DNA of 64,000 nt from Patellaria atrata CBS 101060. Taxonomy: Eukaryota. Positions within the stretch are counted from its first letter, which is position 1; every line of letters begins with the position of its first letter. Of the stretch, positions 1 to 64,000 are shown piece after piece. Both the position numbers and the translations under genes were made by a program. The DNA lies in assembly GCA_010093705.1 (NCBI GenBank), contig MU006089.1, forward strand, positions 2,839,561 to 2,903,560. The letters are read 5' to 3'. Under the pieces are notes generated by a model. The model had not been told where the DNA came from, did no database searches, and worked only from the letters and a program-made list of their open reading frames with translations.

Positions 1-1221
1 GATCCTGAAGGGGTTTACCCGTTAATCGGGCAATAAGCTCATTCGCAAAGCCCACACCTTGCGTTGGGCCGAGCGGGTTGCCGTGGCTGAAGCCATACCA
101 TTTACCAAGGGTTTGGTACCAGTCATAGATGCGCCATTCATCTTCATTGAAGAGGTCACAGAAAGGGGAGATCTCGCCGGTTGGGGAATGAACCGTCTCA
201 AAGGCGCAGAGATCCATGAGATAACTAGCTTCTTCCGAGGAAACCTTGAGGCCTGGGAGTTCCCGCTCGAGTCTCTCTTGAATTACAGGGAAAGCTTCTT
301 TGGCGTACTTGTCTTGGGCAATGGCTGCGAGGTGGCCATTATGACCAGTATCGCTTTCGAAATTCTTGCATAGGCCGTGATTCAACGTGTTATTAGATCC
401 AGGTGCTTCACTAATGACTACAAAATCATAGTGTCGACCATCTTTAATCGAGTCCTTATTCATAAGGTCGGACATCTTCGCTTGGTGGAAACCTTCAATC
501 CAGTATTGTGCGGACATGACTACCCTGTCCTGACCTGACGCTCTAACAAAAGGCATGTAATCCACGGCAAGATCTCTGTACCGTTCATAGTATTTGATTC
601 CGGAGTCATAAAGTTCTTGCTCCCCGAACTTGCTCAGTTGATCTTCCCCGAGAGTGTACTCATAGTCTTTCAAAAAAGCATATTTCCCATCAAACACTTC
701 CACATCCGACTTGATTTTCTTCACCAAGTTCCTATAGTAAATGGTCTTGTATGCCGTTGGGTCCCGAGCCCCGTGCCTGGACAAGATCTGTACGAAAGTG
801 ATCTTGCAGGTATCGGGTACCGTGTTATTGATCTCCGATGGGACACTAAAGTACGGAGAATATTGACCCCAGTAGTGGGATATTTCTGGCCTGCATTGGT
901 ATCCATGCTGACGTGTATCACACGGATTCCCAGGACGTTGGACCTGTGAAATATCGGTTCTGAGCCACGATCTAATGTGATCGCAAAGGATTAGTGCTAT
1001 AGTTTAGGAAGGGGTATGTGTTGGGAGTCGCACATTGGATGTCTTATGAAAAAGACGACAGCAGTAATGGTTGCAAGAGCGACCCATAATCTCCGTAGGG
1101 ACGAGTCCTCCTTTAAGAGCTTCCGGGACGGTGATCGCTCGAATCTGTGCACGGGTAATTCTGACTGGAATCGTCCGGCCTTGTGTGGGACGCGAATTCT
1201 GTTGAAGTTCTGTTTCTCCAT
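1..1221 (-). CDS. Histidine acid phosphatase / 3-phytase A-like (3' end runs off window start)
   Basis: Manual minus-strand translation gives CDTRQHGYQCRPEISHYWGQYSPYFSVPS...ILSRHGARDPT (RHGxRxP catalytic motif near 760-785) and SPFCDLFNEDEWRIYDWYQTLGKWYGFSHGNPLGPTQGVGFANELIARLT, typical of fungal PhyA. Intron 972-1033 (GTGCGA..CACTAAT..TAG) joins the 1221 ATG exon in frame. Confidence 0.92.
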
Positions 1222-2540
1222 TTTGACGATAAGGTTGGGAGAGAACAGAGTACCGGACTCTTTTCAATTGGGAAATCGTTCAGGACATGCCCCAAACCCA
1301 AGCTGCCAGCAGTTTGAGGGGAGACAACAAGGTGAAGATTGCTAACAGAAAGGCTTGGTGGTCTGCGCTCAGGAGAATGTCCCGTCCTAAGCGGCAGCGC
1401 CACTTCCATTAAAACCATCAGGGTAAGTGCCAAGACGTGGCTAGTATGTGGCTGTGCGGTGCACGTACAGTTTTATGTCAGCCGAATAAAGCCAAACAAG
1501 ACAAACTCGGAGACAGCAAGAACCGTCAGTCCGTCAATGCTCTTTACCAGCTTCACACGCTCCACCACCACAATTAAATTCCCCATATTCTCCGTATGAA
1601 TATCCATCACCCAAATTCTCGTTTATGCGAACTGTCCATGTAGAGATCTTGCCAAGTTTGAGTGGCTTTCTTCTGTTTGCTTATTTCCATCTTTATTGTA
1701 CATACAGTACATACATTCTCCTCTAAATCATCATCAATTGTTGGAATTGGAGTTCAAAGTTGGTCTTCCATAACCTTCCCTCAACTCCTTCCGCCCTCAA
1801 TCTCAATTGCCCACCCGAACTCGGCCACGATCGTCCACACGTCTATCAGATATCGGTCAAGTCACGGGAGAACGCCTTTGGGATTTGAGGGTTTCGCTTC
1901 TTATCGCGGGGTCGTTAGTCGATGCACCAGCTGCTCTTGATGGTACACAAAGTAGATCTATACATCAGCCACGAAGGATTCCCAGGGCTATAAAACGGAC
2001 GAAAACTCCACCTTCTCGTGGGAGCAAGACCTCTTTCAACAACAACCTTCGATAAGATGCTGACTTGGTCCGCCCGTTTCCTTTTCATAGTCCGCCATGA
2101 TATCTATCCTGCAATGAAGAAATGCACTGTCTCACCAATGAAACGTCGTCCGCGATACACAGTCACTGCTCTCTCTATTTCGACCAATGATCTGTTCAGG
2201 GCTCCTTGCATAATCCCAAAAGGGTTCTTGGGGAAGACCACAATGTGCACCTTGAAAATCATATCCTGAACCTCAAACAATATCATAGTCCATGAAATCA
2301 TTACCGATTCAGCTCACCGTCTTACGCCTTGAAATTGATCCATCAGGTTTTTCTGGCAGTTTTCCTTATCTATCATGTTACCTCCCTTGCCGACAAGTTC
2401 ATATGCCGAATCCTTCGTGTCCTCCACATTCTGAGAACTGTGGGAGTATTTTCGAATATATATACGTATAGTGTAGAATTAATTATCTTCTCTTTCTTTT
2501 ATGTCTCAGCAGTCCTCTTCCATCTCCCTCAAGACCAACC

Positions 2541-4228
2541 ATGCATTTCCAGAAAGAAAATCCTCATTGTGCAGTGGACGATGAGGTCCAACTCGCCGCT
2601 ATGGGCCACAAGAGTGAGCTCAAGCGTAATTTTTCTCCCCTGGCTATGCTAGGTCTCGCTTTTGCAATCATCAATTCCTGGGTTGCTCTCTCCGCAAGTC
2701 TTTCACTCTCCCTCCCAAGTGGTGGTACTACATCCGTCATTTGGGGTCTTGTCACTTCTGCTATTTGCAATCTTGCACTGGCATCATCACTCGCCGAGTT
2801 TCTATCTGCCTATCCTACTGCCGGTGGTCAATATCATTGGGTCGCTGCCATCAGTCCAAAGCCCTGGGCCCCACTTCTTTCCTGGATTACAGGATGGATC
2901 AACGTGGGTGGATGGATTGCACTGGTTGCAACTGGTGGACTCGTTGGAAGTCAGCTCATTATCTGTATCATCTCCTTCGAGAACGACTCGTATGAGCCGA
3001 AGAATTGGCATCAATTCCTGATCTACATCGCATTCACCGTCTTCGCCTTTGTTATTAACGCTTTCATGAACTCCGCCCTACCACATATCAATACTGCGGC
3101 GATCATCGCATCATTTACCGGCCTCATCGTCATCTGTATCACGGTATTAGCATGCGCCTCTCCCAATTTCTCTACTGGGGACTTTGTCTTTGGTACCTTC
3201 ATTAATGCTACTGGTTGGCCTGATAGTGTTGCTTGGATCCTCGGTCTGCTTCAGGGTGCTCTCGGGTTGACTGCATACGACGCCGTTGCGCACATGATTG
3301 AAGAAATCCCTAATGCTTCTGTCGAAGGCCCCAAGATTATGGTCTGTACCGTCGCCATGGGTGCATCAACTGGCTTGGTCTTCCTCATTGTACTCTTGTT
3401 CGTTATAGGGACAGTCCCCCTTGAGGAGGTCATCACTTCTCCTTACGGCCCACTGCTAAAGATTTTCCACATTGCTACGGAGAGCAAAGCCGGTTCAATT
3501 GTTCTACTCTTGTTCCCACTGGCTTGTCTACTCTTCGGAACAACTAGCATTATGACGACCTCTAGCCGTATGACCATGGCCTTCGCCCGTGACGGTGCTC
3601 TCCCTTACTCCAGTTTCTTCGCGAAGGTTCACCCGACTTTGGGCATGCCACTCAACGCTCTCATGCTCACCACCATGCTGGTCATTATCTTTGGTTGCAT
3701 CTTCTTGGGCTCAAGCAGCGCGTTCTTTGCTATTGTGTCAGCATCAGTTGTTGCGCTTGGCATCTCATATGCAATCCCTATCGCTATTCACTGTATGCAA
3801 GGCCGTCCAGAGTTACCACCACGAAGCTTCGTGCTTCCGAAGTGGCTGGGCTGGACATTCAACATCATCGGTCTCATATATATTGCCGTCACGACGGTGT
3901 TCTTCCTATTCCCGCCTTATTTGCCTGTTACTGGTACTAATATGAGTAAGTCCTTCCATAGTTTAAGAGTCTTACGAGATGTTTAATGAGACTTTGCTAA
4001 TGTGATATAGACTATTGCATCGTCGCCTTCACAATCTGGATCATCATTAGCACGATTCAATGGTTTGTTGATGGCCGGAAGAACTACACAGGTCCTCGCC
4101 ACGATGTTGGCGAAGAAGTCTTCATTGAGGCAACTCGCGCCCTTGGACACCAACTTGAGCATTGCGACTCGGACATCAAAGATGTCAGCTCGGATGGGGG
4201 TAGTGAAAAGAAAGCACTCTCATTTTAA
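2541..4228 (+). CDS. APC-superfamily amino acid/GABA/choline permease (UGA4/HNM1-like)
   Basis: 481-aa ORF with ELKRNFS, LAEFLSAYPTAGGQYHW, AHMIEE and FARDGALP motifs and many hydrophobic helices. Intron 3946-4010, last exon NYCIVAF...WFVDGRKNYTGP ends at TAA 4228. Confidence 0.93.
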
Positions 4229-4423
4229 GCCGCTCGATGCTTGAGCCGAGTCATTCCACTTTTTGTATATATTCCCTAGTAGCTCAACGCTGGCGTGATG
4301 CAGATATGGGAGGCATATCCGTCTTTCGTTCCCATACGACAAATGATAAATTTTATTGATCTCACTTTTATCCTTCATCCCCATCGGAGCTCATATCTAC
4401 CTCACTCCCACTCACCTCGACCT

Positions 4424-5425
4424 CTAAAGCCCAAACCACGCCTCACTAACCGACAAATGACTCGGCACACTATGCCCGACCCCCTGCGCCCAAATCCCCT
4501 GCACCATCTCCCCAAAATCCCTCGTCGTATACCCCCTCTCAGGTGTATCCTTGACCTCCCTCGTCGGTACCGTCGCACTGACATTGAACACGCCCGTCCA
4601 CTGGTCAATCGTCTCCTGGTAGTTATTCGGCGACAGCGTGCCGTCGGCCGACCCGTGCCAAATCTGCATCTTTGGCCGCGCCCCGGTGTAACCCGGGTAC
4701 ATGTTGAAGACGTCCTGCGCCCATTGGGCGGGGGTCTTTTGGGAGCGGCCGCCGGAGCAGTCGTTGTTCCAGGCTGCGACTTGGTTGGAGGAGGAGACGA
4801 AGCAGTTTGCTGGCACGCCGGAGTAGAGGGATACTGCGGACATGAGGGAGGGGTAGGTTGCGGCGAGGACGTTGGACATCATTGCTGTTTGTGTTAGTAT
4901 ATTGCCGAAAAAGGGGGGGAAAGGGGGGGGGGGGGGTTGGGACATGGGGAAGGAACCTACCTCCGCTGGATCCCCCGGTAACGTACACCCTCGTGGCGTT
5001 GACGTTATATTTCTGGATGGCGTAGGTGATCATGTTGGCGATGGCGTTGGAGTCGCCGCCGCCGTTGTGCGTGAGCGAGCTCTTGCTCGAGACGTCCCAG
5101 CAGGTGCCGCTGTTGGGACTGCTGGGCCAGAGCGTGATGTAGCCCTTGGCGTCCGAGCCTTGCTTCCACGGGATCTTGCTGTTCGTGAAGTAGGATTGCG
5201 CGGACGACTGGCAGGAGTGGATCGCGACGACGAGGGGTGGGTTCGGGACGACTTTGTCGGGCACGTAGATCCACCTGTGGGGGGTTAGTGGGAGGGTCTT
5301 AGGGTGTATTTTGGGGAGATGTACATTTGTGCTCGGCCGGCGCCATAGCCTTGGACTTGGGTAAGTTGCGCTGCTGAAGCGGCGGAGATTAGAGTTAGGA
5401 GAGAGCCTAGGTTAGAGAGCAGCAT
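4424..5425 (-). CDS. Secreted acetylxylan/feruloyl esterase, carbohydrate esterase family 1
   Basis: Signal peptide MLLSNLGSLLTLISAASAA, then YVPDK..PPLVVAIHSC, CWDVSS..SLTHNGGGDS, nucleophile motif VTGGSSGAMM (GxSxG), PKMQIWHGSAD and GVGHSVP. Two introns (~5275-5325, ~4885-4960). Confidence 0.92.
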
Positions 5426-6714
5426 TTTGAAGACTTTTCAGGTATCAAGATAAGGTCGATAGTAGGGGAAGGTAGGTGCTGGGCGAAGAGGATCCTATAT
5501 ATCTCCATTGTGACTGCTGTAGTAATTGATCGTTGCTGTGTGATTTTCCTGCAGTTGCGTATGTTCAATTTAGAAGTCGTTTGGAGTATAGTCAACGAAA
5601 TCCTGGGGTAAGAACAGGGGTGTTTACCGGTTGAACGGAAATATGGACTCAAGCTTTTGCCGAGTCGCAGATCATGGAGTATACAAGTCTAGAAATATCT
5701 TTCTGGATACTCTTGTGAGCGGGTAAGGCAAATGGAGCAAGAGTGGTCCGATTTGTTATCGTTGGCGGATGTAATTAGGGCTATTGAATGTCTAAATTGT
5801 GCCTCTCTTCCCGTTTTCCGCTATTATAGGCTTTGATGCTCTAGTATCAACTAATTAATATATTGATCGAATAGCCCCGCTATCGTTGGCATATTTTCAC
5901 TCGACGGACGTTCGGAGGGACGTTCGTCGTCATGTGGAGGGTCTTCTCAATATGGTACCTACCCTAGAGGAGCGGAGTTATAAGGTCCAGGTACTATGAC
6001 CGAGTTCGTGAAGCTTGACGTCCTAGATCATCGCAATATATTATATCATCTTCCAAATGCATAGATTCAAGCGAATGGAGAGAATGATGACCGAGGGGTT
6101 GACGTATAGTCATCTCTTTAGGGGTTGGCCTATTTTCTTCTTCCGATGTTGAAAGTTCTTATTCCCTGCTATAAGATCTTTTCCTTCCCTGTCCATGCTT
6201 TTTTACGGGCCTTGCAAATTTTGGAAATATGTAAAGATAATGGCATGGGTGTTCCATCTAGATATTCCTCCAATCAGCCGTACAAAGCAAGGATCCAATC
6301 ATAGACTGCGATTGGGTGTAGTTTGGAATATAAACTGTAGTATTTCATGTAGCGGAAATATCACTATATGTAAGCTGGTGGCATATCGTAAGACTAACCG
6401 AAAGTTCTTTCAAATTGAGATGATGAAGACACAGATCTCAATGTTATCTCACATAACACAAGGAGAGACAGAAATGCGACACCGTGGACCAAATTGAGGC
6501 TGAGTATGATCTGTGCAGTAAGTACAATCCATCCCACAAGATTAGCAATTATAAAACACCTGCACAAACGCTTAGTTATTCCCTCTCCGAAGCTCTTTTC
6601 CGCTAAGCCTTACCGCTAAATGTAAAAACTAAGTCCTAGCACGTCATATCCAAATTATCAAACAGATAAAAACTCCCAACACTGGTAGTCGGAGTTCAGT
6701 CAGACTCACTGGCC

Positions 6715-7661
6715 TTACCTGAACTTCCCCGGCCTCTCCGGTTCCTGACTCGGTAACTCGTACGCCTGCTGCTGCTGCCCCGGCGGTTTCGCAGCTGCCG
6801 CATCCATTTCTACGTATCCAGTATATGTGGCGTCATTCATGGGACCCGTGGGTACCTGTTGCATCTGGCCATAACCCTGGGTATTGGGCCCATAAGAATT
6901 AGCCGGAGGGGCACCGTAGACCTGTGCCGCCTGTGGATAGTGCTGTGGTTGCGGTCCTTGCGGTCCAGGTAAGCCTCCCGCAGGACCCGCTGCCGCAGTC
7001 TCTCTCTTGTTCTTCTTCCGTTGGCGGAAGACGAGGAAGGCGACGAGCAGTGCAATCAGAACGATAGCTGCGACACCGACACCGATGCCAGCTTTCGCAC
7101 CCGTGGACAACCCGTCGTCAGATGTCGAGGCATCGGTATTGTCGCCTAGTGAGGTTGAACTGGGGCGGGGATCTGCTCCCGAGGCGGAGATGTCGGTGGA
7201 GGATGCGGAATCGGATTCTGTAGAAGTTGAGGTGGGTGTCCTTGTGGGCCTGGATATAGCTCGTGTGGTTTGGGTCTGCTCGGTCTGCTCTCGTCAGCTT
7301 ACTATGATCCCGATTGTGTACGCGAGGTTGCACTTACAGTACGACCAGTTGGCGTAGCTTCCGCTTGCTCCGTGTTAGGACTCGGTGTAGTAGCGACAAC
7401 ACCAGGACCCAGAGTTGCGCAACAACCTGGACCGTCAGAGCAGACCTGTCCATTATTGCAGCAGACTTCTCCCTCAGTGGGTCGGTAACAGAGACGTTGC
7501 GGCCATCCTCCTGAGCACCAATCCCATTGCGAACCGCCGCGTCGACAACACTGGAGGTCGTTGTCACCTTCCACGCACGACCAATTCGTAGCTCCAGAAT
7601 CCGCTGCGCTTGTAGTCACGGTAGAAATAATAGGATTGAGAACAGTACTGGCCTCAGCCAT
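6715..7661 (-). CDS. Single-pass membrane protein: Cys-rich N-terminus, Ser/Thr stalk, Mid2/Wsc-type TM segment and Pro/Gln/Tyr-rich tail
   Basis: ORFs 7302-7685 and 6715-7110 join in frame across intron 7285-7337 (GTAAGT..GCTGAC..CAG). TM segment GLSTGAKAGIGVGVAAIVLIALLVAFLVF followed by RQRKK; tail has EMDA and YELP motifs. Start codon uncertain. Confidence 0.75.
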
Positions 7662-8513
7662 ATTGAAAGTCGTCAAAGGGTCCAAATTTCAGGGTGGTGA
7701 TCGATCGAGCGTTTCAACCCTTGGGCGGAACAGGTAGGAGAGCAGCTGAAAAGTGATAGCGATCAGAAAACGCAGCCTTGTCAACAGGCCGTATAGCAGA
7801 TCGGCGCTTAAAGTTCCTCTTGTGATGGGGAACCCGACACCGGTGTAACAGAAGTTTTCTGGATTGAGTACGAAACGCGCCAAACGCACTGTACATATGG
7901 TGATGGCCGCGAGTGAGAAAATGCTCTGGATGTTCAGTTACTGTGTTACAGAATCCATAACGGGCGGGCGGGTTTTGGCGAGCCAAAATATAGATCTCGA
8001 CGCCAATGATAACTGGAGGCCTAAAGGGAAGATATGCTGGTCATCGTGGATTCTCCGCTGCTGAAAGCCTGAAAGAGAATCCCCTCTTGGCTCAGGGACC
8101 AAGGGGATGTTCTGTATTTTTGGTGATTTGGTCGAGGGTAATCCTCGTATATCCGCTTTCAGCCTCAAAGATGATGACCGTGCGGTGGGGGCCAAAATAT
8201 GTATTACATCTCAAGCTACCAATACTCAACGAATCATGAAGTGCTTATCAAATTAAAACCGACCGAAATGGATATAAAACCGGAGGCCTCGGCTTGATTT
8301 CACACCGATTACAAAAAAGGGGTTGCTTGGACAAACTATAATTCACATCAATCAGAAGTTGTAGATAAAAGTAATATACTCGAGTGCTATACCATCAACA
8401 TCATCCATCCACCGTAGTTTTGTAGTACTGGATATCATATACAGAGCTCGTAGAACAGACATTATTTAAAATCAGTACTGAAATTGAAGGCATGCATAGG
8501 CAGTCTACCTCAT

Positions 8514-11500
8514 TTACTGTAGCATATTGTCAAGAGACTCCCCTAAGATCTCCTCGATCCTCTTGATCCACCTTAGAGTTTCCCGTTCAACGATCTCATC
8601 ATCATCCTCTTGCAGCTCACTTATGACTGGAAGCATCTCAGGTAATAATGCAAGCCAGTCCTCACCTAATCGATCTGTCAAGCTTTGCTCACACTTTACA
8701 GCTGCCAACCTTATATGAGCATCTTTGGATGAATGCATGAGTTTGAGAATTTTTGAATTCATCTCCTTGTGGTGATCAGGCGAACTAGCAGCAGCCGCAA
8801 ACTCTGTGACTGCGGGAATAACCACTTCGATAATGTAGTCGGACGAGTTAATGGACAGCTGAGAGAGTAAAGGGTCTACAACGACATCAAAATGCGATGG
8901 GTTTTGCCAGAAGTCTAAGTGTACAATTAGCTAAACTCACGATGACGCAAGCCACTGAAGGTACTCACCGTCTTGATCATACTGGAAGCTCTTGAGAAGC
9001 GCATTCATGACAACACTTCGCAACTTGTGCGATTGCAGAGAAGAATCTTTCCCACCCATAATCTCCACTACAGCATCGAGCACGTAGCTTGAGTAACTTG
9101 TAACGATGGACTAATGGAGTTAATTAGTATTATTCTGCTTGAAAGACGAGAGTACAAGAATTCAAACCTTTAATCTGTAAAAGAAAGTGTCGAGGAATAC
9201 GAAAAGACTAGTCAATCTCAACGACCGTCCCCTGTGGTCCTTCTTGGGTAACCCTTTCGACGCCCATTCCACCATCCTGATGAAGAATGGACGGAACGAT
9301 GCATCATTCAATTTCATTGTCATGGTGATAGCTACATCACATAACTCCTTTTCAACATGCTCAATGTCGGAGTCGCTATAGAACTTAACTAAGCCCTGAG
9401 CTTCTCGGAGTCTGCGAAAATCGAACGCGTTCAAGAGAAAGCTGAACAATATTTGTGAGTTCTTGACAATCGTCGACTTTGTATGTATTTCAACAGCTTT
9501 GGCAAGCATTATCAGATGTTCGTCCAAGGCCTGTGATATGTTAGCGTTGGATCCAGAACTAGTGCGAGAAACCAAACGTACCGAGACACCTGTAGTGATC
9601 GCGCTATCCCAGTTCCTTTCAATAGATGAGAAGCACTCTTGTGGAGCTAGTTGTGTTGCAGCAAGATTGAGCAGGTTGACACGGCTGTTATGCGCAGCAC
9701 TACTCAATTGTGCCGATGCAAAACCATGGGACAGTTTAATGAGAGAATCCATATCAGTACTCGATACCATGAAAGGTAGGTGCTCGAAAATGGAACATAA
9801 TAGACTGTAAGAGGCCGTATACAGTTGCTCGTTGATGGTTTTGACGTGGAAGCTCTCGCTCAGATACTCAAAGCATCTCGGAAGTACTCGGGGTAATAAG
9901 GATACAAACTCATCTTGTAGAACCTCAACCATCGACGCTAGACAATGTAATGATAGTGTGCGAATAGTACTGTCATCACTACCCAGGGATTTTGCTCCTG
10001 TAATGACGTCTGCAGTCCTAACAATAGTACTCGTATCTTTCTTACCGAACTTCTGCGCTATTTGATCAACACATGTGACTGCAATTCGCCTTAGAGCATC
10101 ATCCGAAGTCTCCTGTATGATAGAGCTAAGTTTTGTAAGGAAGGCAAGAATTGAGTCTCTTGAGCGATCATCTCCTTGCTTAACTGACGTGATCTGGGTC
10201 TCAAAAGACTTAAGAACGATACGAGGAACCTCAGCATTAGCATTGTCGAGGAGGGAGCTGGTAGATGCGACGAATTCGGGAGTTGGAATCAAACCAAATA
10301 ACGTTGCTAAGACATTAGAGGCAGCATAGTGAAGATCCGGTTGGCTTTTGATGAGCTGGGATACTGAGATAATTCGCTCCAAGATATCAGCGTATACCGA
10401 TCGCACTGCAATAGACGTTGCTCCGTCGACCCTTAACTGCTTCGAGAGTCGAGATCGTAATTGCTGATCGTGGAGAATCTCGGACAGAGATTCGAGTAAC
10501 CGTAATATAGTAGCGGAGATGTATTCAGGACTTTTATCGTTGAGACTGAAAAGCACTTCTGAAATGGTCCGTCGCTGTTTCAATGAATCAATGATAGATT
10601 CAAGATATTTCTTCACAGCCTATACAACTCATTAGCAGTAAGTAACCGATGGTATCTGCTTAACTATACCTTAAGCTCCGTAAGCGCATCAAATGTCCTC
10701 ATTAAATCCATTACAAATGGAACAACCTTACTATCAGTCCGATATTTATGTAGTAAAATTGCGACCACAGCGAAGAGCGAGTCCTCAGCTCCTAGAGTAG
10801 AGACTAATTGGTTGAATAGAGTAAGCCTTCGATGTGATGGAATGTGTTCGAACGCAGCAGCAAAACTAAATAAGATTTCAGCTGCGCCTATTATGAGATC
10901 CTGATTCCTCTTTCTTAATGAAGCTACTAGAGGTGGAATTACGGTAGAAACTGTCTGATTGACCACATATGCCGAATAGTCGTCACTCTGGCGCATCAGT
11001 GATGTACTCATGAAGGTAAATACAGGCATGACACTATGCAGAACAAGCCCTGGAACCCATGCAGCCAGGCTGGATATTAGAAGGAGTGCTGAGTTCTGGA
11101 CTTGAGGATTGGAAGCATCGCGCACGCTATCGACGAGCAAGTCTGCACGGATAACGGATTTATCAACGTTATCATCCCCTGACACTTTCAGTCTATTGAC
11201 TATTGAAAGTAGACATCCAATCGTTAGGCTCTGTAGATAGACTAGATTTGAGCTCGTTTGCGTTCGGAACTGTTGTATCTGCGCTAGTGCATGAAATAGT
11301 CCACGTAGAAGCTCAGGATGCTTTTCCGGATTGGAGCCCTCCGCAAGTTCAAGGACTAACGTATATTTCTGGAGAATTTTGGCCGTCTCTTCGGTGTTTG
11401 TTACATCAATTCGAGACATTTCTGCTCGACTTGTTCTCCTGCGCTTGGCCGATGGAGCTTTGTCGGGCATATGAACTGCGTTCGGAAGGTCATCCAGAAA

Positions 11501-14145
11501 TGTGACAAGAACATCAGACGGTAAAGCTAGTGAGCGAAGAGTCTCGAGAGATAGTCCGCCTTGAAAAACACTTTGACTGTCGGAAGAGTCTTGCAATGAC
11601 ATATTAAGCAGCACCCCAGCAAAGTTAATCTGATCCTGGAGCTTCAGATTCGCCCAAATAACTTTCAAACGGCCAAAAGCATCTTTTTGTAGGTCCATAC
11701 GATCTTTGGCCATTTCGCCAGCTATTAGCGACTGAAGGGCCTGAATCCCCTCTTGCTCCCCAGGTTTGATTATCTCCAAGTAGGCACGATCCACGTCTGA
11801 TATAGTCAGAGCTTCCGATTCGCACGCATTAAGAGCTTCGACTGGAGACTGAGATGCCCATACCTTAAGCGAAGGGAGTAGAATTCGAGATCTTACTGAT
11901 GATGCCACCTTTCCTGCTAAGTTTAGAAATGATAGCAATTGGATGCGAGCATATAATAGAGGGGTACAAGATACATGGTTACTAAGTAACGAACAGATAC
12001 TCGACCTTAATGACTTCGGTACCGCATTCAACCCTGCTACTAGAGTATGATTGGTACGAGAGGCATCGAGAACACATTCTTCGAGACCCGGCATAAGGAC
12101 ATTTTTAACAAATTTTGCAGCTTCTTCCGTGCTGAGACAATTCATTGTATTGGAAGACTTTCCGTAAAAATCACAGGTAGCTAAAACGGGCAAGTCTTTG
12201 ATTTTCTTCTTTCTCTCTGTGAGAGTCTCATAGAATTGACTTAGCGTGGCGAGACATGCAGCAGCTTCACGTCGTACTCCAGTTGAGGAATCCGAAAGAG
12301 CTATTAGGAAATAAGGAATCAAAGCTTGAGGGTCGAACTGATGCTGCGTATGGAAATCAGTAATTTGTCTCTTACACTCCTCTAAAGCAATGCAGCGGGT
12401 CGCTGAAGGGTAAGTTCCACACCAAAATCGGACAAGGAAGGAAAATAATGTGGTTCTTCCTAGTTCTTTAGAATTGTCAGGTAGAAGGAGGTCTAATAGC
12501 TTCTTCACATTCGCCTTGGAGGAAGTTGCGCGGATAAAACTTTCCGATAATTGTTTGAAAACATCTGACTGTCCAACAGCGAGGAAGGATCCGTGATTCC
12601 TCACATCCTGTGGAATGAGTTCTGTTATGGATTTAAACCCGGGTTGATGCCCTATCTTGACATTGTCAGATATCTCCACCTCGCCATTCTTTGCATCCAT
12701 TTCGGTGCTGTTCGCTAAAATGAGAACGCTCTTTATCTTCAATTCAAGTGAATCCAAATCACCTAATCTTTGGCTTAATACGTTCTTCAGGGGTTTGGAT
12801 ATTGTTGGATATTCGGAAAGTCGGACGAACATATCATCTACTGCGTCTCGAATTCGAACTCCATCTTGACCACGGTCTCCAGCATTACTAATTACAGGTA
12901 GAGCTGCTTGTAATAACACCGATTTCTGGTTGTCATCTAGCAAATCCGTGGTTAAGATCTGCTCAAAAATCGAGAGCCAGTCCAGTCCCTTTCCTTTCTC
13001 AATCCTCGCTAGAACGCCTAAGGCAAGGCCTACAGCTAAGCGGTCTGCTCTACAACTTTGGTCTACATATTCAAGTGTTCTTGCAATGTTTTCCACATGT
13101 TTGAGCAGAGCTTTGACGACAGGAGTAGGCAGTCTAGCTGCGTTTCTTTCTTGACTTATTACAGTCAATGCGAGAAGGCGAGCGTCGGCAGTGGCAGAGG
13201 TCCAGTTTATCGATATAGCTTCCATCAGTCCGTTGAGTACCTTGTCTTCCAACGCTCCTTTTGTAGCTAGAACGGTGGCTATCATGCAACAACCAACAGT
13301 GAGCTCAGAAACATTCTTCAGCGCCAGTCCTTCGCTCAGCACTGGAATAATTCTCAAGAGGAGATCCTCTTCCCGTTGTTTGTGGATAGTTTCTCTCCCT
13401 GACAGCGATTTATCCAGCAAGTTATGAGTCGTCTCTGTCGCGATAGTAGCCCAAAAAGACAAGAGCGTCTGAGATGCAAAACCAGATTTTGCTACCGTCA
13501 AGACATATTGATTTATTGCTGAGAAAAGAGCCGAGTTATTAGTAGTATTTTGAATTATTTCATGTCGAGAAGGATTGCTTAGTGAGCTGATGTGAGGGTA
13601 TAGAAATCGCCACGTCTGGGATATTTGTCGGGGTAGAATTGATAGAAGTGTCGTGAAAAGGTGGTGTGAATAATAGGGAAGAAAAGTCAAAATGGTAAAT
13701 TCAGTATTATACTCATGTATCCTGTACAAAGATATTAGCTTTGAGTGCGGCACGAAGAACCGCCAACTTACCTATAACGACGTACAAGCCATTCAAGCGC
13801 CTTTACCGCCGGTTTAAGAAGGATTCGGCCACTAATAAGACATAGAAAGCTTTCCAACACAGCATCCAAGGCTGAGTTATCCGCAGCTGTCATTTGTGTG
13901 CGTTCTACTGTCTTGCTCTGTTCACTGAAGATCGACCTAGAGAAGACTAGGAATCGACCATCTAATCGGCATAGCTCTTCAAAGCTTTCATGACATAGCT
14001 GGTAGATCGTATGGAAATCTTGAGATGCTGCAATTCGGGGTTCAAAGATCAATGACTTTCCATGAGCAGATTTCTGGGCCTTGAGGTCTAACTGGTGGGT
14101 GCTCGTCGCCGCAATGGCATCAAGTTGCCTTTTGAGGATACTCAT
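8514..14145 (-). CDS. UTP10: U3 snoRNA-associated protein 10 (HEAT-repeat SSU processome subunit)
   Basis: N-terminus MSILKRQL..AHGKSLIFEPRIAASQDF..KALEWLVRRYR, AFEHIPSHRRL, MKLNDASFRPFF (BP28CT region) and C-terminus LLPEMLPVISELQEDDDEIVE..IEEILGESL. Multi-exon across ORFs 13768-14145, 10664-13753, 9162-10616 and 8514-8825. Confidence 0.95.
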
Positions 14146-14539
14146 CGCGTGGATTCAAGAGGAGAATTGGTATTAGTTACTTGCCATACGGTGTTGGGGA
14201 CGCATAAAAAGCCCTTAACCTTAAGTTAGTCTTTGCCTAATATCATAAGGGAGAACAAACCTGGATCTGCACCAAACTTTCTCCAGGCATCTCTCTCACC
14301 ACTTAAGCTAGCTCTCCCAGAGTGTAGCAAAAAAGTTTCTGAGGTCAAAATCTTGGCGCGGAGTGTTTCCGCTTTGTCAAACGTCGCAAACATGACCTTA
14401 ACCTCACCTCTCCACCCATGGTCAAAGCTCAAGTTCCCATCAGGTAGCAGACAATATCAATTTAGAGGTAGGCGAATTTCCATCGACGTTTATTCCATAC
14501 GTAACGACATAGAAGCATTGTTTTTGCGACTAAACCAGT

Positions 14540-17500
14540 ATGCAGCAGCAATCACCAGGTTCTAAACCCGTTGTCCCCAAATTCGCGAGTTTCAGGCCAA
14601 AAGAGATAGTTTCGAGCTCCAAGGATATTACTCCCGACTCGCAGCCACGAGGCGAAATAGATGCAGATGAGCAGTCGAAAAGGTCAAGGGAAGGGCTCAA
14701 AGAAAGAGAAAGGAGACACCACAGAGGTGGGAGGCGTCGACACCGCAAAGAATACCATGAGGATGGACGTGAGCATGCCCACAACCTATGGAAGAGTCAT
14801 AGAAGCTTGGGGCATCAAGATCACGAACGGGACTTGGCTAGACTGCCGCACAAAGAAACTCGTATCGAGACGTGGATTGACGAAAGCGATGTGAACGAGT
14901 TATATGTGACCGACCTTAGAGGTGATCCTAGAATTGTAACCCCCGCCTCACTGCAATGTTATAGTGTCCCTTCGTACCGTCGGACAGGGTATGGTGGAGT
15001 CTTAGGTGCGCCCAAGAAAGACAGGATTGATAGGTCTCTTACAACAGATCGTGTGATATATGTCCATGGTGTTTTCGATAAACCCGGATATGAGCTTCAG
15101 GGGCTCTCTAAACAGGGTAAGGTAGCAGAAAACACTCTGCGCTTGGTACCAGGAGAAGGAGCCGATGACTTGCCCTTAAACAGTGATTACGTTCCTTTGA
15201 AGCCGAATCGAAAGCGAAAGCGAGGTGTTGAGTCCCCTTCCGAGAAACATGCCACGGATGAAGTTGATTACAGATCGATTGAAGGAAAGCACACCACTGT
15301 GGCACCTCCTATTGACTCAGACTTGGAATATGCATCTGATTCTTCGAATTTGCGTGATACCGAATCCCGGGATATTTATCGCGAAGCAACGTTGAAGAAC
15401 TCGGAGTTATCCCGTCAAACAAAAAACGAACCGGAAAATGTGACTGCTTGGCTAGAGCTGATCAACCACCAAGAGGTAATGATTCAACTTGGTCAGGCCC
15501 GTTGGAATCAATCACTTTCGAACTCCGAACGTAGGAACCTAGCTGACATCAAGATCTCTATCTATGAGCAAGCCCTAAAACATATTGGTAATCATGAGAA
15601 ATCAAGGGTGAAGTTGCTGCTTGGTCTATTGGAGGAAGGTTCACGGATTTGGGAAGCCAAAAAGAGATCATCAAAATGGAAGGACGCACTTTCTCAGATG
15701 CCACACAACATCGAGATCTGGATCCGGTATCTAGATTTTGCACAAGGGGATTTTGCCGCATTTGAATATGAGACTTCTCGAAAGTTATTTCTTGAATGCT
15801 TGAATATCATCATGATTGCGAGAAGTAAACTGAATTCAAACCTCACTACTACACAGACCATCGAAGAGTCTCAACTGTACGTTGTTCTACGTATGACTGC
15901 TATGATGCGACAATCAGGCTATCATGAGCATGCAACGGCTATATGGCAGGCACTTCTGGAGTTTCATATTTTCAGACCAACTCATCTAATCGGAAAACCT
16001 GTCCCTGATGTGCTCGATGTCTTTGAAGAGTTCTGGGATAGTGAAGCACCCAGAATTGGCGAACCCAACGCGAAAGGTTGGAGCGTTACACTTAGCAGTC
16101 CCATTAATCCGGCCTACCCCACGCATCACCAAGATCCAGTTATTGGTTTAATGGACGGCTTCGGAACATTCTATCAGGAAGAAAAGTCTCGCGAAGATGC
16201 ATTTCATCAGCCCGGCCGAACAACTGATGAGGGCGCTGAGGAAGACCCTTACCATGTCATCCTCTACACAGACCTCAAAGACGTCCTCCAATTAGTTTCA
16301 GCGGATATCAACAAGGAGTACCTGATTGATGCTTATCTCTGCTATATGAATCTCGCTCCACTCCCTTTGCCTACTAGATGCAGTTGGTGGCTCAATCCCT
16401 TCTTGAGAACCAACGCTCGTTGTATAGCATTGGAAGGCTCTCATAGCTTAGAATCTGAAGATAAGCTGTCTGAGAGTGAGCGAGATATATCTAAGGATGA
16501 GAAGAACCAACAGGAAGAAAATCTTTCAAGCTTTGAAAAGTCTCTCAACTTTCTCTCTCGCTGCCCTTTCGGATATTTTCAATCCACGATACAAAACCTG
16601 CTTACGTTCCACTGCAGTGATTGCCTTTCTAAAACGGAGCTCGAGTGGGTTGAACGAACTTTGAATTTAATTGCCAATGCAGTAACGGATCAGAATGTCG
16701 CTGAATACTATCTCACCTTCGCTTTCCATTTCTTTCCCACCAAGTGAGTAGATTCTATCTTATGAAGATACCGAATACTAAAAGTTCTATAATAGCGCTG
16801 TGAAGATTGCAAAGTCGTTGTTGAAATCACGTCAACAAGCATTGAGACTTTATAACATGTATGCCTTGCTCGAGGCTAGAAGAGCAAATACGGGAACTTC
16901 AAACCGAGTCTGGTCTACTGCTATATCCAAGTCAAAGTCTGTACTATCCAACCAAGCAGACGTCGTTTTCCTATGGAGGTCATGGATCTGGGAGACACTG
17001 CGTGCGAATGACACGTCTTTAGCGGTTCATCTTTTGTTACTTATTGGAGATGATAAATTTCCTAAAATACCGATGAACATGGAAAAGCCGGCACTCACTG
17101 CATCAGGAGTTCTGCGGTCGCATCAGGTAAGTTTGAACGGAAGCACCTGAACGCAAAATAAACTAATTTTTCTCCGAGGCCCTTGTCGAAGGACGCGATC
17201 ATGCTTTATCACTGTTTAACTGGTATCATTTCGATGCTTACTCTGACTGTCTCGCCTTGCTTCACTATTTCAAGAACTCTGGTGACCTCACAGCAGCTCT
17301 CGATACATATCGTCAAACCAGTGCGATGCTCGAAACCCGCAACATGACGCATTCACCAGCAAATGAGCTCATCCACCAGTCTCGTACTGATCTCCTCATC
17401 TATCATGCGAAACATGTTCGCCTCTTCAAACCATCGGTTCTACGTAAAGCACTTGAGGAAAGTATAAGGCTCTTCCCCAACAACACAATATTTCTTTCGG

Positions 17501-18038
17501 CTTTCGCCGCGAATGAAGTTCGCTTCCGGATTGATGATAGGGTTAGGACAACATTGCGTGATAAGGTCCTTACCGGAGAGAACAGTACCATTGTAGGATG
17601 GAGTTTCGCTATCCATGCGGAAATGCATCGCGGTGAAGGACACGGGTGGACTGAGCATGCCATCCGCGCGACGTTTGAGAAGGCGGTGGAAAACAATAAG
17701 TACGTTCTCCCTAATCACTCAACATTGCTACTTGAGGTGACGTCTTCATTTGCTATAATAACTCTAATTAACCTCACAGTGGCAGGCACAGTATATTCCT
17801 CTGGACGGCCTTTGTGCTTTTTGAGCTCACACACCGTCCTCGCGAACGAGCCAAGGAAGTCTTTTTCCGCGGATACAGGAGTCTCCCGTGGGCGAAAACG
17901 TACATCATGATGGCATTCAGGTACCTTCGACACATACTAACCTTCGATGAACAGAAGGCCTTGTACAGGGCTATGGGTGAGAAGGAGTTGCGGGTGCACA
18001 TCGACATGGAGGACACACTTGAGGAGGGCGAAGCTTGA
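14540..18038 (+). CDS. NRDE-2/Nrl1-like nuclear RNA-processing protein
   Basis: VPKFASFRPK N-terminus, DYRSIEGK, GYHEHATAIWQALLE, FEEFWDSEAPRIGE, DPYHVILYTD, LFPNNTIFL and MGEKELRVHID motifs, which are characteristic of fungal NRDE-2. At least three introns. Confidence 0.88.
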
Positions 18039-18713
18039 GTTGTATTCTGATAGGGCTGATGGTGGTAGTTCCTAGTTTCTAATATTACATGATACTGATC
18101 CTATCGCTGTGTGATGCCTTGATAGTCTTTCATCAGCACGCTGTACAGCAAGGAATTTTAAGGCAAAACGTTTCATCTACAATGACATAGCCGACCCGTC
18201 GATCAATACAGAAAATGCAAAACTGCCCCCTCTCAGTACCATTGCCGAACCGTCTAACCTTACAGAATAGCGACACCTTGCGCAGGAAAAGGTTGTAGCA
18301 ACGCTGACAAAATAGGAGATTCCCGAACATCATAACGCCACCGCTGTGCAGAAAGCACGAGGACTATACTGAACCATCAGAGAACCACCTTCATATTTCG
18401 TATACGACCAACCGTACCGTACATGCGCGCCAAAGTCATTACATACAAAAACTTAACCAAGTTAAATTGAGCTCGATCTTAGCTTCACCTTCGAAAGAAG
18501 GCTACCAGAATCCAGCACCGCGTTGAGGTGTTGAGCTATCGCGGAGACTTCCTCTTCCTCATACAACCTAAATTCACAACCCACAAGCAAAAATTCAAAA
18601 ACAAGCCCAAAACAAAAGTTCTAAACCCAAATCCAAACCAAAAAAAAAATTGGAAGCTTCCGGTTTACCAGGAGGTTTGTTTACTGGGTTTTCCTTCCCA
18701 GACCGTCCCCGAA

Positions 18714-19173
18714 TTAGTCTTCATCCTCCTCATCAATCACAGAAAGATCCAGCGAGTACATTTTCCAATCCCTATCACTGTCACTGTCGGCATCTGAATA
18801 TTCTTTTGACCACTCAAAGGCAGCCCTGAGGCCCTCAATTTTTTGGAGCCTGCGTTGTTCTTCTGTCTGGTTTACGACTTCACTTCTTTTCTCGTGGCCA
18901 TAACTTTGACTGGGAGCGTTGGTGAGGTGGAGGCTGAGGTAGGAGATGGTGATGACGGTGGTGATGGTGATGAGGCTGAAAAAGCGAATCGAGGAGGGCG
19001 GGGCATCAATGCTAAGGTCTGCATCGGACGGGAGGGAGATACTACTACCGGCCGGTAGGTTTCTTCGATAGGTTGTGTGATTGATTTCACAGCCACATCA
19101 TCGCGGTCACAAATACAGGACAGTTTTTGACAAACTTTGCTAATTTTGCGGCAAAGCTCTTGAAAACGCCCAT
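18714..19173 (-). pseudogene. Possible frameshifted small orphan gene
   Basis: Three successive frames give protein-like pieces: MGVFKSFAAKLAKFV, then KLSCICDRDD..SPSPTSASTSP, then QKIEGLRAAFEWSKEYSDADSDSD..DEEDED*. No introns evident to join them. Confidence 0.25.
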
Positions 19174-19920
19174 GATGATGACAGGATCTGTTAGAGGAGA
19201 GGTGGAGATGGCTGTTAACCAAGAATGATGTTATAATGGCTAGAATGTTCAATGAGAAAGAAAGGTTTTCGTGCAATGATGTATTATCGCTGGCTCTGGT
19301 GACAAAGTACTGTTATAAAGGTTTGATAATGGTGTTCGTTGGTATGCTCAATGGTAAAAAGTCCGGGTTTTAATCGTTCTACAGAATCATAATTTTAGCC
19401 ATACTGTACAATATATCCTATGGGGTGCGCTCCTCCACACCCCAGAGGGCAAAAAGAAGAAGAGGAGGAGAGGGAATGGAAGGGGAGTCCATATGTCAAG
19501 CCCTCCAGATCACTCGTGAAACCATGGGACACAGTGAAATGATTATATTCGAAGTCCAAATGTTGATCTGACTATTGTCGGTTCTGGTAGTGGGAAAATT
19601 ATGAATAGCGAGTATGTTACGGAGGCTGATTTCCATTGCGAACAGGAACACTACCAGAATGGGAATAAATGGAGCTGCGAAGTATGTAAACCAGGTTGAA
19701 TATGTAGGGAGAAAAAAAGAAAAGAGGATCAGAACAAAGAGAATAGTTGAGATTTATAACAATGCCTAGATCCTAGAATTGCTGCTTCCATGGGCATATC
19801 GAATTGCGGAAAAAAAAAACCTCACATCATTAGGTAGGTAGGAAGAAATTTCTAAGTGATAACTTTCCAGTGTCAAGGCTCAACCTCAGATGGAAGCTGA
19901 AAGGTATATTGCTACATATA

Positions 19921-20113
19921 CATGAAGCTTAAACTTAAGGAAAGAAAGTAAAAGAGAGTATCAGAACAGCGTGAGCTGTTCTATTAAAGGACAACATGAC
20001 TAAGCTACTGGATCATGCATGGAGCTTAAACTTAAGGAAAGAAAGTAAGAGAAAGTGCCAGAACAGCATAAGTTGTTCTATTAAAGTATAGCATAGCTAA
20101 GCTGCTGGATCAT
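19921..20113. repeat. Tandem duplication of a ~97-bp unit (2 diverged copies)
   Basis: catgaagcttaaacttaaggaaagaaagta...ctaagctactggatcat followed directly by gcatggagcttaaacttaaggaaagaaagta...ctaagctgctggatcat. Confidence 0.9.
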
Positions 20114-23100
20114 CCAAGGCACTTATACCTATCGGGTCTAACCCGTGACATCCAGTCAACGGATGAAGTAGGCACGAAGGAACGCACTCTTTACAGAAGG
20201 GGGAGAATGTATACTGAATGGATCCAATACAGTACCTTCGGCTGAGGCAGACCGTACACGGCAGGCAGAGGGCCTGATAAGGTAGGATCCATTCGCTCGA
20301 ACTGAGTGTTACGGCCACAGGACGAAGAAGCGGCATTACCCATAGAGCGGTAGCGCAGAAGTGTCGGAACGGAACAACCATCACGGGTAGGAGATCACGT
20401 GATGTGATCGATGTGCTCGACGTGCTCGAGGGGCGAGCAGAGCGAGCAGAGCGAACACCACCAAATTGAACTACGAAGGATAGGAATATTTAAGGACGGT
20501 CTTCCCCTCATATATTTAGATTCTTCGTAGTTATTCTTACCATCAATCTTACCCATAGATTTGGATGTTACGGTTTTGAACTTGACTTCACTTGTTACGC
20601 TGTTTCCATACAGTACGTCTTGTCTCATCGTGAGCATCACCCGAAGTCAAGGAGTCAGCAAGTTGTATCGTCAACTCAAAGTGCCTTTGTTATACGTATC
20701 CTATCACTTTGCCAAACCTACCCCAGTGGTTGACCACGTTAGAACTCTAAGTGAGAAGCCAGGCGCGTTTCTAGACTTATCCTGTTCTGTCTCGATAAGT
20801 ATAGACTCCCGTTGTAACACTGAGGTACCTTGCTCCCCTATGCTACCAGACTAGACAAGACTAAACCGTCATTAGAGTAGGTTTGCAGGAGATTCATCAC
20901 CCGTTAAGGCAGGCGAGTTATAGATAAAGATATGAAGACAGTCTGGAAGTTGCAACTGATCTTGTGTGCCATATCTCCTATGAGCTGTTTTCCCAACGCT
21001 CGTGATAATGTTCGAGTAGCGCAGCAGGTGGAGGAAATATGATATTTATGGTGTGAGACCAACACATCAGCAGAATAACAGAGTATACCCACACCAGAGT
21101 GATGAGACCTGTAAATATAGGTTCTCGCAGAACCTGGATACTGGTAGTCCACGACAAATTCGTACCATAGTGAATGACCCTACCAAATCCACAGAACAAC
21201 GACTCAACGAGACTACCCATTAAAAAATGGACAAAAGCACGACATAGTTCAACTTCCTCAAAGCCCCGTTTGTAACGAGAACAGTGATGAAAGAGATATC
21301 CACGCAAAGGTGGTGATGTTTCCAAAATTTTACCGGGTGGTGGAGAGACACCCGGTAGGGGTAAGGGGGTTTCGACTTACATGTGGGGAAAAGGAAAAAG
21401 AGAGGATCAGAACAGAGAGAACAGTCTAGATTTATACCAATACCCAGATCCTATATTTACTGAATCATTCTCATAGAATAACGTGGAGGATTTGGGCAAA
21501 GCAAGGCAGGTGCTCGAGAGAATAAGTGGAGTGTTCGGGCGCCTTCAGAATTGGTGGCATACCTAGAAGGAAGGGAAGAGATATGGCGCTGTCACCCTGA
21601 AGAGAAGGAAGGGCTCCGCAACTAGAATTATGAGGTAAGTGGAAAGATATACAGAGTGTGCCAGGAAAGATATGTGATAGCAATCCATTTTTGGGGACAA
21701 GGTATTATGAGAATATTGGATCTTAACAGACGCAATAGAAAATGCTTCGTGTTCTCGTGTCTCGCATATCACTGTGCTAGCATGGAAACCCATTTGAGCT
21801 CGAACATCACGAGGGTGTAGGAAATTTCCACCTGGAAATCTCTCACGTGTCACATACATTTCGGGATTGACAGCAGGATGAAAGAACAGGAGGGAGGTCT
21901 TGAAACAGGAGTCAGTCACCTCGTCTAAGCCGAGGGAATCTGAGCTCGAAGAATAGATCAACATCACAGCTCAATGTTACTATGGTTGTCAACATGATGA
22001 TGTGAAGTCGTTCTCCTGAACAGTACCTACGGAAGAACTGCACACGATACAATGGAGCGCATAATTCACTCAGAAACAAGAGACCGGACGATCAACATTC
22101 GATTTCCTCGTTATCCCGCTCATGGCGAGAATAACGATGAAAAAAGATATCCATACGAAAGTGGTGAGGTTCAAAAATTAGACCAGATATCATTAGCGCT
22201 TGGAAGGTTTTCTACACCATTATTCAACACACCCGTCTTCGAGTGCCTCTATACTAAACGCCTCGTCTGGGCCGCCGGAAGGTTGGTACCTTAAGGCACC
22301 TTATGAGGAGAAAGAAAAGAAGGTGAGAATGAGAGAGGAAGAGAAGGGATATTTAAGGCAGAGGAAACTCATCGATGAGTAAGAGTAGTCCGGGCAATGC
22401 GGAACCGGACGATGTGGTTCCAACTTCTATGGAAAAGGGAAGGACAACATGACCCCCCTTCCAAAAGGGGTAATCTGTGAAGAACTCGGGCTATGTTCCG
22501 AGGATCACTGGATAAGGACAATGGGATGCGTAAAGTGCGAACCATACCCGACGGAATTCTCCTGATAGTACGATAACGTATGTGCATTAAGTTTGGCCGA
22601 ATAATAGTAAGTTACCGTAGCATCTTATACGCTTCCAAGTCTTCGCGGTCCATTCTTTCTCAATTTGTAAATATTCTCGTTGTCATCTCTAGAGCCAGCC
22701 TTCCTCATTAAACTAACATGGAAAGAAGAAGACCGCGTCCACTTTATCTCGGAAGCTCACACCTTAGTATAGACTCTTAATAGAACGCTTTTCATGCCTT
22801 GAATAGATTTAAATACTGCTGTCTGTTTCTCTTCTGCTTTGCCGATACACATTCTTATGCCCAAGAAACAGAGACCTTCACCAAAATTGCAGGTAGTCAA
22901 ATGGAGTAGATGATGGCTCACTCTTCTAGCGAATCCGTATACCTCACTCCGGATGGGACTGTATTTTAGTAACTTACTAACATTTGAGGCGACCGGCAAA
23001 CTCTCTCAATTCGCCACCCATAGGCTTGTGCCATTGGTTGAGCTGACACACTATACACAACATCGCCAGAGGATTCAACACACTCTCTTTACCAACGCAG

Positions 23101-23638
23101 GTTGGTATATGACGTTAGTTGTAGATAGATGATACAGGACATGGGACTCGACAGTGAGCGACGTGAACTTAAGTGGACGCGAGGATAGACGGATGTAGCC
23201 TTGAAACCTTTACGTGTGCGATTGCATTTCTTTGACGGACGACGTTACTGATGTGAACTAGGTAGAACGACCAGATTTGCATGGGGACTCGCCACTGACT
23301 GTGACAGTAAGTTCTGCTGCATATGGAGAAGAATTCGGTAAGCATAAAATTTGCTTATGTGTGATGAGTGAATGGTACTGGTGAGTTAAAGTCTCAATAC
23401 CGTATTTGACATCCTATCTGAAAAATGCTCGTTGTTCAAGGTGAAAACCTGAAGACCAAACGTCGGAATTGATTGAATTCAGTCTGTACAGTTCAGCCAT
23501 GATTGCGTCTCTATTTACTTTTCTTTAGATTTATATACGTGCCATTCCATAATATAATGACATATAAACGCCTGCAAAGCTTAGGCCACGATCTACAGGT
23601 CAGAAATGTTTTGATACACCAGATTACCTGCAAACCCT

Positions 23639-25341
23639 CTACGCAGATTTTCGGACATATGCGACTGGGCCGGCATATACATGTCTTCCAAAAAACCAGT
23701 AATACACCCAGGAGAATATAATCGTGACGCCAAACATCAAGATACTCCAATTCATACCGGCCGCGTCCGGCTTCGGCCCGATCGGGAAGAAACTCCAGAC
23801 GAATATCCATACCAAGAATACGATACTAGCGATGTTGATAGGGAGTCCAGCACGCCCAAGCTGGAACTTGGACGGCAGAAGGGGTTCGTTCCGGATTCTC
23901 TTCAGCGCGATACAGGATATACTGACGATGTAGGAAGCTAGAATAGCTGCAAGGGAAAGAGAGGCAATGTTCATGAGCGCAGTTGTCGAGCCAATATTGA
24001 TGAGGGCAAGGAGGCAGGAAACGCCGAAGGCGAGACAGATGGCGTTGATTGGGACATCCCACTTGGGTGGCACATAGGCGAAGGTGCTGCTGAAGGGGAT
24101 GCCTTGATCACGCGCAAAGGCGAAGAGCTGGCGCGAAGATGTTGCAGTGATTGACAAGTTGCAAAAGACGGCCATGAAGATGACAAGCGCACCCATGACG
24201 GTTGCTCCAGCAACGGATTTAGTGGAGTTGTAGAAGACGTAGAGGTAGGCTTGGCCCGTGGGAGAGCTAATCGCATCATCAAGACTGCCAAGGGTGAAGC
24301 AGAAAGTGATGACCATGATCCAGCCCATTAAGCCGTTTATCAGTGTCGTCCAAATCATGCTCCGGGGAAGTGTTTTTGATGCGTCCCGAAGCTCCTCCGA
24401 CATGTGGACTGCGGCATCCGCTCCGAGCAGCGGAAGTGTTGCTGCGAGGACACCTACGAGAGTTGCCACGCCCTGGTTGTTCCAGCCACCATAGTCATTG
24501 AAAGTGCCAAAGACGTCGGAAGCTTCACCAATTGGGCCCATCACCCATAATGTGATCATGATGGCGAAGAAACCGAAGATATGCACGACTAAGACGATGC
24601 CCTCGATCAAGGGTAGCTTCTTTGCGAGGAAAGTGTTGAATACGACGTTGAAGGCGGAGACTGCGAAGACGAGCAAAGTGCCGTGCCATCTCTCGAATGA
24701 GTAATCAGGGTAATTCAGGACGAGCAGACCCTGAATTTGGGTTCCAGCGAGGAAGGCCGTGTTTGCGGCTCCGGTTTGCCAACCCAGAACGCAAAGCCAA
24801 CCTGTGCCATGTCAGAACAAAATCCAGATAAGCGTGCTAGGGGTACATTTGCAGCACTTACCGATCATATAGCTGAGGAACTTCTGGTACTTAGCAGGAG
24901 CGAACTCAGACACCCAGTGATATTGACCTCCAGATGTTGGAGCCATTGACCCCATCTCTGCCATGGAAACATTTACGCAGATAAATCCCATCCAGCAGAT
25001 AAAGTACATCCAGATCAATCCGGCAGTTCCGCCATCAAGGAGACCGATGGTAGAAACACCAAGTGCGGTTTCCCAACTTGCCATCAGAATCATGGAGAAG
25101 CCGAAGATGGATACAAATCGGAAGTTGCGCTTTCAACCATCAGTTAAGATTCGGTATCTGGATTTAGGTATACGGATTTAGGTATACAAACCCTCATCTC
25201 TTGAACTTTCCCCATTCTCCACATGGCCTGTCTGTCGGCAGTCGTCCCTTTCTTCTCACTGATCTCCATCTCATCCTCACCAACAACCTCGACCTCGAAA
25301 GGTTCATTTTCCACGACTGGGACTTTGGCGATTTCAACCAT
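23639..25341 (-). CDS. APC-superfamily amino acid/GABA permease
   Basis: MWRMGKVQEMR/RNFRFVSIFGF, MAEMGSMAPTSGGQYHWVSEFAP, DAAVHMSEE, FARDQGIP and GRHVYAGPV motifs; two introns. Confidence 0.93.
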
Positions 25342-27528
25342 TTTTTCTGTGCGACAATGAAAGATGACCCACGATCGGGAAGAAAACGAAAGGAGTAAAC
25401 AGGGAACGTTTGAGAGAAACGGAAATCGCAACGAACGGGAAATTAAATTCCAATTGAGAAAAACGTGAGAAAGAGGCACGGCAGAAATGGCGTCTCTTTG
25501 GCAACTGGCCAGCTTGCTGCAGATACGCTCGATTAACTGCACGAAGGACTCGGCCTGGTAGCTCAAACAACGGGCCCCTGTGATCTGGCACTCTTAACAG
25601 ACTTTCGGGATACGCTTAGGGCTCAAAAAGGCAACGTTTCACGAGAGTGCATGTATCTCAAGGCTATCGGCCGTGTCGGCATACCGTTACAAATGGTAAC
25701 GCAGGACCAAACAGGGTACGTTTTCTTTTGATTCTTTGCCTATGTCTTCCTCGCTTGACAGCGATCCACGAGGGAGCATGGTCTGGACGTGGGGATCATC
25801 AAGAATTCAAGATAACACGCAGGGGGTAAGAAGGTGGGCGTGGGATGCGGATAGGGATACGGGAAGGATTGCTTTGGCAGAGAACTTAATTCTATCGCAA
25901 TTCGCAAGGAGTTCAGGCCTGCAGTTCTTAACGACTCACGGACCTTATATACAGTGGATTTGCCCCGGATTATGTATGCAAGGCGGGAAACTGCAAGAAA
26001 CTTCAGAACGTCTTCTGGTTCGTCGGTAGGATTTGCTTGTAGGATTGAGCCATACTTTGGAGGTACAGATATGGTGGCTTTTCAACAGCATACTGAAGAA
26101 GTTTTCCACAGCAACACAAGCACCGTTCAACACTCAGCGGTCCGATTATTGCCTTTCCATTATCATCAATAGCCATATACACTATCCTTACAATGGTTAA
26201 AGTAGGTAGCCCAGTGTGGGCGTAGACGGATGAGCCCGCCACTGCCCGCGTCTTAAAAGGTTTCGGAAGTCGAGGCTTTTCATGCCAAATCCAACCTCAA
26301 GTCTTGACAGTATCGCGCTATCCTCATGCCCCATGGCACTTAGACCGAAGCCACTAATTTGATAACGACCATCTAGCGTCCTCCGTTAGATACCAACTTA
26401 TCAAACATCATCCCCATCATGATTTCTTTTGCTTCATCTGCACAGCCCAATTCCCGTTATCGACGATTGCGACGAATGGCGACATTGTACCTTTGAAGCG
26501 CTGTATGCGAGAGAACGAGAACGTCAGAACGAGAACGTCAGAACGAGAACCGACACGCCACCACCACAGACATTCAGCCCAAACTATCGTTATGGTCGCC
26601 GATGAGATGGACCTCAAATTCTTCATCTCTACAGGAGGTTGACGCTGTTGAAAGGTAAAGTAATGAGCAAATTCTTTTCAACTTGATGAGCTGCAAATCA
26701 CCGACGTACAGAATGAGTATACTCCCCATACTTCCCATAACTTTAAAATAATACGGATAGCCAAGAGGGCACTGCAGCAACTGTGCATTATTGATTTCCC
26801 TTTCACTTCTCCGTTTCCATGTTCTGATTGGATTCCAACGTACGAGTCTTCTAGCCTATAGTGGCTGCTCATCCCTCGAGGATAGTACAGAGTCACTGCC
26901 CAATGGTGTCGATCCGTCGAAGCCGGCTTGAATGCATTCACTTGTAACTTGAACTAACTTCGTAGATCCTGATAAACCTCAGCTTAGAACTCAGGAACGT
27001 GGTTAGACTGTACTTCAGACATAGAGCCTCTAATATCCGACATCACGGTTTTGGTCGAAGCGCCAGGCTCTGGTAAAAATTAGCCCAGGCTCAGGCAAAA
27101 TCCTCCTATGCGGTTCTTGTCCTAAAAGGAATATCAGGTTTGTACGACATACATTACTCCGTACAGAAAGGATTTCGGTTTAACCTGTGGAACATCGGGG
27201 CTTAAAGGCTAGCAATTAGCCCACACTAAAGACGGCATTCCCGTTGCTCTTCTGGATTGCTTCTCGGTTCTTCCAAATCCTTTTCCTACCACGGCTACGT
27301 ATCTGTTGCCTGCCCTGGCATTCATTATCGCCTTGCAATGGTAGAGTGATGCAAAAGGAATCACAATCTCTCGTTCACTAAAAGTGCCAGGGACGCTATA
27401 AGCCTGAGACACTTCACTCGATCATGATACACAATCATCTTGTTCTAACCCCCACGACTTTGCTATGATCATTGCTCTTTTATTCCCACCGTGACCACTG
27501 AATCGATCTCCAGACTGGAGAGCACACG

Positions 27529-28899
27529 ATGGATCCTTTGCCAGGAGAGACCGGTCACCGCTTTGCTCTCGTCACGGATGAGAATCATTCAGGATACCTT
27601 TGGATTGCTTCAATACTCTGTTTGGTCTATTCAGCGCTTGTTTTGATTGTTAGACTACATATAAAATGGAATCTATATGGTTTCGACGACCTACTGGTCC
27701 TAATAGCAACGGTAAGTCAATCACAGGAAAATTGAAGACGTCAAAGCTAATGATACTCAGTTTATGCAACTTGGAGAAGTTGTTCCTCTATTTGTAGGAA
27801 TGAAGAGTGGACTAGGGCAGCGTGATGATCTACTTGATGAAGCACAACTTGATAAAGCGGGCACGGTTAGCTACTATAAAAAAAGAATGAGCATTCCGTT
27901 TACAATAGCTAACATCAAGCTCGTAGTCAACTTTTACATCTCAAATATTTCTCATAATAGCACTATGCCTTGCAAAATGCTCGATAGTGTGTCTTATGCT
28001 ACGACTGTTCACGCGAGATATGAAAGTCACAAGAAGATCATGGTGGTTATGCAATATCACCCTCGCCTTAACTATCGCCTGGGGAATCGGAGCGGTTGTG
28101 GGGACGTCTACTGCTTGCACCCCATCGAGCCTTCTCAAAGAATCAGCCGCGGACCAGTGTGCGGAACCACTGACACGCTGGCGGATCATCACTGCTGTCG
28201 ATGTTGTGACTGAACTATTGCTCGTCCTCCTCCCCATCATCCTAGTTTGGCCTATTCAAATGAAAAAATATATCAAATTCCAAGTCGTCCTTGCTTTCGC
28301 ATTCCGCATTCCGTAAGGCTCTCAGAACCCATTTTTAAACAGTCAGTCATGCTAAATTATACAGCGTCATCGGCTTCTCCCTAGCTCACCTTCATTTCGT
28401 TTCCCGATATGACTCCCGTCGTCCGGTCAACACTTCCCAAACCATCATCCCCGCTCTCGTATACCTCCAATTCCAACTCTTCTGGTCCCTCCTTTCCTCC
28501 ACCATCCCCTCTTTGAAAGCTTTCATGAAATCCTTCAACTCCGGCTTCGGCATGGAGATAGACCTCGACGGCTACGGCTACGGCAGCCGGCAATACGGGT
28601 CGAACTCTTACCGGCTCGAGACGATGGAGTCGGCGAAGGAGGTGGCGGGGAACTCGAAGGTGGGGATGAAGGTGCATCGGAAGCATCACGATGATGGTGG
28701 CAAAGGGGAGGCGGTGAAGAGGATCGTGAGCCAGAAGAAGGAGTTCAGACCCGAGACTGTGGGGACGGAGACGAGTATTTATCACCCCGAGAGGAGGAGA
28801 GAAGATGGGAGTAGTGTTACCAGTGATGGGAGTCAGGATATGATCATCAGGAGGGATGTCCAGTGGACTATACATCATGAGGATGTCAAGGTCATCTGA
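27529..28899 (+). CDS. PTH11-like (fungal rhodopsin-domain) integral membrane protein, no CFEM seen
   Basis: GFDDLLV, GLGQRDDLL, LCLAKCS, DVVTELLLVLLP, KFQVVLAFAFRIP, TIPSLKAFMKSFNSG and C-terminal SDGSQDMIIRRDVQW motifs; three introns. Confidence 0.85.
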
Positions 28900-29004
28900 G
28901 GACTCGGAATAAACGGGATAAGAATGGGTGGGATAGGACCGGTGGGGTATGGGGATCAGGTAAAAGGGGCACAGGCTTGGAAGGGAGGCGATGGGAACCT
29001 CATC

Positions 29005-29006
<2 letters not shown>

Positions 29007-29073
<67 letters not shown>
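29007..29073. repeat. Poly-G homopolymer (~67 nt)
   Basis: Uninterrupted G run read directly from the sequence. Confidence 0.95.
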
Positions 29074-29074
<1 letters not shown>

Positions 29075-29421
29075 AGGGGACACCCTGGCGCTCAGGAAGT
29101 TTATCCTTTCATCTAGTACTCTGGTTGTTCCTTTTCTTCTGCATTCGATTCCTGCGACCTGGCGTCGAGGAGCTCGGCGATTTTTACCGAAAATGAAAAA
29201 AGCGACGCGGGTTTACGACTTCACGGCGAAATGTAGATAGTATGTCAAGAGTAGATTGTATGATTATCGGAAGTAGTTGAAGAAAGAATTTTGTCGTTTT
29301 GATTATCCACAACCTTTTCATCACCCAAACAACCTCCTCCCAAAAATGACGAACACGATCTTTCCACACTTTTATAAAGCCCACCTCAACCCCCCTTCTC
29401 CGCTCACCTTCTCCCAAAATC

Positions 29422-30498
29422 CTACCACTCCACCTCATTCACCCTCACACTCACACTCACCCCCTTCCCCTTCCCTCCGGTTTCCTCCCCCCTTCCACCC
29501 TCCTCACCCTCCCCCCACGTCCCCCGATCCCTCCACAAACACTCCCCGCCCGGCACGCCCCCCAACGGATTCCCCACCCCCATGCCGCTCCACCCCTCCT
29601 GTACCCTAAACCCACAAGAGCGATAAAACCCCACCTTCCCCTCCCCCGCGACCACGCTCGCGCACACGTTCTCAGATGCCGCGGCGCGCATACCCCAGGC
29701 CACGAGGGCGCGGCCCTGGCCGGAACGTTGGTAGAGGGGGTCGATGCCGAGGGAGGCGAGGTAGTAGGATTCGGAGCGCGGGCCTGTGTAGAGGTGGGAG
29801 GTGTAGGGGGCGGCGGTTTGGAGGAGGCGGGTGAGCGGGGGTGTGGAGGCGCGGTTGGGAGAGAGGGTGGAGAGGAGGGCGGTTAGGGAAAGGGCGAGGG
29901 GGTGGAGGAGTGAGCCTGGGGGTGTGAGCGTGAGTATAGTGGGGTTGGGAGGGTGAGAGGAGGTCGTGGGATGAGAGGAAGTTGTGAGGATGAGAGCGGA
30001 GAGGGAGATATCACGGAAGGGAAGGGGATATCACGGTCACTTTTGGTGTTGCACGAGTATGTGTAGTTTTTTGTTTTTTTTATTTGGATTGGGATTTGGT
30101 ATTGGATGTCCGGCACAGGAAGAATGTATGTGGAATAGGACTATGTGAAAATGTCACCTACGTGGATCCCACCATTTCGGAGCCATTTTCCTCCTCCCTT
30201 CCTCGCCCAGTCGTTCCCAGAGCGCTACGCCCGTCACGAGCTCTTTGCCTTCATGTTGCACGACGGCGACGATGTATTGGTGTGTCCAGTCCCACCAGTT
30301 GACTTGGAATTGACGGAGCCAGTACAGTTTGTTGTCTTCTGGGAACTCGTGACGGCGCGGGTTGATGATGTTGCCGAAGAGCTCGTCGTCCCAGAACGCG
30401 GCTGTTAGGACTTCTGCAATGCGGTATTGCTCGGAGAAGCGGGCGGGACGGATGTAGAAAGAGGGCTTTGGGTGTAGAGGAGGGGATGAGGTTGACAT
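29422..30498 (-). CDS. GNAT-family N-acetyltransferase
   Basis: Exon 1 IRPARFSE..AAFWDDELFG..VTGVALWER; exon 2 YYLASLGIDPLYQRSGQGRALVAWG (acetyl-CoA binding motif) and GKVGFYRSCGF. One long intron of roughly 245 nt. Confidence 0.88.
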
Positions 30499-31561
30499 GG
30501 TGGAAATAAAATATATTGATCGAAGAATTGGTGAAATGATGTTATGCCCCAAAGAAATACATTCATACACAAATTACACGAAGAGTTAAGGATATCACAG
30601 AAACATTGAAGTACAGAGTATACACTGACAGACGATAAAGACACCTCTGCAGACTAGAGAAAAAATATCAGGCCCTACCTTGCCATACTTACATCTCTTT
30701 TTCCCGAGCTTATGGAATCTCTGGGATATCGAAATCTTCCCCACGCTACCCATCCGCCCTACTGACCGTGCACCCACGTTTCACGACTCGAGCAACAGGA
30801 TCACCGTTCTTATCCGATCCCCAGCTCTATGCACCCGGGATGGATAACCTCATCTCTGTCTATGCCTCACGCTCGCATTATCGAACCCGATCTAACCAGA
30901 CTGTTTTTCCTTTTTGTCTTGCGCGTGGAATTGAGCCATCAGTGTCTCCCCCTAGAACTCTTTAGGGCCGGGCCTTGCATCGCCCATTTGACTTCGCGAG
31001 CGCCATCGTTTTTTGGTGGTCTGGGCAACCGTGCCGTCCCGCAGGGGGAGTACAGTGCTGGTCGGGACTTTGTGGTCGTTTTTGCTCGGTGGCGGGTTGC
31101 ACGAAATTGTTAGGGAAATCCTTCGGGGACATAGGAAACGAAGAAAAGACGTTCGAGGCGCTGATGAAGAAAAAGGAGATTTGAGGTTTTGGAAAAATCT
31201 TGACGCTTATCAGATGAAAGCAGTCACGTGATGGCGCTTGGCGTATCCACTGCGGAATGAGGGAAAAAACATCTTGTCGCTGGCTCACTGCCATCTCCTT
31301 CCTACAATCCGATAATTCCAATCTATCAGAATCAAATATGATTGCATCTCTTTGTCTATGCTTGTAGAATCAAGAGTTCATTAACTGTATAAAGTGCAGG
31401 CGGCAATGTGAAGGCACCAGACCTCTAAGAATGAAACCATCTTTTTTTCCAACTGCATCATCTTCTTTCCTCTTTCTCTATCTTCATTTATCTATATTGC
31501 TAACCCTAGACCATGATACCTTCATGATACCTCGATACTATTGAAAAGCTACTTAATTATC

Positions 31562-32530
31562 ATGCCTAATCTGATTGTTCGCATCCTTAACACTCTTCTG
31601 CCGTTCACCGACCCAGATACTCCACTTTCACAGGACATCGTTCATACGCTTGCGATATGTATCCTTCTCTACTTCGCCCCCCATATCCTCGATCAACGGG
31701 TTCAGAATCATCAAAGACAACATCAAGAGCAACTAGAGCGACAAGTAGACAATATTCAGCCAGACACTGGTGATATCGCTCGAGCAGGGGCCATTGATCT
31801 TGATGCAGATGTACCACTTGAAAATGCAGATCCACAACTTGAAGAGGATCAACTAGAAGCTCCTGGATTTCAGGGAAATGCTCTTCCGGATCAAGGCGTT
31901 CAAGACCACGCTGCTCCTGACATTAATCCTCGCGCCACTCGCGTTGTGGGTGCAAAGAAGGCGAAATCTCTCGCACGACGTGACCAACGCCGAGCATATC
32001 ATGAATTCCAGCGCGCTCAGGGCGAGCGTCAACGTGCAGCTGATGCAGAAGGTGCGGAGGAAAGAGAAGCTGCATTACTCGAGGAGAAGCGCCGACGTGC
32101 GTTGATAGAGATGGAGATTGAGGAGAAGCAACGAGTAGAACGGGAAGCCAAGAAAGAAAAGGAACGAAAGGAGAAACAAGAAGAGTTGACGGCACAAAGG
32201 GAATGTCTAAGACTTGTAAGAGACCGCCTAGAAAAAGCTGGATCTGTGGACCTCACGTCTGTCGCGAAGTCACTCCGCAGGCCAGTAGAATGGGCTGAAG
32301 GGCTTGTTCGCGCTGGTGGGATCCTTGAGAAATCAAAAAAAAGTGGCAATATAGTCATCGCCATGTTGACCGGTGAGAGTTGGGTGGTGCTAATCGATCA
32401 GGATATGATGGATGAGGTATATAGGAATGCGTTAAACCCTAGGCCCAATGATGATGGTAAGGTCACGATGGAACAGCTGGGTAGGATCATAGAAGATAAA
32501 GTTAGGGGAAGGGCGCTTGCAGTTCGATAG
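31562..32530 (+). CDS. Membrane-anchored coiled-coil protein resembling DDRGK1/UFBP1
   Basis: Single exon, ~322 aa: hydrophobic N-terminal segment, acidic linker, VVGAKKAKSL followed by an E/K/R coiled coil, and a C-terminal winged-helix-like region. The family assignment is an inference. Confidence 0.75.
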   Translation: MPNLIVRILNTLLPFTDPDTPLSQDIVHTLAICILLYFAPHILDQRVQNHQRQHQEQLERQVDNIQPDTGDIARAGAIDLDADVPLENADPQLEEDQLEAPGFQGNALPDQGVQDHAAPDINPRATRVVGAKKAKSLARRDQRRAYHEFQRAQGERQRAADAEGAEEREAALLEEKRRRALIEMEIEEKQRVEREAKKEKERKEKQEELTAQRECLRLVRDRLEKAGSVDLTSVAKSLRRPVEWAEGLVRAGGILEKSKKSGNIVIAMLTGESWVVLIDQDMMDEVYRNALNPRPNDDGKVTMEQLGRIIEDKVRGRALAVR

Positions 32531-32891
32531 CTTGTCCTTCTTCTACGAACAAAACATTATTCAAAGGAGTCCACCAGATCTGTGAGATCTAGATCACGTG
32601 ATCGCGCTCCAGGGACATCCGACTCATTCACCCCTAGATTTCGATTTTGATGAAGCCGATTGAAATTCTTTGCGGTAAATGTTATACAATCTTCGTGATG
32701 TTTGTCTCTGGTATGGAGTGACAAGGTCCATGGATTTCAGAGTGATATCTTCCTGTCTCAACCAAGACCGCCGAGCAAAGAATGTGCTAACTAGGATCTG
32801 GTTGAAAGTGAGGAGAACAATCAAATTCGTTATCTACTACCTCAGCTATTTCAGACTCCACGTATGCTGAGTACTAAAAGATTGAACTACG

Positions 32892-34305
32892 ATGACTTCG
32901 AATTCTGAGTTACGAGACGCAATTTCTATGCGGCCATTGGCCTTTCACTCTGACAATTCTCGTTTCGAGACCCCACCCCCGACCTCTTCCGAGCGCCAAA
33001 TTGGCGCTACAACCGCCTTTGAACCTACAACTCCTACTGAAGGAGACCATGACCCCATTGCTCGTCTTCCCACGCGTCTTACAGGACAAAGTGACCCTGA
33101 AAGGCAGAGTCTACCTCAGTATAGTGCCGCCAACGATCCATATGAGCTATCCAGTAAGATAAAGACACCAGATGAACTGCAAGCTATCAAAGCAAACATC
33201 GCTCGAAAGCGCGAGGGATGCAGCCGTATTTCCCAAGGCAAAGACAATTGGAAAGCAAGAAAGATTCATGAATTCTATGACAACCAGAATGAGAACATTG
33301 AAAGGTTGTTGAAACCTGTGGACGAACATGTACGAGAGGCAAAGGACCAGCAAGGAGATACCCATCTGAAGTTTAAGATAGCAGTGAATGGCAGCTTCGC
33401 CGCCAATGTCATTCTTGCTATCTTGCAACTATATGGTGCTATCAGTTCGGGCTCGCTGTCCATTCTCACCACTATGGTTGACTCAGTCTTCGACCCTCTG
33501 TCAAATCTTATGCTTATCCTTTCAAATCGTGCTGTCAATCGTGTAGATCCACGGAAGTTTCCCTCTGGAAAAGCACGTATCGAGACAGCTGGTAACATTC
33601 TGTTCTGCTTTTTGATGGTTGCAGTTTCGATGATCATTATCTGCTTTTCCGTCAAAGACCTCGTTGATGGCTCTAAGACCGAAACAAAGGGATTCCATCT
33701 TCCAGCCGTCATTGCTGTTACCATAGCGTTTACAACCAAGTTTGCACTGTTCCTATACTGCTGGTCGCTGCGTAATACCTACTCTCAAGTCCGAATTCTC
33801 TGGGAGGATCACCGAAATGATCTCCTCATCAATGGATTCGGTCTTCTAACATCCGTTGGTGGTAGTAAGCTCAAATGGTGGATCGATCCTTTGGGTGCTG
33901 TCATTCTCTCCTTGACCATTATTGGACTATGGTTACATACCGCCTATTCTGAGTTCCAGCTACTAATCGGGAAATCAGCTGATACGCAGATGTTGCAATT
34001 GATTACTTATATCTGTATGTTCTTCCCCCTTTCTTGTATTGGTGTGTATTAATTCTCTCCCAGCTATGACGCATTCCCCATTTGTTCGCGCCATTGATAC
34101 CGTTCGCTCATGGCACAGTGGACCACGCCTCATTGTAGAGGTTGACATTGTGATGGACCCTGATGAGACTCTTCGAGCTACGCATGACTGTGCTGAAGAA
34201 CTCCAGATGAAATTGGAACGTCTTCCACACGTGGAGAGAGCGTACGTGCATGTGGATTATGAGACTGAGCACTCTCCTGAGCATTTCTGGAAGAAAGATC
34301 TTTGA
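32892..34305 (+). CDS. Cation diffusion facilitator (Mn-CDF/MTP-like) metal transporter
   Basis: FYDNQNENIERLLKP, DSVFDP, FPSGKARIET, WEDHRND, WWIDPLGA and, after an intron at ~34015-34063, AIDTVRSWHSG..VERAYVHVDYE. Confidence 0.93.
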
Positions 34306-34803
34306 AAGCCCCTGGGTTGACATCATGATAGGATAGCGAGCATTCACTGACGATGAAACGGGTAACAACTCGACGATTTCATTTTTGACCTATTTACAAT
34401 TGCGGGTTCAGTTCAAGCTGACGATTTCGAAATACCCTCCCTGAGCGGCATAAGGAGTAATAATTCTTTGCACATTCTGTAATTACGTACATACAATTGC
34501 ACTTCAAATTCTTGCAAGCATTTTGCATCAATTGCTTTTGGGGCTTACTGCAGGTTCTCTGTGCTTACTGTACGCCATATACGTGGGATGGGGAGTGATC
34601 CTTGATGCCCCGCACCGACATAGCAACAGGCCAACCGCAATGCTGGAAGAGATACATCTTTGCAGACATCCAATCCTGTAATATGCTTTCCGACCGTCAG
34701 CAAGATTGAAAGGCAGTGACACAAAACTGCTCGTCTCATATCATGCATGAACTCATTTCTGACAGCATTCCGTTCCCTTGGAAGATGAGCCGTATCCAGG
34801 GCT

Positions 34804-35940
34804 ATGGATTCCTCTTCCTCCAATTCCGGGATATCGGATAAGGATCGGATCATCTGCGATGATACAGCTCGGAGACTCTATCCATCATATACTGTCACTC
34901 GCAGTCCTTTCCAAGGTGCTTGTAGCTATACACTATCATTGTCACCCAAGGATGACTATCATCACCCAGGGAAACATCAGAGCACTGGAATCCCCCTTAT
35001 TTTGCAATTTAGACCATCCTGTTACCCCCTTGACATGACAATAGCAGCATTGGCCAAAGCTACTTACGGATCATTCGCTCCTAGGACCGACGCAGTCGAT
35101 ACATTGGCAATATCTAAAGAGAAAGTTTTCTTGATGTACGAGATCGAGAGGCTAAACGGTGTACCATACAGCAGCTGCCAACCTCAAGTATACCATCTCG
35201 ACGAACATACATTCAAGAAGCAAGAACGCTTAGTCTCGGGGTTCGCAGATTTCCTATCCCGCGGCTGGGTTTCCACAGCAACTTCTCGAGGCCAAACAAC
35301 TTGTACCGGAAAAGTCGGCTCCCAACTCACCGCAAGACTACATCAACTAGCGCAAGAGCTACCTTCCCACGAGTTGCGAGCATATGCACAAAGGATATTC
35401 CAGGAGGTCCTGAGCGGGAAACTGGACATCCTCCCCCTCGTCCTCAATCACGGAGACGCGATACCGTCGAACCTCATGCTCGACCCGGACACTTTCCGCT
35501 TCGTCGGCATGGTCGACTGGGCTGAGTCCGAGATGCTGCCGTTCGGGACGTGCTTGTACGGGTTGGAGCTTCTGTTGGGATATATGACCACTGTCCCTTC
35601 GAACTCGTCTGTCTCGTGTTCCGTCCACGTGTTTCGGTATTACGAGCAGGCGGACAGTCTTCGGAGTGTGTTTTGGGAGCGGCTCGGATGTAGGACTCCG
35701 GGGTTGGCGGCGTCTGGGATTAGGGCTGCGGTGGAGCTGGCGAGAGATGTTGGTGTGCTTCTTTGGTATGGGTTCGCTTGGGATGGGGGGAAGATCGATC
35801 GTGTGGTCGATGGGGTGAGTGATGCTGTTGAGGTGAGGTATCTTGAAGCTTTTTTTTGGGATTTGGGCGAGGAAAGAGCGGGTCGAAGCTCTAGTGGAGG
35901 ATATACCGTAACTGGTTCCGCTGATGCAAAACTGGACTAA
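34804..35940 (+). CDS. Aminoglycoside phosphotransferase/choline-kinase-like protein
   Basis: 378-aa ORF with QGACSYT, ILQFR, Brenner-type motif LNHGDAIPSNLM, GMVDWAESEMLPFG. Confidence 0.85.
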   Translation: MDSSSSNSGISDKDRIICDDTARRLYPSYTVTRSPFQGACSYTLSLSPKDDYHHPGKHQSTGIPLILQFRPSCYPLDMTIAALAKATYGSFAPRTDAVDTLAISKEKVFLMYEIERLNGVPYSSCQPQVYHLDEHTFKKQERLVSGFADFLSRGWVSTATSRGQTTCTGKVGSQLTARLHQLAQELPSHELRAYAQRIFQEVLSGKLDILPLVLNHGDAIPSNLMLDPDTFRFVGMVDWAESEMLPFGTCLYGLELLLGYMTTVPSNSSVSCSVHVFRYYEQADSLRSVFWERLGCRTPGLAASGIRAAVELARDVGVLLWYGFAWDGGKIDRVVDGVSDAVEVRYLEAFFWDLGEERAGRSSSGGYTVTGSADAKLD

Positions 35941-36317
35941 TACTTCGATTTGTGGGAATTTATACTGGAATCTCATACTCGTATTGGACTGTTTCACCTA
36001 TCTCTCCTTTTCAATTGCTACAAGAGTTAACTTGCACGGAATCCCCTAAAGAAACTCCGCAACGTGTATCAGTACGTACAATACAATCAAAACCTTGCCC
36101 TTCCTATTCCTAACCAACAACACCAAATACCCAAACGGCACGTACAGTACAGTATCCAAAACACCGAAACACCACAATGCCCCAAACTCCCCACCTCAGC
36201 CTGACATCCATTCCCCCAAAACCACCATACACCAAACACCGAACAGACAACTCGACCCAATGGCATTCAACCCCTCCAAATAAGGACCCCCACCCCCCTA
36301 AAAAAAAATTAATAAAT

Positions 36318-37043
36318 CTACAATCCAATCCCCCTAACCGCCCACTCAACCTCCAACTCGGCCCTCAACCTCTCCAAAACAACCACGACACCATCGACCG
36401 CGGCCGCAAAATCATACCCGCGACACATCTCCGCGACAGCGCATCTGGGCCGCGTCACGCGCACCGCGAGGAGGTAGTCCGTCAGGGCGCGGCGGTAGGT
36501 GCGGACTTCTGGGGACACTACGGGTTGTTGGTTGTTTTGTGTCCCGGGTGGGTGGCGGGTTGAAGGAGGATGAGTTGAAGGAGGATGAGTTGAAGGAGGA
36601 TGAGTTGAAGGAGGATGGGTTGAGGGAGGATGGGTTAAGGGAGGATGGGTTGAGGGAGGATGGGTTGAAGGAGGATGGGTTGAGGGGCTACGAGGTGGAT
36701 CGTATAGGGGATAATGCGGGAGCGGAACCGACTCTGGTACCAGTGGTGGGTCCCGCGCTCGTCCTTGGCCTCGCAGGGTGGGGGATCCGTAGGGGGTGGA
36801 GAGGACGAGACGGACGGCGCGCTCTTCGCCTATGGCGCCGTAGGGGCAGGCTGGGGGACTCCGCGGGCGCTGGGGGAGGATCATTGTGGTAGGGACCATG
36901 GGGGGCGGGTTGGTGGAGGGTGGTGGTATGCTGGCTGGGTTTGAGGGAGGGGTGATGATGATAGCGGGGAGTATGGGGGGCTCGTCTTCTTCCTCTTGGT
37001 TTGGGGTTGGGAACTCTTGTAGTTTTTCTTGTGGGTTTGACAT
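36318..37043 (-). CDS. Proline-rich hypothetical protein with PPSTH tandem repeats
   Basis: Open frame from MSNPQEKLQ through ~8 PPSTH units to a helical-looking C-terminus (TYRRALTDYLL..LERLRAELE); TATA-like sequence upstream. Confidence 0.55.
   Translation of the reverse strand: MSNPQEKLQEFPTPNQEEEDEPPILPAIIITPPSNPASIPPPSTNPPPMVPTTMILPQRPRSPPACPYGAIGEERAVRLVLSTPYGSPTLRGQGRARDPPLVPESVPLPHYPLYDPPRSPSTHPPSTHPPSTHPPLTHPPSTHPPSTHPPSTHPPSTHPPSTRHPPGTQNNQQPVVSPEVRTYRRALTDYLLAVRVTRPRCAVAEMCRGYDFAAAVDGVVVVLERLRAELEVEWAVRGIGL
36559..36687. repeat. 15-bp minisatellite (gttgaRggaggatgR, ~8.5 copies)
   Basis: Tandem 15-mers read directly from the sequence. Confidence 0.9.
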
Positions 37044-37924
37044 TGTTGAGATTGTTGAGGTGAGGTGGTATAGAGCGGGTGGATATGAGGGACGAGGATT
37101 GATATAAAGGTTATAATGATGTAGAGCTTTTGAGTTCTGTGGGAAGAGGATCGATGTGAGGGATTCATGGTGTGAGGAGCTTCTGTTATATAGGATAGGT
37201 TGGATTTGGGTTTTAACTATTGCTCTGGTCAAAATGTCGATTATCTTAGAGTGGAGAATAGGGGTTTAGCTGGTTAAAATATCTATATGTTCTGATTGGA
37301 AATTTGACTGTGGCCATACTGTGGACAGCCTCACCAACTGTCACTTTTGTCATGGCTGAGGAAAAATCTAGTTCGTAGTAGATCAAGAAATGTCTTATCT
37401 GAATATTTGGTACACTTCCGCGAAGTCGAGAACCTGAAAGTGCAAGCTTCTAAGATAATCGAGCTTAGAAGCATACAAGGGAGTAAAGTTGTAATATATT
37501 ATTTGATATATTTAAATTTGACCAACATCTTATACTTACCTCAGTAACTGTAATGTTCTACTCAGTATCTCCATTCCAACGTCGTTAAGATGATGTGGAC
37601 TTACAGAAACATCATGGGAAACACAACAACAAAAATATTCGCATCTTCAACATACTTCTCAACACAAATTTAAAAGAATGTCCTGGTGATGTCTATTACA
37701 TAGATCAAGAAGTTCACAATACAATAACAGCATATTTTCCCTAACTCTCTAAAGATTAAAAAAGAAATTAAGGGAGGAGAAAAAAATGCAAAAGAAATTA
37801 CGAAGAATCCCAGAAACCGCAATTGCGAGTCAACGACTGTGTGATCCAGTCTTCTGTGGCGAATCAGTCCATAAGTGCGATGTTAAGCAGGCTTCTCTCA
37901 CTATTTTAAACGCGAATATTCTTA

Positions 37925-38005
37925 CGCAGCCGCCGGGAATTGAACCCGTAACGCAGGTTGTGTCGTTTAAAGCGGGATACTGGTGCACCACTAGGCCAAA
38001 GCTCC
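37925..38005 (-). pseudogene. Degenerate tRNA-like element (pseudo-tRNA or tRNA-derived repeat head)
   Basis: Minus strand has A-box TGGCCTAGTGG and B-box/T-arm CGGG-TTCAATT-CCCG at tRNA-like spacing. Acceptor stem only partly paired; D and anticodon stems broken. Confidence 0.45.
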
Positions 38006-38495
38006 ATGAGTTTCGGGAAGAACCGCGCAATTGGGGATATATAAGGTGCGAGGGAGGAATGCGGAGTGGGAATGTGCGGGAACAGTGTTTGGAAAGGATG
38101 GTGGGTGAGGGAAAGGAACGTGTAAATGAAAGTGTTACTTTGAGCGCGAACGAGCAAGTCTTGGTGTAGGAAAATGTGACTTCTTTAGAGATGGATGTTT
38201 TTGCACATGGGAATGAAGACGTTGACTCTCCCACAAAATTTCTCGAGCCTTATTTATTTGCACATAGCCCAGACTCCTTTCAAATTTCCAACTCTTCATA
38301 CTCTATCGCCGCTCTCTGGCGTCCCACATCCGCAACAGCAGATCTTATAATGATTCTACCTAGCATAAACAATGTCGGACAGCTTATCGGGATGGGTTCC
38401 CTTCCCGAAAGATGAAGGTTGATGCAGTATCGTTAGCTACCTTGGTCGTCGATGAGTAAACCTTCCAAGTACGCTCGTCCATTGGATCTCCAAAG

Positions 38496-39692
38496 ATAAG
38501 CAATCCGATCTGTCAGCATCCGAGGACTCGCTAAGATGAAGAAAGAAAGTGTATCGATATGATGCTCAGCTTTACGCTGACATTTATTGTTTGTGGAGAA
38601 CATTTCACCTTCAAGACGTTCCGACTTCATGGCCGCTCTGCCTACGATCATTGCTTTTGAAGAGGTACAACAAGAGATATCATGGATGAAAAAGATGAGA
38701 AATACCTACTGGACACTCCTGCGCACGCTGCACACTCTTAGCTATAGAGGCTAAGAAATACTCAGAGTCCTGGCCGTTATACAATTTTACCAGTACGGAA
38801 GACAAGTGATCCTAACCAAATGATTTGGTATCCTGAGCACTGGCTATGATGAAGAAACAATCACGACGGCGGCGTGATGCTCAGCTGTTTGCCGACACAA
38901 CTACTGGTTGTAGGTCTTTATTACCTTCGGTCGACTCTAACTTCACGGGCGATTTGGGGATTGTCGTTGTGTTCCAGCTGGATTGACCTGAAACTTTCGT
39001 AGTTGTAGATCAACAACCTCATTAGATACCTGCATGCTAGTACCCCTTTAGACGAAGGAATATGAGATCTTCGAAGCCATGACCGTTAGGTGTTTGAACG
39101 CAAATGATTCGAACCATCGAAACGAGGTTGCTATTTGTCTGGCAAAGTTGTCCAGAGGCAAGTGATCCTGATACCATTTTCGCTCTGAGTACTTGCTACG
39201 ATGAGGATACAATGATTGTTAAGTTGATGCTCAGCTTTGTGCTAACCATTCTGCTCTCTCTAGGAAGTATCAGACCCTTAGAAACGTCGGACTCAAATCA
39301 CAACCATGTCGACCCCTGTTTACTGCTTTAAGCTCTATAGGGAACTGTCTCCTGAGTGATATCAACCTTGATCGGGTTCTCCAAGGCAAGTGATCACCAT
39401 TCTTATGCATGTGAATACTAGTTACGATGACGACAAACCGCTTGTATTGCGATGCCCAGTTTTGCGCTAAATCTTCCTCTTTTCCTAGGAGTCGCTTATG
39501 CGTAAAATCGTCAAATTCACGTCGCAGCTAAATGTGACACTTTGGCAAAACCTCATCTGAACAGTCCACGGACCGTTCGATATTGATGGCTTTTTTTTAA
39601 GGCAAGTGATCATTTGTTGACTTTTTTCTGAGTCCTCGGTACTACAAAGAGAATCGGGGATATTGTGATTTTCAGCTCATGCTTTCATGTAG
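38496..39692 (+). repeat. Degenerate array of five related intron-shaped modules
   Basis: Units at 38496, 38802, 39158, 39386 and 39602 share RCAAGTGATC...CTGAG..CT..CTACGATGA...TGATGCTCAGC...GCTRAC...TAG to varying degrees. Confidence 0.75.
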
Positions 39693-40212
39693 GATATGCT
39701 GGAATGTGGTGTCTCGAAACCACTTGACTCCATCTCCAAGGGCGTTGGTTTGTCAGTTTCGGCTTCATCCACTGGTCGTCAGAAATGATGCTATACGGTA
39801 GCAGCTAGGGCCTATTTCTGGTGCACCAACCTCGAGGAATCGCTCGTAGCATTCCAAATGGAGGAACAGATGATGTTGGAGAGTACTTGATGGAAAGCGA
39901 GCTGAAACGTTTCTGAATCCACGGAGAGACATGATCATAGAGGCGGTGGTAAAAAGGAGTGATCAGCTTAGCTTAGCTCAAATATAAATCTTCATGTTTA
40001 TCACATTATATTTCATTTTCTACTTGAATACCCAGATTGTTCACCTTGATTGTGCAATTTGAAAATCATGGGGAGGAGTGGACGTCGAAACGGAAACGAA
40101 CCGTGCAACAAGAACACATCCCGACCCGGTCCACCCCGCTCCGCTCCACCTGTCAATATCATCCCAATCATCATCCCCAACCCCCCCACTTCCTACTCAG
40201 ACCTCCATAACC

Positions 40213-41348
40213 ATGAGCACCCCCAAAGCCGACGCAGAAGTGACGGTCCGACGAAACCCCCACCCCGACTTCCCGGCCGTCGAAGCCTCGCGGCCACTCT
40301 GGCACGAGCATCCCCTCACCTTCACGCAGCAGCAGAACCCGAGCTGGAAACTGGGAGACGGGGCCGACGACGGGGGAAAGAGCTTAAAACTCGCGGACAG
40401 CCCCGGGCACAGGGAGATTGACCCGTACGAGGAAGGACGGCCGGCGGTGTTTAACTACAAGTTGATGATCTCGGCGGTGGTGCCGAGGCCTATTGGTTGG
40501 GTTGGTACGAGGACGAAAGAGGGTATGTTGATGGGTCCTTTCGACACATTATAGGCAGATAGATATGGAGAGAGGGAGAGGGGAGCGTGTAATCGATGGA
40601 GGCAAAGGAGAACATAGCAAACTGTAACCATCTCACTGTACATAACCCGCGCTAGACTAATGCCCATCCCTCTTCACCTCAACAGGAACCACAAACCTCG
40701 CCCCCTTCTCCTACTTCAACATGATGAACCACGACCCGCCCATCTTTACGCTGGGCTTCTCAGGCGGCTTCGCCAGGCCCAAAGATACGCTGTCTATCCT
40801 TGTTGAGACAGGTGAATGTATTGTTTTGTCCCTTCCTTACCCCTATCCCCTATCCCCTATTCTTCCTTCTCATAAACCACCCACCAATCTAAACAGGTAC
40901 CATAAACATCATATCCGAGCCCCTCCTAGCAGCCGCAAACAGCACTTCCATCAACGCGCCCCTCGGGATCTCCGAGTTCGCACTCTCCGGTCTCCACGAA
41001 GCATCCTGCACCCTTGTCTCCGCGCCACGAATCAAAGAAGCCGTCTTCAGCGTCGAAGGTAAATTGCTGGAGACGAAAGAATATGAAAGCCGACACACCC
41101 CCGGGAAGAAAACTGGCGTTGTCGCGATCGTGGAGGGCCTGCGGTTCTGGGTAAGGAGGGACGCGGTGGATGAGGACGGGAAGCTTGTGAATCCGGGGGT
41201 GCTGAGGCCGATGGCGAGGATGGGCGGGATAAGTTATGGGAAGGTGACCGAGGTGGTAGAGATACCACGGCCGCAGTGGGAGGAGGTTGCGAGAGATAAG
41301 TCGGCGCGAGAGCTGGTGGGGTCGTTGACCGGGCAGCGGGGATTGTGA
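40213..41348 (+). CDS. Flavin reductase-like (FMN-binding split barrel) protein
   Basis: RNPHPDF..VEASRP, NYKLMISAVVPRPIGWV, NLAPFSYFNMMNHDPP, KDTLSILVETG, LRPMARMGGISYG; two introns. Confidence 0.9.
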
Positions 41349-41471
41349 AATGTTTGTATGTAGAAATGACTAATGGTGATAGATTTTATAGAAAGTGCAA
41401 CTCTGTATACGTGGTCTATAGAGTATCTTAATGGAGTTTTTCCATGGTTCTAGTCACGTGTAACAAAGCAC

Positions 41472-44400
41472 TTAAACATACCGCAACCGCTCCTCGGACC
41501 AAGCAGGCCTCAAGTACTCGCTATCAAACCTACTATTCCACCCACTGTTCAGAACATAGTCCGTCTTCCAGGTAATATCGACCTTTGCACCTTCGTCACT
41601 CTGCGCCCACACTGCAAGACCTATCGTGTTGTCACCAGCATAGTTCAGTATTCCTGGCGGGATCGGATATTCAATCTGATGCCCAATATAAGGATTGAAC
41701 TTTCCATACTGATATCCATTGACGAAAAGCTGTGCTCTAAGTTTATTCGTTCCCGGCGCGTTGAGTGTGAAAGAGATCGATACATCCTTGCCTACGGGAA
41801 TATCTAATGGGACAACGGTGCGGTAGAACCGCACGCCAGCTCCTTCGAATCCGGTAGACGGATCACCCGCTTCGAAGTTCGAGTCATCGAATCCGGGAAG
41901 ATGCCAACCGAGACGTTCTGCAGTCAGCCCTCCTTCGTTGAGTGGGGCACGAACAGGATCCAGGACAACACCATCATTACCACCTGCTTCACCTGCAATT
42001 TTCCAACAAGTGAAGGTTGCATTAGATGAGCCGAGTAGAGTTGCGTTGAGGATACCCCGCGGATATAGGGAGAGTGAACGTAGGTCATGACCAGTGTTGT
42101 CCTGGACCATGAGAAGAACGTTGGGCGCGGTAGAGTTGTTCAGGGTTACATTACCGAAGGAAATCGTCATATTTCCGTAACCCAACGACCCGGTGGATGA
42201 GTTTCCAAAGTATGAGCCTATGAACTTGCCGTTAAGGAAAGCAGACCAACCAAATGCATTTCCCCCTTGGACTGCTAGGTAAACGCCTGTTGCTGGACCC
42301 TTAAAGTAGCCACGGAAGAGATGGAGACTATTATGAAACCCGTAGTCATCTACATAGAGGACAGGAAGAGTGTCAGGTTTGAAAATATTAGGTGTCTCGG
42401 TATGATTCGCATCAGCCCATGCAATACCGCTATCATTGTAACTTGGGAGACGCTCTGGGAGACTATCCTTCGCCTTCCAGTTGTTGAGCGGTGGAAGCTG
42501 AACCATGCCAGAATCAACTGCAGGAATCTTCGCGGTTAAACTACCATAGCCGGTCCTCATTGTTCTCAAGGCTTTACCATTCCAGGTAATATTCTTTGCA
42601 ACATGGGGTGCGAAGACCTCAATTGAAGTAGCGTTATCAGAATCACCAGTCAACGAAATAGTTTTCTTGTTCCCCGTGAGTTCGGCGCTACGGACAAGAT
42701 ATGGTCCTTGCACAAGGACTATGGAAGTTAGAAAGGAAATCATATGCAAGGTACAAGTCACAGGTAGTCTTACCTGACTGATCTACTGGAGCAAAAGGAT
42801 CAATGGATAAGTTCGGCGCCCAGAATCTGTAAGCATACGATCTATCCACAACAATGACTTTCACATCATTGTCAAACTCTATTACCGTCATTCCAGTTGA
42901 CTGAGTAAGCCCAACAATAAGGCCCTCCCGTCTGCGATGGAACTTCACACTGGTAGTCCTTTGATCTTTCTCAACAGATCCCTTTCTTGCTCCCTTAAGG
43001 AAGAACTCGGCAAGTTCTCCTGTCGGGACCCAGAGGACAAGTACGGGACATTTGTCCAATACTGCATATGTAAGGACCTCCGCAGTGGAGTAGATCAAAG
43101 TCGCAGTCCCAAACCTAAAGTCGGTGACAAGGATCTTTGACTGATGGCCATTGAGAATGACAGATCCGCCATATTGAGGAATAGTAAGTGCACCAACGGA
43201 GGTATTAACACGCAGTTGAAATGACTCCCTAGTGCCGGATGATGACTGACTGTGAATTGTCACGTAGAATCCGGCTCCCGTTTCAGGATTTCGTAGCTCA
43301 CTTGCCTTGACCGCCGGATTCGTAGAATAGCTAGTGCTATTTCCGATTCTGTTCGTCACAGTCAAGTCCTCCGCGGCTCGTGTGAACATCGCGAGATTCT
43401 TTGTTTCGTAGTATTTAGCTCCAATGGTGCGGTTTTCACTGATTGGGGAAGAATAGTCATAACTGGTAGCAGTGACTGGGCAAGCAAATGCACCCCAGTT
43501 GGTCCCCCCGTACATCATGTACAGACTGATAGCAGTCACCCTTTGAGCTATGAGATCTCGGTAAAATAGGTTTGCGAAATCAGGTCCTATGTCATTCGGA
43601 CAACCACCTTGAGGACCTCCCCACGGATTATAAGAACCACCCTGGAATTCAGGGAAAAACCTGGGCTGTGTGTTGGAATTCTCGACGAAATGATCATAGT
43701 AATTAATTGTCTGATAGGCAACATATTCACCATTTGTGCCAGTACACTCCTCAAGATTACAGCTCCAGCACTAGGACCCATTAGTTTCTGGTACCTAACT
43801 TGACTTGATTAACTTACCGAGGGATAACTATCTAAACCAGCAACATCGACATTTCCTGTAGCGTTAGAAAAGTCTTTCGACCATGAAAACGATCGCATAT
43901 TCGGATCATTGTGAATTACAGGAACTGTAATGCCATTCTTCCTGGAAGAGTCTTGAAGTAATCTCATATATTCTCCGGCGGGTTGGTTTGGTACTCTACT
44001 CAGAGGGTTTCCTATCCATTGCTCGCCATATTCGTTTTCCATCTGGTAAACCAGCATATTCCCATCATTTGTAACCTGGTGTTGACTTGCGATTTGAGAA
44101 AAATTGCCCCAATACGGTTTCCAGGCATTAGTATACCTTGGATCGTTATCTCTTAGCTCCCCATATGCACCTGTTGTCAACCATAGGGGAAACCCCCCTG
44201 CATTTGTTTCTGCATTGACGTAAGGTCCTGGTCTAACGATGATGTATAGTCCGACTTTCTTAGCAATCTCGAACAGAGGCGTAATATCATGTGCGCCAGT
44301 AGTAAAGTCCAATGTTGACGGGGAAGAGCTATGATAGCCCCAGTGGCCGTAGAAAGCATACGCTGTGAACCCTGCTGCTTTGATCTTCTGTAAAAGGTCT

Positions 44401-44630
44401 TCCCAGACCTCTGGTACGGGTATTCGCCAATAGTGAAGCTCTCCGGAGAAGACAAACAGTCTTTTACCATTTATCTGGAAGCTGAAATGATCCCATTCGA
44501 CTACCTCGTTTAAGCCATTGTCATGCAATGGCCATTGCTCGGGAGTCGTTACCTGACTACAAGTACTCGGTATATAGGCTAACAAGAAAATGAGAGATAA
44601 ACAATTTCCCAAGCTCTTTAAGAGTTTCAT
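41472..44630 (-). CDS. Secreted beta-galactosidase, glycoside hydrolase family 35 (LacB-like)
   Basis: Signal peptide, [25 protein letters not shown] (acid/base Glu), PEFQGG (nucleophile Glu), [32 protein letters not shown]; two introns. Confidence 0.96.
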
Positions 44631-45465
44631 ACTGTATAACAAGCTCTAGAAAGCATAGCCCGCGATAGAAGATGTAAGAAGTCATCATGGGGAAGAAGAT
44701 GATGATAAGACGGGTGGGGTTGAGCTATTGTCTGGCATGACGAGATGCTCAATTTGCAAGTTCCACAATTAGGCGATTAATGAAAATGTTAGCGATTGGG
44801 TAATTATGCTTTGAACAGTATCAGCGATGCATCCTCAAGGATCTCACTGAGAGCAAAGCAGGTTAGATGTCAATGATCAGGGGATATTGCGGGGAACACG
44901 GAGGCGGACGGACTCCATTGTAATATGAGTCCCAGTAACGTTTGGCTTGGAAGTTTGAGATGATCTCCTATCCTAGAGATGATTAACCGAATGCCTGGTT
45001 ACTCGATTGCTCACTCAGAAGAAACTCGGATGAGAAGTGGAAAATTTCTTTGGGGGAGACACAACGTATTAACCAAATTTGGAACCCCGGATTAAAGTGA
45101 CCCGAAGCGGAGAACGAACTTCGACCTCCAGGTACTGTAAGATCCTCAACCTCTGGACATGTTGAGATCAGTATAAACTCACTCACAATATCCTCGAATT
45201 CGCAATTGAAGTTGCAAGCATCTTTGAGAGGTTTTACAAGCGGAGATATCGTGAGTCTTATATGACACCCTTGACGGTATGACTTCTGGAGCTTTCTTTA
45301 GGGTTGACCACCAAAGGTATGACCTTAGGTGAAATTCATGGGTGAGAGATGGATGGTTATTCTATGTCCTCGAACAGTATGAATGGAGTGAAAAGAGTGT
45401 GGTCTCTCAGTTTCTCATACCTCTCTAAGAGTCAAATGAAGATGGCTCCTATCCAGTATAAAGAT

Positions 45466-45510
45466 CTTCTTCTTCTTCTTCTTCTTCTTCTTCTTCTTCT
45501 TCTTCTTCTT
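45466..45510. repeat. (CTT)15 microsatellite
   Basis: Read directly; lies just downstream of a TATAAA at ~45457. Confidence 0.95.
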
Positions 45511-45633
45511 CTCTCCTCTCTTCCCTCCGTAAAAGAAATCCTCAGTCAAATTCCCTCCAAATTCTGATAATCACCCTCCAAATTCTAATAATCAAACCAC
45601 TATCCCCTATAATCCGATATCAACCTTGCAAAA

Positions 45634-46273
45634 ATGTTGCCTCAAAGCATCACCGCACTCCTTGCTCTAGCTCTTCTGAACCTGAGCGCTGCCACAGCTC
45701 ACCCTAGTCCTTCTGGTTCTCCTACACCACAGCCATCCAATACGGTCCAGATGACTCCAACCGCCAAGGGATTTGAAGCAGCACCAAGTCCTTCCTCTCC
45801 ACGGGCACCTATAGCTGACGCGCCAAAGTACAGTGTCCAAAAATTTACCGAACCAGCATGCGCAAGCCATCGAGCTGCCATCTGGGGGTGCGAGGAAAGT
45901 AACTTAACCAAATGCTATCGATTCACGGATGTTTGCCTTGGACGCTGCTACAGGCTTCCCTCATGGGCGGATAATAAATGGAGCTCATTAAAGGTTGGAG
46001 GGCTCACATATAATCAGCAAGGGACTGTTCGAGCCCTTTGTACCACTCAAACGGTATGTGGCTATGAAGTACCCTCACATTTTGCCCATTGCTAATATCC
46101 AAATTTGCAGAAGTGCTGATTGCAAAGATTGGTGGGAAGCATTTGTACCAGAATGGAACAGCTGTGGTAAGGAATGTTTGGACTATTTTTCGTCGGTCAC
46201 TCACATTAGTGAGCTACTTGGAAACTTTGCAAAAAATATTAGTAGCTTTAAGTGCTATCCGAACCTGAATTAA
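45634..46273 (+). pseudogene. Small secreted Cys-rich protein, paralogue 1 (out of frame by one base at the intron donor)
   Basis: Signal peptide MLPQSITALLALALL; IWGC..C..C..CYRLPSW..WSS. Intron 46054-46110 spliced as written gives K-C-stop, but the next frame continues SADC..CGKECL..ISSFKC. Confidence 0.7.
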
Positions 46274-46738
46274 GTTAGGCGCGGACAATTTCGTCCTTCT
46301 AGGGGTGTATGATCACTATGGTGTGAGCTCAGAGCTCTACTGATATCTCTTCCTTCTACTTTCCCCTATTCCTTGTATTTCATCTATAATTGTAGAATAA
46401 ATTACTTTCCTAAATTGGCAAATTCCATCTTTTGCGTACCTAGTGATCCTACTGATGTATGCGTCACCAATTTCGGTTTAGATAGCTAGTCTTAGTAGCC
46501 TATGATTTCAATTCAGTTAAAATACACTTACGCCCACAACCTGAAATTCCGGAATTTCCCCAAGACGAAACGCTGAATGGTATTAGTCCAAGTACTCTCT
46601 ACAGCTTGATGAACAAAGATATGACCTAGTCCTCGAGATTGTTCACCTCATGGGGACTCAAAATAAGATAAGTCTTCTCCAATATAAAGGTCCGCTCCAT
46701 GCACCAGATCTAGTAAAAAGCAACGTGCCGAAACAGAA

Positions 46739-47322
46739 ATGTTCTCTCGGAAAGGGACTTTATCTCCTAGCCATTGCTATCTCCAACTGGCATTCAGTCC
46801 AAGCCGACGATTTTTTGGTCACTATCACCATACCCGAGCCCACCGTCTCACCAGCACCCAAAGGATTTGCTCACCCTGTTTCGGTTGACAACGTGAAGGG
46901 CGGTAGGGAAAAAGGTTCCATATGAGGCTGTAAGGGTGATCACCTAATAGAATGCTACCACTATACCTATGCTCAACTCAGCACCTGCTACGTGCTTCCC
47001 CTTTGGGCCGCAAACTCCTGGAATTCATTTGCGCTTGGAGAAAAGATTGGACATAACGTTTATGGTATCGAGACATATAACTGCTCTGTATCTTCGTAAG
47101 TGAACGAAATTTTACTCCCACTAAGACTGGGCGGTCAAATACTGACGAATGCTGGGTTAGGGACCGTAAGTGTGAGAATTTCGCGGCGGTAAAATTTATG
47201 GGCGAGAGGACTGACCCACCGTGTGAGGGAACTTGCTTAAGGGCGAAGGGTTTACATCAGATAATGGCGTGAGGAGCTTTTTATGCGTCATAAGCAACTA
47301 CAGGACCTATGTCAATCCTTGA
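46739..47322 (+). pseudogene. Small secreted Cys-rich protein, paralogue 2
   Basis: Frameshift in the signal peptide, TGA at 46923-46925 where paralogue 1 has Trp (I*GC), CYVLPLW, intron 47096-47160, CEGTCL, then frameshifted VRSFLC. Confidence 0.7.
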
Positions 47323-47735
47323 TATCTCCTACAGCTATATCTTCCATTCTCTCCTACTGTACAATATACAATCAAGGATTTGTCGAATTATTGGAGATTA
47401 ATGTGCAGTAATGACACTATTATGCAGTTAGCTGCCAGATATAACATTCCTCGACTTTAGACAGACCTCGATAAATCCTAAGTAGTGCTGTAATAGGACA
47501 GTTGCCACGTAAGCGATGAAAATGTCATATGAGTTCCAGATGAGCCTCGGTCACTATATTTGTGAGAGTAACGGCTCTTCATTCCCTGTTGTGTCAGGCG
47601 ACTGAATCATTATCAAAAAAAAATGCAACTCCATTCCTTCATGTTTTCTTTCCATGATCTTCTTCTTCGTACTTCAGCACCTGGCTATTTGGTATTTCAG
47701 AACTTTAAACTTATCAAATTCCATCGAGAGACAAT

Positions 47736-48304
47736 ATGTTACCTCAAAGTACACATTACTTTCTAGTCTTTGGACTATCACACTTTGCTCCTGTCCTTGG
47801 ATTCAAAGTTGACGGGAATTTTAGATTATTTGGCCTTGAGCCTACTTTGGTTACTGCAGCGCAACCTACGGCTTCAAGGGCAATTTTCAAAGTTCAATCT
47901 TGGGTTGTGAAAATGGAGACCTGACCGGCTGTGATCACTACACCCATCCTTGTCTCCGAAACTGTTACGTCCTATCATCCTGGAGCAAGAAGAAGTGCCG
48001 TTCCATCCAAACAGGGGGGATTTATGGACACCGTGGGGGATCAGTCGCTGCATGTTTCGTTTACGAATAGGTTGTCAAAAAGAAACTCTAATCCTTTGCA
48101 AGAATTAATCATCACTAATGAATCCCGTTCAATATTGATGAAGAGTGTGCTGGGGATCAATGGGTTGATATTGAGTATTCAGACATTAATGAGACAAGGC
48201 CTTGTGATGAAGCTTGTTTGAATGAGTTGTATTCAGACTCGACTCACATTGGGGAGGGTATCAGCAGCTTTATCTGTAGAGCGAAGCTACTGGAATATGC
48301 TTAA
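47736..48304 (+). pseudogene. Small secreted Cys-rich protein, paralogue 3
   Basis: MLPQSTHYFLVF start, frameshift before ILGCENGDLTGC..CYVLSSW, donor apparently mutated (ATAGGT at 48067), second exon EECAG..PCDEACL..ISSFIC. Confidence 0.7.
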
Positions 48305-50726
48305 AGAGGGAGGAGACTGGAATTCCTTGAAGGTAGCTGCGATTGTTCAGGATATTTGGTTATCTCTTTTATGCTCCTAGTTGTACTGTACTATAGGGTT
48401 AAAAGGGTGTTAAAAATTGATGTCAAAGAAATGAATAGGTAATGGAATCATGGCAATTTACGGGCTTCTTCTCCAGCATCTTCTCCCGCATCTTCATGGT
48501 GGCCTTTGAAGTCATATCTTATTCTTGCGTACATCGCACTGGCCAAATTATTTTCTTGTATCCTTAACTGTACGATAAGTTTCTGCGATCTTGAATTAGA
48601 AGGCCATGATAATGACACCGTAAGAGCCCTATACACCTTTGTAAACTCTTCGTGGGGGAACCCCCTAGATAGTGATACCTTCATTCTGCTAAGATTATTT
48701 GAGATTCTCTGACAATTATTGGTAATTGTACGGAGGAGAATTGTTGTTTTCAGCCCCTGACTCACCATGACTGTGCTTGCAGATATGAGTCAAAGTTATT
48801 CATCATCTCTCCCCTGGCTTGAAAGGCTCTCGTAAGTCCTTCCATCTCTTCATCGATCACTCTAAGCCTGTCTGAAGCCAATCTTCTCGTCTCAAGGTTA
48901 GCAAAAAAAAAAAGCCGATCTCAAACATTCAATGCACCAAAACTGTGCTCGTACTTATTCTCATCTTGACCATCCTCTCCAGGCTTACCGTCGCTGCCCC
49001 TGGTGTGCCAGCAGTCTTGGAATGTCCAGAATATCTCCCTCCCACTGGGGACATCTCCGACGAATGCATCTTTAACTTCCGGGCCTCTACTTCATCTAAT
49101 ATGAATAGCGAAAACGGTATCACACGTCGAATCCTGCACTAATGCGCAGAAACGTGCATGGCTGATGACTCTGATATATGAGAGGAATGGTAGATGCTTC
49201 ACAAGAGTTCCGATTTCCAGTGGGTGGACAAAATGTATAGTTAGGATTACGGACTGATAGAGATATCGAGAAACATGTAAAGGTAGATATGAATGAATTG
49301 ATGGAATCTAAACTCCGAAGAGAGAAAGAAGCCAACTCACCATAATAGGATTTACTTTGATGCTGGTGTACCATGGTCACCGGGTTTGCATGAACTCCTG
49401 GTGTCCCATCCTGCTTAAGATACGTTAGCTACCATCCTACGTCGAAAAGCAGAGAGCTCACCGTAACTCCAACAAGCAACATTCCAACACGCCGTTAATC
49501 GGAGCCACTAAGTCCAACTCTCCATCTTAAGCCTCTCTTAGCTCGGTGAAGCCGTCCTCATACTCCCACCTTCCATCTCATCGTCCACCCTCATCCGCTA
49601 ATCTCGGCGAATATCAAACCCCCTAATGCAGAATGACTTCAAGTGCCCTTCATCACACTCAAAATTCACATATTCAACTTCCCGTGCGAGCTGATGGACG
49701 ATTATGAAGTTGGATTAGAGACTCTATCCGAGCCCTTAGTCTCGGGAGATGACGTCTCTTCCCGCCTTTAGCTCTCACTCACCCGAAGAAGCAAGCATCC
49801 TCGGCATCCGCGCCAAGCGATTGGTCTCTTCGCTTTCGGTTTCAATCGAGGATACCTTGATAGTAAGCTGACGCTCTGATAAAAACACCATGAAATATCA
49901 GTCCAGCAAGTATGTTCAGGATTAGATAGCCCATGTAAGCACATAAGGTAGGGTAGTACAAATCCGATCTCCCTTACATCTCACGTGCCCATCACGATAA
50001 GAACTCGCCCAGGGTTCCCAGAAAAGCTGAAAAAGCGTCTGCTTCTGCATACTAGAAGCGGTAGTGACCGGGAGGAAGGTGTGCAAGGTAAGCGTGGTAA
50101 GGTAACGTTACCTTAGGACCCGTTAGCACGGATGTGTAGATCCTCTGAGCCGATGGGCAGGGTCCACGGTGGGCCTGATCGACAACGACGAATATGTCCA
50201 TCTTTCAACGGTCAGGTAGGTAAGTGGAGACAACGGAAATATGGGAATTCACGCAATGAGGTTCGGTTATCGATAACTTAAATGGAACTTGGAAGAGATA
50301 CAGGTTAGCAGACCAGCGATTGTATATATTGTTGATCAGCTGATCAGTTGATAGCGACATTAGTTGGGTTAGCCATAACAGGAAAGGGAATTTAGAGATA
50401 GAAGTTAGCAAAGAGTACTTGTTGAGCTTTTTATGAGACAATTTGTAGCACCGCAATAGCGGTTGTTTCATTCTCACTAACAGTTTCAAATTACCCAACC
50501 CTAACCCAATTAACTCCACCATTATGTGCAATCCAAGCTCACGGGTATACACTTATGTAGGAGCCACCGCCTATTAGCAGGTCCAATTATGAGGATATTT
50601 TAACCCTTTTGCGTGAACTTTTGAGAGAGTAAAGAAAATCAATCCGACGTAATGACGCACCAATGACATAACGCATCAAATCCCCGGAAATGCGAATATG
50701 CAATCCAAAGAAGACAAAGAGATGAC

Positions 50727-53066
50727 TTAATAACCATTGACAGTGATTCCATTGCGCATTCCATTCGTAAATCCATTGACAGCCTTCTCGAGATGGTCGA
50801 CAATATGGCTGTGCGCATCAGGTTCGCTTGGTAGTTCCCCCTTTTCGTCGATGGGGGAGCTCGCTGGCGAAAGTTCGCGCGATGGGACATCTGAGGAGTT
50901 CCGTTTGATCGGTCGGAAAGGGTTGGGTGTTGAGGGGCGACTCGATAAGAACTGTTGGTGGTTAGACGAGGCGATGTAGTCGTAGATGGTAAGGAATCTA
51001 GGAGGTGTAGTCGAAAGTAGAAGAAAATATTGTCATAGGAAATTTTGCCCTAGAAAATATAATCATAAACTCCGTTGTAGAGAAAGTTGGCATATGAAAT
51101 CTTATCCCTGGAATTACTCTTGCTGAACATATTGACATAGGAAATCTTGTCCCAGAAAATATTATCGTAGAAAGTTTAGTTGTAGAAAATCTTTGCCGTA
51201 AGAAATCATAGGGGTCCGCTATCGGAATCTAATGTGTAAAGGTTAAAGCTGGAGAATAAAGTTCACTAACCGATGATGCAGCCGAGAGGAGAGCGATGAG
51301 AGATGCTTGTACAACATCCTCATGAATACCAACACCCCAGACCTTGTCTTCTGAGAACGGTGTAGAGCATTCGATGAACGTCGCTGCCTTGACATTTTTA
51401 CCTTCACCAATGGCATGTTCCTTATAATCGACGACATCGAAATCGACGCCAAGAGTCTTCAAGGCATTCGAAAGAGACGAGATAGCACCGTTACCGATGC
51501 CAGAAATCTGGTGCTCCATACCGTCGATTTCAACAACACCATGGAACCTTCTCTTGAGATTTCTTGTACTTTGCGTCTTTCCTGGTTCTGGTGGAGCGGG
51601 CGATGAGGAACGATCTGCTTGGATTTCGTAGTCGAGTAGGTTGAATCTTGGATTCTTCTTCAAGTGATAAGCTTCCACGAAAAGCTTCTCGATCTCGACA
51701 GGAAGGAGCTCGCGCCCAAGCATGTCCGTTTGTCTTTGAACAATCTTCGAGAATGCGATTTGTAGGCCGCGAGGGAGGTCCAAATCGAGAGTACGTTGAA
51801 TGATCCAAGCAACACCACCTTTTCCACTTTGTGAGTTGACTCGAATGATGGCCTCGTAAGTACGGCCAATATCTTGAGGATCCAATGGTAGATACGGAAT
51901 TTCCCAACGATCGTTGTCTTTCGCGCCCTCCAGCTTGCGCCTCTGGAATCCTTTCTTGATGGCGTCTTGATGGGAGCCGCTGAAAGCACACACGACAAGC
52001 TGACCTCCGTAAGGTGCGCGAGCATGCACTGGAATCTTAGTGCTCTTCTCGACGACATTAATCACTGAAGTGATATCAGAGAAGTCGATGTTTGGATGAA
52101 TTCCCTGCGTGTACAAGTTAAGGGCGAGAGTGACCAGGTCAACATTTCCAGTTCGCTCTCCGTTACCGAAAAGAGTGCCCTCTACTCTGTCAGCGCCGGC
52201 CATCTGTGCTAATTCTGCCGCCGCTACGGCACATCCTCTATCGTTGTGTGGATGGAGGGATACACAGATCTTCTCCCTCTCTGAAATGTTTCTGCAGAAG
52301 AATTCAACCTGATCTGCGTATACGTTGGGTGTTGACATTTCGACGGTAGCGGGAAGATTGAAGATGATAGGATTCTCCTCTGTAGGACCCCATGCTTCCT
52401 TGACGGCTTCGCAGACTTCAAGAACGAAGTTTGGGTCTGAGTCTGAAAAAGTCTCGGGGGAGAACTCGAATGCCCATTCTGTACCTGCTTGACTAGGGTC
52501 GTCCTTTGTCAATGATCTAGCGTACTTGGTACATTCCACGGCCTTAGCTTTGCTCTGACCATTGTTCATATTGAAGACTGTCTTTTGAAAGCATGGACTG
52601 GTTGCCAAGTAGAGATGGAGAATGGCCTTCTTCGCGCCTTTCAGAGATTTTACGGTGGGGAGGATGAGCTCTGGGCGGCATGGTGAGAGGACTTGCAACC
52701 AGACATCGTCCGGAACAATTCCTGGGGTCTCAACCAATCTTCTAGTGAAGTAGAAGTCGGTGTCAGAGGCGGAAGGGAAAGAAACCTCAATCTCTTTGTA
52801 ACCTAGTTGGACGAGCATTTGAAAGTATTGAAATTTCTGCTCTCCATCCTGTGATTGTTATCAATTGGAATGTCCAGGGAGAAAGGAAGGCACGGTATGT
52901 CTTAGATGCGTACCATAGGGTCAACCAGACTCTGGTTGCCATCCCTCAAGTCTGTTGACAACCAACGCGGTGGCTTGTCAATAGTCTTCGAGGGCCATTG
53001 TCGGTTGGGAATATCCAAAGGTTGGAATTTCTTGTATTTCTTGGAGGGATCCTTGAGCATAGGCAT
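50727..53066 (-). CDS. LEU4: 2-isopropylmalate synthase
   Basis: [77 protein letters not shown]. Last intron 50952-51270, final exon [12 protein letters not shown]. Confidence 0.97.
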
Positions 53067-54361
53067 GATGAAAGGAAAGAGAGTAAGTAATCAGGAAGAA
53101 AAAATAATTACAACAATTGTGTTTGCTTCATGAATGTTTGGGGGGTCAAGAGGTTTTTGAATGCTGGATGAGTCGAAGTACACGGCTGTATCCAAAATTC
53201 TTCAGTTAGCCGGTTATTGGTGGGGCCGCGGCTAGCGTGCGCGATGACACAAGTGGGCGAAACTTCTGAACTCGATCTCAGGGCTCAAAGGCTCAGGGTT
53301 CGCTGGCATTCTGGCAAGAACAACCAAGAACGCCCAAGAGCGCCTTCCGCCTGCCTGAACTCCCTCCCCCAGGTACGGCAAGGTACAGCAAACTATACAG
53401 GTCAGGTACTGGGTACTGATGTTACAATATTAAAAACAGGCAGGTTCAATTCCTTTTTCGCCTCTACCGACACGGCGAACACCACCGCTATTGTCTGTGC
53501 ATCAGACGTTTCATACGCTAAAAGCCAATGCCTCATGGGATGTCAGAGTCTTAGAGAGATTCCCTCATGGTATGTTAAGCATATTTCGCGTATGTCCCCG
53601 GCAAACTTCTCCTTTCACACTCATCTCCTGCGTATACCCCTCCTCCGATCTTCGCTCACCGCATCACCGCATCTACCGCATTCACCACTTGGGTCAAAGC
53701 TATTTGTGATGATACGATCAGATTTTATTCTTACCTGACTTCGTAGTATTACGCGCAAATGTCATCAGGTTTGAAGTTTAATTCAGCTTCATTACCCGAG
53801 CGACTAAGGTATCTTAGCAAAATCGAACGAGAACTGTCTGACTGTGTCATCGTGTTTTCATTCTTATCATCAGCTTTAGGTTGAAGTCGAAAGTTCTATA
53901 TTTGCGTACTACCTTACTTCTAACATATTTCGCAATGACGACGCGGCGCACTTCATACAGTAGCCTCTTGATGCACTGACCATATTCAATATCGAAAAGC
54001 TTTTATATCAGAATTAACAGATTATCCACCGCCACGACTCCATCCTTTCCGCCTCTTCCCCAGAGTTTTGGCACTTTTGGGGTCAGCGTCCGAGAGAGTA
54101 GAAGTACCCAATGTAAGGTAGGTAATTAACCTTCGTATACTTGTAGCTACTAACTTGTTTTCACTTGTCTTCGCCCACGCCTTCTAGCCGGTTTAGGCAA
54201 TTTCGGTGGATTATCAACCAATAGCATCTTACAATGCATAATAACCAAATGCCCTCATTCGTCGAGTGGCTGCTGCTGCCACTTCTGTATCACCTAATGC
54301 ACGCAAGCTGAGCTAGCACGGGTATTGCCTGCGATACTGGCTTTGCGATATCGCCATTATT

Positions 54362-55603
54362 TCATAGTTTGCTGTCTGCAGGTTGTTTCAATCGACACAT
54401 TCCCTACGTCCATGTTTTTAGTAGCTTTCTAAACTTCAGTTTGTAAATCAAGGCATACCTCTTGGACACACGTGGCGATCAGCTTCCCATCTCTCGTAAA
54501 CATCCGTTGGATCACGAGACCCCGGCCATCTCCAGTCCACGGACTCTCCATTTCCGTATACATCCATTCATCTGCGCGAAAGTCTCTGGGATTATGGAAG
54601 AAGATGGTATGATCAAGACTGACCATCATGCCGATCTCTGGCCTTGGATCGGGTTGGTCCCATTTACCGGTACGCTGTCTTTCTCGTATTCTCTTAATAA
54701 GTTCATCATCCATACCTGGTAATTTCCTGATATCGTCATCGTCCATTTCCAAGAGCTTCTTCAATACATCTGCATCTACAGTCGGTTTGCCGTCCTTTCC
54801 AGGAGGAGTGAACCGCCAAACTTTATGTACTCGGGCAATCGTGCCAACGAAGTAACTGTCAGACATATATGCCAGCGCAGAGAGATGAGCTTCATGGCCA
54901 CCGCTTTCAGATATCTTACCTCGTGCTCTGATCCATTGTCGAATGCGTTTGGTATGGATCTCAGGAGAATCGTCTTTTCTAGTATCAGCATATCACGGAT
55001 AACCTAAGAAATCCTTTCGACCTACTGTTCTCGATATCTATCCTCTGACTCTGAAATGGACCCTGTGAGCCTTGGGGCGCCCTGAAATCGTCGATATTTT
55101 CAACTGGATCAGGGACATCTGGCATGGTCGTTGAGTGTTCAAGTTTTAACTTTCCCCCACTATTTTCTCTCACAAAACTAATTGTGGTTGTAAATATGAT
55201 GGCGCCCCTTTGACGAGCTTGAACGGTACGCGTCGCAAACGAACGACCCTCTCGGACGTGCTCCACATGGTATATCACAGGCATCTCACTACTGCCGGCG
55301 AGGACGAAGTAGCAATGCATGGAGTGTCCCGTGAAATTCTTTGGCACCGTGCGCTGTGCAGCTGCAAGACTCTGCGCGATGACGCAGCCGCCGTATAGAC
55401 CGCGCGCCCCTGGAGGATGCCATAACTCGCGAGTGTTGGTAAAGAGGTTCTAAGGGATGAATATAATCAGTATATGTACGCAAATTGATGACACGAGGAG
55501 GGAGTATTACAGGATCAATGTCGGTCAATTGCGTCAATTCCAGCGTATTTTCGATGTTAGACTTAACAGGGTCAACTTTCGGAGGTCTGATAAGTGTAGA
55601 CAT
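54362..55603 (-). CDS. TES1: Peroxisomal acyl-CoA thioesterase II (TesB/TES1/ACOT8 family)
   Basis: HSMHCYFVLAG, VREGRSFATRTVQARQ, AYMSDSYF, MMVSLDHTIFFH, TGDGRG, ATCVQE; last exon ends ..QPADSKL* (PTS1 signal). Confidence 0.9.
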
Positions 55604-56485
55604 GTCGTTGTGAATAATTGGGAGTCTATCTCTCTTTTGTGGCAACCAAGGAGAATACCAGCTAGACATATATCATGGAAAAGCAGGTATTTGAAAGAGC
55701 AGGCCTCACTACATGTTCACAATCACATTCAGATCTATCTACCGGACCAGCCGTGCTTCAAAGATCGCAATGAGGTGGAAGTTCTACGTATCTGATAGCC
55801 GTTGAGCCGAGGCTGGCGGATAAAAGTTTCTGAGAACGCCGACTCCGCGCTCTCCCTCATTTCGCCGTTCGGGATATCCCATGTCCGCAGGTCTGAGTTA
55901 TTACGGTTAGATTGGTACTGACATTTCTCAATACACGTTCCATAGCCCCCCCAAGGGTACCTACAACGGTACTTGTAGTACACAGCAATCGTGCTCTTTG
56001 AGGAACGAATAAATCCCTTATTTGTACGTGGAACATGTCACGATTGCTTTGGGACTGTGCAGTACAGTAGAACTAGTACAAAACATTGCCGAACATCAAT
56101 TTATACTCCGCATTTAGAAGTAGCCAAGGAATACAAGGTCATGTCACTAGTTAAATAAAGTAACATTCGTAAATTCTAAACGAGTGTGGGTGAAACGGAT
56201 TGCTAACACGTCATTTTCGATGGGGCCAAACGGCGGTTCAACACCCTGCGATTAATTCCCGAGTCACTGCAAGCTATCAAGCACTCACGGTCTCACTCTA
56301 ATGTGTGCTTGAAGTCCACACCTAACACCGTGCCGTGTCTACTCGAAGAAGAAGCTCTGTAGACGCTCTTAGAGCCCTTACACTCGTTCTTTTCTTTTAC
56401 TGATCCCGTCCCGCTATTCCGTTCTCTAATCGCACCTGTTCTGGAGCGCGTCGATATACTGCACGACGACAAATGCCAAACCACC

Positions 56486-59400
56486 ATGGCGGATAATCCA
56501 GAACTGCAGGCTAAGCTGCAGGAGTTGGATCACGAATTGGAGGTAAGCTTGTCCAACCATCCACCTACGATTTGACCCTGGAAGAGATCTACAAGACGGC
56601 TAACACCCTTCTCCGTATGCAGGAAGGCGATATAACGCGAAAAGGGTACGCTTGGTCACCATTGAAATGTCTCCCAGTCTCCCACCCCCAGTTTTGAAAT
56701 TGCGGCAATAGAAATCCTCACATGGTTCTTCTACAAATGAAGCTGACGTATCGTGGTGAAGATATGAAAAAAGGCGTACACTCCTCTTATCACAATTTCT
56801 AGGTTCGCAGGAGCAAGTACAAGGCCTACGCATCCACTCTCCAGAGAATACAACCTATTCTAATAATGGGTCACGCACCGCATCGCTCGCCGGTTTTTCT
56901 AACCGCCCCTCTAGTAGCCAATATGCGCCCAGTGACGACTATCAAGCGCGGTCTCCGATTCCCACTGCAATCCGCGCACATATTCCCGGTTCGAATGACT
57001 ACTTTCCCGCTAACTCAGGGGCACAACCTCCAAGTCAGGTGTCAAGGTTTCAAGAACAGCAATTGGGAGTAAATAGACCGGTACAACGGTTATCATCATA
57101 CGGAGCAGAGACGTTCATACCTAGACCACAGACGCCGGATTATCATACATCCAGGGAGGGGACTATGGTCAATTCTGATTATGCCTTCAATCCAGCTACG
57201 CAGAACTATTACGGAGATCAGTCACCGGCAGGATACGGATCCCCGGAAGCGGTAAGCCGGAAGAGTACTATGTTAGACTCGCAGCAGGGCTATTTTTCAG
57301 ACTTCGCAGGACAACAGCCGCATGCGCAACGGGATAGTTACGGAGGGCCACATCGATATTCGTCTGGAGATGCATTTTCTCCCACAGCTGCAGCCCCTCC
57401 TCCCATGCTAGGCCCTAACGATCTTCCTTCAGCTGGATTCGTTGAGTGTCAGATGCCACTTGAGCCTCGAGAAGTCCCTTTCGCAGTATTTGATCCCCAC
57501 AATGGAAATGTTCCGATGTCAAAGTTTGACAGTATTGGGGCTGTGCTCCGGCATCGCGGGAAGACTAACCCGAAACAACCAGCATATTGGGTCTTAGATA
57601 ATAAAGGCAAGGAAACATCGTCCATCACGTGGGAGAAGCTACATAGTCGAGCAGAAAAGGTGGCTCAGGTTATCAGAGATAGAAGCAATCTGTATCGGGG
57701 AGATCGAGTTGCCCTCGTCTACCGTGATTCAGAAATCATAGAATTTGCAGTTGCGCTTCTCGGATGTTTTATTGCTGGAGTCGTCGCAGTTCCCATCAAC
57801 AATGTTGACGATTACGCAAAGTTGACCCTCCTTTTGACAACTACTCAGGCCCATCTTGCCTTGACCACGGATTCTAACCTCAAGGTATTCAATCGAGACA
57901 TTAGTACACAAAGACTTAAGTGGCCCACTGGGGTAGAATGGTGGAAAACCAACGAATTTGGTAGCTACCATGCCAAAAAGAAAGATGACACTCCAGCTTT
58001 ACAAGTTCCCGATTTAGCATATATCGAGTTTTCAAGAGCACCTACTGGTGACTTAAGAGGCGTTGTCTTGAGCCACCGCACCATAATGCATCAAATGGCA
58101 TGCTTAACTGCTATTATCTCTACAGTGCCAACTCGCGAAAACCAGGATACTTTCAGCTCTACTCTGCGAAATTCAAGCGGTGGATTCATTGCTGCAGGTC
58201 CAAATACCGGTGGGGAAGTTATACTCAGCTATCTCGACCCACGTGAGGGCGCAGGTATGATTCTGGGTGTTCTACTCGGGGTTTATGGTGGCCACACTAC
58301 GGTCTGGTTAGAAGCCAGGACTGTCGAGACTCCAGGTCTCTATGCACATCTTATTTCAAAGTATAAGACCACAATCATGGTAGCGGACTATCCTGGACTT
58401 AAGCGAGTAGCGTTCAACTATCAGCAAGATCCTATGTCCACAAGAAACTTCAAGAAAAACATGGAACCAAATTTTGCTACAGTTAAGCTATGTTTGATTG
58501 ATACACTGACGGTTGATTGTGACTTTCATGACATTCTCGCAGATAGATGGCTACGACCGATGAGAAACCCACGCGCAAGAGATATCGTTGCACCCATGCT
58601 GTGCTTACCTGAACATGGAGGGATGATTATCTCTGTCAAAGATTGGTTAGGTGGTGAAGAACGCATGGGCTGTCCATTAAGTACAGATGAAGGCATCGAA
58701 GATATTGAAGAGGAAGTTACCACACCAGACGACGTCCAAAATGGATATAGGAGTCTTATTGCCGGTGCTACAGTAAAAACGAAGAATCAGAAAAAGAAGA
58801 CAGAACTTACTGAAGTTTTGCTAGATAAAGAGGCGCTGAAAACTAATGATATTATCATACTTGGCAGGACCCCCGAGGAGATCGAAAAACACAAAAACGA
58901 TCCAAACGTTATTCGTGCAGGTGCTTTTGGGTACCCAATACCAGACGCGACTCTGGCTCTTGTAGACCCAGAAACGAACCTACTTTGCTCACCTTACAGT
59001 ATTGGAGAAATATGGGTTGATTCTCCCTCATTATCAGGAGGCTTTTGGGCACTTCCCAAGCACACAGAGACAATCTTTCATGCACGTCCTTACAGGTTTA
59101 TGGAAGGTAATCCAACACCAGTACTTGTCGAGCCCGAGTTTCTGCGTACTGGCCTTCTCGGTTGTATTATTGAAGGTAAAATATTTGTGATTGGTCTATA
59201 TGAAGATCGCATTCGACAAAGGGTTGAATGGGTTGAGAACGGTATTCAAGACATTGAGTACAGATATTTCTTCGTCCAGCATCTTGTTGTTAGTATCATG
59301 AAAACGGTCCCTAAAATTTACGATTGGTAAGTCGCTCACTCTTCTTCAATCATTATGAAAAGCTCACGTCACCAGTTCTGCGTTTGATTCCCATGTTAAC

Positions 59401-62400
59401 GGGGAATTTCTGCCTATCATTCTCATCGAGACACAAGCAGCATCTACTGCTCCAACAAATCCAGGAGGACCTCCGCGACAACTGGATATTCCATTCCTTG
59501 ATTCGCTATCTGAACGTTGTATGGAAGTACTGTATAATGAACACCACCTACGTGTATACTGTGTGATGGTTACAGCTCCCAACACGCTACCGAGGGTAGT
59601 CAAGAACGGGAGACGAGAAATTGGCAACATGCTCTGTCGCAGAGAATTTGATAATGGGTCGCTTCCCTGTGTACACGTCAAATTTGGCGTCGAACGAGCA
59701 GTACTAAATCTTCCAGTCGGCGATGATCCTGCTGGAGGAATCTGGTCACCTCTATCTTCCCAAAGAAGAGTACAACTGCTACAAATGCAAGATAAGCAAT
59801 ACTCTGGTGTTGACTATCGTGAGGTAGTCATTGATGATCGAACATCTACACCACTGAATCAATTCTCCAACATCCATGATCTTCTACAGTGGCGAGTATC
59901 TAGACAACCGGAGGAGCTCGCATTCTGTTCAGTCGATGGCCGTGGAAAGGAAGGGAAAGGGATCAATTGGAAGAAATTTGACCTCAAGGTCGCTGGTGTT
60001 GCGATGTACTTGAAGAACAAAGTAAAGGTGCAAGCAGGAGATCATGTTCTGCTAATGTACACTCATTCTGAGGATTTTGTGTTCGCAGTACACGCATGCT
60101 TCTGTCTCGGCGTTGTTGCAATCCCCATGGCGCCGATTGATCAGAACAGACTGAGCGAGGATGCACCAGCGCTTCTTCACATGATGGCAGATTTTAGGAT
60201 CAAAGCAGTGCTGGTAAACACTGAGGTTGATCATGTTCTCAAGACTAAAGCGGTCGCCCAGCATATCAAACATACAGCTCTTATACTGAAGATCAACGTT
60301 CCGAACACGTATAATACGACAAAACCGCCGAAGCAATCTTCCGGTTGTCGTGACCTAGGCCTTACTATCAGGCCAGCGTGGGTTCAATCAGATTATCCGG
60401 TATTGGTATGGACGTATTGGACTCCAGACCAACGGAGGATCGCAGTTCAGTTAGGTCACGATATTATCATGGCCCTCTGCAAGGTTCAAAAGGAAACTTG
60501 TCAAATGCCGAGTACTCGACCTGTACTTGGATGCGTGAGAAGCACCATAGGTATGGGATTTATCCATACTTGTCTTATGGGGGTATTTTTAGGTAAGTTC
60601 TTATTCTAAATATATAAATATGCAAACCTAACAGATATACAGCTACGCCTACTTACCTAGTATCGCCTGTGGACTTTGCTTCAAATCCTAATATTTTGTT
60701 CCAAACTTTATCGAGATACAAGATCAAAGATACATATGCTACGGCTCAAATGCTGGACCATGCAATGTCTCAAGTCGCAGGGAAGACATCCGCGTTGCAC
60801 GAATTGAAGAATCTGATGATTTCTACTGAGGGACGACCAAGACTTGATGTCTATCAGAAAGTACGTGTACACTTTGCGCAAGCCGGACTTGACCGTACCG
60901 CCATCAATACAATTTACTCTCACGTCCTAAACCCCATGGTCGCATCGAGATCATACATGTGCATCGAACCCATAGAGCTCTGGTTAGACATGAACGCACT
61001 ACGACGAGGTCTCATTTGCCCTGTTGACCCAGACACGGATTCCAATAGTCTGCTTGTCCAAGATTCTGGTATGGTACCAGTGAGCACACAAATCGCGATC
61101 GTTAACCCCGAAACCAATAGACTTTGTTTGGTCGGGGAGTACGGCGAGATTTGGGTGCAGTCGGAAGCGAATGCGCACAGCTTCTACGGATCGAGAGATG
61201 CTTTTGACGCTGAAAGATTCAACGGTAGGACGGTTGATGGAGATCCCAATGTCCGCTATGTGAGGACTGGAGATCTAGGTTTCCTGTATAACGTTAGTAG
61301 GCCAATTGGTCCGAATGGACAGCAGGTCGAGATGCAAGTTCTTTTCGTCCTGGGCAATATTGGAGAGACATTTGAGGTAAATGGTCTGAGTCACTTCCCG
61401 ATGGATATTGAGGGTTCCGTGGAGAAATGTCATCGTAATATCGTTCCTGGTGGATGGTAAGTCTATAAGTTCCCCTCAATCATCACTCTCATCCGCACGT
61501 CATATCCATGAGCTAACGACAGACTTTTTCTCAGTGCCGTCTTCCAAGCCGGCGGCCTCGTCGTAATCCTTGTCGAAATCTTCCGAAAAAACTTCCTCGC
61601 ATCCATTGTCCCGGTCATCGTGAACGCAATCCTCAATGAGCACCACCTCGTTGTCGACATCGTCGCCTTCGTCGCGAAAGGTGATTTTCCCCGCTCCCGG
61701 CTCTGTGAAAAACAGCGTGGCAAGATCCTCGGTGCGTGGGTCACGAGGAAAATGCGCACGATTGCGCAGTTCGGAATTAGAGACCCGGATGCAGAGCAAG
61801 GGAGAGAGGGAATGAGTATCCTGGAGGAGAACGGACGGACAGGTACCATGGGCGGTACGAGTACTATAGGCGGTACTAGCATGACTGGTGGTTTCAGAGC
61901 AGCTGCCGGGAGCAGGAAGGGAAGTATGAGCATCAGAAGTGGCACGATGCAGCAGCAACAACAACAATTCATGCCCTACCAAGCACAAGACCCTTTCGCA
62001 AAAGGCATCAGCGAGATGCCTGCCGGGTACGCCGATTCGATCCCCGAAGTTCCGGGTCAAGAAGGCGATATGAGACAAGACAATACACCGGTTGCTGAGA
62101 AGAGCCGGGGTAGCTTTCTGTTCGGGACCGAGGGAATGGGCGTAGTAGGGGGTGGACCGAATCCGTATGCGACGAGTGGCCCGTTTGATGGGAGTGGGAT
62201 TGGGGGTGTCATGGCCAGTCCGACGGATTTGACGCCGAAGGGCGAGGAGGAACAACAACAAGTCCAACCCGGACACCAACAGCTACAGCAGTATTATCAG
62301 GGGATTGGCCATACCATGACCTCAGGACAGAGCTACGCGGACGCCCCGGCCCCGCAACCGAGTTATGGGAATAAGCCATTTTTGGGCCAGAGTGGTGGAC

Positions 62401-62543
62401 TGAGAGAAGGGGGATTGAGGGGTAGAGCGGAGGAAGAGAGGAGAAGGGAGAGTAACCAGAGCAGGCAAAGTAATACGTCTGCTCAGTCAGAGTGGACCAG
62501 GGAGGCGGTGTTGAGTTTGCAGTTGGGTGAGGATGGACGATGA
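56486..62543 (+). CDS. CPS1: CPS1/DIP2-family protein (DMAP1-binding domain plus two acyl-AMP ligase-like domains)
   Basis: Short N-terminal exons give LQELDHELEEGDITRKGYEKRRT (DMAP1-binding). Also LAYIEFSRAPTGDLRGV, FLRTGLLG, YVRTGDLGF, DFPRSRLCEKQRGKIL. Multi-exon. Confidence 0.93.
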
Positions 62544-63724
62544 TTGGAAATTGCATGAAGAGCGGTTAGTGGGTTTTGGCTATCACGTATCCTAATGGGA
62601 TATACCAGGTTATGTGTGGATTGACGTCTGGGTTAGCGAGGGGTCATTGTTGTATAGTTCCCAAATGGATTTGGAAAAATGGTGCTTTGGGGAATCGTCA
62701 TATGAGCATATGTTTTGAGTACGAGCATTAGCGTAGGCATAGCAAAGGTAGCCTTGTTTGAGCATTTTCACTTGAACGATATTTTGTGTTTTTAGAATTG
62801 AGAATATGCTTACACAGTACCTACCGTATAACATCGTATCATATAGAATATGTACAAACTTTACTTTTGTTGTGTCGTGCTGTGCAGGCAGGACAGGCTA
62901 GTTGGGACTCACCAGCAGTTCAAGTAGACCTTCCTACGAGTAAATCGAAAGTAAATTTGTACAATTAATTATGAGCGCAAATGATGAGTAGAACAAAGGG
63001 TGCTCTTTTCCTTATGACGAAGTTTACTCATGAGGTTATTTACAGCGGTGAGGTGAAGTTGTAGTTCTTGTATAATTAGCAAGGTGGCCATCTCGCTTCC
63101 GCCACCTCACAACAACACAGAGTTCCCTCCAGATCATCACCATTCACACCAGATTTCTAATAATCATCCTTGTAGGAAAAATAAGAATTATACCAGGAAT
63201 CGTATCATCGCAGCATGCATGCCCTGGTATTCAGCCGTTATGGCTTTATCGTACAGTACAGAGTAGAGTACAAGTATACCTTTCTATACAACATCTCCCC
63301 GAGTCCCTGAGTCCCTCCTGCACATCGTGTCACAGCCGTAGATTGATTTCATCTCCGCTCATCTCGCACTTCGCTGCCATTTTCCCTCCTTTTCACTTTA
63401 TCTGTACCACTTGCTAGTCCTACCATTCGCTTCTTTTGCCTATTTTCCTGAGTTGATCTCTTTCCTTCTCGGTTGCTGGCGTTTTCTGCTGTACTGTCCG
63501 GGCCCTTTACAGTAATTTGTACAATATACAATATCTACCAAATAGGAACTACAAGCGACTGATCATGGCCATGATAGCCTTCAATAACAAGGGTGAGTCT
63601 CTCGCGTACCTGATTTTCTGCACACATGTACATTCTGTACGGTGGTATCTCCTGTAACCTTTCTCGAGAAAACCAACAACTGACCCTCGTCGACAAATTC
63701 AGTGCGCTCATGTCTTGACATACA

Positions 63725-64000
63725 ATGCCCTTCAGTCTCCTCCCACCTAATATTCGAATCAAGCATCGCGGCGGTCTCCTAGCCATCGTCCTCATAACCA
63801 TCTTCTACCTCGCCTACCGCGAACATGCGGGACCCTCCGCCCACCGTCCCATCAACACCTCCTCGCACCGCTCCACCGTACCCCGTCGAAAAATCCTCAA
63901 AGCGTCAATGCTATACGGGGAAGCGAACCCCCTCCTCGAACAAGCTCTCGCAACCCACACCCGTCACAACGAGTTAAACGGATACAGCATGCACATCCTG
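63725..64000 (+). CDS. Probable GT34 (MNN10/GMA12-like) glycosyltransferase, 5' part only
   Basis: Open to window end: type II anchor GLLAIVLITIFYLAY, then ILKASMLYGEANPLLEQALATHTRHNELNGYSMHIL, resembling fungal GT34 N-termini. Confidence 0.7.
   Translation, partial: MPFSLLPPNIRIKHRGGLLAIVLITIFYLAYREHAGPSAHRPINTSSHRSTVPRRKILKASMLYGEANPLLEQALATHTRHNELNGYSMHIL

Follow-up and report, generated by a model that had tools for sequence, protein, structure and literature searches.

Organization of the module array

An intergenic array of five homologous modules is situated on the plus strand of the window (the whole 64-kb stretch of DNA that was analysed). The modules, units 1–5, occupy positions 38496-38598 (103 nt), 38802-38913 (112 nt), 39158-39263 (106 nt), 39386-39488 (103 nt) and 39602-39692 (91 nt), respectively, and the five related units of about 100 nt reported by the initial annotation were thereby all located. 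The exon-like spacers between them, on the same strand, are 203 nt (38599-38801), 244 nt (38914-39157), 122 nt (39264-39385) and 113 nt (39489-39601) long. The first spacer resembles the others in its first ~45 nt only, the third has a single open frame that closes in the next segment, and the start of the segment after unit 5 (39693-39760, plus strand) is weakly similar to the other spacer starts. The array ends 520 nt upstream of a plus-strand flavin-reductase-like gene (start near 40213). A TATA-box-like site, TATATAAG, lies on the plus strand at 38038..38045, 458 nt upstream of unit 1; with both strands counted, the window contains 11 TATAWAWR matches, this site included. By its position and strand, this site is a possible Pol II promoter of an array transcript. 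The promoter and terminator scan was conducted with bacterial consensus sequences, which are not applicable to a fungal window.

The array was missed altogether by the gene callers and by Rfam; no Rfam family reached the gathering score in the window, and no tRNA genes were found in the 64 kb. The repeat search of the window resulted in the 4-copy families D1, D2 and D4. The sequence AGGCAAGT occurs four times in the window, three of them inside the array, and these three copies descend from one common ancestor and not from independent events. The initial annotation had suggested modelling the five units jointly; the profiles and the covariance model built from them returned exactly these five places in the 64-kb window and no others at E<1. 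Such models match their own training rows by construction. An independent check was made with a profile from only the three units of a related metagenome contig (L004, see below), the top three window matches of which were unit 3 (E=3.5e-4), unit 2 (0.021) and unit 4 (0.023). Unit 3 was the best match of every model, including the profiles, the covariance model and the L004-only profile.

Profile and covariance searches of the 64 kb found no module copies in the window genes. Further decayed units near 38154, 39741 and 39880, noticed by eye and hinted at by the repeat families D6, D7, D10 and D11, were rejected, as both nhmmer (E up to 100) and the covariance model failed to detect them. Known ribozymes, the hammerhead and k-turn geometry were also rejected, having no Rfam match and no fit in a by-eye check. 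A RIP-like excess of transitions was absent from the window units (186 transitions, 237 transversions).

Splice-type signals of the modules

All five units are preceded by AG, as described earlier. Units 3, 4 and 5 start with GCAAGT (39158, 39386 and 39602, respectively), and the starts of units 1 and 2 are ATAAGC (38496) and ACAAGT (38802), in both of which the first G is changed to A. The branch-like motifs are also as previously listed: GCTGAC at 38576-38581, GCCGAC at 38891-38896, GCTAAC at 39241-39246, GCTAAA at 39466-39471 and CTCAT at 39676-39680. Likewise, units 2–5 end in TAG (38913, 39263, 39488 and 39692, respectively) and unit 1 ends in a degenerate GAG at 38598. The complete set of U2-type GC-AG intron signals, AG|GCAAGU with a CTRAY or CTHAH branch site 10–25 nt before YAG, is found in units 3–5 and in the three L004 units. 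Units 1 and 2 deviate from it at position +1, and unit 1 also at the acceptor; judging from these signals, unit 1 is probably not spliceable.

The signals agree with the fungal consensus as given for a set of 2022 Fusarium introns (excerpts of PMC5677156). In that set the donor is AAG|GTAAGT with C at +2 in 1% of introns, the branch site is CTRAY in 91% and more rarely CTHAH, which includes CTAAA and CTCAT, the acceptor is YAG, and the median length is 57 nt (same excerpts). The beta-galactosidase gene of the window has two GT-AG introns of about 47 and 57 nt with branch sites and acceptors of the types seen in the array, and their length is about half that of the modules. The array resembles ordinary U2-type GC-AG introns in the AG|GCAAGU donor, which is otherwise at consensus, in the CTRAC branch site and in the YAG acceptor. 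In contrast, such introns are usually isolated in coding genes and make up about 1% of fungal introns (excerpts of PMC5677156), whereas the array and L004 together hold six intact copies from two organisms, all with GC donors and with a conserved interior.

Related units in a metagenome contig

The contig L004 contains three near-identical tandem units of 157 nt with the same GC-AG module. The signals of each unit are AG|GCAAGTGATCC, GGCTGAC, a pyrimidine tract and CAG, and the exons are 55 nt long. Copies a and b differ at 3 positions in the 102-nt module and at 6 positions in the 55-nt spacer. The sequences indicate that local tandem amplification is real and, since the copies are near-identical, that it is recent in L004. 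The flanks and the neighbouring gene of L004 showed neither alignment nor synteny with the window, and the identical blocks shared by the two loci are only 12–14 nt long. L004 had itself been located with a 21-base pattern from the window, and the identity of these blocks is in part due to ascertainment. The acceptor is TAG in the window and CAG in L004, and the segment between branch site and acceptor is unalignable; the acceptor is kept despite these differences, which is the pattern expected from selection for splicing.

The metagenome scan resulted in one true locus, L004, and three chance loci; L001–L003 were accordingly rejected as relatives, their matches being due to chance. A 22-base pattern matched singly at 29 places in genomes of bacteria and archaea, where about 33 matches are expected by chance according to our own estimate; none of the 29 was tandem. 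These matches scored at most 17 bits compared with 83–85 bits for L004.

Coding potential and conservation of the interiors

No reading frame runs through the array: every frame of both strands is interrupted by stops, whether the array is spliced or not. The initial annotation had stated that splicing units 3–5 does not give a continuous ORF, and indeed none of the spliced versions had an open stretch longer than 81 codons. Protein coding in the 55-nt exons of L004 was considered and rejected because the third frame meets a stop.

The interiors of the units had been described as clearly related and the spacers as only weakly similar. This was borne out by pairwise identities of 49–68% in the modules versus 19–51% in the first 45–48 aligned spacer columns. 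In the 20 bases upstream of the modules the identity was 20–55%. Equal conservation of spacers and modules had been named as evidence against the earlier interpretation; the spacers were less conserved both in the window and in L004. The window units are as distant from each other as from L004 (56–61%), therefore the blocks have been held and the remainder has drifted to saturation. The features that characterize a UHG-like host, namely several introns, the lack of a long ORF and exons less conserved than the introns, are all found in the sequence.

The same data bear on the view that the array is a selfish or neutral repeat, i.e. an intron-bearing segment amplified by an introner-like mechanism or by unequal crossing-over, functionless, in decay in the window and subject to a recent expansion in L004. 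This is unlikely in our estimation, yet it accounts for several observations. Each window copy is damaged, at G+1 (units 1 and 2), in the inner boxes (units 4 and 5) or in the D-type box (units 2–5), the near-identical L004 copies point to a recent amplification, and the module length is about double that of the two local introns, as reported for introner-like elements (excerpts of PMC3609843). However, blocks of 12–14 nt are identical between two organisms with unalignable flanks, which is partly an effect of ascertainment by the 21-base search pattern, and the blocks of the window stand out from saturated surroundings. The GC donors, the ordinary fold stability, the lack of copies in window genes and the outcome of the metagenome scan (one true locus and three chance loci) are also against such a repeat.

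The introner-like elements of fungi resemble the array in being related, multiplied introns that are longer than ordinary ones (excerpts of PMC3609843). In contrast, they are described there with canonical donors, with near-identical copies that may number in the hundreds and lie in unrelated protein-coding genes, and with unusually stable predicted folds, whereas the array has GC donors, is arranged in tandem in non-coding DNA, has fold z-scores near 0 and has no other copy in the window. The alternative of the initial annotation, a locally amplified introner-like element, was not upheld in the form given: the donors are GC, the modules fold no better than shuffled sequences, window genes contain no copies, and the existing copies are old and diverged.

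Order and spacing of the conserved boxes

The conserved blocks of the modules follow one order: UGAUC, a variable linker of 14–20 nt, CUGA, a hairpin, UGAUGC, 10–11 nt and CUGA/CURA. The first C-type box, UGAUC, lies 4 nt downstream of the 5' splice site, the hairpin loop is purine-rich, and the last D-type box (CUGA/CCGA/CUAA) coincides with the branch site. The C-D'-C'-D order with spacings of 14–20 nt and 10–11 nt is thus present, as judged by a pattern written post hoc. By sequence, the boxes of the conserved core are ordered and spaced as in a box C/D snoRNA, and the outer ones are non-canonical.

Unit 3 is the best-kept copy, and nearly every element is kept in the window in this unit only. 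It comprises the AG|GCAAGT donor, GTGATCC (39162-39168), the linker (39169-39184), CTGA (39185-39188), the hairpin (39185-39234) with TTGATGC (39224-39230), the 3' strand of P1 (39235-39239), the GCTAAC branch site (39241-39246), a pyrimidine tract and TAG. The boxes of unit 2 are GUGAUCC, CUGA, GUGAUGC and CCGA. In unit 1, the first and the second box are GCAAUCC and CCGA, with AUGAUGC, GCUCAG and GCUGAC retained. In unit 4 the inner boxes are decayed (GTGA, CGATGCC). In unit 5 the third box is decayed (GTGATTT) and the block before the branch site is deleted; this unit has a 9-bp inner hairpin of its own. Judging from these changes, the other window units look like decaying paralogues.

The canonical C box RUGAUGA was absent as the first box from all units, which have GUGAUCC (units 2, 3 and L004), GUGAUCA (units 4 and 5) or GCAAUCC (unit 1). 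The inner box UGAUGC deviates from the C-box consensus at one base. As the last box, unit 1 and the three L004 units have CUGA, unit 2 has CCGA and units 3 and 4 have CUAA; unit 5 has lost it. As CUGA is limited to unit 1 and L004, the spliceable-looking copies of the array have the poorest D-type box. No terminal stem of 4–5 bp was found in the modules: only GCAA stands before the first box, and its complement is absent after the last one. A strict four-box regular expression matched the three L004 units only, and its relaxed version added units 2 and 3; the pattern was written after the units had been seen. Neither the rest of the window nor 182 kb of other loci contained four-box patterns, and 50 shuffled windows resulted in 0 strict and 3 relaxed matches. 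With Rfam at E up to 10, only archaeal sR models at chance level were obtained in the window region 36500-41500 and in L004.

The distribution of well-kept boxes would also fit a shifted register, in which the locus is an unspliced polycistronic C/D array with each RNA extending from UGAUGC (C) of one unit to CUGA (D) of the next, GUGAUCC and CURA are degenerate C' and D' boxes, and the module interiors are the spacers between snoRNAs. The terminal boxes (A/G/UUGAUGC, CUGA) would then be the well-kept ones, as is usual. A simple C/D scanner gives a 128-nt candidate with a 4-bp stem in L004, and AUGAUGC is the C box of the cloned N. crassa CD47 and CD51 (excerpts of PMC2780460). We consider this register quite improbable. 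Its candidates in the window would be ~180–315 nt long, and the scanner found none on either strand of 37300-40300, its box-to-box limit of ~140 nt excluding such lengths. The flanks of the inner boxes form duplexes of weak energy which do not discriminate between the readings, and pairing with the flank of the next unit was no better than within the same unit. The shifted register also leaves unexplained the AG|GCAAGT donor, the branch-to-YAG spacing and the TAG/CAG acceptor, all conserved amid divergence, and the three euascomycete clusters studied are all intronic (excerpts of PMC3596301).

The rRNA comparison was made with E. coli sequences. Ten consecutive nucleotides of the L004 linker, the last of them 1 nt before CUGA, are perfectly complementary to E. 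coli 23S 2580-2589. This is near chance level, since by our own estimate the ~12 distinct segments tested should contain about one such 10-mer. Perfect 9-mers to E. coli rRNA were found in three other tested segments. A second guide place in L004, with a 9-bp match (2 G-U) to 23S 2576-2584 and a target of the snR71 type opposite position 5, was rejected because such runs occur by dozens; in the window units, the register of this place is off by one. A similarity between the linkers of units 3 and 4 and N. crassa CD47 and CD7 was also dismissed: it was seen by eye only, needs indels and is near chance, and the CD7 segment concerned is not the functional guide of that snoRNA.

Secondary structure of the modules

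The modules fold no better than dinucleotide shuffles (z from -0.65 to +0.54). A long-range helix between, on one side, the exon end with the 5' splice site and, on the other, the segment just before the branch site was selected by RNAalifold on two different alignments and is weakly covarying. In this helix, 92% of the cells pair compared with 30–52% when the partner is slid. The covariation score was 0.266 versus 0.160 in shuffles, with 3 of 500 shuffles reaching 0.266, and three pairs are changed on both sides. With a single L004 row kept, 25 of the 30 pairs between matched exon ends and partners were formed, the mean being 22; a value of 25 was reached in 14 of the 720 permutations and in none of the 265 derangements. 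These statistics refer to six independent sequences, and 25 versus 22 pairs is a small excess. The helix alone has an energy of -5.8 to +6.9 kcal/mol, and the best fold containing it lies 5–14 kcal/mol above the minimum-free-energy fold.

The second helix, H1 (CUGAGYA with UGCUCAG), pairs in 87.5% of the cells compared with 20–45% after sliding, and no compensatory changes were found in it. H1 closes a hairpin of -10 to -13 kcal/mol in units 2, 3, 5 and L004. Seven of seven H1 pairs are formed in units 2 and 3, four of seven in unit 4, and in unit 3 all 11 long-range pairs form as well. The two helices are in part mutually exclusive because both use GCU of block C.

Such a pair of helices could act as a switch. 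According to this explanation, the modules are structured regulatory introns without a snoRNP product, in which the last 5 exon bases and intron positions +4 to +10 pair with GAUGCU..CUNNG before the branch site and hide the weak GC 5' splice site, and the alternative H1 frees it. On this view, the locus would act as a long non-coding RNA in regulated or slow splicing or in the binding of splicing or k-turn proteins. An analogous case is the snoRNA-like sensor carried by the human NOP56 pre-mRNA. The covariation of the long-range helix and its pairing above the slid and shuffled controls, as well as the H1 hairpin in units 2, 3, 5 and L004 with the partial exclusivity of the helices, argue for the switch, but we judge it rather unlikely. 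The long-range helix is energetically weak, 5–14 kcal/mol above the minimum, H1 lacks compensatory changes, the small pair excess comes from six independent sequences, and the retention of many copies together with the hypervariable linker is left unexplained.

The covariation is also relevant to a function at the DNA level, i.e. tandem protein-binding sites that regulate a neighbour such as the flavin-reductase-like gene near 40213. An intergenic array 520 nt upstream of a plus-strand gene, with short perfectly kept blocks in a variable background, would be compatible with binding sites. However, all copies have a single strict orientation, the splice-type signals are properly spaced, the helix covaries, and L004 and the window have neither alignable flanks nor a neighbour gene in common, which makes this explanation highly improbable.

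Discussion

The array is tentatively interpreted as a non-coding host locus of the UHG/GAS5 type, in which tandemly duplicated GC-AG introns would release C/D-like RNAs; we give this reading somewhat less than an even chance. From the sequence we infer the transcription, the splicing, the formation of an RNP and any target. The initial annotation had proposed a spliced non-coding host of intronic RNAs, and this was sustained in part: the non-coding nature, the higher conservation of modules than of spacers in two arrays, the splice signals and the C/D-like layout are in favour of it, and the non-canonical boxes are against it.

In the host-gene model, the array would have grown by tandem duplication of one short exon together with one GC-AG intron. 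RNA polymerase II would start downstream of the TATA-like site at 38038, and the U2-type spliceosome would remove units 3–5, the signals of which are intact. Units 1 and 2, lacking G+1, would stay in the transcript. The product would be the excised intron and not the spliced exons, with the hypervariable linker of 14–20 nt occupying the guide place. The likely product would be a C/D-like RNA of 80–90 nt or else a stable RNA from the intron with the same binding proteins.

The euascomycete snoRNA clusters are intronic, with one snoRNA per intron and host transcripts without a long ORF (excerpts of PMC3596301 and PMC2780460). The array shares several properties with these host genes (N. crassa clusters I–V; snR72-78, snR57-55-61, snR41-70-51): several short introns, no long ORF, conserved introns and non-conserved exons, one small-RNA-like core per intron, and canonical branch and acceptor signals (same excerpts). 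In contrast, the known fungal clusters are described in these excerpts as containing different families with canonical C/D boxes ~40–60 nt from the splice sites, whereas the introns of the array are all mutual paralogues and have GC donors throughout (in units 1 and 2 with G1 changed to A). The array also departs from the known clusters in a first box placed 4 nt from the 5' splice site, a last box that coincides with the branch site, non-canonical outer boxes and the lack of a matching Rfam family. In the literature on GC-AG introns together with introner-like elements or snoRNA host genes, no such fungal arrays were found.

A likeness to a single snoRNA was seen with N. crassa CD27, a snoRNA of the snR71/snR69 type (human U29) that guides 26S Am2904 and Cm2906 (excerpts of PMC2780460). 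By eye, the elements of CD27 follow each other as in the modules: a box, a guide containing UAAACCCA, UCAGAG, a loop, GAUGCUGAG and CUGACA. L004 has the same UAAACCCA in the guide place, both RNAs end in CUGAC, and in both the centre, UC(A/U)GAG ... GAUGCU(G/C)AG, could form the same 5-bp helix (by eye; same excerpts). The L004 linker pairs with a stretch of the LSU beginning 3 nt beyond the CD27 target. However, only CD27 has the canonical UGAUGA C box and a 15-bp guide (same excerpts), in L004 6 nt beside the box are missing, so that the base opposite the fifth position would be the equivalent of E. coli G2583 and not one of the CD27 targets. The window linkers have no likeness to CD27. By our own arithmetic on this by-eye comparison, the shared 8-mer and 9-mer are near chance level over 55 snoRNAs.

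The coincidence of the D box with the branch site would pit snoRNP assembly against branch-site recognition. A bolder version of the host-gene model, which we consider very unlikely, is a circularly permuted box C/D RNA closed by the spliceosome, with the well-kept C (UGAUGC) and D (CUGA) boxes in the centre and joined by the hairpin. The 2'-5' bond of the lariat would join D' to C' via a 4-nt loop and restore the closed topology of a two-guide C/D RNP. Circular C/D RNAs occur in archaea. In a milder form, the snoRNP core proteins would compete with U1 and the branch-site factors, and the array may sense or buffer the free snoRNP proteins.

If the array were a decaying repeat, it would be of little importance. 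If the host-gene model is true, the locus would be of the snoRNA-host type with all its introns made paralogous by local tandem duplication, with a rare GC donor kept across two organisms and with small-RNA boxes overlapping the splice signals, three features which are not described for the published fungal clusters compared here. In that case, snoRNA-like genes would be seen arising, amplifying and decaying in place, and the array would provide a natural test of the competition between snoRNP assembly and splicing on a minimal intron.

Intron-like modules and their signals

The five modules (units 1-5, plus strand) at 38496-38598, 38802-38913, 39158-39263, 39386-39488 and 39602-39692 were re-read from the sequence, and all the coordinates and motifs agreed with the initial annotation. 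Their homology was supported by a repeat search, which grouped the two main blocks and the donor block into families of four copies each. The alignment and covariance-model check proposed there was also run: nhmmer profiles and the covariance model picked out the five units, and these alone, from the 64 kb, with scores that hold by construction because the models include those units. An independent test was provided by a profile of only the three units of L004, a metagenome contig carrying a related tandem array. Its best three window matches were units 3, 2 and 4 (E = 3.5e-4, 0.021 and 0.023, respectively). The modules were 49-68% identical to one another, compared with 19-51% for the spacer starts and 20-55% just upstream; interiors are more alike than flanks, as had been claimed. 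The lack of a continuous ORF was likewise confirmed, no frame being open across the array under any splicing scheme.

In a survey of Fusarium introns (n = 2022), the donor is AAG/GTAAGT, 1% of introns carrying C at +2; branch sites conform to CTRAY in 91%, CTHAH, which includes CTAAA and CTCAT, being a rarer form; introns end in YAG and have a median length of 57 nt (PMC5677156). Units 3-5 match this consensus everywhere except at +2, and their branch motifs are positioned 10-22 nt ahead of TAG. The module length, 91-112 nt, is about 2-fold that of two neighbouring introns, GTAAGT...ACTAAT...TAG (~47 nt) and GTAAGA...CTAAC...TAG (~57 nt). Units 1 and 2 look dead as introns, since both carry A at +1 and the acceptor of unit 1 is GAG. 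L004 has the donor AG/GCAAGT and GGCTGAC as in the window modules; its pyrimidine tract is different and non-alignable to the window units, and its acceptor is CAG. Judged by these signals, intron function would be kept between the window and L004 while the sequence changed. The runs containing this DNA are two sets of DNA contigs, in which no joints are seen. The reading of the array as a DNA-level element was assigned the lowest probability of all.

Related array and conservation

L004 was found by one scan of metagenome contigs for GCAAGTGATC and GATGCTCAGCT spaced 45-75 apart, which yielded 4 loci. The other three were rejected as chance single matches (≤4.8 bits with a window-only profile). 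In L004, three copies (22-27 bits) are arranged in tandem with a period of 157 nt, each consisting of a 102-nt module and a 55-nt spacer. The copies are almost identical; two of them, a and b, have 3 module and 6 spacer differences. BLAST of L004 against the window detected nothing in common past 12-14-nt blocks, nor a window counterpart of the partial gene adjoining the L004 array. A wider three-block pattern gave 29 single matches in bacterial and archaeal genomes, compared with an estimated ~33 expected, and no tandem ones; all 29 scored ≤17 bits and were used as the null.

The window units are equally distant from one another and from L004, and no transition bias was observed among the units. 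The linker 3' of GUGAUC is unalignable from unit to unit. Despite this variable linker, GCAAGTGATC, CTGAG, GATGCTCAGCT and GCTRAC persist across the units, a conservation to be read with the caveat that L004 was ascertained via two of these blocks. Such spared blocks would not be what neutral decay leaves. A second caveat is that every window copy has lost something, only unit 3 being nearly complete. A neutral or selfish repeat was considered unlikely.

Box C/D-like core

The module order, 5' to 3', is GCAA, GUGAUCC, a variable linker of 14-20 nt, CUGA, a stretch of 29-37 nt that folds into a hairpin whose loop is of GAAGAAA type, (R)UGAUGC, UCAGCUNNNG, a box reading CUGA, CCGA or CUAA with C after it, a pyrimidine tract and YAG. 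This corresponds to the order C, D', C' and D in box C/D snoRNAs, and the spacings are of guide size. Unlike in these snoRNAs, the outer boxes do not conform to the canonical definitions and the terminal stem is lacking; an Rfam search of the window array region and L004 gave no relevant family matches. In the window and 182 kb of other loci, a strict layout expression matched the three L004 units only, and a relaxed one added units 2 and 3; 50 shuffled windows gave 0 and 3 matches, respectively, and as the expression was composed after the units had been seen, these counts indicate rarity rather than an a priori test. The inner box pair is better kept than the outer, which leads to two other readings: a polycistronic snoRNA array in shifted register, which is improbable, and a permuted C/D RNA closed at the branch as a lariat, which would be still less probable.

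Unit 2 alone (38847-38897, plus strand) has a perfect AUGAUGA within the hairpin, followed by GUGAUGC and CCGA; its match to the archaeal C/D model sR18 is at chance level (E = 6.9). At this place, GAUGA variants occur in the other units and GUGAAGA in L004. Separately, a C/D scanner found a canonical box C/D snoRNA candidate at L004:455-520 (plus strand, opposite to the array) with AUGAUGA, a 55-nt interior, CUGA and a 5-bp terminal stem, and with a weak archaeal sR1/sR11-like Rfam match (E 0.35-1.6). It is antisense, within the exon-like segment right before the first L004 unit, and by eye the 55-nt L004 spacers resemble internally deleted antisense copies of it.

Comparison with cloned snoRNAs and rRNA

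Euascomycete snoRNA clusters are described as having one snoRNA per intron and host transcripts without ORFs (PMC3596301, PMC2780460). The Neurospora crassa snoRNA CD27 is intronic, 85 nt long and a guide for 26S Am2904 and Cm2906; its order, read by eye, is UGAUGAG, a guide with UAAACCCA, UCAGAG, loop, GAUGCUGAG and CUGACA (PMC2780460). The counterpart in L004, also by eye, is GUGAUCC, UCUAAACCCA, UCUGAG, loop, GAUGCUCAG and CUGACU. By our own arithmetic, the common 8-mer and 9-mer (one mismatch) are close to what chance would give across 55 snoRNAs, and the likeness may be taken as a lead, not as membership.

The rRNA comparison was made with the E. coli operon. Ten nucleotides of the L004 linker pair perfectly with 23S 2580-2589, the duplex ending one base before CUGA, with G2583 opposite the fifth base upstream of that box. 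Judging from the complement of the guide of CD31, another cloned N. crassa snoRNA, one more fungal base would pair and lengthen the duplex to 11 (PMC2780460). In the same script, three other segments also gave perfect 9-mers, and runs of 9-11 bp that include G-U numbered in the dozens, so this complementarity, too, is weak evidence.

Predicted RNA structure

RNAalifold predicted one consensus structure from two alignments. In its long-range helix, CUNNG right before the branch site is the partner of the last five exon bases, and GAUGCU that of intron positions +4 to +10 (AGU-G-AUC); 92% of cells are paired, with three pairs changed on both sides. The covariation score exceeded those of 497 of 500 shuffles, and with L004 represented by a single row, 25 of 30 pairs were formed (mean 22 of 30), a count reached by 14 of 720 permutations. 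The helix is thermodynamically poor. The second helix, H1 (CUGAGYA with UGCUCAG), is paired in 87.5% of cells, without covariation, and closes a hairpin in units 2, 3, 5 and L004. The exon-end helix is able to stack on the H1 hairpin, with which the inner portion of the long-range helix is in competition. Both predicted helices are plausible and unproven, and structured regulatory introns, the reading to which they would belong, were rated somewhat less probable than a neutral or selfish repeat.

Genomic context

The genes of the window consist of long exon-like ORFs interrupted by short GT-AG introns, including those of the beta-galactosidase gene (41472-44645, minus strand), and the nearest Atlas clusters of a kinase-like protein (34804-35937) are Ascomycota; the DNA source is a filamentous ascomycete. 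The array is situated in a gap of ~2.9 kb, flanked by an ORF on the minus strand that ends near 37265 and a gene on the plus strand that starts near 40213. The former (36318-37265) is proline-rich, with PPSTH units repeated in a row (PPSTHPPSTHPP...), and its opposite frame has KEDEL/REDGL repeats. The latter (40213-41350) looks, from its sequence, like a gene for a flavin-reductase/FMN-binding split-barrel protein. A tRNA-like fragment at 37912-38005 (minus strand) has the T-arm GGGTTCAATTCCCG; ARAGORN found no tRNA gene in it, introns allowed or not. As a copy of 46 nt of it (37912-37957), with 3 differences, is present on a further contig of these DNA runs, it is a dispersed tRNA-derived fragment. 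TATAWAWR has only 11 matches in the window, one of them being the TATA-like site TATATAAG (38038-38045), on the array's strand 458 nt upstream of unit 1.

Our leading, still tentative, reading is that the array is a UHG-type locus, a non-coding host gene whose introns carry snoRNAs, in which tandemly duplicated GC-AG introns would contain a box C/D-like core and most of the window copies may be decaying.
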